Assembly (NCBI GenBank): GCA_965644295.1
Contig: CBFFRP010000281.1
Coordinates: 248,001-312,000 of the forward strand
Reading direction: 5' to 3'
Source: Paraphysomonas bandaiensis
Taxonomy: Eukaryota > Protista > Chrysophyceae
Length of the DNA: 64,000 nucleotides
Shown here: positions 1 to 64,000 of the stretch, piece by piece
Position numbering within the stretch: the first letter of the stretch is position 1
How the letters are laid out: every line of letters begins with the position of its first letter
Position numbers and translations under genes: made by a program
Notes under the pieces: generated by a model
The model's input: only the letters and a program-made list of their open reading frames with translations
Database searches by the model: none
Told to the model about the DNA's origin: nothing

Positions 1-801
1 TCATTACTGGCTTTAATCATCACGCGTGCACGATATAATAATAATAATATATAATATATAATATTATTTATATACATATTTATAAACAATAATGATTCTC
101 GTTAGATTCAAGCGAGGGCTGGGAAAATATAGCTAGATATATATATATGGTACTGTATTGATGGAATATATATTTTTCTACAAGAGTTTTGTTGGAAAAC
201 AGATTCTAATACCGTTGCAATACATAGTTCCCTTGCCCTAAAAAAAGTAGTGCACTAAAGTATTGTACGGTACAAGATCTATACACCCAAAAGTATGCAC
301 GTGAATAACCCTAATCAAATAGTAAAATAATAATAGCATTAGTAACTATTATATTATTTGTTAGATATTACATAATTAATATTGCTTGTGGTCCAGTGGG
401 TAGAACCGAATTTCTCAGTACCTCTTGAAGCGCGTTTTTGTGGCTGTGAAATGAAGATTCCCTTATCTGAGTGATGGCGTCATTTGTGCAGTCTAGGCAC
501 ATGTGCTTGAGTGAGTGTAGTCTAAATCCGCAGTCAGAACAGACGGCTTAGGTCAGGTCAAGTCCATGTTTAGTTTTAGCCCGGTTTCTTCCTATGCTGA
601 AGGATTTGTCCCATGTCAATGCTGCATTGAGCACTCGTTGGCGTAGGTGAGAGCTATCTTTGTCCTTTGATGAACCACCATCTGCTTGCGCCAGGTTGCG
701 CGGAATATATATAATAGATAATAGTCATAATACATCATAGTAACTAAATCGTAACTATATTCAGCGGTTACAACTATAGGTTGGCTTCATCTAATGCACA
801 C

Positions 802-890
802 CAGGGCTACGTAACAATTAATTGGCGCAGGTTGTAGCCAACTGAAATATTGCAATTATTACTCGCTGCCCCAATTTCAATTATTGCAAT
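802..890 (-). mobile_element. Terminal fragment of a hAT-type DNA transposon
   Basis: Starts CAGGGCTACGTAACAATTAATTG, a variant of the TIR of the element at 15646-16766. About 90 bp aligns with the reverse complement of the element end at 44095-44199. Confidence 0.7.
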
Positions 891-900
891 CTCAATAGTG

Positions 901-1326
901 AATGTCTTATTATTAGGAATATACGTGTAAGAGTCAGTGCCAAGCTCTGATATCCTACTATTTAACGCAACGAAAGCTGCTTGAATGTCACCGCAAATTC
1001 CAAGGTGCAACTACTTTCGCTCTATTACTCAAATCAAACGCAGTGAGCAAGAATATTGATATACCTGACATCTACTGACTTCAGGATTTTTGAGTCCTTA
1101 AAATGAACAGCCCGGATGCTTGACTTCAGTAGGCAGCCCAATCCCGGGTGCCCAGAGGTGGGTCCATTCCCGGGTGCCTGTTTGTTCGTCAGGGGGCCCA
1201 AAGACGTCTATACACAAGCATTTGGCTGTGAGTAGACAGAACAATATCTGCTGATTATTTCCCCAATATATATTGGGGAACTTATCCCCCAGAACACCAG
1301 GAAAAGGCGTGAGTCCGACTTTGTTA
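901..1326 (-). repeat. Dispersed ~430-bp repeat family R3, copy 1
   Basis: Aligns with 37081-37530 (opposite strand) and 42489-42916. Shared blocks: CTTATCCCCCAGAACA..GAAAAGG.G.GAGTCCGACTTTGTT, CCATTCCCGG.TGCC and GGCCCAAAG. Confidence 0.8.
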
Positions 1327-1875
1327 ATGGGAAATCTAATAATTGACAAGTAATTGCTACACAGACCTGGTGCATACTATTATCACTTTAATTGCACAAT
1401 ATATATAGCATAATACTGCAGAACTCGACACTTTCACATGTTCCTTATATAGTAAGATAATATATATTATATTATATATAGAATATAGAATGAGGCGGTT
1501 AAAATTTAAAAATATATATATGCGTGTCGTCGTTGTGCGTGTAACAAAACATGTAGTATTTAGTGATAGTACTGCTGGGCTCCAGCTACAGTAAAATTTT
1601 CTAATTTTGGCGTACCTACCCCCTTATGTCATAAACATAGAAATAAGCATTTTAATAGAAAGAAATAGAGTTTTTGTATTACAAGACGTATTGGCTCAGT
1701 ATAAAAAGCAAGTCAAGTGATAACGTAGGCATCCCACAGATTGCGTTTTTATAATGTGAAGTGTTAAAACTGGTTGGATCAATGATTATATTATTCAGAT
1801 ACTTACTCCCAATGAAGCTACATTACTTATTTGATAAATCCCGTTATAAATAACATTTTACTCTTACCACACCCA

Positions 1876-4251
1876 CTACTCGGAATCTATGATACCATTC
1901 AGTGTGGCACTTGGTCTCATAGCAGTTGATACCTTGTTGTGATCCATTTTGTAGTATCCCCCAATATCCACCGGCTTTCCTTGGCAGCCATTCAGTTCGG
2001 ATACTATGATAGATCGACTGTCTGACAGCTGTCGGTAAAGGCCTTGGAAAGAGGGATCGACCTCAGCCATGTATCGCGCCCAGTATAGAGTCAAGTAGAA
2101 AGTGCACCCACGATTGTCCAACTGGTTCACCTTTCGAGAGGGGCTCTTTCTGTTCTCAAGTAAGCGACCGATGGCTTTGTTGAGAGTATCGGAGAGTTGC
2201 TTTGCACGAGAATTTCCTGACGACTGCGCAAGATGATCGAGTGATGCTGCAATGGCCAAATATTCACCAAGTGAATCCCATCTCAAGTGCCCCTCCTCAA
2301 CGAACTGCTGGACATGCTTAGGTGCCGATCCACCGGCCCCTGTCTCGAAAAGGCCGCCTCCAGACAAAAGAGGAACAATTGAAAGCATTTTCGAACTGGT
2401 CCCGAGTTCCAGAATAGGAAACAAATCAGTCAGGTAGTCTCGTAGCACATTTCCCGTCGCAGATATAGTATTCAGTCCATTCGACGCCCGCTCGCAGGAT
2501 ATACGCATAGCCTCATACGGAGGTGCGATTCCAATATCCAAACCACTGGTATCGTGGTCGTTAAGATACTCATTCACCAAACCAATCAAGATAGAGTCAT
2601 GGGCGCGTGACTGATCCAACCAGAAGATTACTCGATCTCCAGTGGCTCGAGCACGAGACACAGCAAGTCGTACCCAATCACGTATGGCAACGTCCTTGGT
2701 CTGGCACGCACGGTAAATGTCTCCAGTGTGTACGGAGTGTTCACAGTATATCACACCAGTTTCTGAATCCACTATACGCACGACCCCGTCAGATGAAATT
2801 TCAAAGGTTTTATCGTGAGAACCATACTCCTACATTCATGAATTTCATTAGATGCGATGTAGATATATTATAACTTGTACACCTCTGCTTTGTTGGCCAT
2901 GAGGCCAACGTTAGAGACACTTCCCATTCGTGAAACGTCAAACTGCCCTCTTTCTTTACAAAAACTGTCAAACAAAAATTACACACGCTGCTACAAGCCA
3001 CAAAACTGTAACAATTTACCTTATTATCTCCTGGTACATTGTTGCGTAGCAGCGATCAGGGATCATACATATTGTTTCCTGGAGTTTGTCGTGTTTATTC
3101 CACATCTGACCACCATCTCGCACAACCACAGGCATTGAGGCATCAATAATAACGTCGCTTGGTACATGAAGATTAGTAATGCCTTTATCAGAGTTGACCA
3201 TCGCCAAGTCGGGCCTACATTCGTAGCACTGGTCGATGTCCCTCTCTATTTCTCTTCGCTTTTCGTCGGGTAGAGACTTAATTTTATCCAACATGTCTGC
3301 TACGCCATTGTTAGGGTTTATTCCAATAGATGAGAAGACATCAACGTGTTTATCGAAAACTGGTTTAAAGAACTCTCTGACGCAGTGTCCAAAAATGATT
3401 GGGTCCGACACCTTCATCATTGTTGCCTTAAGGTGTAGCGATAATAGCATGCCTTCCTCCTTAGCGCGGTTGATTTCGTTCGCGAAAAATGCTTTCAACG
3501 CCTGAACTTGCATAGTGGAGGCATCTAAAACTTCTCCTGCTTGGACTGGAACCGATTGCCGAAGTACAGTGATCGAGCCGGATTCATCAACATGCTCGAT
3601 TCGAACATTACAAGCCTCCGTCATTCGCACTGATCTCTCAGAACTATAGAAATCACCCTCCGTCATATGTGCAACTCTAGCACGACAATCAGGTGACCAA
3701 CTCATCATCTTATGAGGATTTCGTTGAGCATATTCCTTTACAGGCGCAGCAACACGACGATCTGAATTTCCTTGTCGAAGTACTGGATTTACTGCACTAC
3801 CAAGTACTTCAGCATAACGTGCTTTAATTAATTTCTCTTCATCATTCATTGGATTCTGTGGATATAATGGTATATCATATCCTTTTTCACGTAATTCATA
3901 TATAGCTGATATTAATTGTGGTATAGATGCACTTATATTTGGTAATTTAATGATATTAGTGCCTGCTTGGCGTGTTAATTCCCCTAATTGAGATAATGCA
4001 TCCACTTGACGTTGTTTTTCTGTTAAATTCTCTGGAAAATGTGCTATAATTCGACCTGAAAGGGATATATCACTGATTTTTATATGAATATTAGCCATAT
4101 TAGTAAATTTTTTAATAATAGGTAATAAAGCATATGTAGCTAATGCAGGTGCTTCATCTGTTTCCGTGTATATGATACATGAGGAGGAGATAGAGGAAGA
4201 GGTAGAGGTGGAGGAGGTAGAGGTAGATGAATGAGTATGATGTTGATTCAT
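1876..4251 (-). CDS. icd: Monomeric NADP-dependent isocitrate dehydrogenase, 3 exons (4251-3020, 2964-2883, 2829-1876)
   Basis: Motifs [62 protein letters not shown] and [16 protein letters not shown]. Splicing out GT-AG introns 3019-2965 and 2882-2830 restores the conserved [23 protein letters not shown] in frame. Confidence 0.96.
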
Positions 4252-4549
4252 TAGGAATGATTTGATGTTTGATAATAGTATGTATAGTTATATAAGTGAA
4301 TATGTTCTTAAGACTATGAATGTGTATGTATATATGGATCAACTCCTCTGCTTATGTATGTATATATACATATGTATACAGCTCAAGCATCCGAATATCA
4401 TACATACACACATACATACATATGACTGACATTCTACAGGCGTATCTTTTCGATCTTTTGGATACACTATGACAGAAAGATACTAAAAAATCCAGGCTTT
4501 TTTGACACATGCTGTTTTTTGATGACCAATATACAGACATATTCTCACA

Positions 4550-4559
4550 TACAGCAGTA
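4550..4559. promoter_or_regulatory. Recurrent upstream motif TACAGCAGTA/TACTGCTGTA (representative copy)
   Basis: Exact copies also at 17522, 17553, 21193, 26918, 32685, 38215 and 61015, all intergenic. Confidence 0.5.
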
Positions 4560-4695
4560 TATTACTGTACTGGTATATATACAGTAGAATACTATACAAC
4601 AGAATTACCTATCAAATCTACCGGTATGTACGTATCCATATGCCTATCCGTGTTGTACGTACACCGTTGAGGGTATGTATGGGGAGCCATTCATT

Positions 4696-6634
4696 ATGTT
4701 TGCATCTAGAGTTGTTTGCAGATATATGCATGCATATTATAATCTACTTGCAATCAGTGTATGCTTTGTAATACGCTGACTTGCACTATACTCTCATGAT
4801 TGTGTGGAATAGATAGAAGCGACAGTTAAAGATAGCACTGTTCAAATCTCTCCCCACTAAGATCGGGGCGACCCTTGTGGTTTCCTCGGTGGTCTCTAGT
4901 TGGTGGTATAGACCAGTAAGGGATACAAAAGACGGACGTGGTCCTTGTCGAATTGGTTGGATAAGCTCCTATGACTATCAAGACGTATGTTGATATATGT
5001 GTGTATTGTATATGGTTCTTATATCAACACAGGAGTCGTGTCGACCTCTTCCACTACCAGTCAAATTGGCATCAAGTGTGATTACTTTTCTCACAGTGTC
5101 TGCTTCATGCGCATTTTTATATTTGGGTGGATCTTATCGAATCATTGAAGATAAACACTACCATGACTTTCTTCATCATGTTCGGTATCGAGACAGTAAT
5201 GTTCCGTTGATCACAGTCTCCAATCATCGCTCCCTACTGGACGACCCCCTTGTCCTGTCTGCTCTGCTACCGGTAAGGCACTGAACCGTATAGCTGTTCA
5301 AACTATCTTATCTTTTATGTGCTGTAGTTTTGGATGAATTGTCAGCCACGTTATCTGCGGTGGGGTGCATGTGCTCAGGAGATCTGCTTCAAGGTACATT
5401 GCACATGTATATGATTTCACCACAAACCTGCACGCTGTCCCAGCTAATCGTTAGGGTAACCTATGCCTATATGGTTCGTTCAATGGCAGCAACATTAATT
5501 CATTTTCCAGTATTGAGGGCTTCATCACTCTCTATTTCATATGGGCTTGCTAGTCATTGTGCAAAATGCATATATGTCGCCTGTGTGAATCCTGGTTCAT
5601 GACACATTCACATTTCATACAATAACTCACAAAACAACACCCATATATATTCATCATTATTATAGTCGTTGACATTACTCATTACTATCGCACAGGAGGA
5701 ACATCTTTTGGCGACCTTCTTTGGTGTGGGCAAATCACTCCCTATGTGGCGTGGTGGTGGTATTGATCAGCCACTACTGCTACAGTTGGCCAGGAAGGCA
5801 GTTGGTTGTCCGGAAACTCATACCAGAGCTGATTGGCTGCATGTGTATCCTGAGGCTGGGGTATTTCAGCACAAGAATTCTTTAGGTGGTCGACGGAATG
5901 GTAAACAGTTTGAAATCGGGAAATTCAAGTGGGGAGTTGGCAAACTTATTGCACATAATCCGAGTAATAAGATGCGGCATGTAGTAAAAAATGAAGAGCA
6001 TAATGAAAATACGAGTAGTGTAGATGTCACTGACCAGTGGGATGAAGAAAAGTGGGCAACTAGTCGTCTAGCGTCATCATCAAGTGAGTACGATAGCAGC
6101 GCAGTAAGGAAACCATCGAGAGGTCCGGTGGTAATTCCTTTTTACTTTGTCGGTACTGAGAGCATCACCCCACTTCACCCAGTCACTCGGCTCTTGAAAT
6201 CTGTTATACCTAACTGGGGACACAAAGTGGTGGTTCGATTTGGACCTGCGATTGAAGTGGGTGATTTGATTGATGAATTTGAGGAAGAGGATAAGGCTGC
6301 TGGAGGGGGCGGACTTAGGGTTTATCACTGTTGTGGAGATCCAAACGCTCATTCGTCCAGTTCAAGAAGTAGTCGATGTGATTTTAGATCGTTGGTCAAT
6401 TCAGTCGATAATATGTTTAGTGGATTTTTCCGGAATAGCTCCTCAATTGATAGTGGTGATGTGATGGAATCCCCGGATAATAGTGAGAGCTCCTCTCAAA
6501 TAGACGAATCTTTATTAATGTATGATAGTGATACGTGGAAATCGACAAATCGTGAACGAATGTTGTATCATAAAATTACCTCTAGAATAGAGAAGTCTTT
6601 GCAGCGATTGTGTGATCAATGTGCAGCTGACTGA
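4696..6634 (+). CDS. TAZ: Tafazzin-family phospholipid acyltransferase (multi-exon; 5' exons approximate)
   Basis: LITVSNHRSLLDDP (HxxxxD motif), RWGACAQEICF, WLHVYPEAGV and KFKWGVGKLI. Exons are joined by GT-AG introns. The start at 4696 is inferred. Confidence 0.88.
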
Positions 6635-7847
6635 TAGAGTAATTACAACAATAAGTTATTTTTAATAATGAAGTTGGATTGTAGTGTATTAAATGAAGTG
6701 TGTAAAGTGAGGCCACATATAACTAACTTCAAAGCTGTAGTTAATAGTCAGAATTCGTAGTACCCGATTTTTTTCAGGAGGACTTATAAATTATCTTGTC
6801 TAGATAACTGAAAGCAGCCAATTATTAGCAAAAGAGCTTAGTCATAAATTGTGCACTGGATCTATTATTGAGCCTTGTCTATTTGGTGTCATTTCCTAGT
6901 CACACCAAACCTAGTGTAAATACGTAGAAACCTAGTTACGGGGTTAAAAATATGTAATTAAAAAATTCATATTTTCAGTTTACAATGACTGGGATGACTA
7001 GGTGTTTATGTTTTTTCCTAGCCCTCAAATAAAGAATGCAGATATTGAATTATGTATTACTTTGAGTTAGGTTTTGTACCAAAGTTCGTGTGATAAGGTC
7101 ATTCAACCACTTTGACTAGCAGGTTCGATTGCGCACACATATAACTACGCATTACAGAACAGCGATATCATAGAAGTAAGATTGCATGCCCAGCATAGAC
7201 CTCGTATCAAGTATTTAGAGAAGAGTGAAACGAATTGTATTAGTAGACCCGTGATATGAATATATATACTAGCATGTTGCAACAGCTGTTATAACGGAAT
7301 CGTCAGCCATTCTGCGTTGAACGACTAAGGTATTTACCAAACGATGCAGTTGCTAATGGTGAGTGGAAACCCTGAGTTCTCTGGACCCATCCAACTACAC
7401 ATACATCATCAATATCATAAAATGTCTTCATAAACGATTCGATATATACCTTAATACAATCCTCGGACCGGTAATACAACGATCGGTAATATTCTAGCAC
7501 GCAGCTACGACTGAGACCATACACATTGCACTTAAGGACTCAAAACAAACCGTGATCTCTAAACTGTTCATATAGTTGTAGTTTGTAATGCATTTCCCAC
7601 AAAATTAAACACGTTACAAGGCTGCAATTCACTCACCATGACGTCTACCTATAGCAGATCCTCAGTGTCACTGATAGAGTACATCACACCCTTATATGCC
7701 TATATATTCTAATATTTAACTTGTTATACTTGATGAATGCATTGATTACATCATAGCTAGGACTTTTATCATGTTATCTCTCCTCGTATCTTAGCTACAT
7801 AGTACTTTAAGAGGATATGTATGGTATTGTACAATGTACTGCAGCCG

Positions 7848-7995
7848 TATCGGCAGTCAGCATCTTAATTTTTCGGGAATATATTGAAGCAAATATATTC
7901 TATAATACTGATATACAAGTACGGCTAATATTCAGATAATTGTTGTCTCAATAATAGAGGCATCTTTGAACAAAAATATACAAAGGATGCCGATA
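7848..7995 (+). mobile_element. MITE family M1, full copy (TA-flanked, short TIR)
   Basis: Begins TATCGGCA and ends TGCCGATA. The internal sequence recurs six times in the window. Confidence 0.8.
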
Positions 7996-8410
7996 GGGCT
8001 ACGCACAAAGAGAGGTGCAAGAAAAAGGCCACATTTTCTCTTAAAATAATCTTAAAAATGATGAATTTTGATGCTGAAAATTATGTATTTTTTGCTGTGG
8101 GGCATATTTTATGTATACTCTTTTGTACAGCATACAGTAGTGTACATGTACTGTACACTATGACTGGTGTTAATTTTTGAAGAAATCCATTGAAATATCT
8201 AAAAAAAGTCGGATTTTAGTATAAAAATCTTAATTTTTTAGGGAAAGTCATCATTTTGAAAACCATTCCACATTCTTAGGTATATTTGCGTGGAGCCGAC
8301 AGAGTAGAGCTGGAACCATCATGCATATCCACAACATATACACTCTACATATCTATCTATACATTAAACTCTTATATCATATACAAATTAAGTAATATGA
8401 ACAGCATACT

Positions 8411-10072
8411 ATGAATGAGATTAATTGGATTCCCCGAAATATTGAACCTACTATAGCGAAATGGATGATAACACCATGTAGTATTGTTCTAATTAGAGGA
8501 CATCGACGTATGGGTAAATCATCTACAGTACAAAGAGTTGCTAATGAATTAGATATTAAACCATTAACTATCATCATTGATAGTAATGAAGATAAGATGT
8601 TATCATATTTTACTACTGTATTAAAACAATATTATAAAATTTCTTCAGTTTATGATATTGGGAAAGCAATTGTCGAAACTGTCCGAAATGGTGTTGTAGT
8701 TATACTTAAAGAGATTCAAAATGCATCAACTAGTTTACAAGTGTCTTTACAGTTTGGTTTTGATTACATGGCACAACAATCTATGTGGGATGCTCATCAT
8801 TGGAGGGAGAGTGGTATGGTGTTTTTGATGGGATCGGTGCAAGGTGAAATCGATGACATGATCGAAAATCGAAAGTCTCCTCTATATCAAAGAATAACCG
8901 CGAAAATTACGCTTCTGGGTTGCAATACGTCTGAAATGGTGTATTTTTTTAAGCAACACAACCTATTTGGAGATCCCATGCTAATGCTTTTTCTACAGAC
9001 TATTTTCAGAGGACGATTACACTCTTATTCAATAATACACAAAGCAGGTCTCTTAAAGTCAACAGATCGTCCTTATGACCAGCGTGCTAAGATTATCAAA
9101 GAAGTATTCGCGTCGGAGTTACAGTCTGAATATTTTGATGGGCATAAATTTTTTGTTGCACGGTATGGAAAGAAAATTGCTTTGGCTTTGAAAGCGATTT
9201 GCCAATCCGAAACCAAACTGGAACAAATCGAGGCAGTTAGTCGTGAACTTAGTATCACTTTTGACGAAGCTTTTACCATGGTTGATTGGGTTCTATTTAA
9301 ACGCTACATTTTAATTGCACCCGTATATGCAATCAATAATTTGAAATCGGTAAAGAAATACGTACTTCTTGATCCAATGCTGGCCATTGCTAATGATAAT
9401 ATGAACTCTGACTACATGAGAGAAGATATTAATCGATGTGCTGACCTCTCATTCCATAATTATATTGAGCAATTTGAAGGTTTTCATTTCGAAAGTTGGG
9501 TCGAAACAATCATTGAAGACAGATACTTGCTTGCGAATTCCATACCGATCCCGAGGGTATTTGATGCCCCTGAATTGTGCAAGCGTCTTCCTAAAGTTTC
9601 GTTTGATATAGCTGGAAAAAGCATTGAGATTGATGTCATTTTAGGATTTCCGCATTCCAATACGATTGTGCTGGGTTCATGTAAGCGATCATCCAAGGCT
9701 ACGGACGTATGCGGCTTAAGACGCCATTGGTCAGAACTGAAGAATAGCGAATGCATAACAGGAATTCTAAAATGCCTCAGCTTAAAAGCGGATAAATTAC
9801 GTGAGTGTTTAGTACATTTCAACACAGATACTGCAGACGAACGTTTCCATCAGCAGCTGCGCGACAACGAATTCATTGTAACACTCACAGAGTTACTGGA
9901 TATATTTCCGATTAAGATGTCCAACTATAGCGAAACGTATACGAAACCTGTTTCGACAAGATTAATTTCCAATACAACATTAAAGAAACCTTCAAGTTGG
10001 CAAAAGTTAATGTGTAATGTGTTAGTTTTCTCTGTAAGTGTATTTTACTTGACTAGCGTCATCATCAAGTGA
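8411..10072 (+). CDS. Prokaryote-type P-loop ATPase (ATPase_2/DUF234-like) with C-terminal PD-(D/E)xK nuclease-like domain and hydrophobic tail
   Basis: Intronless 553-aa ORF. Walker A GHRRMGKS, degenerate Walker B VVVILKEIQN, LMGS and SPLYQR. C-terminal GFHFE...EIDVIL...LGSCKRS. The last ~20 aa are hydrophobic. Confidence 0.8.
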   Translation: MNEINWIPRNIEPTIAKWMITPCSIVLIRGHRRMGKSSTVQRVANELDIKPLTIIIDSNEDKMLSYFTTVLKQYYKISSVYDIGKAIVETVRNGVVVILKEIQNASTSLQVSLQFGFDYMAQQSMWDAHHWRESGMVFLMGSVQGEIDDMIENRKSPLYQRITAKITLLGCNTSEMVYFFKQHNLFGDPMLMLFLQTIFRGRLHSYSIIHKAGLLKSTDRPYDQRAKIIKEVFASELQSEYFDGHKFFVARYGKKIALALKAICQSETKLEQIEAVSRELSITFDEAFTMVDWVLFKRYILIAPVYAINNLKSVKKYVLLDPMLAIANDNMNSDYMREDINRCADLSFHNYIEQFEGFHFESWVETIIEDRYLLANSIPIPRVFDAPELCKRLPKVSFDIAGKSIEIDVILGFPHSNTIVLGSCKRSSKATDVCGLRRHWSELKNSECITGILKCLSLKADKLRECLVHFNTDTADERFHQQLRDNEFIVTLTELLDIFPIKMSNYSETYTKPVSTRLISNTTLKKPSSWQKLMCNVLVFSVSVFYLTSVIIK

Positions 10073-10830
10073 GTACGATAGAAGCCCGGTGGTAATTCCT
10101 TTTCACTTTGTCGGTACATCACCCCACTTCACCCAGTCACTTGGCTCTTGAAATCTGTTATACTTAACTGACACAAAGTGGTGGTTCGATTTGGACCTGC
10201 GATTAAAGTGGGTGATTTGATTGATGAATTTGAGGAAGAGGATAAGGCTGCTGGAGGGGGCGGACTTAGGGTTTATCACTGTTGTGGAGATCCAAACGCT
10301 CATTCGTCCAGTTCAAAAAGTAGTCGATGTGATTTTGGATTTATTTAGTGGATTTTTCCGGAATAGCTCCTCAATTGATAGTGGAGATGTGATGGAATCC
10401 CCGGATAATAGTGAGAGCTCCTCTCAAATAGACGAATCTTTATTAATGTATGATATAGTGATACGTGGAAATCGACAAATCGTGAACAAAGTTACCTCTA
10501 GACGAGAGAAGTCTTTGCAGCGATTGTGTGATCAATGTGCAGCTGACTGATAGAGTAATTACAACAATAAGTTATTTTTAATAATGAAGTTGGATTGTAG
10601 TGTATTAAATGAAGTGTGTAAAGTGAGGCCACATATAACTAACTTCAAAGCTGTAGTCAATAGTCAGTATTCATAATACCCGAATTTTTTCAGGAGGACT
10701 TAAAATTATCTAGTTTAGACGTTAGATAACTGAAAGCAGCCAATTATTAGCAAAGAGCTTAGTCATAAATAATGCACTGGATCTATTATTGGACCAAGTC
10801 AATTTCGTGTCATTTCCTAGTCACACCAAA
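10053..10830 (+). pseudogene. Duplicated, frameshifted 3' fragment of tafazzin plus its downstream flank
   Basis: Direct repeat of about 6068-6909 with several small deletions and frameshifts. Confidence 0.93.
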
Positions 10831-10870
10831 AGAATAGTGCTTAATAACTCTAATGACTAGGGTTTTTAAA

Positions 10871-10993
10871 CCTAATACAACATTAGAGAAATATTCAGGC
10901 TGGCAAAAGTTGATGTTGTACAATGTGTTAGTTTTCTGTCTTTATAGTGTAATTTGGTTGACTGTAAGAAGAGATTTGCAGGGTAATTTGTAA
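10871..10993 (+). pseudogene. Orphan 3' end of a second ATPase-nuclease copy
   Basis: Diverged copy of 9968-10054. Reads PNTTLEKYSGWQKLMLYNVLVFCLYSVIWLTVRRDLQGNL* versus SNTTLKKPSSWQKLMCNVLVFSVSVFYLT in the intact gene. Confidence 0.8.
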
Positions 10994-11410
10994 TAAGCTG
11001 CCTTTCCATCGGGTACAAAGCTGGTGTACCCTCACAAGTATGAGATAACTTTGTACCAACTTTTAATAATGCGAAACACGAACACACAATGTCAAATGTT
11101 AGAATTGGACATTGCACTCATCTTACAGCAATACACAATATCACACACTCTCTCATACACACAACGTACCGGCTTATTTGATGCAAGAGCTGACCAAACT
11201 AGGCTGGCATATACACATGGTGTTGAGATTAGCTGTATTTTTAGATTTTTGAATATTGGATGTTGCTCGAAGAATATGTATTGCATGTTTAACGATGCCC
11301 AAGTCCCACAACTTGGCCACTGTGTAGGCTCGCTGAGACATCACATAATTACACCAAGATTTTGCGCTCATAAACCATCTTGGCTGACAAAATAGATTGC
11401 CTTTTATATT

Positions 11411-11460
11411 GGTACAGGTTTCTAACGCCTACTGCTAAATAAAAAGACGTTTAATATAGC
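11411..11460 (+). repeat. R3 terminal motif only
   Basis: GGTACAGGTTTCTAACGCCTACTGCTAAATAAAAAGACGTTTAATATAGC matches the reverse complement of 42489-42538. Confidence 0.65.
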
Positions 11461-12891
11461 CACACACCCTACTGCCCTATGCATGTTCTCTTCACAAAGA
11501 GTACACGTGATTTCTCATAACTATAATTAATGAATGTAATTAAGTAAGACCATACCCTAACAAAACTACGCGGAGCTTCTGGTAATCATACATGACTCAG
11601 TATAAGCGTAGCATGGAAAACACCCAAAGAACATGCAGAAATTTTAATAAAGTTCTAGCATTGCTTAGCTTAATCAACACTAGCACTACATTATGGAATA
11701 CCCTCAGAATGGGTCAAATATGTTTCAAGAAATTGACTCAAAGCATTAACCACTTCACTTTGATCGTGATCAGCATGGCTGCCACAATTTTAGTAAAACG
11801 AAAGTTTGCTGGATTTCTTTGGAAATGGGCATACACGTCACACTCGAATAAACAAACCTACTTTCCTGAAATTGTTCAAAGAAGCGACAGAGGGAACAGA
11901 AGCGAGCGAGAAGCTCATCATTTTAATGAATTTGTCAACTACTACCAAGTAAGTATTACTTAAGGATATCCTGGGAATGATTTTCATCTAGTTCTATTTA
12001 TTGTGGAATGTGTTACTATCTGAGGGAGTGAGGTACTGAAGGCGCGTGACCACAGAATAGAACTAATTCGTTTGAATTTTCCAATATGTAAAAAAGTCTT
12101 GTGTTATTCTATTCAAGCCATTTGGACCTTTCGTTTCGTTAATAAGAATCGCTACTTTACTTTAAACTTGTGCACTTTTACTGTATGATTATTATATGTG
12201 AAATTGAAGCGAACATATAGTGTGAAATAGGAGACACCAACTAATAGTAAACACATGAACTTAGTTAAATCGTTTACGAGTGTATGTCTAAATACGATAC
12301 TTATGGATGTGGAATTGACAAATGAATATATATGAGACACTGCGTCACAAGCGTCCATAACTCCATTTCCACTTCTAACTCCACCCAGTTCCCCCTATGC
12401 GGTACTTCGCTACACAGCCCCACTTGGGGATTGGACTGCCAGAGCTTTTGACTCATTATCCCTCCAATGATATAGCTTCGTTTCAGTCCATAGATATTGA
12501 CATTCTTTTTTCTTTCTTCTTCGTCATCTCTGGCCCCTCCTGCCATTATCTCATCTCACCATACTCGCTCTTCGAATCTCTCTCTTCTCCCGTATCTGTT
12601 CCTTATATCAAGATATAACCGTAATCTCCAACCATAATAAAGAAAATCTCATTGTGATTCTGTAATTTTCATCTTTTTGGGTGTTTGATTTTATAGTTTA
12701 GAAGTATTTCAGTGTTTGTCTCCGTTACAAACATGAGTTCGTCGTCAGTCATTATATAGCTGATGAACAAGTTATCTATACTGATATGCCATAAGATGAT
12801 GATATCTTATAGTATTATCTACACTTTCATATAGACAATACAAACACTGTGATGTGACTATGACTAAGCTGGGGATATGATATGGTCATAC

Positions 12892-13037
12892 TATCGGCAG
12901 TCAGCATCTTATTTTTCGGAAATATATTGAATCAAATATCCTCTATATAATTGCAATACAACTACGGCTGGAATACAGATAATTGTTGTCTCCATATTAG
13001 AGGCGTATTTGAACAAAAATATTTTAAGGATGCATAT
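12892..13037 (+). mobile_element. MITE family M1 copy
   Basis: TATCGGCAGTCAGCATCTT...GAACAAAAATA..AAGGATGC; aligns with 7848-7995. Confidence 0.8.
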
Positions 13038-13044
13038 AATCTGG

Positions 13045-13194
13045 GGGTGGTTGTGCATATCGATTTTATTAATTTTTACTTCATTGAAAAGTCATCGTTT
13101 TTTCATTAAAAAGTCACTTTTTTTCACATTTTATTGATAAAACGATGATTTTTCAATGAAATAAAGGAAATAAAATCAATATCTACAACCACCC
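13045..13194. mobile_element. Fold-back MITE-like element with long imperfect inverted arms
   Basis: GGGTGGTTGT..ATATCGATTTTATT..TTCATTGAAAAGTCATCGTTTT pairs with AAAACGATGATTTTTCAATGAA..AATAAAATCAATATCTACAACCACCC. No clear TSD. Confidence 0.65.
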
Positions 13195-13412
13195 ACTGTG
13201 CCACCATCTACATACTGTTGCAGGAAGCTTCCATATGTATTGTACTTATATAAGTGTATGTGTTACAGCTCCATATATTCATATTAACACATAGAATAGT
13301 AAAGTAAAGTAATGGTGTATTCCACTCACATCCAAAAATCTGCTTCGTAAACTCATACACTTATAGATATATATGTAATCTACTCTACTACACGTATAGT
13401 ATCTATCTTATC

Positions 13413-14675
13413 ATGAAATGCATTCTATATCTATTGATACCTCTTACTGTTGTATGTTTAAACCGACCACGAAGTGGACATTTTAGTGTATATGGTCGTA
13501 AACGAGATGAATTTGCATATACTATCAGTGAATTACGTATGCAAATATATGAAGATATGATAAGTGATTCACCATTAAATAACTACACACAACAAGACTT
13601 AGATCATATATTCGGTGCTTATAAGAATCTTGGTGCACTGGTACCTTTTGAAAGACGAGCAAGTGGACGACCATATATGACTCATGCCATAGGCACAGCT
13701 AGTTGTGCTCTAAGATTTGGGTTGCCACCTATCTATGCGGCGGCCATGATGGGACATGGGACATACATTAAAATTTGGGAAACAAAGCAGGATTTCTGGA
13801 AAAAGAATATGGATGTTTGTGAATTGCGCCGGATAGTAGCCGCTTTAACGTCAGTAGAAGTGGAGCGAGTCATATATCTGTGGACTATGCTTCAAGGATA
13901 TGGTGGGAAACCTCCTCATGTAATGGAGTCACTTCTCCGTACCCTTCAGCAGGATATTAATGCTTTTGACCAGGAGTTAAAATATCTAATCCTAATGAAC
14001 ATATGTGATGAGATAGAAGAGCATCAGAATGGGGAGCAATGGTGGTCATACAACCATGACTTGAACAAGAGGAGAATGTTTAAAGAGTATAGTGATATGA
14101 TTAATATTACAAGGCTACTGGCGGATGACGAAAAAGCTGCAATTGTATCGAAAGCGTTCAAGTCAACAATGCTGCTGTTTTCGAAAAGGTGTGGATCATT
14201 TTCCAACGCCATTATGAATAATGATGTTTATGTATTACCGTTTAGTATAATTGTGTGTTGTTTGTATTGATGAAAAATACATCCTAGGCTACGTAGATAC
14301 ATTATAGGTTGTGTAGCTCACTCTCGTTCCCGCAGTTTTTATAGTGACAAAGATGAATTCACGCCACATTATGTGACCAAATCGTATTTGAATACTTCAG
14401 CAGGCGAACGCATGTTAAAAGGTATTGAAATGCTTAATGCTGCTGATCCGGATGGCATTTCCTTGCAACTCTTCCGTGGAACATATTATACTAGCAACTC
14501 CCACTTTGACAGACAGAGAAATTATGTGAAATCTAAACCGCAATTGTTTGTTTCCAGAATAATGAGTTTGAAAGCTATGTTCGAGAATGATTGTGAAATG
14601 AAATCATTGAGTGCTAGTCATCTAGCAGATTACGCAGACAAGGTGGAACCATATTCTACGTACGTAATGAAGTAG
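13413..14675 (+). CDS. Secreted HD-like (DUF6817/HD_4-like) protein, 2 exons (13413-14188, 14288-14675)
   Basis: N-terminal hydrophobic signal. RRASGRPYMTHAIGTAS...AAAMMGHGTY resembles the bacterial RxSGxP[YF]xxHxxGTAS...AAGLLH motif. Intron 14189-14287 joins the two ORFs in frame. Confidence 0.65.
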
Positions 14676-15645
14676 AGGCCATTGAGATGTCCATTATTAT
14701 AATATGCGCCCGTTGATGACCTTCGAAATGACAGGTGTTGGAGTAAATATATATGGTTTTGTTATCTAGGTATTTCAGGTCTTAAAGTAAAGTTACATGT
14801 TTCTACAATATATAGTATTGTAATAAGTTTTTTTGTGAAGTATACGGTGTTTCTATTCAGCTTTACATGTGCATTAGCTAGGTATCATGGAATACAAAAT
14901 ACTGTAGAGTGCCTGCTAACTGGAATATGTTTCTGACTTGGTCATCTGGGCCTGATATAGAGAAAACACTAAAACCTAACACCTGGTGCTACATCGAAGT
15001 TCTTGTTGCTGCATGTATGTAACCCTGGTATGTAAATTGTATAATATATTGATTGGGAAATATTATTGAACTAGTCGAATTGCTACCTAGTCACTAATTT
15101 TGGTGTAATACCCTCCTAGCCAAAGTAATAAATAATTCGACATCTGCATACGTGAATAGTGAATACCATAAATCATAAACATCAGGTCGTCTTAGTCAGC
15201 CCAGTCTGTTAGAAAATACTTTCTAACTGACATAACTAAACAATTCAACTATCTTTGAACTCAACATAGTCACTGTAAACTGAAGATATTGCTTCTGTCA
15301 AGATAGCGCACAATTTCAATATAATATATATAATACAATCATTATTATATAGTAGTATATACAGCTTCTTCGTTATTGCATATTGCAGAGTGCAAATTAT
15401 TATTTCATGTATATAAATATCTAGAAAAGGAAGAAGAAAGAAGAAACCTATTTTGTTTCAAAATCTACTCCACTTTTTTCTGTTTTATAGTTGTATTGGC
15501 CTGGCTTGAAATTGAAAATACTCAAAACTAATCGCCTGGTATGAATGGCTTGTATTTAGCATTAGTATATAGTAGTCTCCAATATTATTATTACATTACT
15601 ACTACATGCAATAAAACCAATTCTCCTTTCACTACCCATAGCTGG

Positions 15646-16766
15646 CAGGGCTGCGTATCAATTAATTGATTTGCAATTAATTGCAATTAATTGTCAATTA
15701 TTGAAATTGCAATTGTTGAAATTGGGACATCGATTCATAGTTGCAATTATAATTGACTCCAGCTAGCTTCAATTAATTGTCAATTAATTGATATTAAAAA
15801 ACCCACCTTTTTTAGTAAAAAAATCCAATTTTTAAGATAAAAATCGAAGATTGGTGAAAGACTATAATATGCATAGGATTATCTCACATAGTAGTTATTT
15901 AAGTAATTAGCGATAGGAGCGACAAACTGGCACCAGAAGTCATTGCACGAGTGTTATTTGAGAAAGTAAATAAATGATAATAATAGCGAAGAGGCTGCAA
16001 TAGAAATTTGTCCTGCAGGAAAAGGGGCTCCACATTTTCTGTGATTGATCGCTACCTGCTTCCATCTAATCATATGCGATCATTCGAGTTTGGTTCCGAT
16101 GTGTTAAAAGTCTAATTGTAGGACTATCCACCTATATACAGAGTATATACATGTATATTATGCCCTGTATTAAATAAGTGTTGTACAATTACAGAAGTAA
16201 GGTTAACACCAGCTTGACTTCCACGACGTTTGTACATTGATTGACGAACCCTTCATAATGCACCCGATTGTTGAGCGTCATCTGGGCGACAGGGCTGCTA
16301 TTATTCATAACGCTGCTTTCGAAAAGGCAGTCGTGAAGATTCAATGTGGCAACGAAGCCGTAACTCGGACGGCAAAGGATCAAACTAAAATATATTTGTT
16401 CGATGAGGAAGAAGAAGATTATGACGGAACGTTTGTTTGATGGTAGCAGGCAGCGGAAGCGAGCAAGACTTTTTAACCAGCACACTCGTTACGGATGAAA
16501 CACTTGCATAGCACAACCAATAAGGTTGAGAGGTTGTTCAGTAGAGCTACGATTGTTATGACGGGCTTGCTCAAGAGCTTGACTCCTCAACATTTAGTGC
16601 TAATTATGTTTTTACGCATGAATCGTTGCCTCTGGAATGAAATGACAGTTGAGGTAGCTATATTCGCAGCTAGTGTATTTTAGTACTAAATAATTGCAGT
16701 TAATTGCAATTATAATTGACTACAACCTGGGTCAATTAATTGACAATTAATTGATACGCAGCCCTG
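15646..16766 (+). mobile_element. Non-autonomous hAT transposon (1121 bp) with transposase C-terminal remnant
   Basis: Perfect 23-bp TIR CAGGGCTGCGTATCAATTAATTG. 8-bp TSD ATAGCTGG/GTAGCTGG (7/8). Subterminal CAATTAATTG repeats. Remnant TTNKVERLFSRA...IMFLRMNRCLW resembles the hAT dimerisation domain. Confidence 0.92.
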
Positions 16767-17793
16767 GTAGCTGGGATGAGAGATTGTACTACAGGGCATG
16801 TCACTAATCACCGCATAACTCATAAATAGTGGAGAATAGAGAATATTTTCTATAGTCTATAGTTACGTTGTGTATAACTTCTATAGGTGCTAGTGATTAA
16901 TATAGCAACAAGATTTAATCGAAGAGTAAAATGTTTTTAAAAACTTATACAAAGTCGAAACATATACACGAAACGACTTTATTACTGACGTAATAATATT
17001 AACATGGCATTCATTGGAAGTTTATCGATGTCAATTCTGGTAAATCGTTTTCTCAAGTTTGATGGTCTCATCGATTGGAACACAGTTCGTTGATGATTAT
17101 CTTTGGTTTACTCTAATCTATGTCTTGAATACTCTTGTTTGCTATATAGCTATGATGCCCCTGTTTGTAGTATGTAGTACATATCAGAGATGTATTTCTG
17201 AATCAGGAATTGACAGAGCCGATGTATAGAGTGTATATACAGCTTCCATTAAAGATTTGATGAAATATTCCAGCTTTCTGGTGACAGAATCTATTTATTT
17301 TCCAAAAAATCAGGATATTAGGTTCAGTGTGTGTGGGAATACAGTGCTCATAGTATTGATTGTACTTTTTTTAAGGTATTAGAATCTCTTTGAAGTATTT
17401 CTGGGTGTCCCCTCAATGAGTATGTATCGGGTGTAACACTGCATGGAACTCAACATTGAGGACCTGATACATGGAGCGATACCGCGACACTGCCTCACTG
17501 GCCGCTTGGTTGTATGTAGTATACTGCTGTATATCTGTATATATATACCGTATACTGCTGTATACCATATAGGCTACAGGAACTACGTACAAGCAAGTGG
17601 TGTATATATATACCATACGGAATACGACTGCAAAAAAACACACCCCTAGTATACGGCATACCACGTACACTTCAAAGATAGTCGCTCATATCCATCACAC
17701 ATACATACATACATGTGGAGTATATGTATATATATATATATGTATATATTATCATAATCGTAACATATTGTTAGCTAGTTATCTCATATAACG

Positions 17794-19296
17794 ATGAGTA
17801 AAGAATCAAGCAATGGAACATATCTAATGATCCCTCTATTGGGCATTATAATCTCTTTATTACTTCTACCAAAGTTATGGATCTATATGTTTCTTATTGC
17901 TGATATATCCACATCATGGATACTATTTGAATCAAAGACATATGATGCTTATCATGAATATATGGTATCAAATCTCAATGAGAGACCAGAATTATCTATA
18001 CCTGAATTACAAGCTGAGAATTTTACAAGAGAAGATATATTGAGATTGAGTAAAGGATTTACATTTCCAGTTGTTATTCGTGGTGTTCTTGTTAACAGTA
18101 GTGGTGTGAAAGAGTGGGCAAATTCTACTTGGTGGATCGACAACTACAGCAATGAAGGTACTAATACATCTATGGTACATAACGTTTGTAAGGATTGATA
18201 TAGGAATACTTTGTGGCACACTTAACAATGTGAGGCCAGAATGTACAGTGAAGGATTTCTTCGATGAAATTCAGAACAACAACTCATTTTATATATCTGG
18301 GGCGTCGAAGATATTTGATCGTCACCCTCAGCTGGCGGAAATGGTTGAGGACGGAAAGCTTAAGACTATAGAACCTGGAGAGAGAGTTACGACACAGATT
18401 TTTATGGGACTTAAGGATATGGGTTCTGATATACATGCCGCAATGGGAGTAAATATGTACGTATCGTAGCGTTGTTTGGGACATAGTATTTGCTGAGTTC
18501 TTTTCTTGTGTAGAAGTTAGATTGGTTGTGGTCTTCGTTGTAAATCTGCCTCACTTGCCTTTGCGTACTATGTACTGTATAAAATCCCCTGCCTGTAATA
18601 TATACGTTGATAAGATTGGTGCAGATAAATGCCATATATTATTGCACTTGAGAAGGTTATCACTAACTATTAATATCGTAAAACTATAGATTTCGGCAGA
18701 TCGTGGGGGTCAAGAAGTGGTGGTTTATCCCTCCGTCACAGACTGCTTATTTGAAACCATCTCTTAATGTCAACGGCTTCTCGGCACATACTCATACTCT
18801 GGTGGGAAAAGACGGTGAGCAGGAGTCGCCTTGGATGAGTAAATTAGAGCGGTACACATCAACTCTCTACCCTGGTGATGTGTTGATCAATCCTCCTTGG
18901 TATGTACCGGGCTACATGCGAACCCGTATACTTTCCGTTTGTTCGATATCTATATGTGTGATCACTTCTTTGTAATTTTTATCGTACTTTAACGCATTAC
19001 TATTTATTAGGTTTTGGCATGGGATTTTGAACCTAGGTGCGTATTAATTTCTCCGAAGTCATGTGCTCATGAGCATTCCAGGTGACCAAAGCAGCGACCT
19101 CGTGATTGGTGTACCTACGCGATATAATAGTGGCAGTGTAATATTGACTGCTTTTAGATCGAATCCAATACTGACTGCCTTAGCTGTCGCGGTCGTGTTT
19201 TACAACAATGCACGAAACGGATTTCAGTCGTTTGGGGATGTTGAGGATAAGATTCAGGCGAATAGGGTTGCTCGAATGGTGAACAGTGAGGAATAA
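17794..19296 (+). CDS. JmjC/cupin-like 2-oxoglutarate oxygenase family protein with N-terminal TM/signal (multi-exon)
   Basis: PVVIRG, QIFMG, SDIHAA, FRQIVGVKKWWFIPP and LYPGDVLINPPW-FWHGILNL across GT-AG introns. Confidence 0.82.
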
Positions 19297-20063
19297 TTAC
19301 TCAACACTTTAATTACAAGTTGCTTTGGATGTCGGTGTGAACTGATTACAGACATTCCTTTATTAAGGTTCTATCATGAGTTCCTGAAAATATATTCAGT
19401 CACTTATCTATTTTAGTTTTACTAAACTTATCAGTGGCTTAATTATGAACTAATTACGATGTTATATTCTTTCATTTTCATATAATTTCGAAGCTGTCAC
19501 TCTGTCGATTGTTATCATTACAGTGCGACTTACACATAGCTACTACATTGTTGAAACTACGATGCCCTATTCTATATTCTATCATATGAAATATTTACAT
19601 CACTGTACATAATTCATCCATTCAGTTTAATGTTGTGAATAGCACATACTTATCAACACCAAAAAATGTGTTCGAATCACCTCTATTTGCTTTCGATCAC
19701 TACTTTCTCGCAATAAGCATAAAGTTTTGAACTTGCTCAGTACAAGAGTGGATTGGATGTTGAGAACACATTCCACATACAGTATCAGGAGTATCTGGAG
19801 AACTGAAAGGATCTCAAGAGCAATTAGGGCACACAAGATAGCTCGAATCGTTTTTACTTCTTGTTAAATAAGGAATCATTCACTTCTTTTGTTAAACATA
19901 ACATGTATAAAAGAGTGTGATGCATATTGGTTAATTATATACTACACAAGTCCCTTGACATGGTATAGGTGTTCTATAGAACCCTCCCATATACTATATA
20001 TAGGAGATATATATCCATATCAACTGCCTGTATACTGCTATCTATATATACATATATACTCCT

Positions 20064-20193
20064 TATCGGCAGTCAGCATCTTACTTTTCGGGAATAAATT
20101 GAAGCAAAAATATTCTATATTAGTGCAATATAACTACGGCTAGAATACAGATAATTGTTGTCTCAATATTCGAAGCATCCTTGAACAAAAATA
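20064..20193 (+). mobile_element. MITE family M1 copy (3'-truncated)
   Basis: Aligns with 7848-7980. Confidence 0.78.
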
Positions 20194-20249
20194 CACCACT
20201 AATCTCATGTCACTTTTATGTGATTGGATATATATACTGAGATATGATT

Positions 20250-20920
20250 TCTTTAGAAGCTTCTTCTACTGATGAAAAACTCCACGGCTGTAGGTATTCT
20301 TCGACATCTGGCATATGCAATGCCTGCAGCTCTGCTAAATGCACATTCTCATTCTTGGTCCTAACTGCCTCAACTTCTGATTTAAAAAACTGCCATAGTT
20401 CTCCAAGAATCGCCGGCATACCTATGATAACTTCGTTCTGCAGCATCTCAAGGACCACGAATTCTCCGGAGTATATTACATCTTGCTGTTCACTCGATAT
20501 CTTCATGTCTAATTGGATAGTCGTATCACTGTCTAGTCTTGTTTTGTTGTCTTGTAAGAGAATATTTACAAGAATGAGAGAACAACTAGAGAACAAGAGA
20601 ATTATTAAGTAGAACTTGAAGGTCGGGCTGGCCGACAACAAAACAAGACTAGACAGTGATACGACTATCCAATTAGACATGAAGATATCGAGTGAACAGC
20701 AAGATGTAATATACTCCGGAGAATTCGTGGTCCTTGAGATGCTGCAGAACGAAGTTATCATAGGTATGCCGGCGATTCTTGGAGAACTATGGCAGTTTTT
20801 TAAATCAGAAGTTGAGGCAGTTAGGACCGAGAATGAGAATATGCATTTAGCAGAGCTTCAGGCATTGCATGTGCCAGATGTCGTAGAATACCTACAGCAG
20901 AAGAAGCTTCTGAAGAAAAG
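20250..20920. repeat. Long inverted repeat (arms ~20250-20550 and 20634-~20920; 83-bp spacer)
   Basis: The arms are reverse complements. The same peptide appears in the ORF track on both strands (DNKTRLDSDTT...EYLQ). Confidence 0.95.
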
Positions 20921-21100
20921 GATAACCCTCTGCCTACGAGTTATGGGGATATGTCACTATTTCTGGGTAAATCGTGAGAAGATGCACTCAATGAGTTCAT
21001 AAGTATGTTCGAGGACCATATTGACCCTGAATTTCGAAAATCAACTAAAGTTAATGAACTTCTATGTGGGAAAGGCATGAATGCTTTTGTATCCTCGGAG
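20616..21100 (+). mobile_element. Ty3/Gypsy-like pol remnant (C-terminal half of aspartic protease plus linker)
   Basis: VGLADN...FVVLEMLQNEVIIGMPAI resembles the second half of a retropepsin. Frameshifted downstream. Confidence 0.55.
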
Positions 21101-21307
21101 AAGTAGACAGATCGAGCCATATATAATACAATGTTGTATACAGAGTGGTGTGTGTGTAGAGATAGTGGTGTATTGTAGTACTGGATATCTCGTACAGCAG
21201 TACAAAATATTCATATCATAATCCTATGTATGTACTATTGGAATATACATATGTACTCTATGACTTGTAGTGTGTAACATATGGAATATACAGTACTATA
21301 TACACCG

Positions 21308-21454
21308 TATTGGCATCCTTTTTATATTTTTGTTCAAAGAAGCCTCTAATATTGAGACAACAATTATCTGTATTCCAGCCGTAGTTGTATAGCAGTAATG
21401 TAGAGTATATTTGATTCAATTTATTTCCGAAAAATAAGATGCTGACTGCCCATA
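21308..21454 (-). mobile_element. MITE family M1 copy
   Basis: Reverse complement of M1; ends TATTGGCA...TGCCCATA. Confidence 0.8.
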
Positions 21455-21671
21455 CCACCAGCAGTAGATGCAGTAGTGGTCCATGTACACACCATGAACA
21501 TCATGCATATATAAGCAATTAAGTTACTAACACTAAGTTACACATTCCTTACATGATATTCAAACAATTCATACTATTAATTGAGTAGATACATATAACT
21601 TCAGTATACATACATTACTGTGGTTTCAATATAAGAAACCTTCATATTTAAATCATATAGAAAGACATTCA

Positions 21672-24579
21672 ATGAGATCTCTAATAACTCAATCACGACG
21701 ATTATATTACAGTCTTTCTGTATCTACATTTAGATATATAGGTCATTTATAATACATGACTTCCTGTGATTTGATGTATGCTGCTATTGTAGGATGGCAG
21801 CGGATTGTTAAGTGTCGTTTATGCACTGCTACCTCAAGTATTTGCACCGCAACAGGTACTGCTATATCATCATATTGAATGAAACATTTAATAACAGCTT
21901 TATTCTTAAATTCTTACAGATAATATTTCTAGTGAAGAATCTACTGAATCACAGATGCATGCGCAAATCATGCAGCATCGACAGGATAATAATCTCATTG
22001 GAATATGCTCGACTTATTGGCGAGCCAAGTATGTTTTCGACATCATAAAACTTTTTATTCATTTTTTCATGCATATTTTGGGTTTTTAGTCCATTTATTT
22101 GTAACATGAAATGTCCTGCTTTCTCTGTACAACTCTTATGTAATCAGATCCATGACGCTGTGATCAGGAATCAGGGCATCCGTCTAAAGGGTAGTGACTA
22201 CATCACGATATTTAAAGCTTACACTACCTACGATCCATCTAATCACTTGTATATGAATTATGAAGCCTTCCATGTGTTCAATATCTTATCCGATCTCGAA
22301 ATTATGACACTAGATGTGTTGGAGCAAATGACGAAGTTATGTCGATATCATTTGGAAGGGCAAAAACTAATTGAGGTTGGTGTAGTTTATTGGAGTACAT
22401 TTACTCTATTATGTGATGTGTTGACCAATAGGCGAACAAGAAATACGAACAACGCTTCAAGAATATTCCTGTGGTAAGAAGTATTAAGTATGGTTGTCGT
22501 CATGCTCTTTGTATAGTGTCATATTGTTTATCATTCGCTCTTCATGATTGAATAACGCGTTTTCATTTTAGCACATGGCCAAGTTTATTGAAGCTTTAGT
22601 TCATTGCAGCGAAAAGGAGATGGCCCTAGAGTATTACACTATATATAAAGACAAAAGGTCCTCTAACGCAGGTGGTGTATGCGTTTAAATATATCATTTA
22701 AACATATCTAACTAGTAGTAGGAAATTCCATGCCAGTTATGTTTAACTCTTCTTGGCCTGCTCTCACACCAGATATATATATTGGACTCTGCACCTTACT
22801 CTGGTAAATTGTACAATCGTTTGGAATTGCGTTGTACGTTAACAAGTTGTTCTACTGTCCAGCACCAGTGGTAATAAGTTTGACGCTTATGACATCATCA
22901 AGGACTTTTGTAGTGACGTATCGATTCAAGATATAGTTAAATCGATACAGACTAATCCGGTTACACTAAGAAAGACCCACCAGCTCATTGATAACGCCCT
23001 TATATTGTATGATCTGAAGGTAAATATTGCATTATAAACACTATAATGTGCGTATTTAATGGATGGCAGACCCGCACTTCACACATATTCTACCTATTCA
23101 GTGTTGTATATAATTCTTTTGTTTTGCGTTGTGGACTATGAATGTGAACAGCCAATAATATTTTATTCTTGAACAGCTTCTTGAGCCAATGTTGGCACTT
23201 TGTCGACACGCTGAAGTACAGTTTGACGAAGGTCAAATAACGAAAATGTTCGAGGTAGGTGTCTTCTGGTAAATGCGTATAGCACCAGCACTGGTGTTAC
23301 GCTGCTCTATTTTGCTGATCGATAATATTACAACATACAGGTATCTGCAGCTCTGTCGAGACCTGATATGGTCGAAGTGGTATCCTCGGTAAGCCATTGA
23401 TCTTAGTTGTTTTACAACATTTGACTATGGGCACCCCACCACCAGATTGTAAAGTATCATGGCAGAGCCCTTACTCCCATCGAGCACGCGCATGTCGTCA
23501 TAGCGAACATAAGGGGGAGGAAACTTGAAAAAGCTATAGAGTCCATGGTCGTTGCTGAGGTATGCGTACTTTATATAGACGTAGACCCCATACTTATTGT
23601 CTATTTAGTCCGCTGGAGTGAACTTTCTCTGCGACCAAAATAATTCTGAAAATTCATTAGTATACCCTGAATACATTCAAGAGAGCTTATCGAAACTGTT
23701 AGTAACTTCTAGAGACCTGGATCAACTGTATTTTGCGTTAGTGAATTTGATCGAGCATAATATACGTCCACCGCCCTTGGCATTGAATTGTGTTATCCTT
23801 GGGGCGGGGAAATTGAATTCCATGGATAGAGCTTTTAGTATGATACAGGAGTTTGATACAGTGTTTCTTACTGTTCCCAACTTGTACACTTATCGGTATG
23901 TTGTGTCGTTGTCATGCTGTATAAATAGTTTAACTGTTCGGTGATACGACTGAGTATGTATTGTCAAAGGATATGGTGTACACTGACTTATACATTGCAG
24001 CTTTTAGTTGTTTTAAAACGTGTGCCTCATGTCATTCGTAGGGCACTTTTGGAGGCTGTTGCGAAAAGTAAACAACCAAAATTATCCGCGCTATTTACTA
24101 TCATGCAGGTACAATATAGTTAATATGTTTTCATGTACACCAATTCGCGTACACATATATTCCTATTACTCGCATGTGATGTGTATACAGGATATGGACT
24201 CTTCGGGACACACTCCTGATGCATTCTGCTACTCTTTAGTGATAGAGACTATGCTGCTACTTAACGACACAAGTGCTCTTGACGAAGTAATTCTTCATAT
24301 GGAGTCCGAAAATATTAAACCACGTGTGAAAACTCTAAGGAAATTAGCCCTCTTCTTCCAGAAGAATAGTGAAAGCGACAAGGTTAAACATGTAAGTATT
24401 GTGCAGTGTTTATTTAGATTCTGTACGGTGAAGTATGTATTGTTGTGGGCCATATACCTTTATCGATTAGCTCATGGTAACTTTGTTCATAGTTCTGTGA
24501 TATGATGCGAAGCCACCCCGGATATGTTATTCCACAATTTTTCAGAAAGAGACTTAAATATGTGTCGATGCAGTTGTAG
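21672..24579 (+). CDS. Pentatricopeptide-repeat-like protein, probably mitochondrial (many small exons; structure approximate)
   Basis: Arg/Ser-rich presequence MRSLITQSRRLYYSLS. PPR-like units ALNCVILGAGKLNSMDRAFSMIQEF, PNLYTYRALLEAVAK and PDAFCYSLVIETML. Confidence 0.7.
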
Positions 24580-24873
24580 GTGGAAATTAAATTTTAATCA
24601 CAACTCCTGTAGTATAAAATTAGTCAGCTATAAAATTTACAGTATGGGTAGTGATGGCTTTGTTTTGAATGCATCTATCCTCTCAATCGATTACACATGA
24701 CACATGAACTAGATAGGGGTTTATTAATTTTAGTCAGGGTTCGCAATCAGTATGATTGATGGACCGGCCAAAAATTCCATCAAAATTGCTTTTGTTAAAG
24801 TAGCTCATATATAATACATTCTACAGTTAAGAATCTCTCGGTATTGGAAATATAAGTCCATGTTCGCTCTAAC

Positions 24874-25790
24874 CAGGGCTGCGCAACAATTAATTGAATT
24901 GCAACTAATTGTGTAAGGACATATTAGGATTAGAAATTAGAAATATTTTGTATAAGGACGATATAGATTTATTATTTATTGGTCTTAATATCCATCACAC
25001 TTACTGATTATTCTTCATTGCTATACCACTGCTATCTGTTACCAAAGCCCCCCACCTGATATTGTCGTCTCTGTTATATTCTGAAAGGTGCTGTTTCTTT
25101 GTACCTTAAGCTACAAGCCTAAGTTCAGCTCGATCCATAGCGTATATGTAATGCTCTATAACTTTCTAGTTTAAAGATATGATGTATATAAGTAGTATGG
25201 CTGACATATTCTTTTACCAATCCTGCCCCACAGGATACTGGATACTTAAGGTTGAAGTTCACTACAAACCGCACTTGCAACGGTTTTATATACTCAACTC
25301 TATATAATTAGAATTTACAATAGTGTGTATAATTAAACTACTGTAGTAGTAATGCCTGACTACTTAACACCAGAATCAATTTCAAGGATGTTTTTTACCC
25401 AACTCAAGGACTTTGATGATGGCCGTCAGAAATGGGAATGCAGAGAATGTCAAAATCGTATCCGTGACAGAGAAAATCAGGATGGCTCAACTTGGCTCAG
25501 CATGCAAAGCAGCACAGGCTGGGGTGACAAAGTCAGGGCAGCTTTGCGTGGAGCTGGCCCCATGGATTGTTGTGTTGAGAAAAAAGTTTCTATTTCCTCT
25601 CTTAACGCGTTCAGATGGTTGGAGTGAATAATTATGAAGGATCTTCCATTTTCCTTTGTAGAAAAAGCCTTGACGAGAAAGACTACCAATCTGAAGACTA
25701 CCAATATTATCAAGAATCACAATCATGAAATATCTGGATGCTGAAGAACAAAGACGTAGCGACGTTCTAACTGAACTAAAGAGTGACATT
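24874..25790 (+). mobile_element. Degenerate hAT element left end with transposase N-terminal pseudogene
   Basis: TIR variant CAGGGCTGCGCAACAATTAATTG at 24874. ORF from 25352 has a BED-like WECREC and NAFRWLE*IIMKDLPFSFVE with an in-frame stop. Confidence 0.7.
24912..25319. mobile_element. Possible solo LTR inserted in the hAT remnant
   Basis: TGTAA...TTACA termini interrupt the hAT subterminal repeats. Flanks ATTG/ATAG match only 3/4. Confidence 0.35.
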
Positions 25791-27490
25791 TCCTCCCATT
25801 AAACTTTTGCGGACGTTACTAAAATGGCAGCTGAACCTACTAAATTTTGCATGCATTCCTACTAAATTGAGAAGTTCGATCAATTCTACTAAATATAAAT
25901 ACGGCCCAACTTTCATTTTCAGTTCAGTTGGAAAACAAAATGGCACTTTGTAGTTTAGTAGGAACAAATGGAAAATTCAGTAGGTGGAAAAATGACACTA
26001 CGATCGTGCAGCAGTAATATTAAAACCGGACATTCCACTGGAGTTAGATTTAAACTTGAATTATTGCACACAACATACTTCCATAAAATGAATAACACAT
26101 CCTTATTTACCTAAGAAATTTATATCACACTCATGTACATCTGTTCTCATTAACAACTGCGTATCATATGCCCACCATTCAGTGCCATATCCAAATGTAC
26201 TTATATAGACATATACAAGTAACTGAATTTACTACTCTGTGTAACTATATTCACCCTTTACTAATACGGATTGGTTTCACCTGCACATTATAAACTCCCT
26301 CTAATTGTATAACGAACCACATACAGCAGACCTCAACAAGTAAAGCAAGCTGATGAGTGCCTAAAATACTTACGTTATGAATGAAATACGGCAATAGAGC
26401 CGTCTGAGGTGTTGTATTGGAGTGTGTGTTCATGTATACATGCTACAGGACACCACTCCAGTCCTCACTTCATCAGGTATACAATGATAGTACAGAGATC
26501 CCTCTAGTGTTACCCCTTCTAGTGTTCATTGATTGAGTATAGTAGTCATGTTATGTTACTAACGATATGGTCATGTGTATAGCTATGTGTGTGTATATAT
26601 CTGTATAGTGACTGATTATTCGCATGTATGTATATGTATATGGTGTGTATGTGTCGGTTGCTGTAGATAGCAGTAGTGTGATATATATCAAGAGTTTTCC
26701 CGTATATAATCAATGGGATTGATACAGTATGTATGTATATGTATATGAGATCTATATACGGGCTACACGACAAATGTTGATTTCATCCCTTTCATAGAGC
26801 AAAGAAAAGAAGTATGCTATGGAAGTGTTGGAGTCAGAAGGTCAGTTGAACCATTAAATATCAGTAGAAACTGCAGCATGGATATGCAGCACTCCTGCTC
26901 AATGCATGTACAGCAGGTACAGCAGTATATATAAGGGATAATTTTTTGCTGGAAAACAAAAAATCATTATAAAATTCCAGGAATTATTGATTTCTAGTTA
27001 TATTCTCCGGGTTTTTAGTTATATAAGCCAATCAAAATCGTTTCCACGAGTTCAATTGGTGAATATTGACTATACTACTGAAGTTGGGTTATGAAGTCTT
27101 TCTTTCATTTCACTTTATATTTACTGCCGTAACGTTACTTCACTTCACTTCTGGTTTGGTATTGAGAGAAGTGATATCTAGATATCTGATATTAGATATC
27201 ACTGTTATTATGCTAATATATCCACACATTCATATAAAAAAACGAGATATCAATAATTTAATGAAAGAGAACAAAAAAAAAGAATATCTCACTTCACTCA
27301 CTTCATTCACTTCATTCACTTCTTTTGACTTCATTTTTGAATAATGTTTATTGTATTACTTACTATGTATATGTATATATAATACTAGAGATAAGGGTTT
27401 AGAATAGACGATAGTGTTCATACAATACTGTCCACTTAACACTATGGATTGTTATTAAGTACCAACCAGTTCATCAGATTCGATATAATC

Positions 27491-29712
27491 ATGGCACAAA
27501 CATCAACAATCCCACAAATGATTACTCGTAATCAATCATTAGTATTAGTAAAGAATATGTTTCGTTTAACTGTAAGTTCCATCTGTTATCTTAGAGGTAT
27601 ATTTCCAAGTGAATGCTTCTCATCACGTGATTATGCTGGAGTTCAAGTACATCAACTTGAATGTGCAGAGAAAGATAAAGATGGAAAGGTTCATATATAT
27701 ATATATACATGATAATGTTAATATTGGATCACTATAGATTATAGTTAAGTATCGTGATGCCTTTTTACTTACACAGTGGTTGGAATGTGGTGTATTTGAT
27801 GCACTAGAGAAATCCTATCTTAAATCTCTTACATTTGCTGTATACTCCACTCCAAATTTATCCACAGATGATTCAAATGATACTTTGATTGAAACGTATC
27901 AATTTACAGTCGAATACAGTGATGCACAAGTCAAATTGAATGGTCTTGCAATGAATAGGGACAACCTTAAAAAACAAGCAGTCACTTTCATTCGTTGTCT
28001 TATTGAATTCACAAGTACACTGGATGAACTTCCTGAGAATCGATATCTAACCTTAAAAATTCAATATTACGATGACACAACCCCATGGGATTATGAACCA
28101 AAGTATTTTACTTCTGCACCTCCTGATATTCTCAAATTTTCCTCCAAGCCATCCAAACTGAAAATAGGAAAACTCAATACACCTTATCATAAGCTTCAGC
28201 TCAAGTTTGCGGGTGTTGACAGTTTGATGCAAGACCCCGTTTGTCAAATGCACTCTATCTATAACGAGCCCATTTCAAAGAAGGAGGATAAGGAAGTTTC
28301 GGGTTCAAAAGAATGTGCAGCTTCCAATGAGAGTAATATTTCTGATAATGATCTAGTGAAGAGCCCTAAATCTCCACCTCGCCCTGTAAATGAGTCAGAG
28401 GATGCAGAAACAGTATCTGCACTAGACAAGTTGAGTCACAGCATGTCAAACCTAATGGATGGTCAAGTTAAAAAAGATGTGGAAAACGTCAGGGAGAGCA
28501 GTCCCATACTGACAGTATATGATAGAGTGAAGAAATATATGTGAGATCTGATTTCCAACCTTCATGATGTCCATATAGCATAGTGTTATCTTATTATATA
28601 ATCTGCACCGCTATGTTATATTGAATATAGTTTGCTATCATGAGAATATATAGTGACATTTATTTACTGTATATTATGTGTTTTTGAAGTCTTTGTGATG
28701 CTGTACTAGTAACGATGTAAACTTGTAGGACTTCTACCGGAAAAGCCACAGTTCGAAATTGTGCTTCTGACCTAGCTATCAATGCTAGTGAAGTTAGAGC
28801 CATATTCAATACACTTGTCAAAGGTACTTCACTTTCTTACATTAGTTTTGTGTACACTTTTCTTGAAAATTGTTTCATTTGTATTGAGAATCATTGTTGT
28901 CTATTGTAATAGAAGGCACCCTCAAGTATACCAAGAGGTTTTTCGAACATACGCCTCTCCCCACTCCCTACACAGCAGTATCTCCAACTCCCCCACAAAA
29001 TTCCTTAAATGAGAGCACAATGGAGTGCTCTGATCAGAGTATTTTTACTAGCAGTCCAGGAAAGCCTCATAAACTAAGGCATCAGAATCCCACCGAAAAC
29101 AAAATCGGCACAGTGGAAGAAAAGAGTGTTTCTAAACTTAGCCCTAGGAAACTGGAATTCAAGGAGGTACATTTTTATAGGTTTAGGACACTGTAATGTA
29201 ATGTATGCTGTATTACTTGTTGATTTACCTCGTCGTAGTACATGCATAGTCTCTCACAGTCTTTGACATAGTCTTCGAAACCAGCCATAATGATATTTTG
29301 TGGTGCAGCTGTTGTGTGGTGTCAGTAGATGAGGGTGTTTATATGAATTTACAAGGCGTAGTGCTTGGATGAGAAGATTTTGATGGTTAATATTTTGAAT
29401 TAGGCCCACAAACGTGCAAAGCCTCCAGAGAGTGTTTCTGATAACGACACGTCGTGCGGTGACAACAAACAGCCTCCATTAAAGATACAGAAAAGCTCTC
29501 ACACAGAGGAGGTTGATACTGCACATGTGTGACTCTTTTTTTGTATCTACATACATACTATTTTTGTGCTTGTATCAGTATGAATATTCCATATACCAAT
29601 AATGTCTCTTGTACTATAGCACTGGTATATTTCTCAGGACTCTGGGCCTACATCGAAATCGAAATGCAGCATAATTAAGGACCCATTGTACCAAGTATCC
29701 AAACAGAATTGA
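27491..29712 (+). CDS. HOP1: Meiotic HORMA-domain protein HOP1/ASY1/HORMAD (multi-exon)
   Basis: QSLVLVKNMFRLTVSSICYLRGIFPSECF, WLECGVFDALEKSYLK, IETYQF and LKIQYYDDTTPWDYEPKYF. Disordered tail ends KCSIIKDPLYQ, a closure-motif-like sequence. Confidence 0.9.
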
Positions 29713-30620
29713 CGCTGTGAGAACCTCAAGTCTTAATTGGTATGTGCATCAACTATATATATCGCAAATAAATCTTATTCTATACTTTATATTTGAGCTG
29801 GTCATTTGACTGATGATTGCAGATTATTGTATAAAATCACTGTTCGAATTAGTAGTGCTAGAGTTGTGCATTGATGCTGCCGGGATATATATAGTCAGTG
29901 TACTGGATTGGTACATATTCAGCGCAAAGTTTGGTTTAGCAACGTTAGCGGCTTTGAGTAAATGAGGAAATGAGATTATTATAATATAATATATATCATG
30001 AAGCCAAAAACAGCTCAATATAAAGCCGGATAATGTAACTGAATTCAGGAAGTACTGTCTGTATCGCGATGGCTAATGACGGAATATGTCATACTAATTA
30101 TGGATATCGAAATTGCTCTGTGGATTGCGAAAACAAAATAATAGATATAGTACATTACGAGCATCTGTAGCTCAAATCTTCGCAATTACGAGAATATTTA
30201 GATAATATATAATAATATCTTGAAAGAGATATTTGAATTATGACCTTTAGTTGTAAACGGTATTACAACATGTTAAGAATGATATGATATGAGTGATACA
30301 TGATACAGTACACTGACTGTGTAAAATCTAAACTATCTAAGATATGATAATATTCTATGGTAATAGTAACGATAAAGAAGGTGGCGTTAATCATTATTTT
30401 AATTAATTGATTATGTATTATGTATGTTGAGTTCTGCTATATATGAGAGCAATTGAAAGCTGTAGCTATGAGATATTTAAATTACAGTAGTATACAATTG
30501 TAGATTTGTTAATGAGAGAATGTATGTGCACGTACTAATGTCAATACAGTGCCAGTCTTTTTTGTTCTTGTATAATCATTGTACTAGCTAATCGAGTATC
30601 ATGCTACAGATAGTTTGACA

Positions 30621-30735
30621 CAGGGCCTGGTAACCATTAATGGTAATGGCATTAATGATAATGCCATTATAATTGCCGGGACTTGTTTTTATAATTGCCG
30701 TGAACTGGACTACCATTAATGGTTATCAGGCCCTG
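30621..30735. mobile_element. 115-bp hAT-type MITE
   Basis: TIR CAGGGCCTGGTAACCATTAATGGTA / TACCATTAATGGTTATCAGGCCCTG (1 mismatch). Perfect 8-bp TSD GTTTGACA on both sides. Confidence 0.93.
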
Positions 30736-31101
30736 GTTTGACAGTAATATTGAATTAATTATGAATGACAAAACTCAGTGAAGTTCTAACCAGAGAAAGG
30801 AAATACTATGTAGTAGTAAAGATGTTATTAAATTGGTAGATTGTAGATTGTACTATGTATCTATTAGAATTGGCTATACGATATATTTATGTGCTATATA
30901 TAATATATATGTACATTCAATATAAAGGTCAAGTGCATCGCCTATTTCAAAAACACTTGTGTGAACTATATTTACCAGCATACCTATTTTCTGATTTACT
31001 TATTTCACCCCATTCATATAAAATGTATATCCTACACATCCAATAGTTGCGGTAAAGCTAAGTCACTCTTCTAAGGTCTGCCTGATGCCATAACACACGA
31101 T

Positions 31102-32268
31102 TTAACTGCAACCAGTTCGCATGTGATGTGGTAAATGCTCTTGTGACACAAACATTTCGCCCCCATCGTCCCTACATTCTATGTTATACTTTGCATGGTG
31201 CTCGTCGCACAAAAGCGATGTGACAGCTGTGTGTCCAACCATTGGAAGATGTCGTCCGCTGAGCGCATGAACGAGATAGTTCACACACCCGCCGTGTGTA
31301 ACTAGTACAAGCGTCTTGCCATCATGTTGGGGCTGCCTAACAATACGCCAGATGGTTTCTGCACATCGATTGTACCAATCATCTTTCTCAATAGGGCGGC
31401 CAGGATAAGATTCTCCGGGGGCAAACTGAGGGCTCTTAACAGACTGGTATTTTAAGTCAATACGGTGTGAGACACACATGAGATCTGCAGCGTTGAGATG
31501 CCACGGAGTACGGCAAACTTTGTTTTGTGCCATCCACATCGCCCCTTCAGCCAGACCATATTCGACTTTTAGTTGAGGCATCCTTGAAGTATCTTGTGCA
31601 ATAGCAAAGTGCGCTGTGTGGACGGTCCTTACAAATGGAGATACGAAGAAGCCAGCGACTTCATCTCTCCATTCCTGACCTGCCAACCAATTTCCTAAAT
31701 GCATTGATTGTTCGATCCCTAGTTCACTCAATGGAGAATCTTGTGGGCGTTCAGCAAGATCGCTCCACTCTTTACAGACTTCATCAAGTCGTTGAGCATG
31801 TCTTATGAAAACAAGCCGCTTAGCAAGTGGGAGCACTGGAGCAATCTGGGAAGGAATACAATCAGATTTGTGAAGAGATTTAATCCGATCAAAAACTGCA
31901 TTAAAACTTGTTTCTATATAAACCCCACTATCTATAAGTTCACTTGGAACTTCAGTTGTATGTTTCAGATGTAATAATATAATATCAGTGTTAGGTCGTA
32001 TGAATGAGGCAATCTGAGATGATGACAGTGACATGTAATCCCCATTATATGACCATGACCATACATTATCTGCATAACTAAAATCTTCTGTATGTTGTAT
32101 TACAAGTATAGAATTCATATGATCATTAATATGATGGAATGGTATATCTAACGTACATAAATCTGTATAATGTAGATGAGTTTCATGACCATCATGATGT
32201 AATTGTTTTAATAATGGTATAATATCACGTGAACGTGTTTCATGAGCGATCCATATTACTTTAACCAT
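31102..32268 (-). CDS. Histidine phosphatase (phosphoglycerate mutase-like) family protein
   Basis: LVFIRHAQRLD, DSPLSELG, FVSPFVRTVHTA, VEYGLAE and LVLVTHGG. Intronless. Confidence 0.88.
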   Translation of the reverse strand: MVKVIWIAHETRSRDIIPLLKQLHHDGHETHLHYTDLCTLDIPFHHINDHMNSILVIQHTEDFSYADNVWSWSYNGDYMSLSSSQIASFIRPNTDIILLHLKHTTEVPSELIDSGVYIETSFNAVFDRIKSLHKSDCIPSQIAPVLPLAKRLVFIRHAQRLDEVCKEWSDLAERPQDSPLSELGIEQSMHLGNWLAGQEWRDEVAGFFVSPFVRTVHTAHFAIAQDTSRMPQLKVEYGLAEGAMWMAQNKVCRTPWHLNAADLMCVSHRIDLKYQSVKSPQFAPGESYPGRPIEKDDWYNRCAETIWRIVRQPQHDGKTLVLVTHGGCVNYLVHALSGRHLPMVGHTAVTSLLCDEHHAKYNIECRDDGGEMFVSQEHLPHHMRTGCS

Positions 32269-32385
32269 TGTTAATTAATGATATATTGTATATGATAATG
32301 GGATTAATAGGAAGAGACTTGTGTGGTGCCGTGGTAGAGTATATAGTTATGAACTAATCCTACTATGTAGCTGTAGGCTCATACG

Positions 32386-32535
32386 TATCGGGGCAGTTAG
32401 CATCTTATTTTTCGGAAATAAATTGATGTAAAATTCTTCTATATTACTGTAATACAACTACGGCTGGAATACACATAATTGTTGTCTCAATAATAGAGGC
32501 ATCATTGAACAAAAATATACAAAGGATGCCAAGTA
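32386..32535 (+). mobile_element. MITE family M1 copy
   Basis: Aligns with 7848-7995. Confidence 0.8.
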
Positions 32536-33005
32536 TAGATAGTATGAGTAGGTATGTGGACGTGTGTACATGTGCTATAGTAGGTAGATAGCTATAGGAA
32601 GATCCTCGTATAATTCAAAAATCGAATAATACTAATAGAATACCTGGAATACACACGTCGTAGTCCACAACTCAGAGGTACATATACTGCTGTACCTATC
32701 TACTTTAGCAACAGTACATGCTGACGTATGTAGAGTATAGAGGAGTATACTTTCCATACACACATAGCGGGTGGACGGGTGGACACAGTAGAATGGAGTA
32801 TGTAGTCTGTATACAGCAGCACTCTATGAGGATATTATGGTGTACATAGCATACAACTCTGCTGTCCATGTACATGTACCATAACACTGTAACATATACA
32901 TATATATGAAACCAAGCAAAGTACTCACTAAACAGTATCATTAACAAATCACATACTTCCCTGATCTCATAACCTTATTAAATACTTTATCATCTACTCA
33001 TTCTC

Positions 33006-34326
33006 ATGGAAATTATTGATAACAATCAACCATTTACTTTAAGCTACATGAGGTTTAATCCTGATACATATGAGATCGACTTATCATCTAAAGTCGACAA
33101 GGCTATACATGATATAGGATATAATGATCTACCATCACTAGAGATTATACCATCAGATAAAAAACATTATCGTCATAGATGTAGATTTGCTATTAGTTTA
33201 GAGGGGAAGATCTCATATGTTATGTGGGAGAATGGTATGCCAAGTGTACGAGTTCAGTCATATCCATTGGGCTCTGTATATATAAACGCTGCAATGGATC
33301 CACTTTTAAGATATTTAGAAGACTGTTCTACTCTGTCACAGAGTCTATGTGCTGTACATTTCTTGAGTACCACCCTTGGCGATTTGTCTATTACTTTGGT
33401 ATATGGGGCGCCTCTGCCGAATGAATGGAAGCCTTGTGCAGAAGAAATGTTTACAAAGCTGTCGCAAGAACTGAAAAGACTTGAGAACCTTTCTTGCAAC
33501 CTAGTTGGTATCGTGGGTCGTAGCCGCAAAATCAAATGTGTTATAGGCGAGGAAGATGTATCTGAAGAGCTGACCCTGTCAGATGGCCGATCACTGCTGT
33601 ACAAACAAGTACCAGATGGATTTAGTAATCCCAACCCGGTTGTAAATGCCCGTGCACTCTCGTGGCTCTGTGAAGTGGTAGGAAGCATTTCTCAACTTTC
33701 AGCAAATAATGAGGACTCATGTGACCTACTGGAGTTATACTGCGGAAATGGAAATCACACTGTTGCACTTGCAGGTACAGTGTGCTCCTTTTCTGCTCTT
33801 GGCTCTGTTAATTTCACTTTCTCTTTTTGTTCAATTTGGCACACTTAGGGTTTGTCAGACGAATAATGGCGGTTGAAATTAACCGGTCTTTATGCCGAGC
33901 TGCCGAGGAAAATTTAACACTGAATGGAGTAAATAACGCTACCGTCTTGGCTTGTGACTCTGCAAAGGTGGCGGAGAGAATCCTCAAACGTCGGAAATAT
34001 GTGGACGATAAATCAGGCGAGTATGACTTTGGAGGAGTCTTAGTGGATCCTCCCAGGTGTGGGCTTGACCCCGTCACCAGGCGGCTTATATCCAACTATC
34101 CAGACATCGTGTACGTATCATGCAACCCTGAAGCGTTAGGTAGAGATATGAAAGAGGTTGGTGGAGTTAAAATTATTCTTGCGATTGTAACTGACTTCTA
34201 TTTCTATTACAGCTTCTAGTGACACACGATTTAAAAAAGATAGCTATATTTGATCAATTTGCTTATACCCCTCATCTGGAGTGTGCGGTTCACTTGTCCC
34301 GTAGAGATACTGCTGATGGTAGATAG
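33006..34326 (+). CDS. trmA: tRNA (uracil-5)-methyltransferase, TrmA type, 3 exons (33006-33774, 33849-34156, 34213-34326)
   Basis: HYRHRCRF, FSNPN, LLELYCGNGNHT, VLVDPPRCGLD, YVSCNP and FDQFAYTPHLE. Confidence 0.9.
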
Positions 34327-34874
34327 TGATGTCCAGGTCTATAGTTGTATATATATGGTTCATAGTTATATCATATATGCATAAGATAATTATCGTTTAT
34401 GTAAATTATGACAGTCATGTGCGCTGTAAATTGTAAATACTGTTGCTGTTGGATCACCCCTTTGACATGTGGATAATAGTTAATAGTTAATACCTTTTTT
34501 TGTCATTTAGTGCTGCTGACACATGATATTATCATCTTTCCATATATTGTATCTTCTGAAAATGTTTGTGGTCACACACTAAATATTTGATTTACTTTTC
34601 TTCATTCTATATTGGTTTATTTATCGAAAACAGATTTCGGTATTTGTCAGCAGAGTATTAAAGGTAGTACGCACCATGATCACAAGTTTAAAAATCCACG
34701 CAACAACAAGTCAGAGGCTACACTAAAAACTACGAATATTGGAGCCATAATAATGTTGATCACAACCATTTGAGCCAGTCAACAATCATTGTGCATGACA
34801 CTAACCATTCAACACCACCATCTGATTTGTCGACCAACGAAAACCGTCACGTATAAGTGACAAAAACAATCTCT

Positions 34875-36436
34875 TCACTCATACTCTGGATCAAATCCAA
34901 CCACAAACGAAGTGCGCTGCAATTGTTGCTTAAGTTTCTTAGCATTGGCAATGGATTGCATGATATCATCGTTTGAACTACTGGACACTCCCTCCTGGGC
35001 TCTACACATCCCAACACATTAAATCGGAAATGTCAAGTACATAAGATGTAATAAAACATATAATAACATTTAGCACCATGCGTGATGTCTAACGGCAGTG
35101 CGCATGCTGATAACTATAAACGGGCTTCATGGGGTACCTATGTGTGTTGCTCTTGTACTCTGGCTTGTCATCTCCAAGGGAAAAATGACACTTACGTGTT
35201 TCGTCAATAACCTTTCGGAGTTCAGCCTTGCGATCCCCTACATATATATTTCCATTAGGCACATATACAAAGCCCAAACTAAAATAACGTTATTGTAATC
35301 TAATACAGCAATAGCAGCGTGTATATATATTACTCCTGCACTACTAGTTCAACTGTAATACAATAATCTGTAGTACATATATGCTACGACTGTTGTTGCT
35401 CACGCACCATGGTTGTAGCAGTCCGGGGGGAGGCTTTTATAACCCCTTCTGTAGTCTGATGTGTAATCTACTTTATCATCGCCCATGGATATTTGGTGCC
35501 TTCGGAGGTGAGTTTTCAGAGCGGAAACTTCGTCTTTCATCTTGCTGAAGTCATTCGTGTTTCCATGATAGCACATCGCATCCTACATGCAATTTAAAGG
35601 GCCAGTGTCAACACAAGTTGTATTCAACAAGTTCCATATGAATTGATACCACATAGTACATCCAAACCAAGACGTATACATATCCACATACCAAGACAAT
35701 TCCACATACCTGTGCAACAGATTTATAATCGGGTTTTTCGGACCCGAAGTCAATTGAACTCTTCTGAGCTGGGATTGAGACAGTGGGTTTGGTTTTACTC
35801 AGTTGCCCAGCTACAACAAAGTTACATATATTTGGGTAAAGGAAATGGAGCTCATGCCGGTTAATATAAATCACCAGCGGTGGGATTGTGTGACAAAAGC
35901 AAGTAGTACTTACCTTCCGCAGCAGCCCGGAGTCCTGCTTTGGCTGTTGTTTCGTAGTCCACTTTCTCATCACCCAATGAAAAATTAGCTCGCGTTAATT
36001 GAGCCTGTATACAGTACATACAGTACAAAAATTATTGAGCATACCTGTATAACAGCAGTACACTGGGCTACAACACAATATAAGATATATTACCTTCATA
36101 TCCTTATTTCTCATAGTCTGTGATCGACGTTCTTCAATATCAAAACCATGTGCTACATTCTTTTGTTGACTATGTGTATCACTTAAATATTCTACCTGTA
36201 TAAGATATTGTCATTCATATAAGAATATATGCATTATATATAACAGTTACACTTACAGAATCATTCCCAAATAGTATTGAAGTTTTTGTATTTGCTAATT
36301 TACGATTTTTTAAATCTGATATCATCTTTGCTCTATCATAACCACCAATTTTAGAGGCTACCTCTTCCATAGCAGAGGATGTGGTTGTAATCCATCTCTT
36401 ACTCTTAGTACGAGGAGATTGTTGATTAGATGCCAT
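34875..36436 (-). CDS. Repeat protein resembling axonemal microtubule-inner proteins (multi-exon)
   Basis: Recurring ~35-40 aa units ending in [S/H]-x-x-[FLM]G-x-[DE]-x-x-[DE]Y-x-[ST]: SILFGNDSVEY, NFSLGDEKVDYETT, SIDFGSEKPDYKS, ISMGDDKVDYTS and HFSLGDDKPEYKS. Confidence 0.6.
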
Positions 36437-37080
36437 GAGATTATTACAGAATATATAGATGTTTGAGTAAGATGGATAAATAAATATGAAGATGAGAATT
36501 CTTATACAAGATTTAGGTTCAATATATAGTGATATGATGAGCTTAGAGCTCTATATGTATATGTACATGTACATGTACATGTGTATGTATGTATGTATGT
36601 ATGTACACTGTATGTATGTATGGATAGAGAGGGAGTGGGAGTTGTATTTTTGTTCTATTTATTTCATCAAACCTTCTTGAACAACTCGAAACCACCACTT
36701 TATATATATATATGGCATAATCCCTCTGTATATTATGGCTATACAAACACCGTGTTACACTATTCACTGCATAATATTCGTAATTTTCTGTATAAAGGGT
36801 GGTGGAAATCATGGGTTTTTATATCGCTATTTTCTATAAAAGCGACAGATGCATGTGGGAGGATGATGCAACCCTCACTCCAACCTTACATGGTGGTGTG
36901 GCTGAGGCACCAATGGACAAGGGGTGATGCAAATATCCTTAAAGATTCGACGCTTTCTTAAGACTTCGTGATGTCTCAAGTAGTTGATAACCAATACATG
37001 TAGGTATACGAAATTATTTCTAGCACTAAGATAAGCACAGTTCAGAGAAACAATCTCCAAAGTAATTGTAATATCCCTCA

Positions 37081-37530
37081 ACAAAGCCGGATTCGCACCT
37101 TTTCGTGTTGTTCTGGGGGATAAGTACCAGAGATTATATAGTCAGCCGATATTGTTCCCCCATACAAAGTCAAATGTTTGAGTGGTGCAAGGGACACAAA
37201 CTTATTTGTTAGCGACTTTGGGCCTTGACGAATAATCAGGCATCCGGGAATGGGTCTACCTCAAGGGCATCCGGGAAAGAGTGCACCTGAAGCGTATCCA
37301 GGGTACTGGGCTGGCTACGGAAGTCATGCATTCGGGATGTTCACCTTAAGAACTCTGAAATCCTGAAGTCAGAAGATGTCAGATATATCAACATTATGCT
37401 TGCTCATTGCATTTTCTTGAGCGATTGATAGCAAGGACGGTTGCATCTTGGTGCTTGTGGCGACGCATAGATAGCTCTCGTAGCTTTTAATAGGGGAATA
37501 TTAGCTTAGATATTTACTAGACTATTTCAA
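37081..37530 (+). repeat. Dispersed repeat family R3, copy 2
   Basis: Reverse-complement homologue of 901-1326 and 42489-42916. Confidence 0.8.
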
Positions 37531-39663
37531 TTTAGTTGCCTCCTTGCTTACATTCAATAAAATGATAGTATCCATTGTCACGATAGCCTCGCTGATTACC
37601 TAACATAGTACTTTTGTAATCGATTGCTTTGGAGTCAGTTATAATTGGTGACACAGAAACTGTACAACATCAGCAGAGGGGGTATATAGTACATATGTAT
37701 ATATGCTGATAGAACAATAGTATTGACAAAGCCGGATACTGCCTGGCAAAGTTATACTGAATAGTAAAACATCGGAAAGGAAAAGCAAAATCTAAACTAA
37801 TCAAGTTCTTTGCAAGAGCACATGAAAGTTAAATCAGACTATAGGTAAAATTTTCATAGGTTTTGAACGACAGAAGATACTTATCCTGTCAAATAGTTTT
37901 CTCTCTGTGTTTGGAGACGTCGAAAGTTGTATTCTAATATGCCTCACATAATGCGACAATATATTTAAATTTAACTATATATTTTTCCGTCAACTCTAGA
38001 AGTATCTTATGCGACGACTGTCAAAACTGAATAATATGTAATATATTGAAGGTAACCTTGAACTTGAATTTATCCATAAAAGAATTGTAGTTATTAATCT
38101 TATTGTCAATTCTTAATATATAAATATCTTATATACACATATGAGGAACTGATTTTGGGATCACCTATTGCACATTATATATCTAACTTCAATTGCACAA
38201 TATATATCGTATCATACAGCAGTAATCAATACTAGCAGCAGTATTTGTACTCGGTAATAATCAAAAACGGCAATGTTTGAAGCACCCCTATATCGAGTAA
38301 TATAAAGAAAGTAATGCAAGATGTAGTAGCTTTCTAGCCGTCAAAGTACATGCAATTGTAGAAACTAGGTAAGTGATCATTTGATATCTTTAATAAGAAT
38401 TCTCCTTCACAGGTCAGATAGAGTGAAATAATATCCTCTTTAATCAGTTCACCACATCGCAATACCTACAAGCGCTCCCGTATAGAAAACTACAATTACA
38501 CCGTCTGTCACTTTCATATCACAGAATGCATGCATTTCTCTGAAATACTGCAAATATTCCACATTCATGACACACCGACCAAAAACTAATACTGTGGATA
38601 CTATATGCTTGAGTCACATCGTAAATATAGCATATAATACACACTATTGTGTTAGAAGTAGGAGTCACAATGAGACCTTTGAATCCTAATCCTGTGAATA
38701 ATCTCAAACTGGCATTTGATCACAAAAATTCATTGTGGATTTCCACATAAACTAGCAGCAAAGAGGTGGTTGTGGTATTCAACTGGTCAGGAGATCGACT
38801 TACCAAATGAAATTAGTGGGAAATTGACGCTGATATTATGAACTCCATGACTCTATTCTTCGATCAAGCAGCTAGAAAAGATAGACCAACTGAAAAGAAA
38901 TACCATTTTGAATGGAGGATAAGTCCTTTAGCTTCTACATGCACTTATGTGGGCAAATATAAACCCGAAAGGGGTATGAAGTAGAACACCACTGGTGTAT
39001 ATGTCAAGATTCATTGCACAACTGATTTCATGTAATGTAATAAATAAGTTAGTATAATATCATATTATATATAGATAGGCAGAAGATATGATATAGTTGA
39101 ATAGATATGCATGTAGCTCATTTGATTGTTAACTGGAAATAATTTTGAAAATTTGATATGAATATTTGGTGTAAAAATTCTTCCGTTTAAGTAATAATTT
39201 CAACCGTTGGGGAATATCCCTTAATGCAAATATTTCATGTTCTATTGACGACTCAACCGTCATATTATGGTCGTATGTATAGAGATCTACACATCTCCAA
39301 ATTTTGCATGGTATACCGAGGCAGTTGAGAGGGATACACAAAAGAATGTTCTATTGGTTTCAAAATAGAAAATCATTTGATTTGATTGGTTTATAAACTA
39401 TTTTCAGTTTTGCTATAGTGTCTATTCAAGATTACAAGAAATTTGGAGGTGGAAATAACAAGATTCCATACAAAATAAATCTTGCAAGATGCAGGCAGAT
39501 GCGACTGGTGACTATATATAGACATTACCACACTATCTACATCACCTTAAAACCCTTCTAAACAACTACAATATCATACTATTTTATTAAGTAGTATAAT
39601 AAAACTTTGCTTTACCATTTCATTTTTGGTATATTTGCGAAGTAAATTTTGAGATATATAATC

Positions 39664-41916
39664 ATGAATAGTATAATATTTATTGGGATCGCATTCCTTC
39701 ATCATACATATGGTTTTCATGATTCTATTGTGGATTCTGCATTATTACAACAACCAGTAACATCAAAAAATGATTGTAATGATATTCCTGTTGTATTCAT
39801 TGATCGTTTTTCTGAGAATGATGATTCATGGGGTGATGCAAGTTATTTCATTTATTCCTATGAAGAGGATGAACGTACTACTCTATTGGCTACTAGCCGA
39901 AAATCTAACAGTGGAACTGATAAAGAAATGTGGTGTTTTAAACCAGGACACTATATTGCTTATCTCAGTGAAAGCTCATTCACGGATTTGAATTCATATT
40001 CAGTGAAGGTATGTGGCACTACTATGGTGAATGCTGGAGGTTTTGTTGTGTTAAGCATCAGTGGTGAGGGTACTTGTGACGTAGTCCTGGACAACCGATT
40101 TCTTACCCCATCAGCGAACATTGTATCGAGCAAGGCTGATAAGTTTGAGACTGCTTTATATTCATCCAATGAATATTCCATGGATTACTCTGATATCGAT
40201 TTTTCGGAGATGTTATCAATGGACTTCTCAGAGTTGTTTTCAATGGAATTATCTGATGGAAGTTCAATGGAATTTTCTGACGGAAGTTCGATGGAATTCT
40301 CTGATGACAGTTCAATGGATTTCACAATGGACTTCTCAATGGATTTCTCTGCTGGTGTCTTGACTTTTTCGCCAACCAATACCCCTACTATTTCTCCTAC
40401 TGTGGTCCCTACTAGTTCTCCTACTGTGGTCCCTACTAGTTCTCCTACTGTGGTCCCTACTAGTTCTCCTACTGTGGTCCCTACTAGTTCTCCTACTGCG
40501 TCCCCAACTAGTTGCCCCACCCTTTCTCCGACCGGTACTCCGACCGTATCTCCAACACCTGTTCCCACCTTCTCACCTACAATTACCCCCACTATGCCAG
40601 GAGAGACTAATGCTCCCACACTCCATCCTACTGTATCCCCTACGTTGAACCCGACATCCAACCCTACTTCTGTGCCTACCTCTAGTGCACCTACTTACAT
40701 TCCTACTTCTAACCCCACCAACATTTACGACACACTTGAAGCTTCCAACCGTACCACTACTTGCTACAGCGACTGTTCCTACCCCGGTATGACCGTCGAT
40801 CCTGCTGATTGGGGAGACGAAGAGTACTGTCAGTTCTACGCCTCCACCACATGCTCAGAGGAAGCGGTTGCGGCGTACTCGTGTGTACCTGACTGTCTCC
40901 TGGACTGTTCTGACGTGTTTTGTGACTCAATGAGTACCCTTGTATATGCGTGTGACCCCGATTCAAGTGCAACATTTGCCAACAAGACCGTACTGGAGAC
41001 GGAGTGTCTTGACTCGTACGCGGCGGATGCAGAGACTGAAACTCTTCTCGAATTCGACACCGTGAACACTTTCGATGATGTGAGCGCAGATGAAATGCGA
41101 AATGACACTGCTTCTCAACAAGCAGCAATATCTGCAATGTCGCTTTCAATGTCAGGCGTTCCTGCCTCACAAATATCAATTAAATCTATTGAAGATGCAT
41201 CGACTAGACGTATGTTCCGCCGCTCTCTTCAATCATCTGGAGCTGAAGTGACATTCAATGTTTTGGCAAAGCTCGAGCAACTCGGGTATAAGAGCACCGA
41301 AGGGGATGCTGCGTATAGCTCTTTGACTAATCAAATCTCACAGTCTGTATCAAGCGGGGAGTTTCAGCAGAATTTAAAGGCGGCGGGACAAACTGTAGGT
41401 GTTACTACATTCGATAATGCCAAGGTACAAAAGACGCCTACGTACTCAGAACCCGTAGTTATTGCTGTAGTAACGGTCCAGCCGACTAGTTTCCCTACGT
41501 CTGCTCCAACTTTGACTCCCAAGAAGTCTGACGACGACGTTGCGTTATCCGATGGGGAGATAGCGGGTATTGTTATAGGCTCTGTTGTCGGATTCTGCTT
41601 GTTGGTCTTTGGGGCATACATATGCTGGGACAAGAAGCGCTTGGGTGATATGGAAGAACAGTTTAAGCAGCACAATTTCCTTACAAGAATGCGCTCGCGC
41701 TCCTCCGCAGGCTCCCAGCCCCAGCGATCAGAGGGTCCACAGGTCAAATCATTCGATTCTATTGATATGGCCTATAAGTCAAAGGATGAATACCAAGGAA
41801 TGGATATCGAAATGGAAGCAAAGCGCCAGAGCGATCTGGAGGAGCGTCGTATATCTGAAATGGGCGATGATGCAGATGCACGCGCAGCAAGGAAGGCAAG
41901 ACGGTCCGATGTATAA
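39664..41916 (+). CDS. Type I membrane mucin-like surface protein
   Basis: Signal peptide, SM[DE]F acidic repeats, PT/SPT stalk, Cys-rich block, TM IAGIVIGSVVGFCLLVFGAYICW and a cytosolic tail. Intronless. Confidence 0.85.
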   Translation: MNSIIFIGIAFLHHTYGFHDSIVDSALLQQPVTSKNDCNDIPVVFIDRFSENDDSWGDASYFIYSYEEDERTTLLATSRKSNSGTDKEMWCFKPGHYIAYLSESSFTDLNSYSVKVCGTTMVNAGGFVVLSISGEGTCDVVLDNRFLTPSANIVSSKADKFETALYSSNEYSMDYSDIDFSEMLSMDFSELFSMELSDGSSMEFSDGSSMEFSDDSSMDFTMDFSMDFSAGVLTFSPTNTPTISPTVVPTSSPTVVPTSSPTVVPTSSPTVVPTSSPTASPTSCPTLSPTGTPTVSPTPVPTFSPTITPTMPGETNAPTLHPTVSPTLNPTSNPTSVPTSSAPTYIPTSNPTNIYDTLEASNRTTTCYSDCSYPGMTVDPADWGDEEYCQFYASTTCSEEAVAAYSCVPDCLLDCSDVFCDSMSTLVYACDPDSSATFANKTVLETECLDSYAADAETETLLEFDTVNTFDDVSADEMRNDTASQQAAISAMSLSMSGVPASQISIKSIEDASTRRMFRRSLQSSGAEVTFNVLAKLEQLGYKSTEGDAAYSSLTNQISQSVSSGEFQQNLKAAGQTVGVTTFDNAKVQKTPTYSEPVVIAVVTVQPTSFPTSAPTLTPKKSDDDVALSDGEIAGIVIGSVVGFCLLVFGAYICWDKKRLGDMEEQFKQHNFLTRMRSRSSAGSQPQRSEGPQVKSFDSIDMAYKSKDEYQGMDIEMEAKRQSDLEERRISEMGDDADARAARKARRSDV
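40393..40488 (+). repeat. Exact 24-bp tandem repeat x4 (SPTVVPTS)
   Basis: TCTCCTACTGTGGTCCCTACTAGT repeated four times. Confidence 0.95.
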
Positions 41917-42488
41917 GCTATTTGCGCTGATACTACTAAGGGCTTATTGTTATATCGAATGCTCAGTTTACCTTGTGTGGCTTTTTTAGCTGTGAAATTA
42001 TAGCTGCTGTAGGAATAAATATTGTTGAACGTATGCACTCGATAATGCTGTCGCTGAGTCGTCTGCTGTTATGAGGGTAATATTGGTAGTAGATAGTTCA
42101 TGATTACAGTGTCAAAACTATTAACAGGTTAACTTTTACTTGTGGTGAGGTTATAATTCAGCATTGCAGATGTTTAGCTACAATCGTTCCTAGTTTACAA
42201 GAACATATGTGTCTGCTACAGTGAAGTACATGATATCATAGGAATAATGTCATTGGAACTGAAATATGTTACCTGTAGAAGATCTTGTCTATCTAGGATA
42301 TGATAATATTGATTAATTGCTAGTAGTTTGGATCAATGTCTGATAAAACTATAATATTACCTGCAAATATAAAAAATATTATAACATTTTACAGACCAGG
42401 AACCATGAATATTATAATATTATTATATATTATAAATATTTTGGGCGCTAAGTAGAAAACATCGGTAGTAACTAGTTAGTAGTTAGTA

Positions 42489-42916
42489 GCTATATTGAAA
42501 GTCTTATTATTAGCAATAGGCGTTAAAAACCTGCACCAACTTAGTAGCCAGATGTATGCTAGACAAACTAGTTAGACCTCTACCTGTAACTAATCAGTAC
42601 ACACTTCTTTTATCCTACTATTAAACGCTTCGGAAGCTGCTTGTGCGTCGCCGCAAGCACCAAGGTGCGACCACTTCCGCTCTGAGTTACCCTTCAGGTG
42701 GGCCCATTCCCGGATGCCTTTTATTCGTCAGGGCCCAAAGACGTCTCTACACAAACGACACTTATTGGTGTCCCTTGTACCACACAAGCATTCGGCTATG
42801 AGTGGACAGAAGAATATCTGCTGGCTATGTTTGCGGCTCACGTTAGTTTCCCAGAGAGAATCTCTCCGGTACTTATCCCCCAGAACACCACGAAAAGGTG
42901 CGAGTCCGACTTTGTT
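42489..42916 (-). repeat. Dispersed repeat family R3, copy 3 (internally deleted)
   Basis: Aligns with 901-1326. Confidence 0.8.
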
Positions 42917-43939
42917 GAGTGTAAGTTAGTAGCTAACTTAGTAGAGGATACAATATGATGGTGCACCAGTGAACTTTTAACTTTTCGTCGCTGTCGTCCT
43001 TAACAGTGTCTGACACTATGTGAGATGTGTTTGCTTAACAACTAACTAAATGTAAACCCTCACTCAATGCTTAGAATTATAAATTCTATGCAATATCAAA
43101 TTCATGTTGTCTCCACACTACCAATATTATTGCATAAATATTTACTTCAACAGGGATAGGCAAGACGGCCCCGACTCTCTCTGCAAACATGCTGTTGGTT
43201 CAGCATTCATTGTCATTCACTATATATAAATCTATATCGTCACAACTACCAACAATCAATATTATGGAATCATACATATAATATATATAATCACAATCTT
43301 ACCAGGCAATAAATATAATTACAATCTTACAATATATTGATTGGTGTACCGGCCAAATATTCCATCAATATAGTTACACTGTTAAGTGACTCACAATATA
43401 CTGCAATATCTTCGATATTAATATATATATCGTGTCAACAGAGTAGTTATGTCACTTTTTCACTCTTTTGCTACATATAGAGTGCCAGTACTAGAAAAGT
43501 AATACACAATATGTACATTATTATATACCTCCGCATGAAGAAGCCCCTACATGCCACAATCAATAAAGTTGAAAGATTCTTCAGTATAAATAATATTATT
43601 ATGACTAATTCGCGCAAGACTATGACTCTGTTGGAATACGTATGGTTCTCTAAGATAGTACTGTGGAATACATTAAATACAATGTGAAAATCAGTAATAC
43701 GTAGTCAGAGATACTATATAGCTATAACTGTGAAACTGATGTATTGTATCATGACGATTCACGTTACGGAAGTTGAGCATTGGTTGATATGAACGAAATA
43801 AATTATCATGTTATGGACATGTTTTACATGATAACACACACAATTGTGTATGCAATTATATTAAATAGTTTATCTAGTTTGAGTAAAATAAACTTCTCCT
43901 AACAATCTTAATTGTGAAAATGACCAAGAATAGTCAATA

Positions 43940-44199
43940 GACTCCTCGGCATGTCACATTTAGCTAGAGCAATTTATGTTTTTACGCATGAGTCGTCGCC
44001 ACAGGAATGAAATGACAGTTGTTCAAGCCAGGGCCTGATAGCCGTTAATGCTAAAGACAGGTAATAATGTATAGCTATATACGTACGTAGTTTAATAGCA
44101 ATTTATTGAAATAATTGAAATTGGGACAGGAGGATTTAAGTGCAATTTTAATAGACTACGGCATGCGCCAATTTGACAATTACTTGTTACGTAGCCCTG
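43940..44199 (+). mobile_element. hAT right-end remnant containing a TIR fragment of the 30621-type MITE
   Basis: 43940-44025 matches 16581-16660. CAGGGCCTGATAGCCGTTAATG at 44029. Ends TTGTTACGTAGCCCTG. Confidence 0.75.
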
Positions 44200-44250
44200 T
44201 TAAGTACTATATTCAAATTTATATTTAGTATTATGTTTATATTATTTTAT

Positions 44251-47200
44251 TCAATACTTTTCAAATGCATCGAGAATAGTATCAAAGCGCCTCATTCTTT
44301 CTATTTTCTTCCATGTCGCCTTATCAACTGTTACGTTTCTAGATTCCATGTCGCGTATAACTGTTACGATATCCCTAGGTAAATCATGTTCAGCAAGATA
44401 GTCCAGAATTGGACCATAAATCTTCTCAGACGAAGGGCAAGATATATCATCCACTTCACAGAGCGTTTTCATAGCACTGATAGCACCTTTAGGGTTTCGT
44501 ACTAACAAAGCAGCCCTAATTACACCACTCCAACACTCTTCATCTGGCTGCAGGCCAACACTACGCATGTTATCCAGTAGCTTCAGCCCCATCTAAGCGC
44601 AGACATTATGTAAAATTCGAACAGAAAAAATATGGTAGCTAGAAACATATATCCATATATATATTCAGTGTACGCCATACCTCGTACTCGCCCTTCGATC
44701 CAATGATTCTAAATACAGAATGCCAACATGTGACCAGATCGTCATGTACACGGCGAGAAGTAGCATCATTCTCTAAATCAGAAATATTGTTCTCTGATTC
44801 ATAATGTTCGGTCTCTGGGGCTACGACATATTCACTGATACCTTCTGATTGAGCTACCTCAGTACAAAATTTGGAGCTCATGAACTGAATGTGAGACAGA
44901 AGTCAGAACAGCACATCACATGCAGTATTTCATTTACATGAATAGCTAAACACGTTCATATATATATACAACAATGGAGCCATGTCAGTGAGACACATCC
45001 GATTACGTATACCAATAGTGCAGTCACAAAGCGTATATTATACCATGCATGTATCTCTGGCATCCAAGAGCTTGCCCTTTTCACAGAGTGCTTCAATCAA
45101 GCATTTCCAGCACTCTGCCCTCTTTTTCGTTAAATAATTAATAGATGCAAATTACCACGTACCTATACTGATAGAGGGAGTTTTACCAGTGGTTCCCATG
45201 CATTGAATAACCCACATACACTCCTCATCCAAACCATGTTGACAGAGCCGGTGCATCAAATCCTATTTCGTAATTATACCAGATATTAGTAGAACGTTTG
45301 CTAGACAATAACTAACATCATATTACTCTCAACAATGCGGTAACTATTACAAATATTCATAATAAACACATGTCAACTATTTCCTACCTCCCACAAATCT
45401 ATGTTTTGAGAGCTTTCAGTAAGAGTGTTGATATACTTCGGTAGATATGACTGCTTTTCTTTAAGAATGCTCTCCAAGTAAACGCCGTGCACTTCAACCA
45501 CTTGTGCGTTCCTAGTTAAAAGAATCGTTGAATATCTATGTGCCAGACTCCACTTTTCCATATATGATATTGATTTATCTGTAAAGATAAGGGTTAATAA
45601 AGACTTGCATGTGTCTTCACAGAGTTTTCCAGCAGGAACGCAATGGCGGGTCCAAGTGTCAACTAAGGCCAAGCTCTTCTCAATCTCACCGCTGGCCACA
45701 TAGCTCTGAACAAGTGATGCATACAAGTTATTGCTTCTCAAACCATGGCCTTCGAGTAAATTCAGAAGATTTTCAGCACCTACAATATCGTGTTTAAGAA
45801 GTATCGCCTGTATTAAGGAGTAGAAAAGTGCGTCAGCATCGTGCTCAGTAACACCAAGTGCGTCCTTTGAAATCAATACTTTTTGTGCGATATCCATGGC
45901 TGTATCTTCCTCACCAGAAAAAGCGTAAGATGATATCAGACAACCATATATTTGCTTGGTAGCATCAATATTCAAGTTATCCATACACTTCCCATAGGTG
46001 AGTACTTTATTGTGCATACAGTTCCTACTACATATGTCCATAATCAATTCAAAGAAGTCAACAGTCACTGGTTCATTCAGTCTGTTGTTTTCCACAGCTT
46101 GAACCAAAGCATCGCCTGTAGCAACACATCCTTTCAAGTCATTCGATGTATAGTACGTCCTGATTCTATCCATCCACAGCATACCATCACTTCCATCAAA
46201 GTCGCCTAGATCACCGCTTGAACCCCCCCCGCCGAATTCATTCCCATCAGAGATTTGACCGGTTCGCCCGTTGCTTTTACATGACAACGTGTGCACATCA
46301 CTGGAATACCTCCCAAGATCGATACCTTTCGTCTGCCCACGACCTACAAACTCCTTATGTTTTCGTTTTAGCCAGACTTTAACACGGCCAGACACCACAC
46401 TGGATCCATCAAAAGACCTAGTCAATGAACCAACAATAAACGCCTGTAAATTCGGCGGACATGCTGCAACATATGTTTGTAGAAGTTCCATTTCGGTAGA
46501 TGCTTTGCTTGCAGATAATTGCTCCAAGTTGGAATACGCTACTGGCAAATCGTATGGCCTTTCATTACTAGTAGAGGTTAATATGCGTGTCCCAGTGCTA
46601 CACTCACCACCAAAACTTCTTTGCCATCGTCCCGACGACGGGTACGTCTGCCGGACGCCAGACTTTACATCCAATATATCAATAAGAGCATTCCAAGTTT
46701 TCGCATCAGGAAACAAGTTATCCTTGTCGTACATCAGTACCAAAAGCTTAGACACATCATTGACACCGCTTCCTTCAGCGCAGGAGGTAAGAACACAACT
46801 CCAAGTAGAGGAATTAGGAACCAATTGTCGGGAACGCATGTCAGCCATCACATTCAACGCATCCTGCCATGTGGATGAAGTCGACGCGGCGCGGACTGCA
46901 CGTTGCCAACATGCAAACCGCGATGTATCGGTGATGACACGTCCATCAATATTCTCCATCTCACACACAGTTGCGTAGGCTTCACTAATTTTTCCTGCCT
47001 TACCAGCAGTCGTAATGAGATCTAACCACATCTTCGCCCGTAATTCTCGCCACTTATCCTTTATGGCCCTGATATCTTCTGTATTATAGAATAATTCATC
47101 GCTCTTCTGAAGGAACGGGAGTTGCATATGCTTTTTATTAGAGGTAGCTTGTCTCAACATGCTCATTACACAAACCCTAGGCTTCGATGCCGAACCGCTA

Positions 47201-48858
47201 CCCTCCCTACGAAGTTGGTGGTTTTGGCGTCGACACACAGGTACTCCGCTGATGGTGTCAAAATATGGGTCATAGGATGACACAAGTTGAACCAGTGAAC
47301 GCAAATTTTCATAGTCTCCACTGGATTTATAGTGAGCACTGGCTGTACCCCATACTGCAGAAGAAGGGATAACTATTGGTCGTAATTGAAGCATATTTTC
47401 CATTGTATTTTCTATTAATTGTGTGCTCGTACATGAAGAAAATAGTTCTGCCTGTGTCGAATCGGCGAGAACAACCATTCCACGGCTGGCAGCAGTGATC
47501 AATATCGAGTACGTGTGCATATCAAATGGGGCTCCTAATTGTATCATCTGCGAATAAATCTCTTTCATTCCCACGGAATCGTTATCCTTACAGTATGCCA
47601 TTAATAGAGTATTAAAAGCTCTAGACGATGGTTTGTACGCCACTCTTAGGACGGTACCATTGTTGTCACCACTACCGACACCCCCGTCATCGACATTGAC
47701 GGTATACGGAATGCCCTTAGAAAACTCAACAACCATTTTCTCCAATAATTCCCGCGCAACCGGAATATGATTAGCTCTAACTGCAGCTGAAAGAAGAGTA
47801 CAATGTGATTGGTCATCGGGGATAAGGCCCATGTTCCGAATAGAGTCAAATATTTCTTGAGCCTATAAAATAACATTTCAATAATAGTATATCAATAATG
47901 GGGAACAAATATACAAGTTTTTTATACAGATGCGCCTCTACCTTGACATAGTTCGAGTCGTTCGCACAAGCAGAAAGTAATATATTGTAAGTACTAATTG
48001 TGGGTGATAGAGTCCCAACACATATCACTGGTTCTCCTCTAGAGTTCGTTAAAGCTACACTGCTGTCGAAGTAGGCACCAAAAACACGAAGCGTTTCATC
48101 AATGTTTCCAACAGAGGAGTAGCTGCTCATGTAGCTCTCACAATGTGTACGAACAAGTGGAAAGCCGTTGGATTGTATGATTGATAGAATCTGAGACCAA
48201 TACAAAGTAGGCAGTGAACCGATTACACAGTTGAGTAGTAATTTCAATTCAATATATACGTCAGGTACACAACTACTTCACTTACTTGCATCGCATACTC
48301 ATGGGACCCAGTCGCCCCACAAGTTTTTAGCGCAAAGGAAGCGTACTTAGGGTCAAAACTTCCCTTCTCATTGACGTTGACGATTTCATTGAAAGCCATC
48401 GAAGCGTTCTTAGAAACGTAGCAAGCATCAAAAAAGTATTTCCGATAAATCGGCCGAATCGTGATGTTCTTCTCTTGCATTTTATAAAGCATACGTTTAA
48501 TTACTGAAGCATTCCCCTCTTTTGATAAATCAAAAAAGAGTTTCTCCCATCGTGATGCATCAGTTCCACAGTGCATAAGCATAGCCGTATCTATATAACA
48601 TATATAAAGCATAACATCCATAAGTATTATATGTATAACAACATCTATATAAGAGCCAATTGATGATTGTAATATATGAATCTATTTACCTGATTGTGAT
48701 TTCGTATTACGACGTTGAATATTATGAATATAATCACCTAATGATGGTGAAGGATGAATAAGATGAGCATAAGCTGGTGATGATAGTAATCTTGTTAATC
48801 TTGGACGTAAATGAAAGTATCGTATGGATGTATGATGAAAATATGTTAACATTGACAT
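44251..48858 (-). CDS. Large pentatricopeptide-repeat protein, probably mitochondrial (multi-exon)
   Basis: PTISTYNILLSACA, PSSRAFNTLLMAYCK, DMHTYSILITAAS, PNSSTWSCVLTSCA and PDEECWSGVIRAA. Presequence-like first exon from 48858. Confidence 0.85.
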
Positions 48859-49395
48859 TATTAATGATAAGATATAAGAATAATTAAGATATCATGAAGA
48901 TAGGAGATATATGAGGGGTAGATGAGTAGTGTATTGGAGACCTTACATTAACAAGTATGTATATATACAGCAGCCGGAAGTGTCCACATATATATATGTA
49001 TGTATATGTATTGTATGGTATCCGTATATATATGTATGTATGGTAGATGTATGTATGGTATATGTATTTGTGGTATACCGTATATGTATACTGTGTTGGT
49101 GCTTCACTTCATTGGTTAATACATTGTATATATGGCGTATTCTCAGAGTAGAGGACGGAAAAATACAATATACAACAATGCTGCTGTGTGCCATATACAC
49201 AATATTCTATAGGTATACACCGTACACCATACATAGACCATGTACCATACACACAGCAATACCATACACAATAAAACATGCATATACGAGTAGTATAGCA
49301 GTATATCACAGTGATCTCATATATATCCACAGCATTCATATACGTCTTACATACATATATATTCTTACATCTACTATACTTATACATTAATATCA

Positions 49396-50256
49396 ATGTA
49401 TAGAACTCATTTACATATTATTCGTCATGTGAAGGGTGTCTTGACCTCTACTCGTTCCTTTAGTTCTGGTCAAACCGTACTACTCACTAAAACTGGACAA
49501 TTTGCATCTATTACACTTAATAATGTTGAAGTACATAATGCACTCTCCCCTAGTGTAATGACAGGTATTGAAGAGTCACTTGCTGAGCTTCGTGAGGATC
49601 CCAATGTACGTGCAGTATTCCTCAAAGCAGCTGGGAAAACTTTTTGTGCTGGTGGTGATCTCAAGCACATGAAAGCGACTGCTAAATGGACATACGATCA
49701 GAATAAAGAAGAAGCTTTTCGTCTATCTGGTGTTTTTAACTCTCTTCGGACATTCCCTCGACCTGTTATTGCTATGATCAACGGGCCAGCATTTGGTGGT
49801 GGTGTTGGGCTAATTTCGTCATGTGATATGGCATTTGCCGTTAAAAATGCGTCATTTGCTCTATCAGAAGTCACGCTGGGTGTGATACCAGCCACTATAT
49901 CTCCTTTTGTAGTATCAAAAATTGGTGCTGCTGCTTGTAGGCGGTATTTTTTAACCGCAGAAAAATTCGACGTTGAAGAGGCCCGTCGCATTGGACTTGT
50001 AAACGAAATAGTTGATGATGTGGACGCCCTCTTTGCCGCCGAAGAAAAACTTAAAAAGAGTCTGATGCGATGCTCTCCAGAAGCAATGAAATCCTCAAAG
50101 GAGTTGATTGATGCTATCGAAGGTAAAAACATCGACGACGACCTCCGCATGTTCACTGCCAGTCGGTTAGCCGACGTGCGGGAGTCTGTTGATGGTCAAG
50201 AAGGCATGGGTGCGTTTCTTGAGAAGAGAAAACCCAGGTGGACGGTAGTTGAGTAA
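49396..50256 (+). CDS. Enoyl-CoA hydratase/crotonase (methylglutaconyl-CoA hydratase-like), mitochondrial presequence
   Basis: FCAGGDL, GPAFGGGVGL, FALSEVTLGVIPATISPFV, RRYFLTAE and EGMGAFLEKRKP. Confidence 0.92.
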   Translation: MYRTHLHIIRHVKGVLTSTRSFSSGQTVLLTKTGQFASITLNNVEVHNALSPSVMTGIEESLAELREDPNVRAVFLKAAGKTFCAGGDLKHMKATAKWTYDQNKEEAFRLSGVFNSLRTFPRPVIAMINGPAFGGGVGLISSCDMAFAVKNASFALSEVTLGVIPATISPFVVSKIGAAACRRYFLTAEKFDVEEARRIGLVNEIVDDVDALFAAEEKLKKSLMRCSPEAMKSSKELIDAIEGKNIDDDLRMFTASRLADVRESVDGQEGMGAFLEKRKPRWTVVE

Positions 50257-50670
50257 ATTTGTGGGGAGTGTTTGGGTAATTAAAATACTATTGTTTCGTG
50301 AGCAGTATCGTGTGTACCTTCTGTTTGTGATGAACATAGTTCAGACATTCATGATTTATATTTACGAATCAATGATATACTGCTATGTGAACTACAGCAA
50401 GTTTGTGGGCTGCTTAATATTCTTCTGATACGCCAAGGCATCTCACATTTCTGCAGTATGGTCGTGTATGACCTTGTTCAATAACTTGGTAAACTTAGAT
50501 AATCACAAAAAATATCAGTAAAAAGATTTATATATTAAACGGATTTAGCCCATAAGAATTTGTAAAGTCTAATGTATATTTTATATTTGTATCAAAAAAT
50601 GCCTCCATAAGCGCACGCCACAGTGTCGTTCACCAACTCACTGTAGGGTTCTCAGAACACCCAAGTTTAA

Positions 50671-52482
50671 TCATCGAAAATTAGTAGACTTCAACTGGCA
50701 TCGAGTGCCGAAATATCCAATAAAGCATGAACACTTCCCAGTGGTATAGTCGCACACCCCTCTGCCTGAACAATCTCTCCCTGTTTCGTTTCCATACCCA
50801 CCCATAGGATCTGGGCCGGATGGACACTCCTGCAGTTCGCACGTAGCACCGCGATATCCAGCATCGCACACACATCCAACTTGTTTAGCAGCATCCCAAG
50901 GTGTGTTATACACCCTACCCGCACGACCTGCCAAAAGCCATTCAGGCCAACACGTTCCGCGATCATTGCAATTGTTGGGACAAACTGATCGTTGACATGC
51001 TATTCCATCGTAACCAGTAAAGCAATGACAATCACCTACATATCAATTAGGAATATATGTATTGATTAATTATAAATATAATTACATACCAGTAGTTCGA
51101 TCACATGTTCCTTTATTGGAGCATTCCACCCATGGGTGCAAGTCATTGGCCCCCACAACGGACCCCACCCATGCATAATCACTGGGACATCGTCGAAGGG
51201 AGCAATCTGGTCCCGTCCATGCCAACTCCCCCCCTCGGTCTGTATAGCACTTGCAGTTGTTGTTTCTCTCACAGGTGCCGTGACCAGAACACCCATTCTC
51301 GCACATGCCAGAATGTCGGTGGCGACGCATATCCCACGTCACTTGGCCCCACGGTTCTACGACATACGAAGGAGCACTGGAAGGAATAGAAGTTGGCTGC
51401 CCAGTAGGCTGCCCAGTAGGTTGCCCTGTAGGTTGCCCAGTAGGCTGTCCAGTTGGAATGCATGTTGGCTGTCCAGTTGGAATGCACGTTGGCTGTCCAC
51501 TAGGTTCACCGGTTGGAATGCATGTAGGTTGCCCTGTAGGTTGTCCAGTAGGCTGACCACTAGGTTCACCGGTTGGAATGCATGTAGGTTGTCCCGTTGG
51601 CTGTCCCGTTGGTTGGCCACTAGGTTCACCTGTTGGTATGCATGTTGGTTGGCCAGTTGGCTGACCTGTAGGCACGCATGTTGGCTGTCCCGTGGGTAGA
51701 CCAGTTGGTTGACCCGTTGGTTCACCGGTTGGAATACATGTTGGTTGGCCAGTTGGTTCTCCTGTAGGTTGTCCTGTAGGTTGTCCAGTTGGAATGCATG
51801 TTGGCTGACCTGACGGTTGCCCAGTGGGCTGACTACTAGGTTCACCGGTTGGAACGCATGTTGGTTGTCCAGTGGGCTGACCCGTTGGCACGCATGTTGG
51901 CTGGCCTGAAGGTAAGCTTGTTGGTTGCCCAGTTGGTTGTCCAGTTGGAGAGGATGTTGGCTGACCTGACGGTTGCCCAGTAGGCTGACTACTAGGTTCA
52001 CCGGTTGGAACGCATGTTGGTTGTCCAGTGGGCTGACCCGTTGGCACGCATGTTGGCTGGCCTGAAGGTAAGCTTGTTGGAATGCTCGTTGGCTGACCTG
52101 ACGGTTGCCCTGTAGGCTGTCCAGTTGGCTGACCTGACGGTTGCCCAGTGGGCTGACTACTAGGTTCACCCGTTGGCACGCATGTTGGCTGGCCTGAAGG
52201 TAAGCTTGTTGGTTGCCCAGTAGGCTGAGTACTAGGTTCACCGGTTGGAATGCATGTTGGTTGTCCAGTAGGCTGACCTGTTGGCACGCATGTTGGTTGC
52301 CCAGTAGGCTGACTACTAGGTTCGCCGGTTGGAATGCTCGTTGGCTGACCTGAAGGTAAGCCTGTTGGCTGTCCCGACGGATCGGAACTAGGTTGGGCAC
52401 TTGGAACTGATGTTGGGCTAGTAGTGGAGTGAACCCCACTGTGCATCAATGCAACTAGAATTATTGTTGCGATGTGTTTCAT
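50671..52482 (-). CDS. Secreted PT-repeat plus EGF-like (SIG/OCM mastigoneme-type) protein A, intron 51089-51036
   Basis: Signal peptide and a long PTGQ/PTCV array. EGF region [63 protein letters not shown]. Confidence 0.85.
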
Positions 52483-53148
52483 ATTGCCCAGGGTAATGGA
52501 TAGTAACTATATTGCACATCTAATCTTTAACGGCTTGCTTAGAATATAACGGAACTGTTAGTTAGAATTCGATCCACACAATTTGTACACTGAAAGCAAA
52601 ATATGATGTAGTGAAAATGCAGCTATAAGCTTGGATCCGTTGAAATTGCTATAATCATGATCTTTTAGTGTCTAATCAGAAATCTGTCACCTAAATGTGC
52701 TGTTGACTGAACAGATTCTCTGTTTATAGATGATCTTAAGAGTTTAGCCAATCAGAGAACTTAGAGCATAAACCACATGTCCATTTGGACATATTAGAAA
52801 GTCATATAAAAAAACAAAAAAACAAGGATATTCAGGATATAGTTGATAATAAAAAAGTCCGATATCTTGATCATAAAATCAGGTCAAATTTCCGTTGGGT
52901 CATGTCCGTTGATTTTTTTTTTAGAGATGCAAACATACAATATACAACAAGAGATGCTGGTGTGTATCATGCCATGGTGGTTTCATTTGCATACATAACT
53001 AGATGCAACGTGAGGTCGTTTATCATCTTAAACACAGTGCGACTTGTTCTCGTACTATTCAAATATATTTTAATTATATAAAACTTCATTGTAATATGTG
53101 TCTTTTGGAATAAACTTCATTCTACTGCACGCATAAATAAATACTATC

Positions 53149-54640
53149 ATGAAGTCGACCTTTTTTATTCTAATCGGGTTATATATCTTACAACTTATCA
53201 GCGCAACATCCGCGCCAACTATCTCACCCGCACCAAGTATCTCACCCGCGCCAAGTATCTCACCCGCGCCAACTAATGAACCATCAGGAAGACCTTCAGG
53301 TCAGCCCACAGGTCAACCCACTGGTCAACCCACTGGTCAGCCAACATGCGTGCCAACAGGTCAACCCACTGGGCAACCCACTGGGCAACCAACAGGTCAA
53401 CCGACAGGACAACCCACTGGTCAACCCACTGGTCAGCCAACATGCGTGCCAACGGGACAACCCACTGGTCAACCCACTGGGCAACCATCAGGTCAGCCTA
53501 CAGGACAACCCACTGGTCAACCCACTGGTCAGCCAACATGCGTGCCAACGGGACAACCCACTGGTCAACCCACTGGGCAACCATCAGGTCAGCCTACAGG
53601 ACAGCCCACTGGTCTACCAACAGGTCAGCCCACTGGTCAACCCACTGGAGAGCCGACAGGACAACCTACATGCATTCCAACAGGTGAACCTAGTGGCCAA
53701 CCAACGGGACAGCCAACGGGACAACCTACATGCATTCCAACCGGTGAACCTAGTGGTCAGCCTACTGGACAACCTACAGGTCAGCCAACATGCATTCCAA
53801 CTGGACAACCGACAGGTCAACCCACTGGACTACCCACTGGTCAACCCACTGGTCAGCCTACTGGACAGCCTACTGGACAGCCTACTGGGCAACCTACAGG
53901 GCAGCCTACTGGTCAGCCAACTTCTATTCCGTCCAGTGCTCCTTCGTATGTGGAGGAACCATGGGGCCAAGTGACGTGGGATATGCGTCGCCACCGACAT
54001 TCTGGCATGTGCGAGAATGGGTGTTCTGGTCACGGCACCTGTGAGAGAAACAACAACTGCAAGTGCTATACAGACCGAGGGGGGGAGTTGGCATGGACAG
54101 GGCCAGATTGCTCCCTTCGACGATGTCCCAGTGATTATGCATGGGTGGGGTCCGTTGTGGGGGCCAATGACTTGCACCCATGGGTGGAATGCTCCAATAA
54201 AGGAACATGTGATCGAACTACTGGTATGTAATGTATATTTATAATTAATCAATACGTATATTCCTAATTGATATGTAGGTGATTGTCATTGCTTTACTGG
54301 TTACGATGGAATAGCATGTCAGCGATCAGTTTGTCCCAACAATTGCAATGATCGCGGAACGTGTTGGCCTGAATGGCTTTTGGCAGATCGTGCGGGTAGG
54401 GTGTATGACACACCTTGGGATGCTGCTAAACAAGTTGGATGTGTGTGCGATGCTGGATATCGCGGGGCTACGTGCGAACTGCAGGAGTGTCCATCCGGCC
54501 CAGATCCTATGGGTGGGTATGGTAACGAAGCAGGGAGAGATTGTTCAGGCAGAGGGGTGTGCGACTATACCACTGGGAAGTGTTCATGCTTTATTGGATA
54601 TTACGGCACTCGTTGCCATCGTAAAACAACAGTTCTTTGA
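53149..54640 (+). CDS. Secreted PT-repeat plus EGF-like protein B, intron 54224-54278
   Basis: Divergently oriented paralogue of protein A with a nearly identical EGF region and intron. Confidence 0.85.
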
Positions 54641-55109
54641 AGTGCTGATGTGTTATTAATTTATATTGTTTTTATGATAGTGCTTAACGTTATAGATGAC
54701 GCTGCAAATTCATGAGAAAATTCATAATGTGTAGATTTAGAGGAGTTGTGCGCACAATTTGAAGTTTTTTAGTATTATACATTTAAGAAATGCAAAGTTC
54801 TTCGATGCCATGAGATTGAATTATTGGGATTTATCGTTCAATTTTGCCACAGTTTTCTGAAGTACACACGCTCTTTCTGTCAACTACGAAGCCCCTGTCA
54901 TTGCATGAGCTCAATTTTCCGGCTTTACATTATACAAGAACAAGAATGAAGCATTATCCAAAACACCTACCCTCCTCCAGCAGGGGATGCTTAGTATGTG
55001 GCACTATCTACCATGTGCTGACGTGGTCGTGCCTGTTAGGTCTACGTAACAGTACATATGATAAGATGATAAACAGATGTTGAAAAGGACGTATGTTCAC
55101 CAAACGTGT

Positions 55110-56150
55110 AAAAGTCTTATTTTAGCAGTAGGCGTCAAGAACCAACACCAGATAAGTTGTTCAATGAAGACTAGTCTAGCGAGATCGACCACTGCCCCAT
55201 TCAGAGCGCGTACTTAGGTAGAGCCGTGTGGGGGCCGGGCGGGTACCTAACTAATACTTAATTAAAGTCCCATACGTTATTCGCTAGCTACCTACTGAAC
55301 CCAACTAGCTACATCATTATCACACGGTAGTCAGCGCTGAGTATGCAGTGAGAACCCGGGAGGGGTAGCGCTGAACTATGCAATGTGTACATAGATAGAA
55401 GTGCGTGGTCGCAACACTCAGTAGTACTAGAGGGCCGCATGCAGCGATTAGTTACGCTGTCAATATGGGGCAGTATCGCCAGACGTGTATCCAGTCTGTG
55501 GAATGTGTGATATGTTTGTCGGGGAAGGAGGTGTTCTAGAAGTGGCGCCGACAGCTGAAGTTTGTCAGCTAGTGGCCGTATGTCTCTACTTGTCGTGTTA
55601 GTTTCCATGGATCCATTAAAGTCGCCTGAAATTATTACAGTATGGTCCCTGGCTCGGGCTTTGTGACCCGTTTGGTGATATTGCAGAGGAAGGAGATCGT
55701 AGGGGGTGACAGGATTGGAGCCCCGGGTAGTCTTCCCTAGTGTGGTCAACTTACTCCATAACGTACAGCAAATGACGTCGATGGTTTCGGCGGTAAATAG
55801 ACACTTATTATGACGAGAGTGTGCGTAGAGGAAGTTCTGAACTCAAGTCGCCCCACCATACCAAGTCCAGTGAAGTCTGGCTTGGTATAGGCGAGTCGGC
55901 GTTTCCAGCATTCACTGATGATAACAGCTGTGCCTCACAGTGCAGTGTGTGGGATCCCATCCATCTTCTTCGGTCGAATACATACCAGCTACAGGGATGA
56001 TATGTGCCCCCCACACCCTCTCCTCTCCAAACACTTTATATGCGATATTAAGTCAACTATACTGTCTCCTGACTGGCTAGTGTATCCCAGTGATGTGCAT
56101 ATAGCGATCGATAGCCCATCAGAGGGCTCAGGGCCTTCACTCTTATTACT
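55110..56150 (-). mobile_element. Degenerate non-LTR retrotransposon (APE endonuclease remnant)
   Basis: Broken frames carry LVIISVYLPP, IISGDFN and TYHTFHR. Ends in the R3 terminal motif at 55110-55150. Confidence 0.6.
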
Positions 56151-56877
56151 CCATACACAGGGTGTAATAGTAAGAATGAGTGAAGATAATGTTAACATAC
56201 TCCATTCCAAAGATAGTGTGTATGTTTCTGATTGTATTGGTGTATGTCATGATGAGTTGTGGTGTTGTAATTACTTTCATATATGTATATGTCGGAATAT
56301 CATATCAGTTCAAGGGCATTATAGGAATACATATCTATACATCTGTACTCTGCTGTATAATGACCCATCCTTAATCTTCTTTTTTTTTACGTATACTATT
56401 TTTCTATAGTTTTGGAATCCAGATTTCCACACAAATAGCGTATTTCTAAAGAAATTCTCCAATAAAATTATTTTAAAGCAGAAACCACATTAGGAGTTTA
56501 TGATCATGCTGGAGTGGAGCTGAAAACTCCATTATACTCTACAAACTTCACTGCATTATATCCCTTGAAAATGCATATCAATAACTTTTCTTCTTGGTTG
56601 TTTCCTGTATCATGACCCAACACACTACACTCCATCTTGGAGGGACACTTGGAGTCATATTCACTGACACATACGACCGAACTTCAAAAAAAAAAAGTTC
56701 TTCAATATATTTCTTCATTGTTTAATTTATATATACAACAGTATGGAGTATGTGTATGTATAGGGACACTATCACTATTAATCTATTAAATCCTTTCAAA
56801 ATCAGTCATTTCATAAGCATCTTACTGTAGAATGATATGAATATATAGAGATAGTTCACAAAACTGTATTATGTTTA

Positions 56878-57909
56878 ATGAATAATATTCTTTACTATTT
56901 CATCACAGTATTTGTTGTGGTGGTATCGATGTTTCGTCCACTTTATGAGATCAATAATCTCGTTACGAATCATCGTCAATCAGTAAAGTATCGTCGCTGG
57001 ATTCAATGTTTGAGATATATGATTGTGAGTGGAATATCTAACTACTGGAAATCAGTACTATTTCCGCAATGTTTTGGAGCGTGTCTGATTCGTGAGTTAA
57101 TTGTGTACCACATTCTACTTCGTGTTTTATCGAGCATTGTTGTTGTATATGTATGCGATGTATCCACTTCTAGTTTAGCAAAGAGACACGTGGCCATACT
57201 GCTCGTATTTGTTTCCTTGGTTTCTCATTTCTGTATAACAAATGGGTTAAACATCTGTACGGCCGTTCTTGTTCAAGACTGCTTGGGCATTGCTTTAAGA
57301 GGTTTGTTCGTATTGGCATTTGCTTCGGCCGAATATAGATTTTGTTTTGAACTGAGACGGGGTATCCTTGCAAAGCAAAATGCGGCACTATCAAAACTTC
57401 ATCTGAAGGCCCAAAAGGTGTATCAGAGTGACACTATTTCTGATTGGGGTGCAGAACTAACCCATCGCTTACAACGAATCATGAAGGACCTTGCAGATAT
57501 CAGTGTGAGTTTCATGGATATGTGTATATACATGATTTCGTGGGTCGGCCTGGGGTGGCGTTTTCTAACTGGTGTCATGTTTGTACGATCTCTCTTTTCG
57601 TTCTCTTGTGCTACGGTTCTTTTAGCAGCAGATGTAACGGACGAGGTTAATAAGTATGACTGTTACTGTCCGATAAGCATATCCGCACTTGCTCGATTAC
57701 TACGCAAAAATGTTCGTAGAACACGGTCCGCGACTGAGAACGATGTGTGTCCAATATGTTTAAGTGCGCTCAATGCTGAAACTGTTTGGTTGAGCTGTGG
57801 ACATCGTCATATGCTTCATGAAGGCTGCACACTGGCTCTTCTAAGGCATGCAGAAGAGAATGACAAGAATTTGAAGTGTCCTGTGTGCAGAGAGACCTTG
57901 CAACAATAG
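56878..57909 (+). CDS. Multi-pass membrane RING-finger protein (E3 ligase-like)
   Basis: Several hydrophobic segments; C-terminal CPIC..CGHRHMLHEGC..CPVC. Confidence 0.78.
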   Translation: MNNILYYFITVFVVVVSMFRPLYEINNLVTNHRQSVKYRRWIQCLRYMIVSGISNYWKSVLFPQCFGACLIRELIVYHILLRVLSSIVVVYVCDVSTSSLAKRHVAILLVFVSLVSHFCITNGLNICTAVLVQDCLGIALRGLFVLAFASAEYRFCFELRRGILAKQNAALSKLHLKAQKVYQSDTISDWGAELTHRLQRIMKDLADISVSFMDMCIYMISWVGLGWRFLTGVMFVRSLFSFSCATVLLAADVTDEVNKYDCYCPISISALARLLRKNVRRTRSATENDVCPICLSALNAETVWLSCGHRHMLHEGCTLALLRHAEENDKNLKCPVCRETLQQ

Positions 57910-58242
57910 ATGTATTATTGTTTACTCTCGTATTTTGAAGCGACTGTTAATTTTGTATTTATCACGCTGTTCTGCACTTTCTGACTAATATTAGTGAAAG
58001 ATATTGCCATCATCGCAAGAAAAGGTCGCTACCTTGCTTTAATACACGCTACGTAAGTGAAAGCTTGACGCTATTTACTATTTAGTTATATTTAAGCGCG
58101 GGACGATACTCCTTATCTCTAGATTAAATTGTAGCTTATCCTCATGATGTTGAAAACTTAATATTAGATTGTATAGCTATTAGTAGCTTGCTTGCTGTAA
58201 TAAGAAATACGAGTTTCCTGATTATCAGGATTAAGAAAAATG

Positions 58243-58282
58243 GTATGTATGTATGTATGTATGTATGTATGTATGTATGTAT
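58243..58282. repeat. (GTAT)n microsatellite
   Basis: Direct tandem run. Confidence 0.9.
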
Positions 58283-59262
58283 ACTGGCTGTGTATGCTTT
58301 GGGAATATTGCAACTGCACTATAGATCAACTCAAACCCCCAAATTTATAATATATATAGTAACGACAACAAGTATGTACTCTTACCACAGAAGGATACTG
58401 AGGGAATAGCAACTGTGAGGTGTTGAAATTCGTGCATAAGTGTGATGATGAATGTGAACAGTTGTAGTCGCACGAAAGGCTTCTTATTGCTTGCCATTTA
58501 ATTAGCATCATCATCTAATTTATATACAATGCGCTTAACCTCTGCTAGTGCACCTGATTGAATGATGTGAGATGTGTGTTAGAAATTGACATTTCCAGTA
58601 ATAAGGGCTTTTAATTGCTCACAAACAGCAAACTCAACAATGTGAGTAATAATGACATGAGGTATACACAATATCCATATAAGCACAATGTAACCCGAAC
58701 CCTGACAGAGCTGGGTGGTACTGCCCTTTACTACCTATACTCTCCTGAAATAATCTTGAAGTTGTTTCGAAGTTTCGAAATCCTGGTTATGACGGTACAT
58801 CCCTTGCATTGACGGCATTATGATCTTCTACAGCAGACGAAGGATAAAAAAAAAGCTTTTTTGAGGCAAAATGGGGATATATAGATATTAAAATAGCAAA
58901 ATGTTCAGTGCTACTTCGTGATTGATATGAAGACAAAAGATATTAAGAATTGAAAAACTGTTAAAATAATTATTTCTCAAAATTGCAGTTGTAATAACAA
59001 TACCCTGCAGTACGAATAAATCACAGTATAAGTCATGTGACGGCGAGTACTTCATTCGCCGCCTTTCTAAGTATTATACTTGTCTACACAACGTTAAATA
59101 CATCCCAACAGGTCACGATGCTTAATATAACAACGGACTTCGTTATCCTTTTCATGATAGTTAATGAACGCAATAGATAATATAAAACCGATTAAATTCA
59201 AAAGTAGCTGAAAAATAGCAACAATATACCACTTGTTAAGTTGTCTCTGTAATGTTAGAATA

Positions 59263-60703
59263 TCACGGCCGACTGACGATTGGAATTTTAGGAACATCTC
59301 CTTTTATCGCAGCCTCCACCCACCATAGCCCTAACATTCGTATGCTCTGTTTAGCTATTCTTTTACCAGTCCTGTCGGCAATGGTATGACTAAAGCGCAC
59401 ACGGTAGTGGCCCTCTGCAGTGCACCCCAGAACATCTCCACTATCACCAACATATGGACCACCTGTTATTTTTACACGTGATCCCGGCTCTAGATTTAGT
59501 ATAGTCCATCCAGTATTTGTACTACTACCGATTCGTAAGCCATCGCTATCGTACGGCACACGAAAAACATGTTTTCTCACCACTGCTCCGTTTCTATCCT
59601 CCACATTCAGAGTTAATAAGCTGTACTCTGTAAGATATAGACCCATTGATAGAAGCAGCATTTGCATCACGTCATCCAATTTCGCAAATATACGCAAACA
59701 AGCCATGTGGTCATACTGAGTGCGTTGTGTACTGATAATTATACCACCCACAGCAAGGCCACGCTTACTTCTGCTTGCTACAACTTCAAAAACCCTATCG
59801 CTGCTCATACCACACATATTTGTGCCCATGGCAAGGGTAAGATCGGCCTTGTCCTCCCACGCCACTAGGTCCTCAAACAAATCTCCACGAAGACTTCCAC
59901 TCATCGAAACTACTGGATTTGACGGGTCGTACCTTCAAAATATACATCAACGTATTAATGATTGCGTCCTCAATACATATACTGTTCATAAGTAAAGTCA
60001 ATCAATATAGTAAAAATTCTACCACAAAACCAAATACGATGATAGCTTCTTATAATAATAATCTGTGTTTATCTTACCATGCGCCATGAATTTCATTGAT
60101 TAGCTTCTGAGGAAATCCAGCTTTCTGTGGAAGTCCGTCGTGATTTTGTTGTACCCAGTAATGGACAAAACCCGCCTGATAGAGAGACACTAAAGCTCTA
60201 TGAGCAAGAGTTGGCTGGGCGTCAAATCCGGACTGAATATTTTTTCGTTTTACGCAAGCTGATTCTATTTTCGTGGATTTACCACTGGAGAGGCCTGAAG
60301 AAACACCAATACCCGCTCCAGTGTACACGATTGGGTGTTTGGCCTCCTGCAATAACTCACAAAGTAGTGATATCTTCTGTGATAGCACATAGGCATCATC
60401 TTCATATTCATGTGCTTGCTTCGATATATAGCCTGAAATATAGGGTAAGGGAAGACACACAGAGTCCATCAACTTACTAGGATGTAACTCGTCAGATCGA
60501 GATTGTGTTATCTCAAATGGTGCATCCCAATTAGGATTCCCACGAAACCCATGAATTTCTTTCCATCCTCTACTGGCTTCAAGTCTCCCAATAGGACATT
60601 TATTATCATGATATACTGTATGGGGATTGACAGATATATCAGCCTCTTCTACAATATCTTTTTTATCTTTCTCTTGAAGCAGTTGAGATAGATTAGATTT
60701 CAT
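59263..60703 (-). CDS. Sirtuin, class IV (SIRT6/7-like), with C-terminal KOW-like motif; intron 60077-59933
   Basis: IVYTGAGI, AQPTLAH, VQQNHDGL..KAG, EIHGAW|YDPSNPVV, LAMGT, TQRTQYD..LRIFA and KOW-like PGSRVKITGGPYVGDSG. Confidence 0.85.
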
Positions 60704-61094
60704 TATGAATTATAATCAGAATAATTCCAATAGATATTCATATTTATCTCATACCTACACTGTGTATATATATATATATAGAGTGTGTGTGTGAGTGTAT
60801 GTATGTGCTATGACTATATTGAACTTCTTTACAACTTCATACCTAGCTACCTCATACATATACTGTATGTATGTATCAAGATGATAAAGTCCATAGGAAA
60901 TCCTCAATCTTTTTCCATACAACACTTTTATTGGCCAAAAATCACGATCTTTGAAGAAGAAAAGAATTCGAATTTCTGACAGATTTCTTCTTTTTTTTTA
61001 AATATTGCAGTGAATACTGCTGTATACGTACAGTATATGGGACAAGACTGCTGCTCGTACGACGTAGTTGGCTGTATACGGTATACCGCTGTCG

Positions 61095-61236
61095 TATCGG
61101 CTTCCTTCGTATATTTTTGTTCAAAGATGCCTCTAATATTGAGACAACAATTATCTGTATTCCAGCCGTAGTTGCATTGCTATTATATAGAGTATATTTG
61201 CTTCAATTTATTTCCGCAAAATAAGATGCTGCGGTA
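61095..61236 (-). mobile_element. MITE family M1 copy
   Basis: Reverse complement of M1. Confidence 0.78.
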
Positions 61237-62215
61237 TAGAATTACCGTTCTAGCATAAGGATATCCATAACATTGAGATCTAGTCAAGCTGAAGAAGTGC
61301 ATGGAGGGTATGAATGGTGTGGTAAGCTAATGAATAGTGTTCAACAAACCGTAATTTGATGCAAGATTGAGAGTGTATGTTGACTTGATACAGGTTTATC
61401 AGTGGCCATACATTGGACAATACGAGTGATGAACAGGCCAGGCCAGTACATTGGTAGTCTGTGATATAGAAAAATCTTATGCAGTTTAGATGTTACTGTA
61501 GCTTATACCAGTTACTTGATAGAAATTCATAGTTTAGCTGCTGTTACGTGTACTACATCCACCTCCTACACAATAACAATGATGCCGCTTATCATCCCTA
61601 GTCCCGATTAATGAATATTGTTTATGTTAGATATCAAAAGTAGAATTCATATCTTATCACTGAAATGGTCTCTATCAAACAGTATTCTCAAATAGTATTA
61701 TACGGTTGTACTCCATATATGACGTCATGATTGTAAGATGTAAAAAAGAGCTTCCTACTTTTATCCAATTGACAGTTAGCACCAGATTTCAAAATGATAT
61801 AATATTTCTACCCTTAATTCTATATAATTACAGTTAGTATTGTATTTAAAAGGTTATAACTTATATTGGCCAAAATTGCACAAAGTATAGAGTATAACTA
61901 GCCTTACTCTGGCTACATATTCTACTTTCTACTCTACTACAATGCACACGTAATATTTAATTTATAAAGACTGCGGTTACAATGTGCAGCTTTCACATAT
62001 TAGCAATACTTATGGCCTCTATATCTAGTAAACCAACCACGTACCATGTGAATATAAAGTGAAGAATGTCGTCCACAAGAACACGAGTTTTATTCAATTA
62101 AATAGCTTCATCACCAAAAAAATGTTATAACTTCTTCTGAAATATTTTAGTACACACATAAAACAAATATAGCACTGGTATGGTTGTAGTTGAAGTGACC
62201 ACAGTGTCAACTAGA

Positions 62216-62808
62216 TCATGAACTCGTCGCAATATCGTAAGCATGCATGATTAATCCGACCACCATGACAACCACAAATAAGACAACAGTTTGGTGCCAA
62301 AATCGAGTAGAATTCTGTGGTAATAGATAACAACAAAAATCAGATATCGTGCACAAATCAACTCACCCCTGCACCATCAATCACTACTTTCTGCAGTGTA
62401 CCTTCACTGTCACGACCTTTTCTCTCTCCCGCACTTGCTTTACCAGCTTTCAATGCCTATAGCAAGTTGCACATAACTACACATTTAACCGCTGATTACT
62501 ATTTGTCAGACCTGAGGAACAACGAAAATATAGTTTACTAATCCGCCGAACAATGCCACTGAAGAGGAGATAAGAGAGAATGTATCCCCTTTATACAAAG
62601 AGCAACCAAGACATACAAGTAATGGAAATTGAATATATAAGAAAAACCAGCTTGTAATCCTCATTTGTATGACGACAAACTTTTCACGTCCGATAAATAG
62701 TAGAAGCTTAGGAGATTGGACGAAAAAGAAAAACACTGTTGCACCTAGAACTAATCCAAGACATAATATATCCAGCGTAATAATAGCAGCTTGATAATTG
62801 AGTTGCAT
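62216..62808 (-). CDS. Small multi-pass membrane protein (DUF4149/TMEM205-like), 3 exons
   Basis: GATVFFFFVQSPKLLLFIGREKFVVIQMRI and LVNYIFVVPQ. Spliced exons end in FWHQTVVLFVVVMVVGLIMH. Confidence 0.65.
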
Positions 62809-63376
62809 ATTTACGGAAGGTTGTGTTGTGGATCTCTACTATGGATCTGACTTGATATGGTTGATATCCTCATACTACACTGCTGTGTATGATCCTGCCT
62901 CTGCTGTATAGTATACCATACTGCCTGTAGTAGTACATTGTACGTACGTACATATGACAACAGCAGTATATCCGACATTTTGATAAGAAATACTCGTGTT
63001 TATGGGAAAACCCTTATTTCTGGCGTCCCAATATTCATAGAATCCCGAATATACATACTAATGTACGAAAGTCATAGGAATAAAACGGCGTGTACATATA
63101 CATGTATATGGTATAGTGGCAAAGTGGTGTATGTATATATATGAGATGAGGTTTAAACATGGAATAATATACTTATGAAGGTGTTTGTTATCACATGGAA
63201 GGTTCCAGCATATCATTGAAGTGTAACTTCATGTATCAAATGGTTACATTGATAAGTATCTATTGAGAGTAGACAGAGCATTGAGCTACTCATATGTATA
63301 TATATATACATGTATGATATGACAGATTATCTATTTAATATCTAATAGCGAGTGTATTTCTATTAACAATACGAAT

Positions 63377-64000
63377 ATGTCTGGTCTTGATGATGCTAGT
63401 GCTGTGACAGCTAATACAGTTGGTACTGCTGGTTCAGTTTCTGTCGGTACAGCAGGAACTGAACACAACTTGAAAGCACTTCCAAAAAAGCGCTTTAAGT
63501 TTGTAAATCCTTTAGCAGCTACTCAACGGGTATTTGCTCGCAGAAAAGTACGTGAGGAAAGACGTTTATTAAGAAGGGAGGAGTTGATGAAGCAAGATGC
63601 TGAACGATACCTTATGGAGCTTGAAGAAAAGAATACATGGTTAGTATCGGAATTAAGGGAAAGGAACCTCACTCGGATGGTGAGAGAAGAGAATGTGCGA
63701 TATTTTGAAAGTAGAGAGAAGAGGAAGGAAGAAAAGGAACTGCTGGAACGAGAGAAAGAGCAAGGTTTGTCGTACTTCAGGGGACAGATAACTGGATATC
63801 GGAGGTGGCAAAACTCAGCAGCGAAACACTTAGATATAGTCGGACACGAAGGTCCTGTGGCAGCAGTAAAGTTATCTTCGTGTTTAAGGTATATTGTATC
63901 TTGTTCGCAAGATAAGACAATCAAATTATGGGCCCTGCGATCTGGGAAATGTCTCCTCACTTTCAGTGGACATACAAAAAAAGTCAATGACGTCAGTTTT
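63377..64000 (+). CDS. WD40-repeat protein, runs off the window
   Basis: Open frame from the ATG at 63377: coiled-coil-like region, then GHEGPVAAVKLS..IVSCSQDKTIKLW..GHTKKVNDVSF. Confidence 0.85.
   Translation, partial: MSGLDDASAVTANTVGTAGSVSVGTAGTEHNLKALPKKRFKFVNPLAATQRVFARRKVREERRLLRREELMKQDAERYLMELEEKNTWLVSELRERNLTRMVREENVRYFESREKRKEEKELLEREKEQGLSYFRGQITGYRRWQNSAAKHLDIVGHEGPVAAVKLSSCLRYIVSCSQDKTIKLWALRSGKCLLTFSGHTKKVNDVSF

Follow-up and report, generated by a model that had tools for sequence, protein, structure and literature searches.

The prokaryotic system PDC-S27, as summarised in PMC12988326, is an abundant fusion of an ATPase to a PD-(D/E)xK domain, with a defence role that awaits validation. 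It belongs to a list of 145 candidate systems in the same position (bioRxiv 10.1101/2024.01.29.577857), and most PDCs still await validation (PMC12988326; bioRxiv 10.1101/2024.01.29.577857). PDC-S27 combines ATPase_2 (PF01637) with DUF234 (PF03008), corresponding to COG1672, and DUF234 was tabulated as prokaryote-only in 2012 (PMC3424549). Prokaryote-derived NTPase-plus-nuclease proteins are nevertheless an already known class in eukaryotes, the Crinkler/RHS (CR) effectors, and the families of Zhang 2016 may include the clade described here. The Crinkler core is an NTPase joined to a restriction endonuclease (REase), with the NTPase thought to regulate the nuclease, in an account that follows Zhang et al. 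2016 (PMC11064341). Tiamat is likewise a bacterial antiphage ATPase-nuclease with homologues across eukaryotes; it differs in having a GHL rather than a STAND ATPase and a known bacterial antiphage role, and its abstract describes no tail anchors (bioRxiv 10.64898/2026.09.30.754977). A literature search, with subscription journals mostly outside its reach, found no account of a eukaryotic DUF234/PDC-S27 clade or of its anchors.

Little is known about the destruction of viral or foreign DNA by microbial eukaryotes. In animals, TREX1 is a membrane-tethered innate-immune enzyme and MAVS a tail-anchored innate-immune protein. The CaaX box of OAS1 p46 directs it to viral replication membranes, activity being described also without the box (PMC9041830). 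In these three proteins a C-terminal anchor puts a nucleic-acid-directed protein on an internal membrane, as is proposed here; they have no homology to the protein of this study, and the likeness is a functional analogy only.

The window (the whole stretch of 64,000 nucleotides of Paraphysomonas bandaiensis DNA that was analysed) contains a gene for which, by sequence and model comparison, PDC-S27 (ATPase_2-DUF234), a bacterial defence candidate, is the closest named family. The two share a single gene and the same domain order. The new point concerns the clade to which the window protein belongs: 18 of its 22 extended members end in predicted anchors, against 0 of 66 bacterial relatives. The features of the gene are as follows.

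8411-10072, plus strand: ORF of 553 aa, intronless; ATPase, helical domain, winged helix, PD-(D/E)xK, linker and predicted tail anchor
8420-9046, plus strand: ATPase domain, aa 4-212; Walker A, the LMGS sensor and the arginine finger (R161) all preserved; Foldseek matches 2FNA/2QEN
8699-8722, plus strand: Walker B; codon 100 is AAA, and Lys100 replaces Asp/Glu; catalytic Glu101 kept
9005-9019, plus strand: GxP motif of the helical domain, lost (FRGRL); also lost in the sister P0001
9170-9406, plus strand: winged helix, aa 254-332; modelled as three helices with a beta hairpin
9413-9925, plus strand: PD-(D/E)xK fold, aa 335-505; model pLDDT 90; conserved E356, E361, E406, D408, S423, K425 and H439
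10001-10063, plus strand: predicted C-terminal transmembrane helix, preceded by a low-confidence linker (aa 514-525, pLDDT <50)

The architecture, that is the order and folds of the domains, is near certain. All six motifs named by the sequence-only reading were located in their order within the ORF: Walker A (8498-8521), Walker B (8699-8722), LMGS (8825-8836), SPLYQR (8876-8893), GFHFE (inside 9476-9493), and EIDV (9626-9637) with GSCKR (9674-9688). Its assignment of the protein to ATPase_2-DUF234 was borne out by the agreement of the PDC-S27 profile, Atlas, structure matches and a profile comparison. The best match in the PADLOC library, judged without PADLOC calling thresholds, was the PDC-S27 profile PDLC04985 (aa 27-432 against profile positions 29-422 of 484, E 2.5e-28), which also matched 6/6 of the first relatives and, at 1e-216 and 1e-201, the bacterial relatives P0068 and P0048. 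Atlas returned ATPase_2/DUF234 clusters at 0.97, the nearest large clusters being bacterial, and comparison of profiles between the window protein and P0068 gave 99.9% over 444 columns. The structure model (pLDDT 90) was matched at Foldseek ranks 1-2 to the archaeal MNS-type ATPases 2FNA (SSO1545) and 2QEN (Paby2304), over 379-381 columns. The domain check that had been proposed found a STAND/MNS-type ATPase, a winged helix and PD-(D/E)xK in that order. The C-terminal domain, folded alone and compared by VIA-align, resembled AF1548 (Z 9.2, rmsd 2.8, 112 aligned), Upx (8.9) and FokI (8.2); a Foldseek search with it gave nothing below E 0.001, the best rows also being nucleases. Pfam matched AAA_14 to the ATPase domain at E 3e-5, below the Pfam cut-off, and did not list the window protein under DUF234, for which clade member P0032 scored above the cut-off (24.5 vs 22.5 bits); NCBIfam gave nothing useful.

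An exhaustive search returned 77 relatives at E<=0.001 (best 4e-163), which shows that the ORF is not a chance frame. A 63-row tree placed the window protein in a clade of 32 rows (support 100/99) that stands separate from every named bacterium and has P0036 as its neighbour. It lay outside every sampled bacterial group in this tree, whose root was not inferred, and the donor is thus not picked out; the prokaryotic type of origin first read from the motifs is upheld. Direct signs of a eukaryotic source occur in few clade rows, namely the window itself and P0002 (EukProt), with L001 an indirect case through its long CAA microsatellite. L001 was the one locus recovered by a metagenome scan covering 26/64 parts; it has a frame break at 1012-1023, after the Walker A region, and keeps the hydrophobic tail. 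An alignment-based search added one protein only, which was bacterial, and a search with P0032 added no named eukaryote. Viral relatives were absent from five pattern-limited scans of viral contigs (A1, A3, P0032, P0026 and P0036), and tblastn against phages found no relatives. A viral origin thus found no support within the reach of these searches, nor in a Foldseek comparison with viral structures, which gave generic AAA+ matches only (best E 2e-6).

Two features of the bacterial family were followed into the clade, its catalytic motifs and its C-terminus. The bacterial comparison set came from 80 prokaryotic loci found with P0068, from which 66 proteins were recovered and 14 dropped, and represents one subfamily of DUF234; motif counts in the clade were made on 65 search matches hand-picked as clade rows. 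This nearest bacterial subfamily of PDC-S27 shares GSCKR, EID and the helix Glu residues with the window protein. The replacement of the Walker B Asp by Lys, already noticed from the letters, was confirmed at codon 100. The acid site is D in 66/66 bacterial rows and E (19), D (17) or K (7) among 46 clade rows, so the Lys is not unique; the Lys rows are scattered over the tree, and of the six besides the window protein at least three have further degenerate ATPase motifs. The GxP Pro is present in 33/43 clade rows and 66/66 bacterial rows. Where a canonical STAND ATPase has an acidic Walker B pair and a GxP motif, the window protein has K100-E101 and FRGRL; Walker A, sensor and arginine finger are all in place. 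In P-loop ATPases, loss of the Walker B acid and loss of GxP would weaken hydrolysis. As judged from these two changes, the ATPase of this copy appears more damaged than earlier described.

The nuclease motifs gave a different picture of one earlier claim. SCK had been read as an altered catalytic motif; it proved to be normal in the nearest bacterial subfamily and is inherited, since Ser occurs in 59/66 and Lys in 66/66 bacterial relatives. Other residues of the site are kept as follows in clade and bacteria, respectively: D408, 36/38 vs 64/66; K425, 33/39 vs 66/66; E356 and E361, each 31/40 vs 66/66; and H439, 29/36 vs 59/66. All of these nuclease residues are kept in the window protein, and E406 is conserved in clade and bacteria alike. 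The Glu of (D/E)xK is missing from the site of the window protein. Cfr10I is described as an active enzyme in which the missing Glu has shifted to a nearby element (PMC3424549), and E406 or E361 could be such a stand-in here. The site is changed further in the deep clade rows P0044, P0045, P0056, P0067 and P0077.

At the C-terminus, the window protein departs from PDC-S27 proteins, which are prokaryotic, soluble and end at the nuclease. Its neighbour gene is spliced and polyadenylated, and 57 aa containing a hydrophobic helix extend beyond its nuclease domain; it further differs in the Walker B Lys, the lost GxP and the lack of an above-chance palindrome in the 250 bp upstream. The hydrophobic C-terminal helix of the sequence-only reading is indeed the most hydrophobic segment of the protein (Kyte-Doolittle (KD) hydropathy of the top 19-mer, aa 534-552, 2.09; best elsewhere 1.32) and is modelled as a helix at 529-552. 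Hydropathy scan and model agree on the tail-anchored type, in which the one hydrophobic helix lies at the very C-terminus and the N-terminus lacks a signal, and a membrane anchor is likely. Bacterial relatives lack the tail, as had been supposed: their median extension past the nuclease is 3 aa, and none of the 66 has a transmembrane-like or CaaX end.

Predicted anchors recur across the clade and are of several kinds. Among 35 clade rows with a nuclease end, 11 stop within 12 residues, two have 15-18 more and 22 have more than 20. The 22 extended rows comprise 15 transmembrane-like ends, three CaaX boxes, which are a eukaryotic signal, and four with neither (P0001, P0012, P0014 and P0059). P0036 stands outside the 15, its hydrophobic stretch being the last core strand and a false pass of the tail test. 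Many of the 15 tail-helix rows finish with basic residues, several also with Trp. As a null, 77/670 stop-ended stretches of the window passed the transmembrane test (11.5%), and the figure for CaaX was 0.3% (p 4e-5); clade rows are related, so the anchor counts are inflated and not independent. On the tree, at least six changes between anchored and unanchored are needed, and four states need 10, the fragment P0013 being given the tail state of L001, to which it is closely related. The CaaX rows occupy three places, two of them amid tail-helix rows. A myristoylation-type N-terminus occurs in 3/31 (two of them sisters), and P0006 has no tail and a hydrophobic N-terminal segment; both are leads without a null test. 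That anchors of different chemistry arrive at one outcome is the best evidence for selection on membrane location.

The sequence-only reading had also pointed to a second copy of the gene end, and this was examined together with the flanking gene.

4757-6688, plus strand: upstream gene, tafazzin-like acyltransferase; spliced and polyadenylated; source of the later duplicate
10053-10072, plus strand: duplication junction; last residues and stop codon are supplied by the neighbour's exon, read in a different frame; microhomology of 2 bp
10053-10830, plus strand: decayed second copy, 87% identical, of 6068-6909, which holds the 3' exon of the upstream acyltransferase-like gene and its flank
10871-10993, plus strand: putative remnant of the original gene end, judged from the arrangement; tail helix, Trp and basic residues, stop

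The second gene end is real and keeps the helix: 9971-10054 matches 10874-10963 at 82%, and the frame is open to a stop at 10991-10993 with a hydropathy of 2.09. It is a tandem-duplication remnant, however, and therefore gives no independent evidence that the tail is conserved. A tandem duplication of ~4 kb, after which most of the second ATPase copy was deleted, would be the simplest history. The live gene would have been cut at the junction, leaving a chimeric C-terminus that ends in residues from the neighbour's exon. The cut left the helix whole, and neither of the two indels that separate the tail copies shifts the frame. The junction is bridged by contigs of runs X8, X17, X3, X5 and X12. 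A small repeat with inverted ends, at 6858-7018 and 10779-10870, may be the reason why the second ATPase gene was lost, since the deletion in the duplicated copy starts beside it. Beyond the Walker B change, the earlier reading lacked the GxP loss, the duplication-remnant nature of the second tail, the chimeric C-terminus and the CaaX and N-terminal signals of other clade members.

In three runs the upstream gene is spliced at three GT..AG joints, and in two it carries a poly(A) end at 6688. Its label is a reading of its motifs, the Pfam match being weak (PF01553, E 0.023; Atlas 0.91). The host is a eukaryote, since this gene is spliced and polyadenylated and the window also encodes HORMA, PPR and PT-repeat/EGF genes. 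These gene types, together with marine runs in which parts of the stretch occur, would suit a marine protist, probably a stramenopile. Between the two genes, a spliced antisense transcript on the minus strand at 7039-7778 (CT..AC joints 7394-7450 and 7563-7637) has no long ORF in a three-frame read, is possibly non-coding and leads away from the upstream region of the ATPase gene.

Expression of the ORF, which had been suggested from its composition, was found in RNA-type contigs and in two short ORF pieces from X17, a recorded poly(A) metatranscriptome. Single contigs cover 8397-10001 in X9 and 8579-10082 in X10 without an internal joint, and the neighbour is spliced in those runs, in accord with an intronless ORF; X8 covers the ORF in pieces and has the neighbour in spliced form. 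The RNA type of X8, X9 and X10 is a guess, X10 being flagged as probably DNA, though all three carry the neighbour spliced, and contigs as evidence of transcription carry neither strand nor expression level. Stretches without RNA-type cover at 6689-6909, 8015-8235 and 10225-10666 served as a silent-stretch control and are no evidence on the transcript end. Upstream, 13 bases ahead of the start, lies an ATG whose frame of five codons (8398-8415) reaches across the start codon and could dampen translation. The first 600 nt of the ORF have a GC content of 33.8%, and its GC3 of 0.33 is host-like (0.31-0.41 in 11 other window ORFs).

In the DNA-type runs X3 and X5, the latter under another organism code, contigs spanning 7968-10199 take in the entire ORF and the 3' junction. 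Among the contigs listed, each DNA run had one contig over the ORF at 80% likeness and no second, paralogous one; depth gives no copy number, and this is a weak hint of a single copy. A second strain has the ORF intact with the same 3' end. The two strains differ at 16 positions in 1606 nt of the ORF, vs 3 among those listed for the neighbour's transcript. Of these differences, 7 are synonymous (336 sites) and 9 non-synonymous (1254 sites), giving a pN/pS of 0.35 (Fisher p 0.057; one-sided binomial 0.035). The dN/dS check asked for earlier thus yields, at p about 0.04-0.06 and from few counts in two strains, what appears to be modest purifying selection.

Taken with its anatomy, we tentatively read this gene, at somewhat less than an even chance, as a relative of PDC-S27, transcribed and adapted to its host, which acquired a predicted anchor and likely acts as a membrane-tethered nuclease against intruding cytosolic DNA. 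The DNA-cutting, antiviral role is what we infer for it. Insertion of the tail would be post-translational and leave the enzyme on the cytosolic side; the mitochondrial outer membrane or the peroxisome would be a suitable target for a short helix with basic residues, such as many relatives have, the ER also being possible. The tether would keep the nuclease off nuclear DNA and close to the places where foreign DNA enters. The winged helix would bind DNA, and, as other STAND proteins do, the ATPase would gate the nuclease through its nucleotide state; in this copy hydrolysis may be slowed or abolished by Lys100 and the loss of GxP, so that the ATPase could serve as a scaffold or fixed switch, not as a motor. 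Upstream palindromes reached the lowest attainable p in 16/29 bacterial loci, and none above chance was present within 250 bp upstream of the window ORF or L001, which would fit a shift from promoter self-control to control by location. When 400 bp were tested, a palindrome at ~8137-8159 was of borderline significance (p 0.049). The kinship to a defence candidate, the kept nuclease site, the turnover of anchors and the OAS1 p46 precedent favour the tethered nuclease. Against it stand the damaged ATPase, the lack of any sign of expansion, immune genes being often expanded, and the weak defence context of bacterial relatives: PADLOC matches lay near 7/29 loci and comprised 8/116 proteins (one reverse transcriptase, two weak), a raw count. 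The 11/35 clade members that end right after the nuclease indicate that the family does not need the anchor.

A wider version of this history is possible but doubtful: a bacterial single-gene defence nuclease, taken up once by protists, was tethered again and again by anchors that can stand in for one another (a tail helix, CaaX prenylation, N-myristoylation or an N-terminal signal anchor), and location replaced the methylation or promoter self-protection of bacteria, giving microbial eukaryotes a DNA-cutting, cell-autonomous immunity. A selected bacterial-type nuclease, anchored several times by different chemistry, would point to a general solution in which self DNA is spared by location. 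It would also offer an independent hint on PDC-S27, among the commonest candidate defence systems in prokaryotes that await validation. The window gene is a small single-gene candidate open to localisation, knock-out and in vitro assay.

The same anatomy and anchor data would serve a membrane-tethered housekeeping nuclease that clears DNA leaked from mitochondria, plastids or food vacuoles. Such a role, which we consider unlikely, would sit well with the weak defence-island context in bacteria, with transcription in several independent runs and with an apparently single copy among the contigs listed; frequent switching and loss of anchors and the local duplication and deletion better suit a conflict gene, and the 16 strain differences against 3 among those listed for the neighbour's transcript also speak against it. 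About equally improbable is an active family in which the window copy is a weakened or decaying paralogue left by tandem duplication, a pseudo-ATPase and perhaps a DNA-binding scaffold. The Walker B Lys, the GxP loss, the deleted twin, a pN/pS of 0.35 drawn from 16 differences with a Fisher p of 0.057, and a chimeric C-terminus without the Trp-basic end of many relatives could all be decay, yet the ORF is intact in both strains and transcribed, the indels of the tail copies are both in frame, and Walker A, E101, the sensor, the arginine finger and every nuclease residue are kept.

The Crinkler/RHS comparison drawn by the sequence-only reading held for the core, an NTPase with a restriction-endonuclease-fold domain in a eukaryote, and failed for the header. 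The window protein has no Ubl or other N-terminal header, its ATPase starting at residue 4 in line with the start of bacterial P0068; it also differs in its membrane tail, and signs of a large paralogue family are absent. That the gene is a selfish or effector element of this kind, acting in genetic conflict or against competitors, is rated a distinctly poor prospect. It would share the two-domain core of Crinklers (PMC11064341) and repeats flank the locus, but these are dispersed genome repeats, the ends of an element did not turn up, and with a tail anchor the protein would be held back, not exported. Least probable by far is contamination with bacterial or viral DNA, or an error of assembly. 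The intronless ORF, the prokaryote-type domains and the bacterial nearest large Atlas clusters would fit this; however, the gene end is fused to a duplicated, spliced host exon, and this explanation is already largely refuted because contigs from other studies' runs bridge that junction. Host-like GC3, the pieces in a poly(A) metatranscriptome and a relative in EukProt also weigh against it.

Several further features were observed. Three relatives, P0010, P0017 and P0036, have 40-110 extra N-terminal residues and no tail; the extensions have no Pfam match and could be header-like, linking the clade to a Crinkler-type architecture. A dispersed repeat of ~150 bp at 7846-7995, with copies at 12892-13033, 20061-20196, 21305-21455, 32379-32530 and 61100-61231, has short terminal inverted repeats, is very abundant in DNA runs and is MITE-like. 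AAAA-N7-TTTT clusters occur at 8023-8257, 13087-13153 and 15797-15833, with units ~21-32 bp apart (19 matches vs 2.6 expected). The array at 8023-8257 was considered as a self-operator and rejected as a genome repeat, given the other two clusters; with the self-inverted region at 13045-13194, these clusters are possibly binding arrays of a foldback element. Adjoining that repeat, an ORF of 285 aa (13413-14270, plus strand) has no Pfam match and an HD-like motif by eye. A neighbour of the locus is a bacterial-type monomeric isocitrate dehydrogenase gene at 1876-4251 on the minus strand (PF03971, E 6e-186 for the piece 3019-4251), and at 51082-54231 on the minus strand lies a tandem pair of paralogues, which carry long PT repeats and an EGF-like domain.
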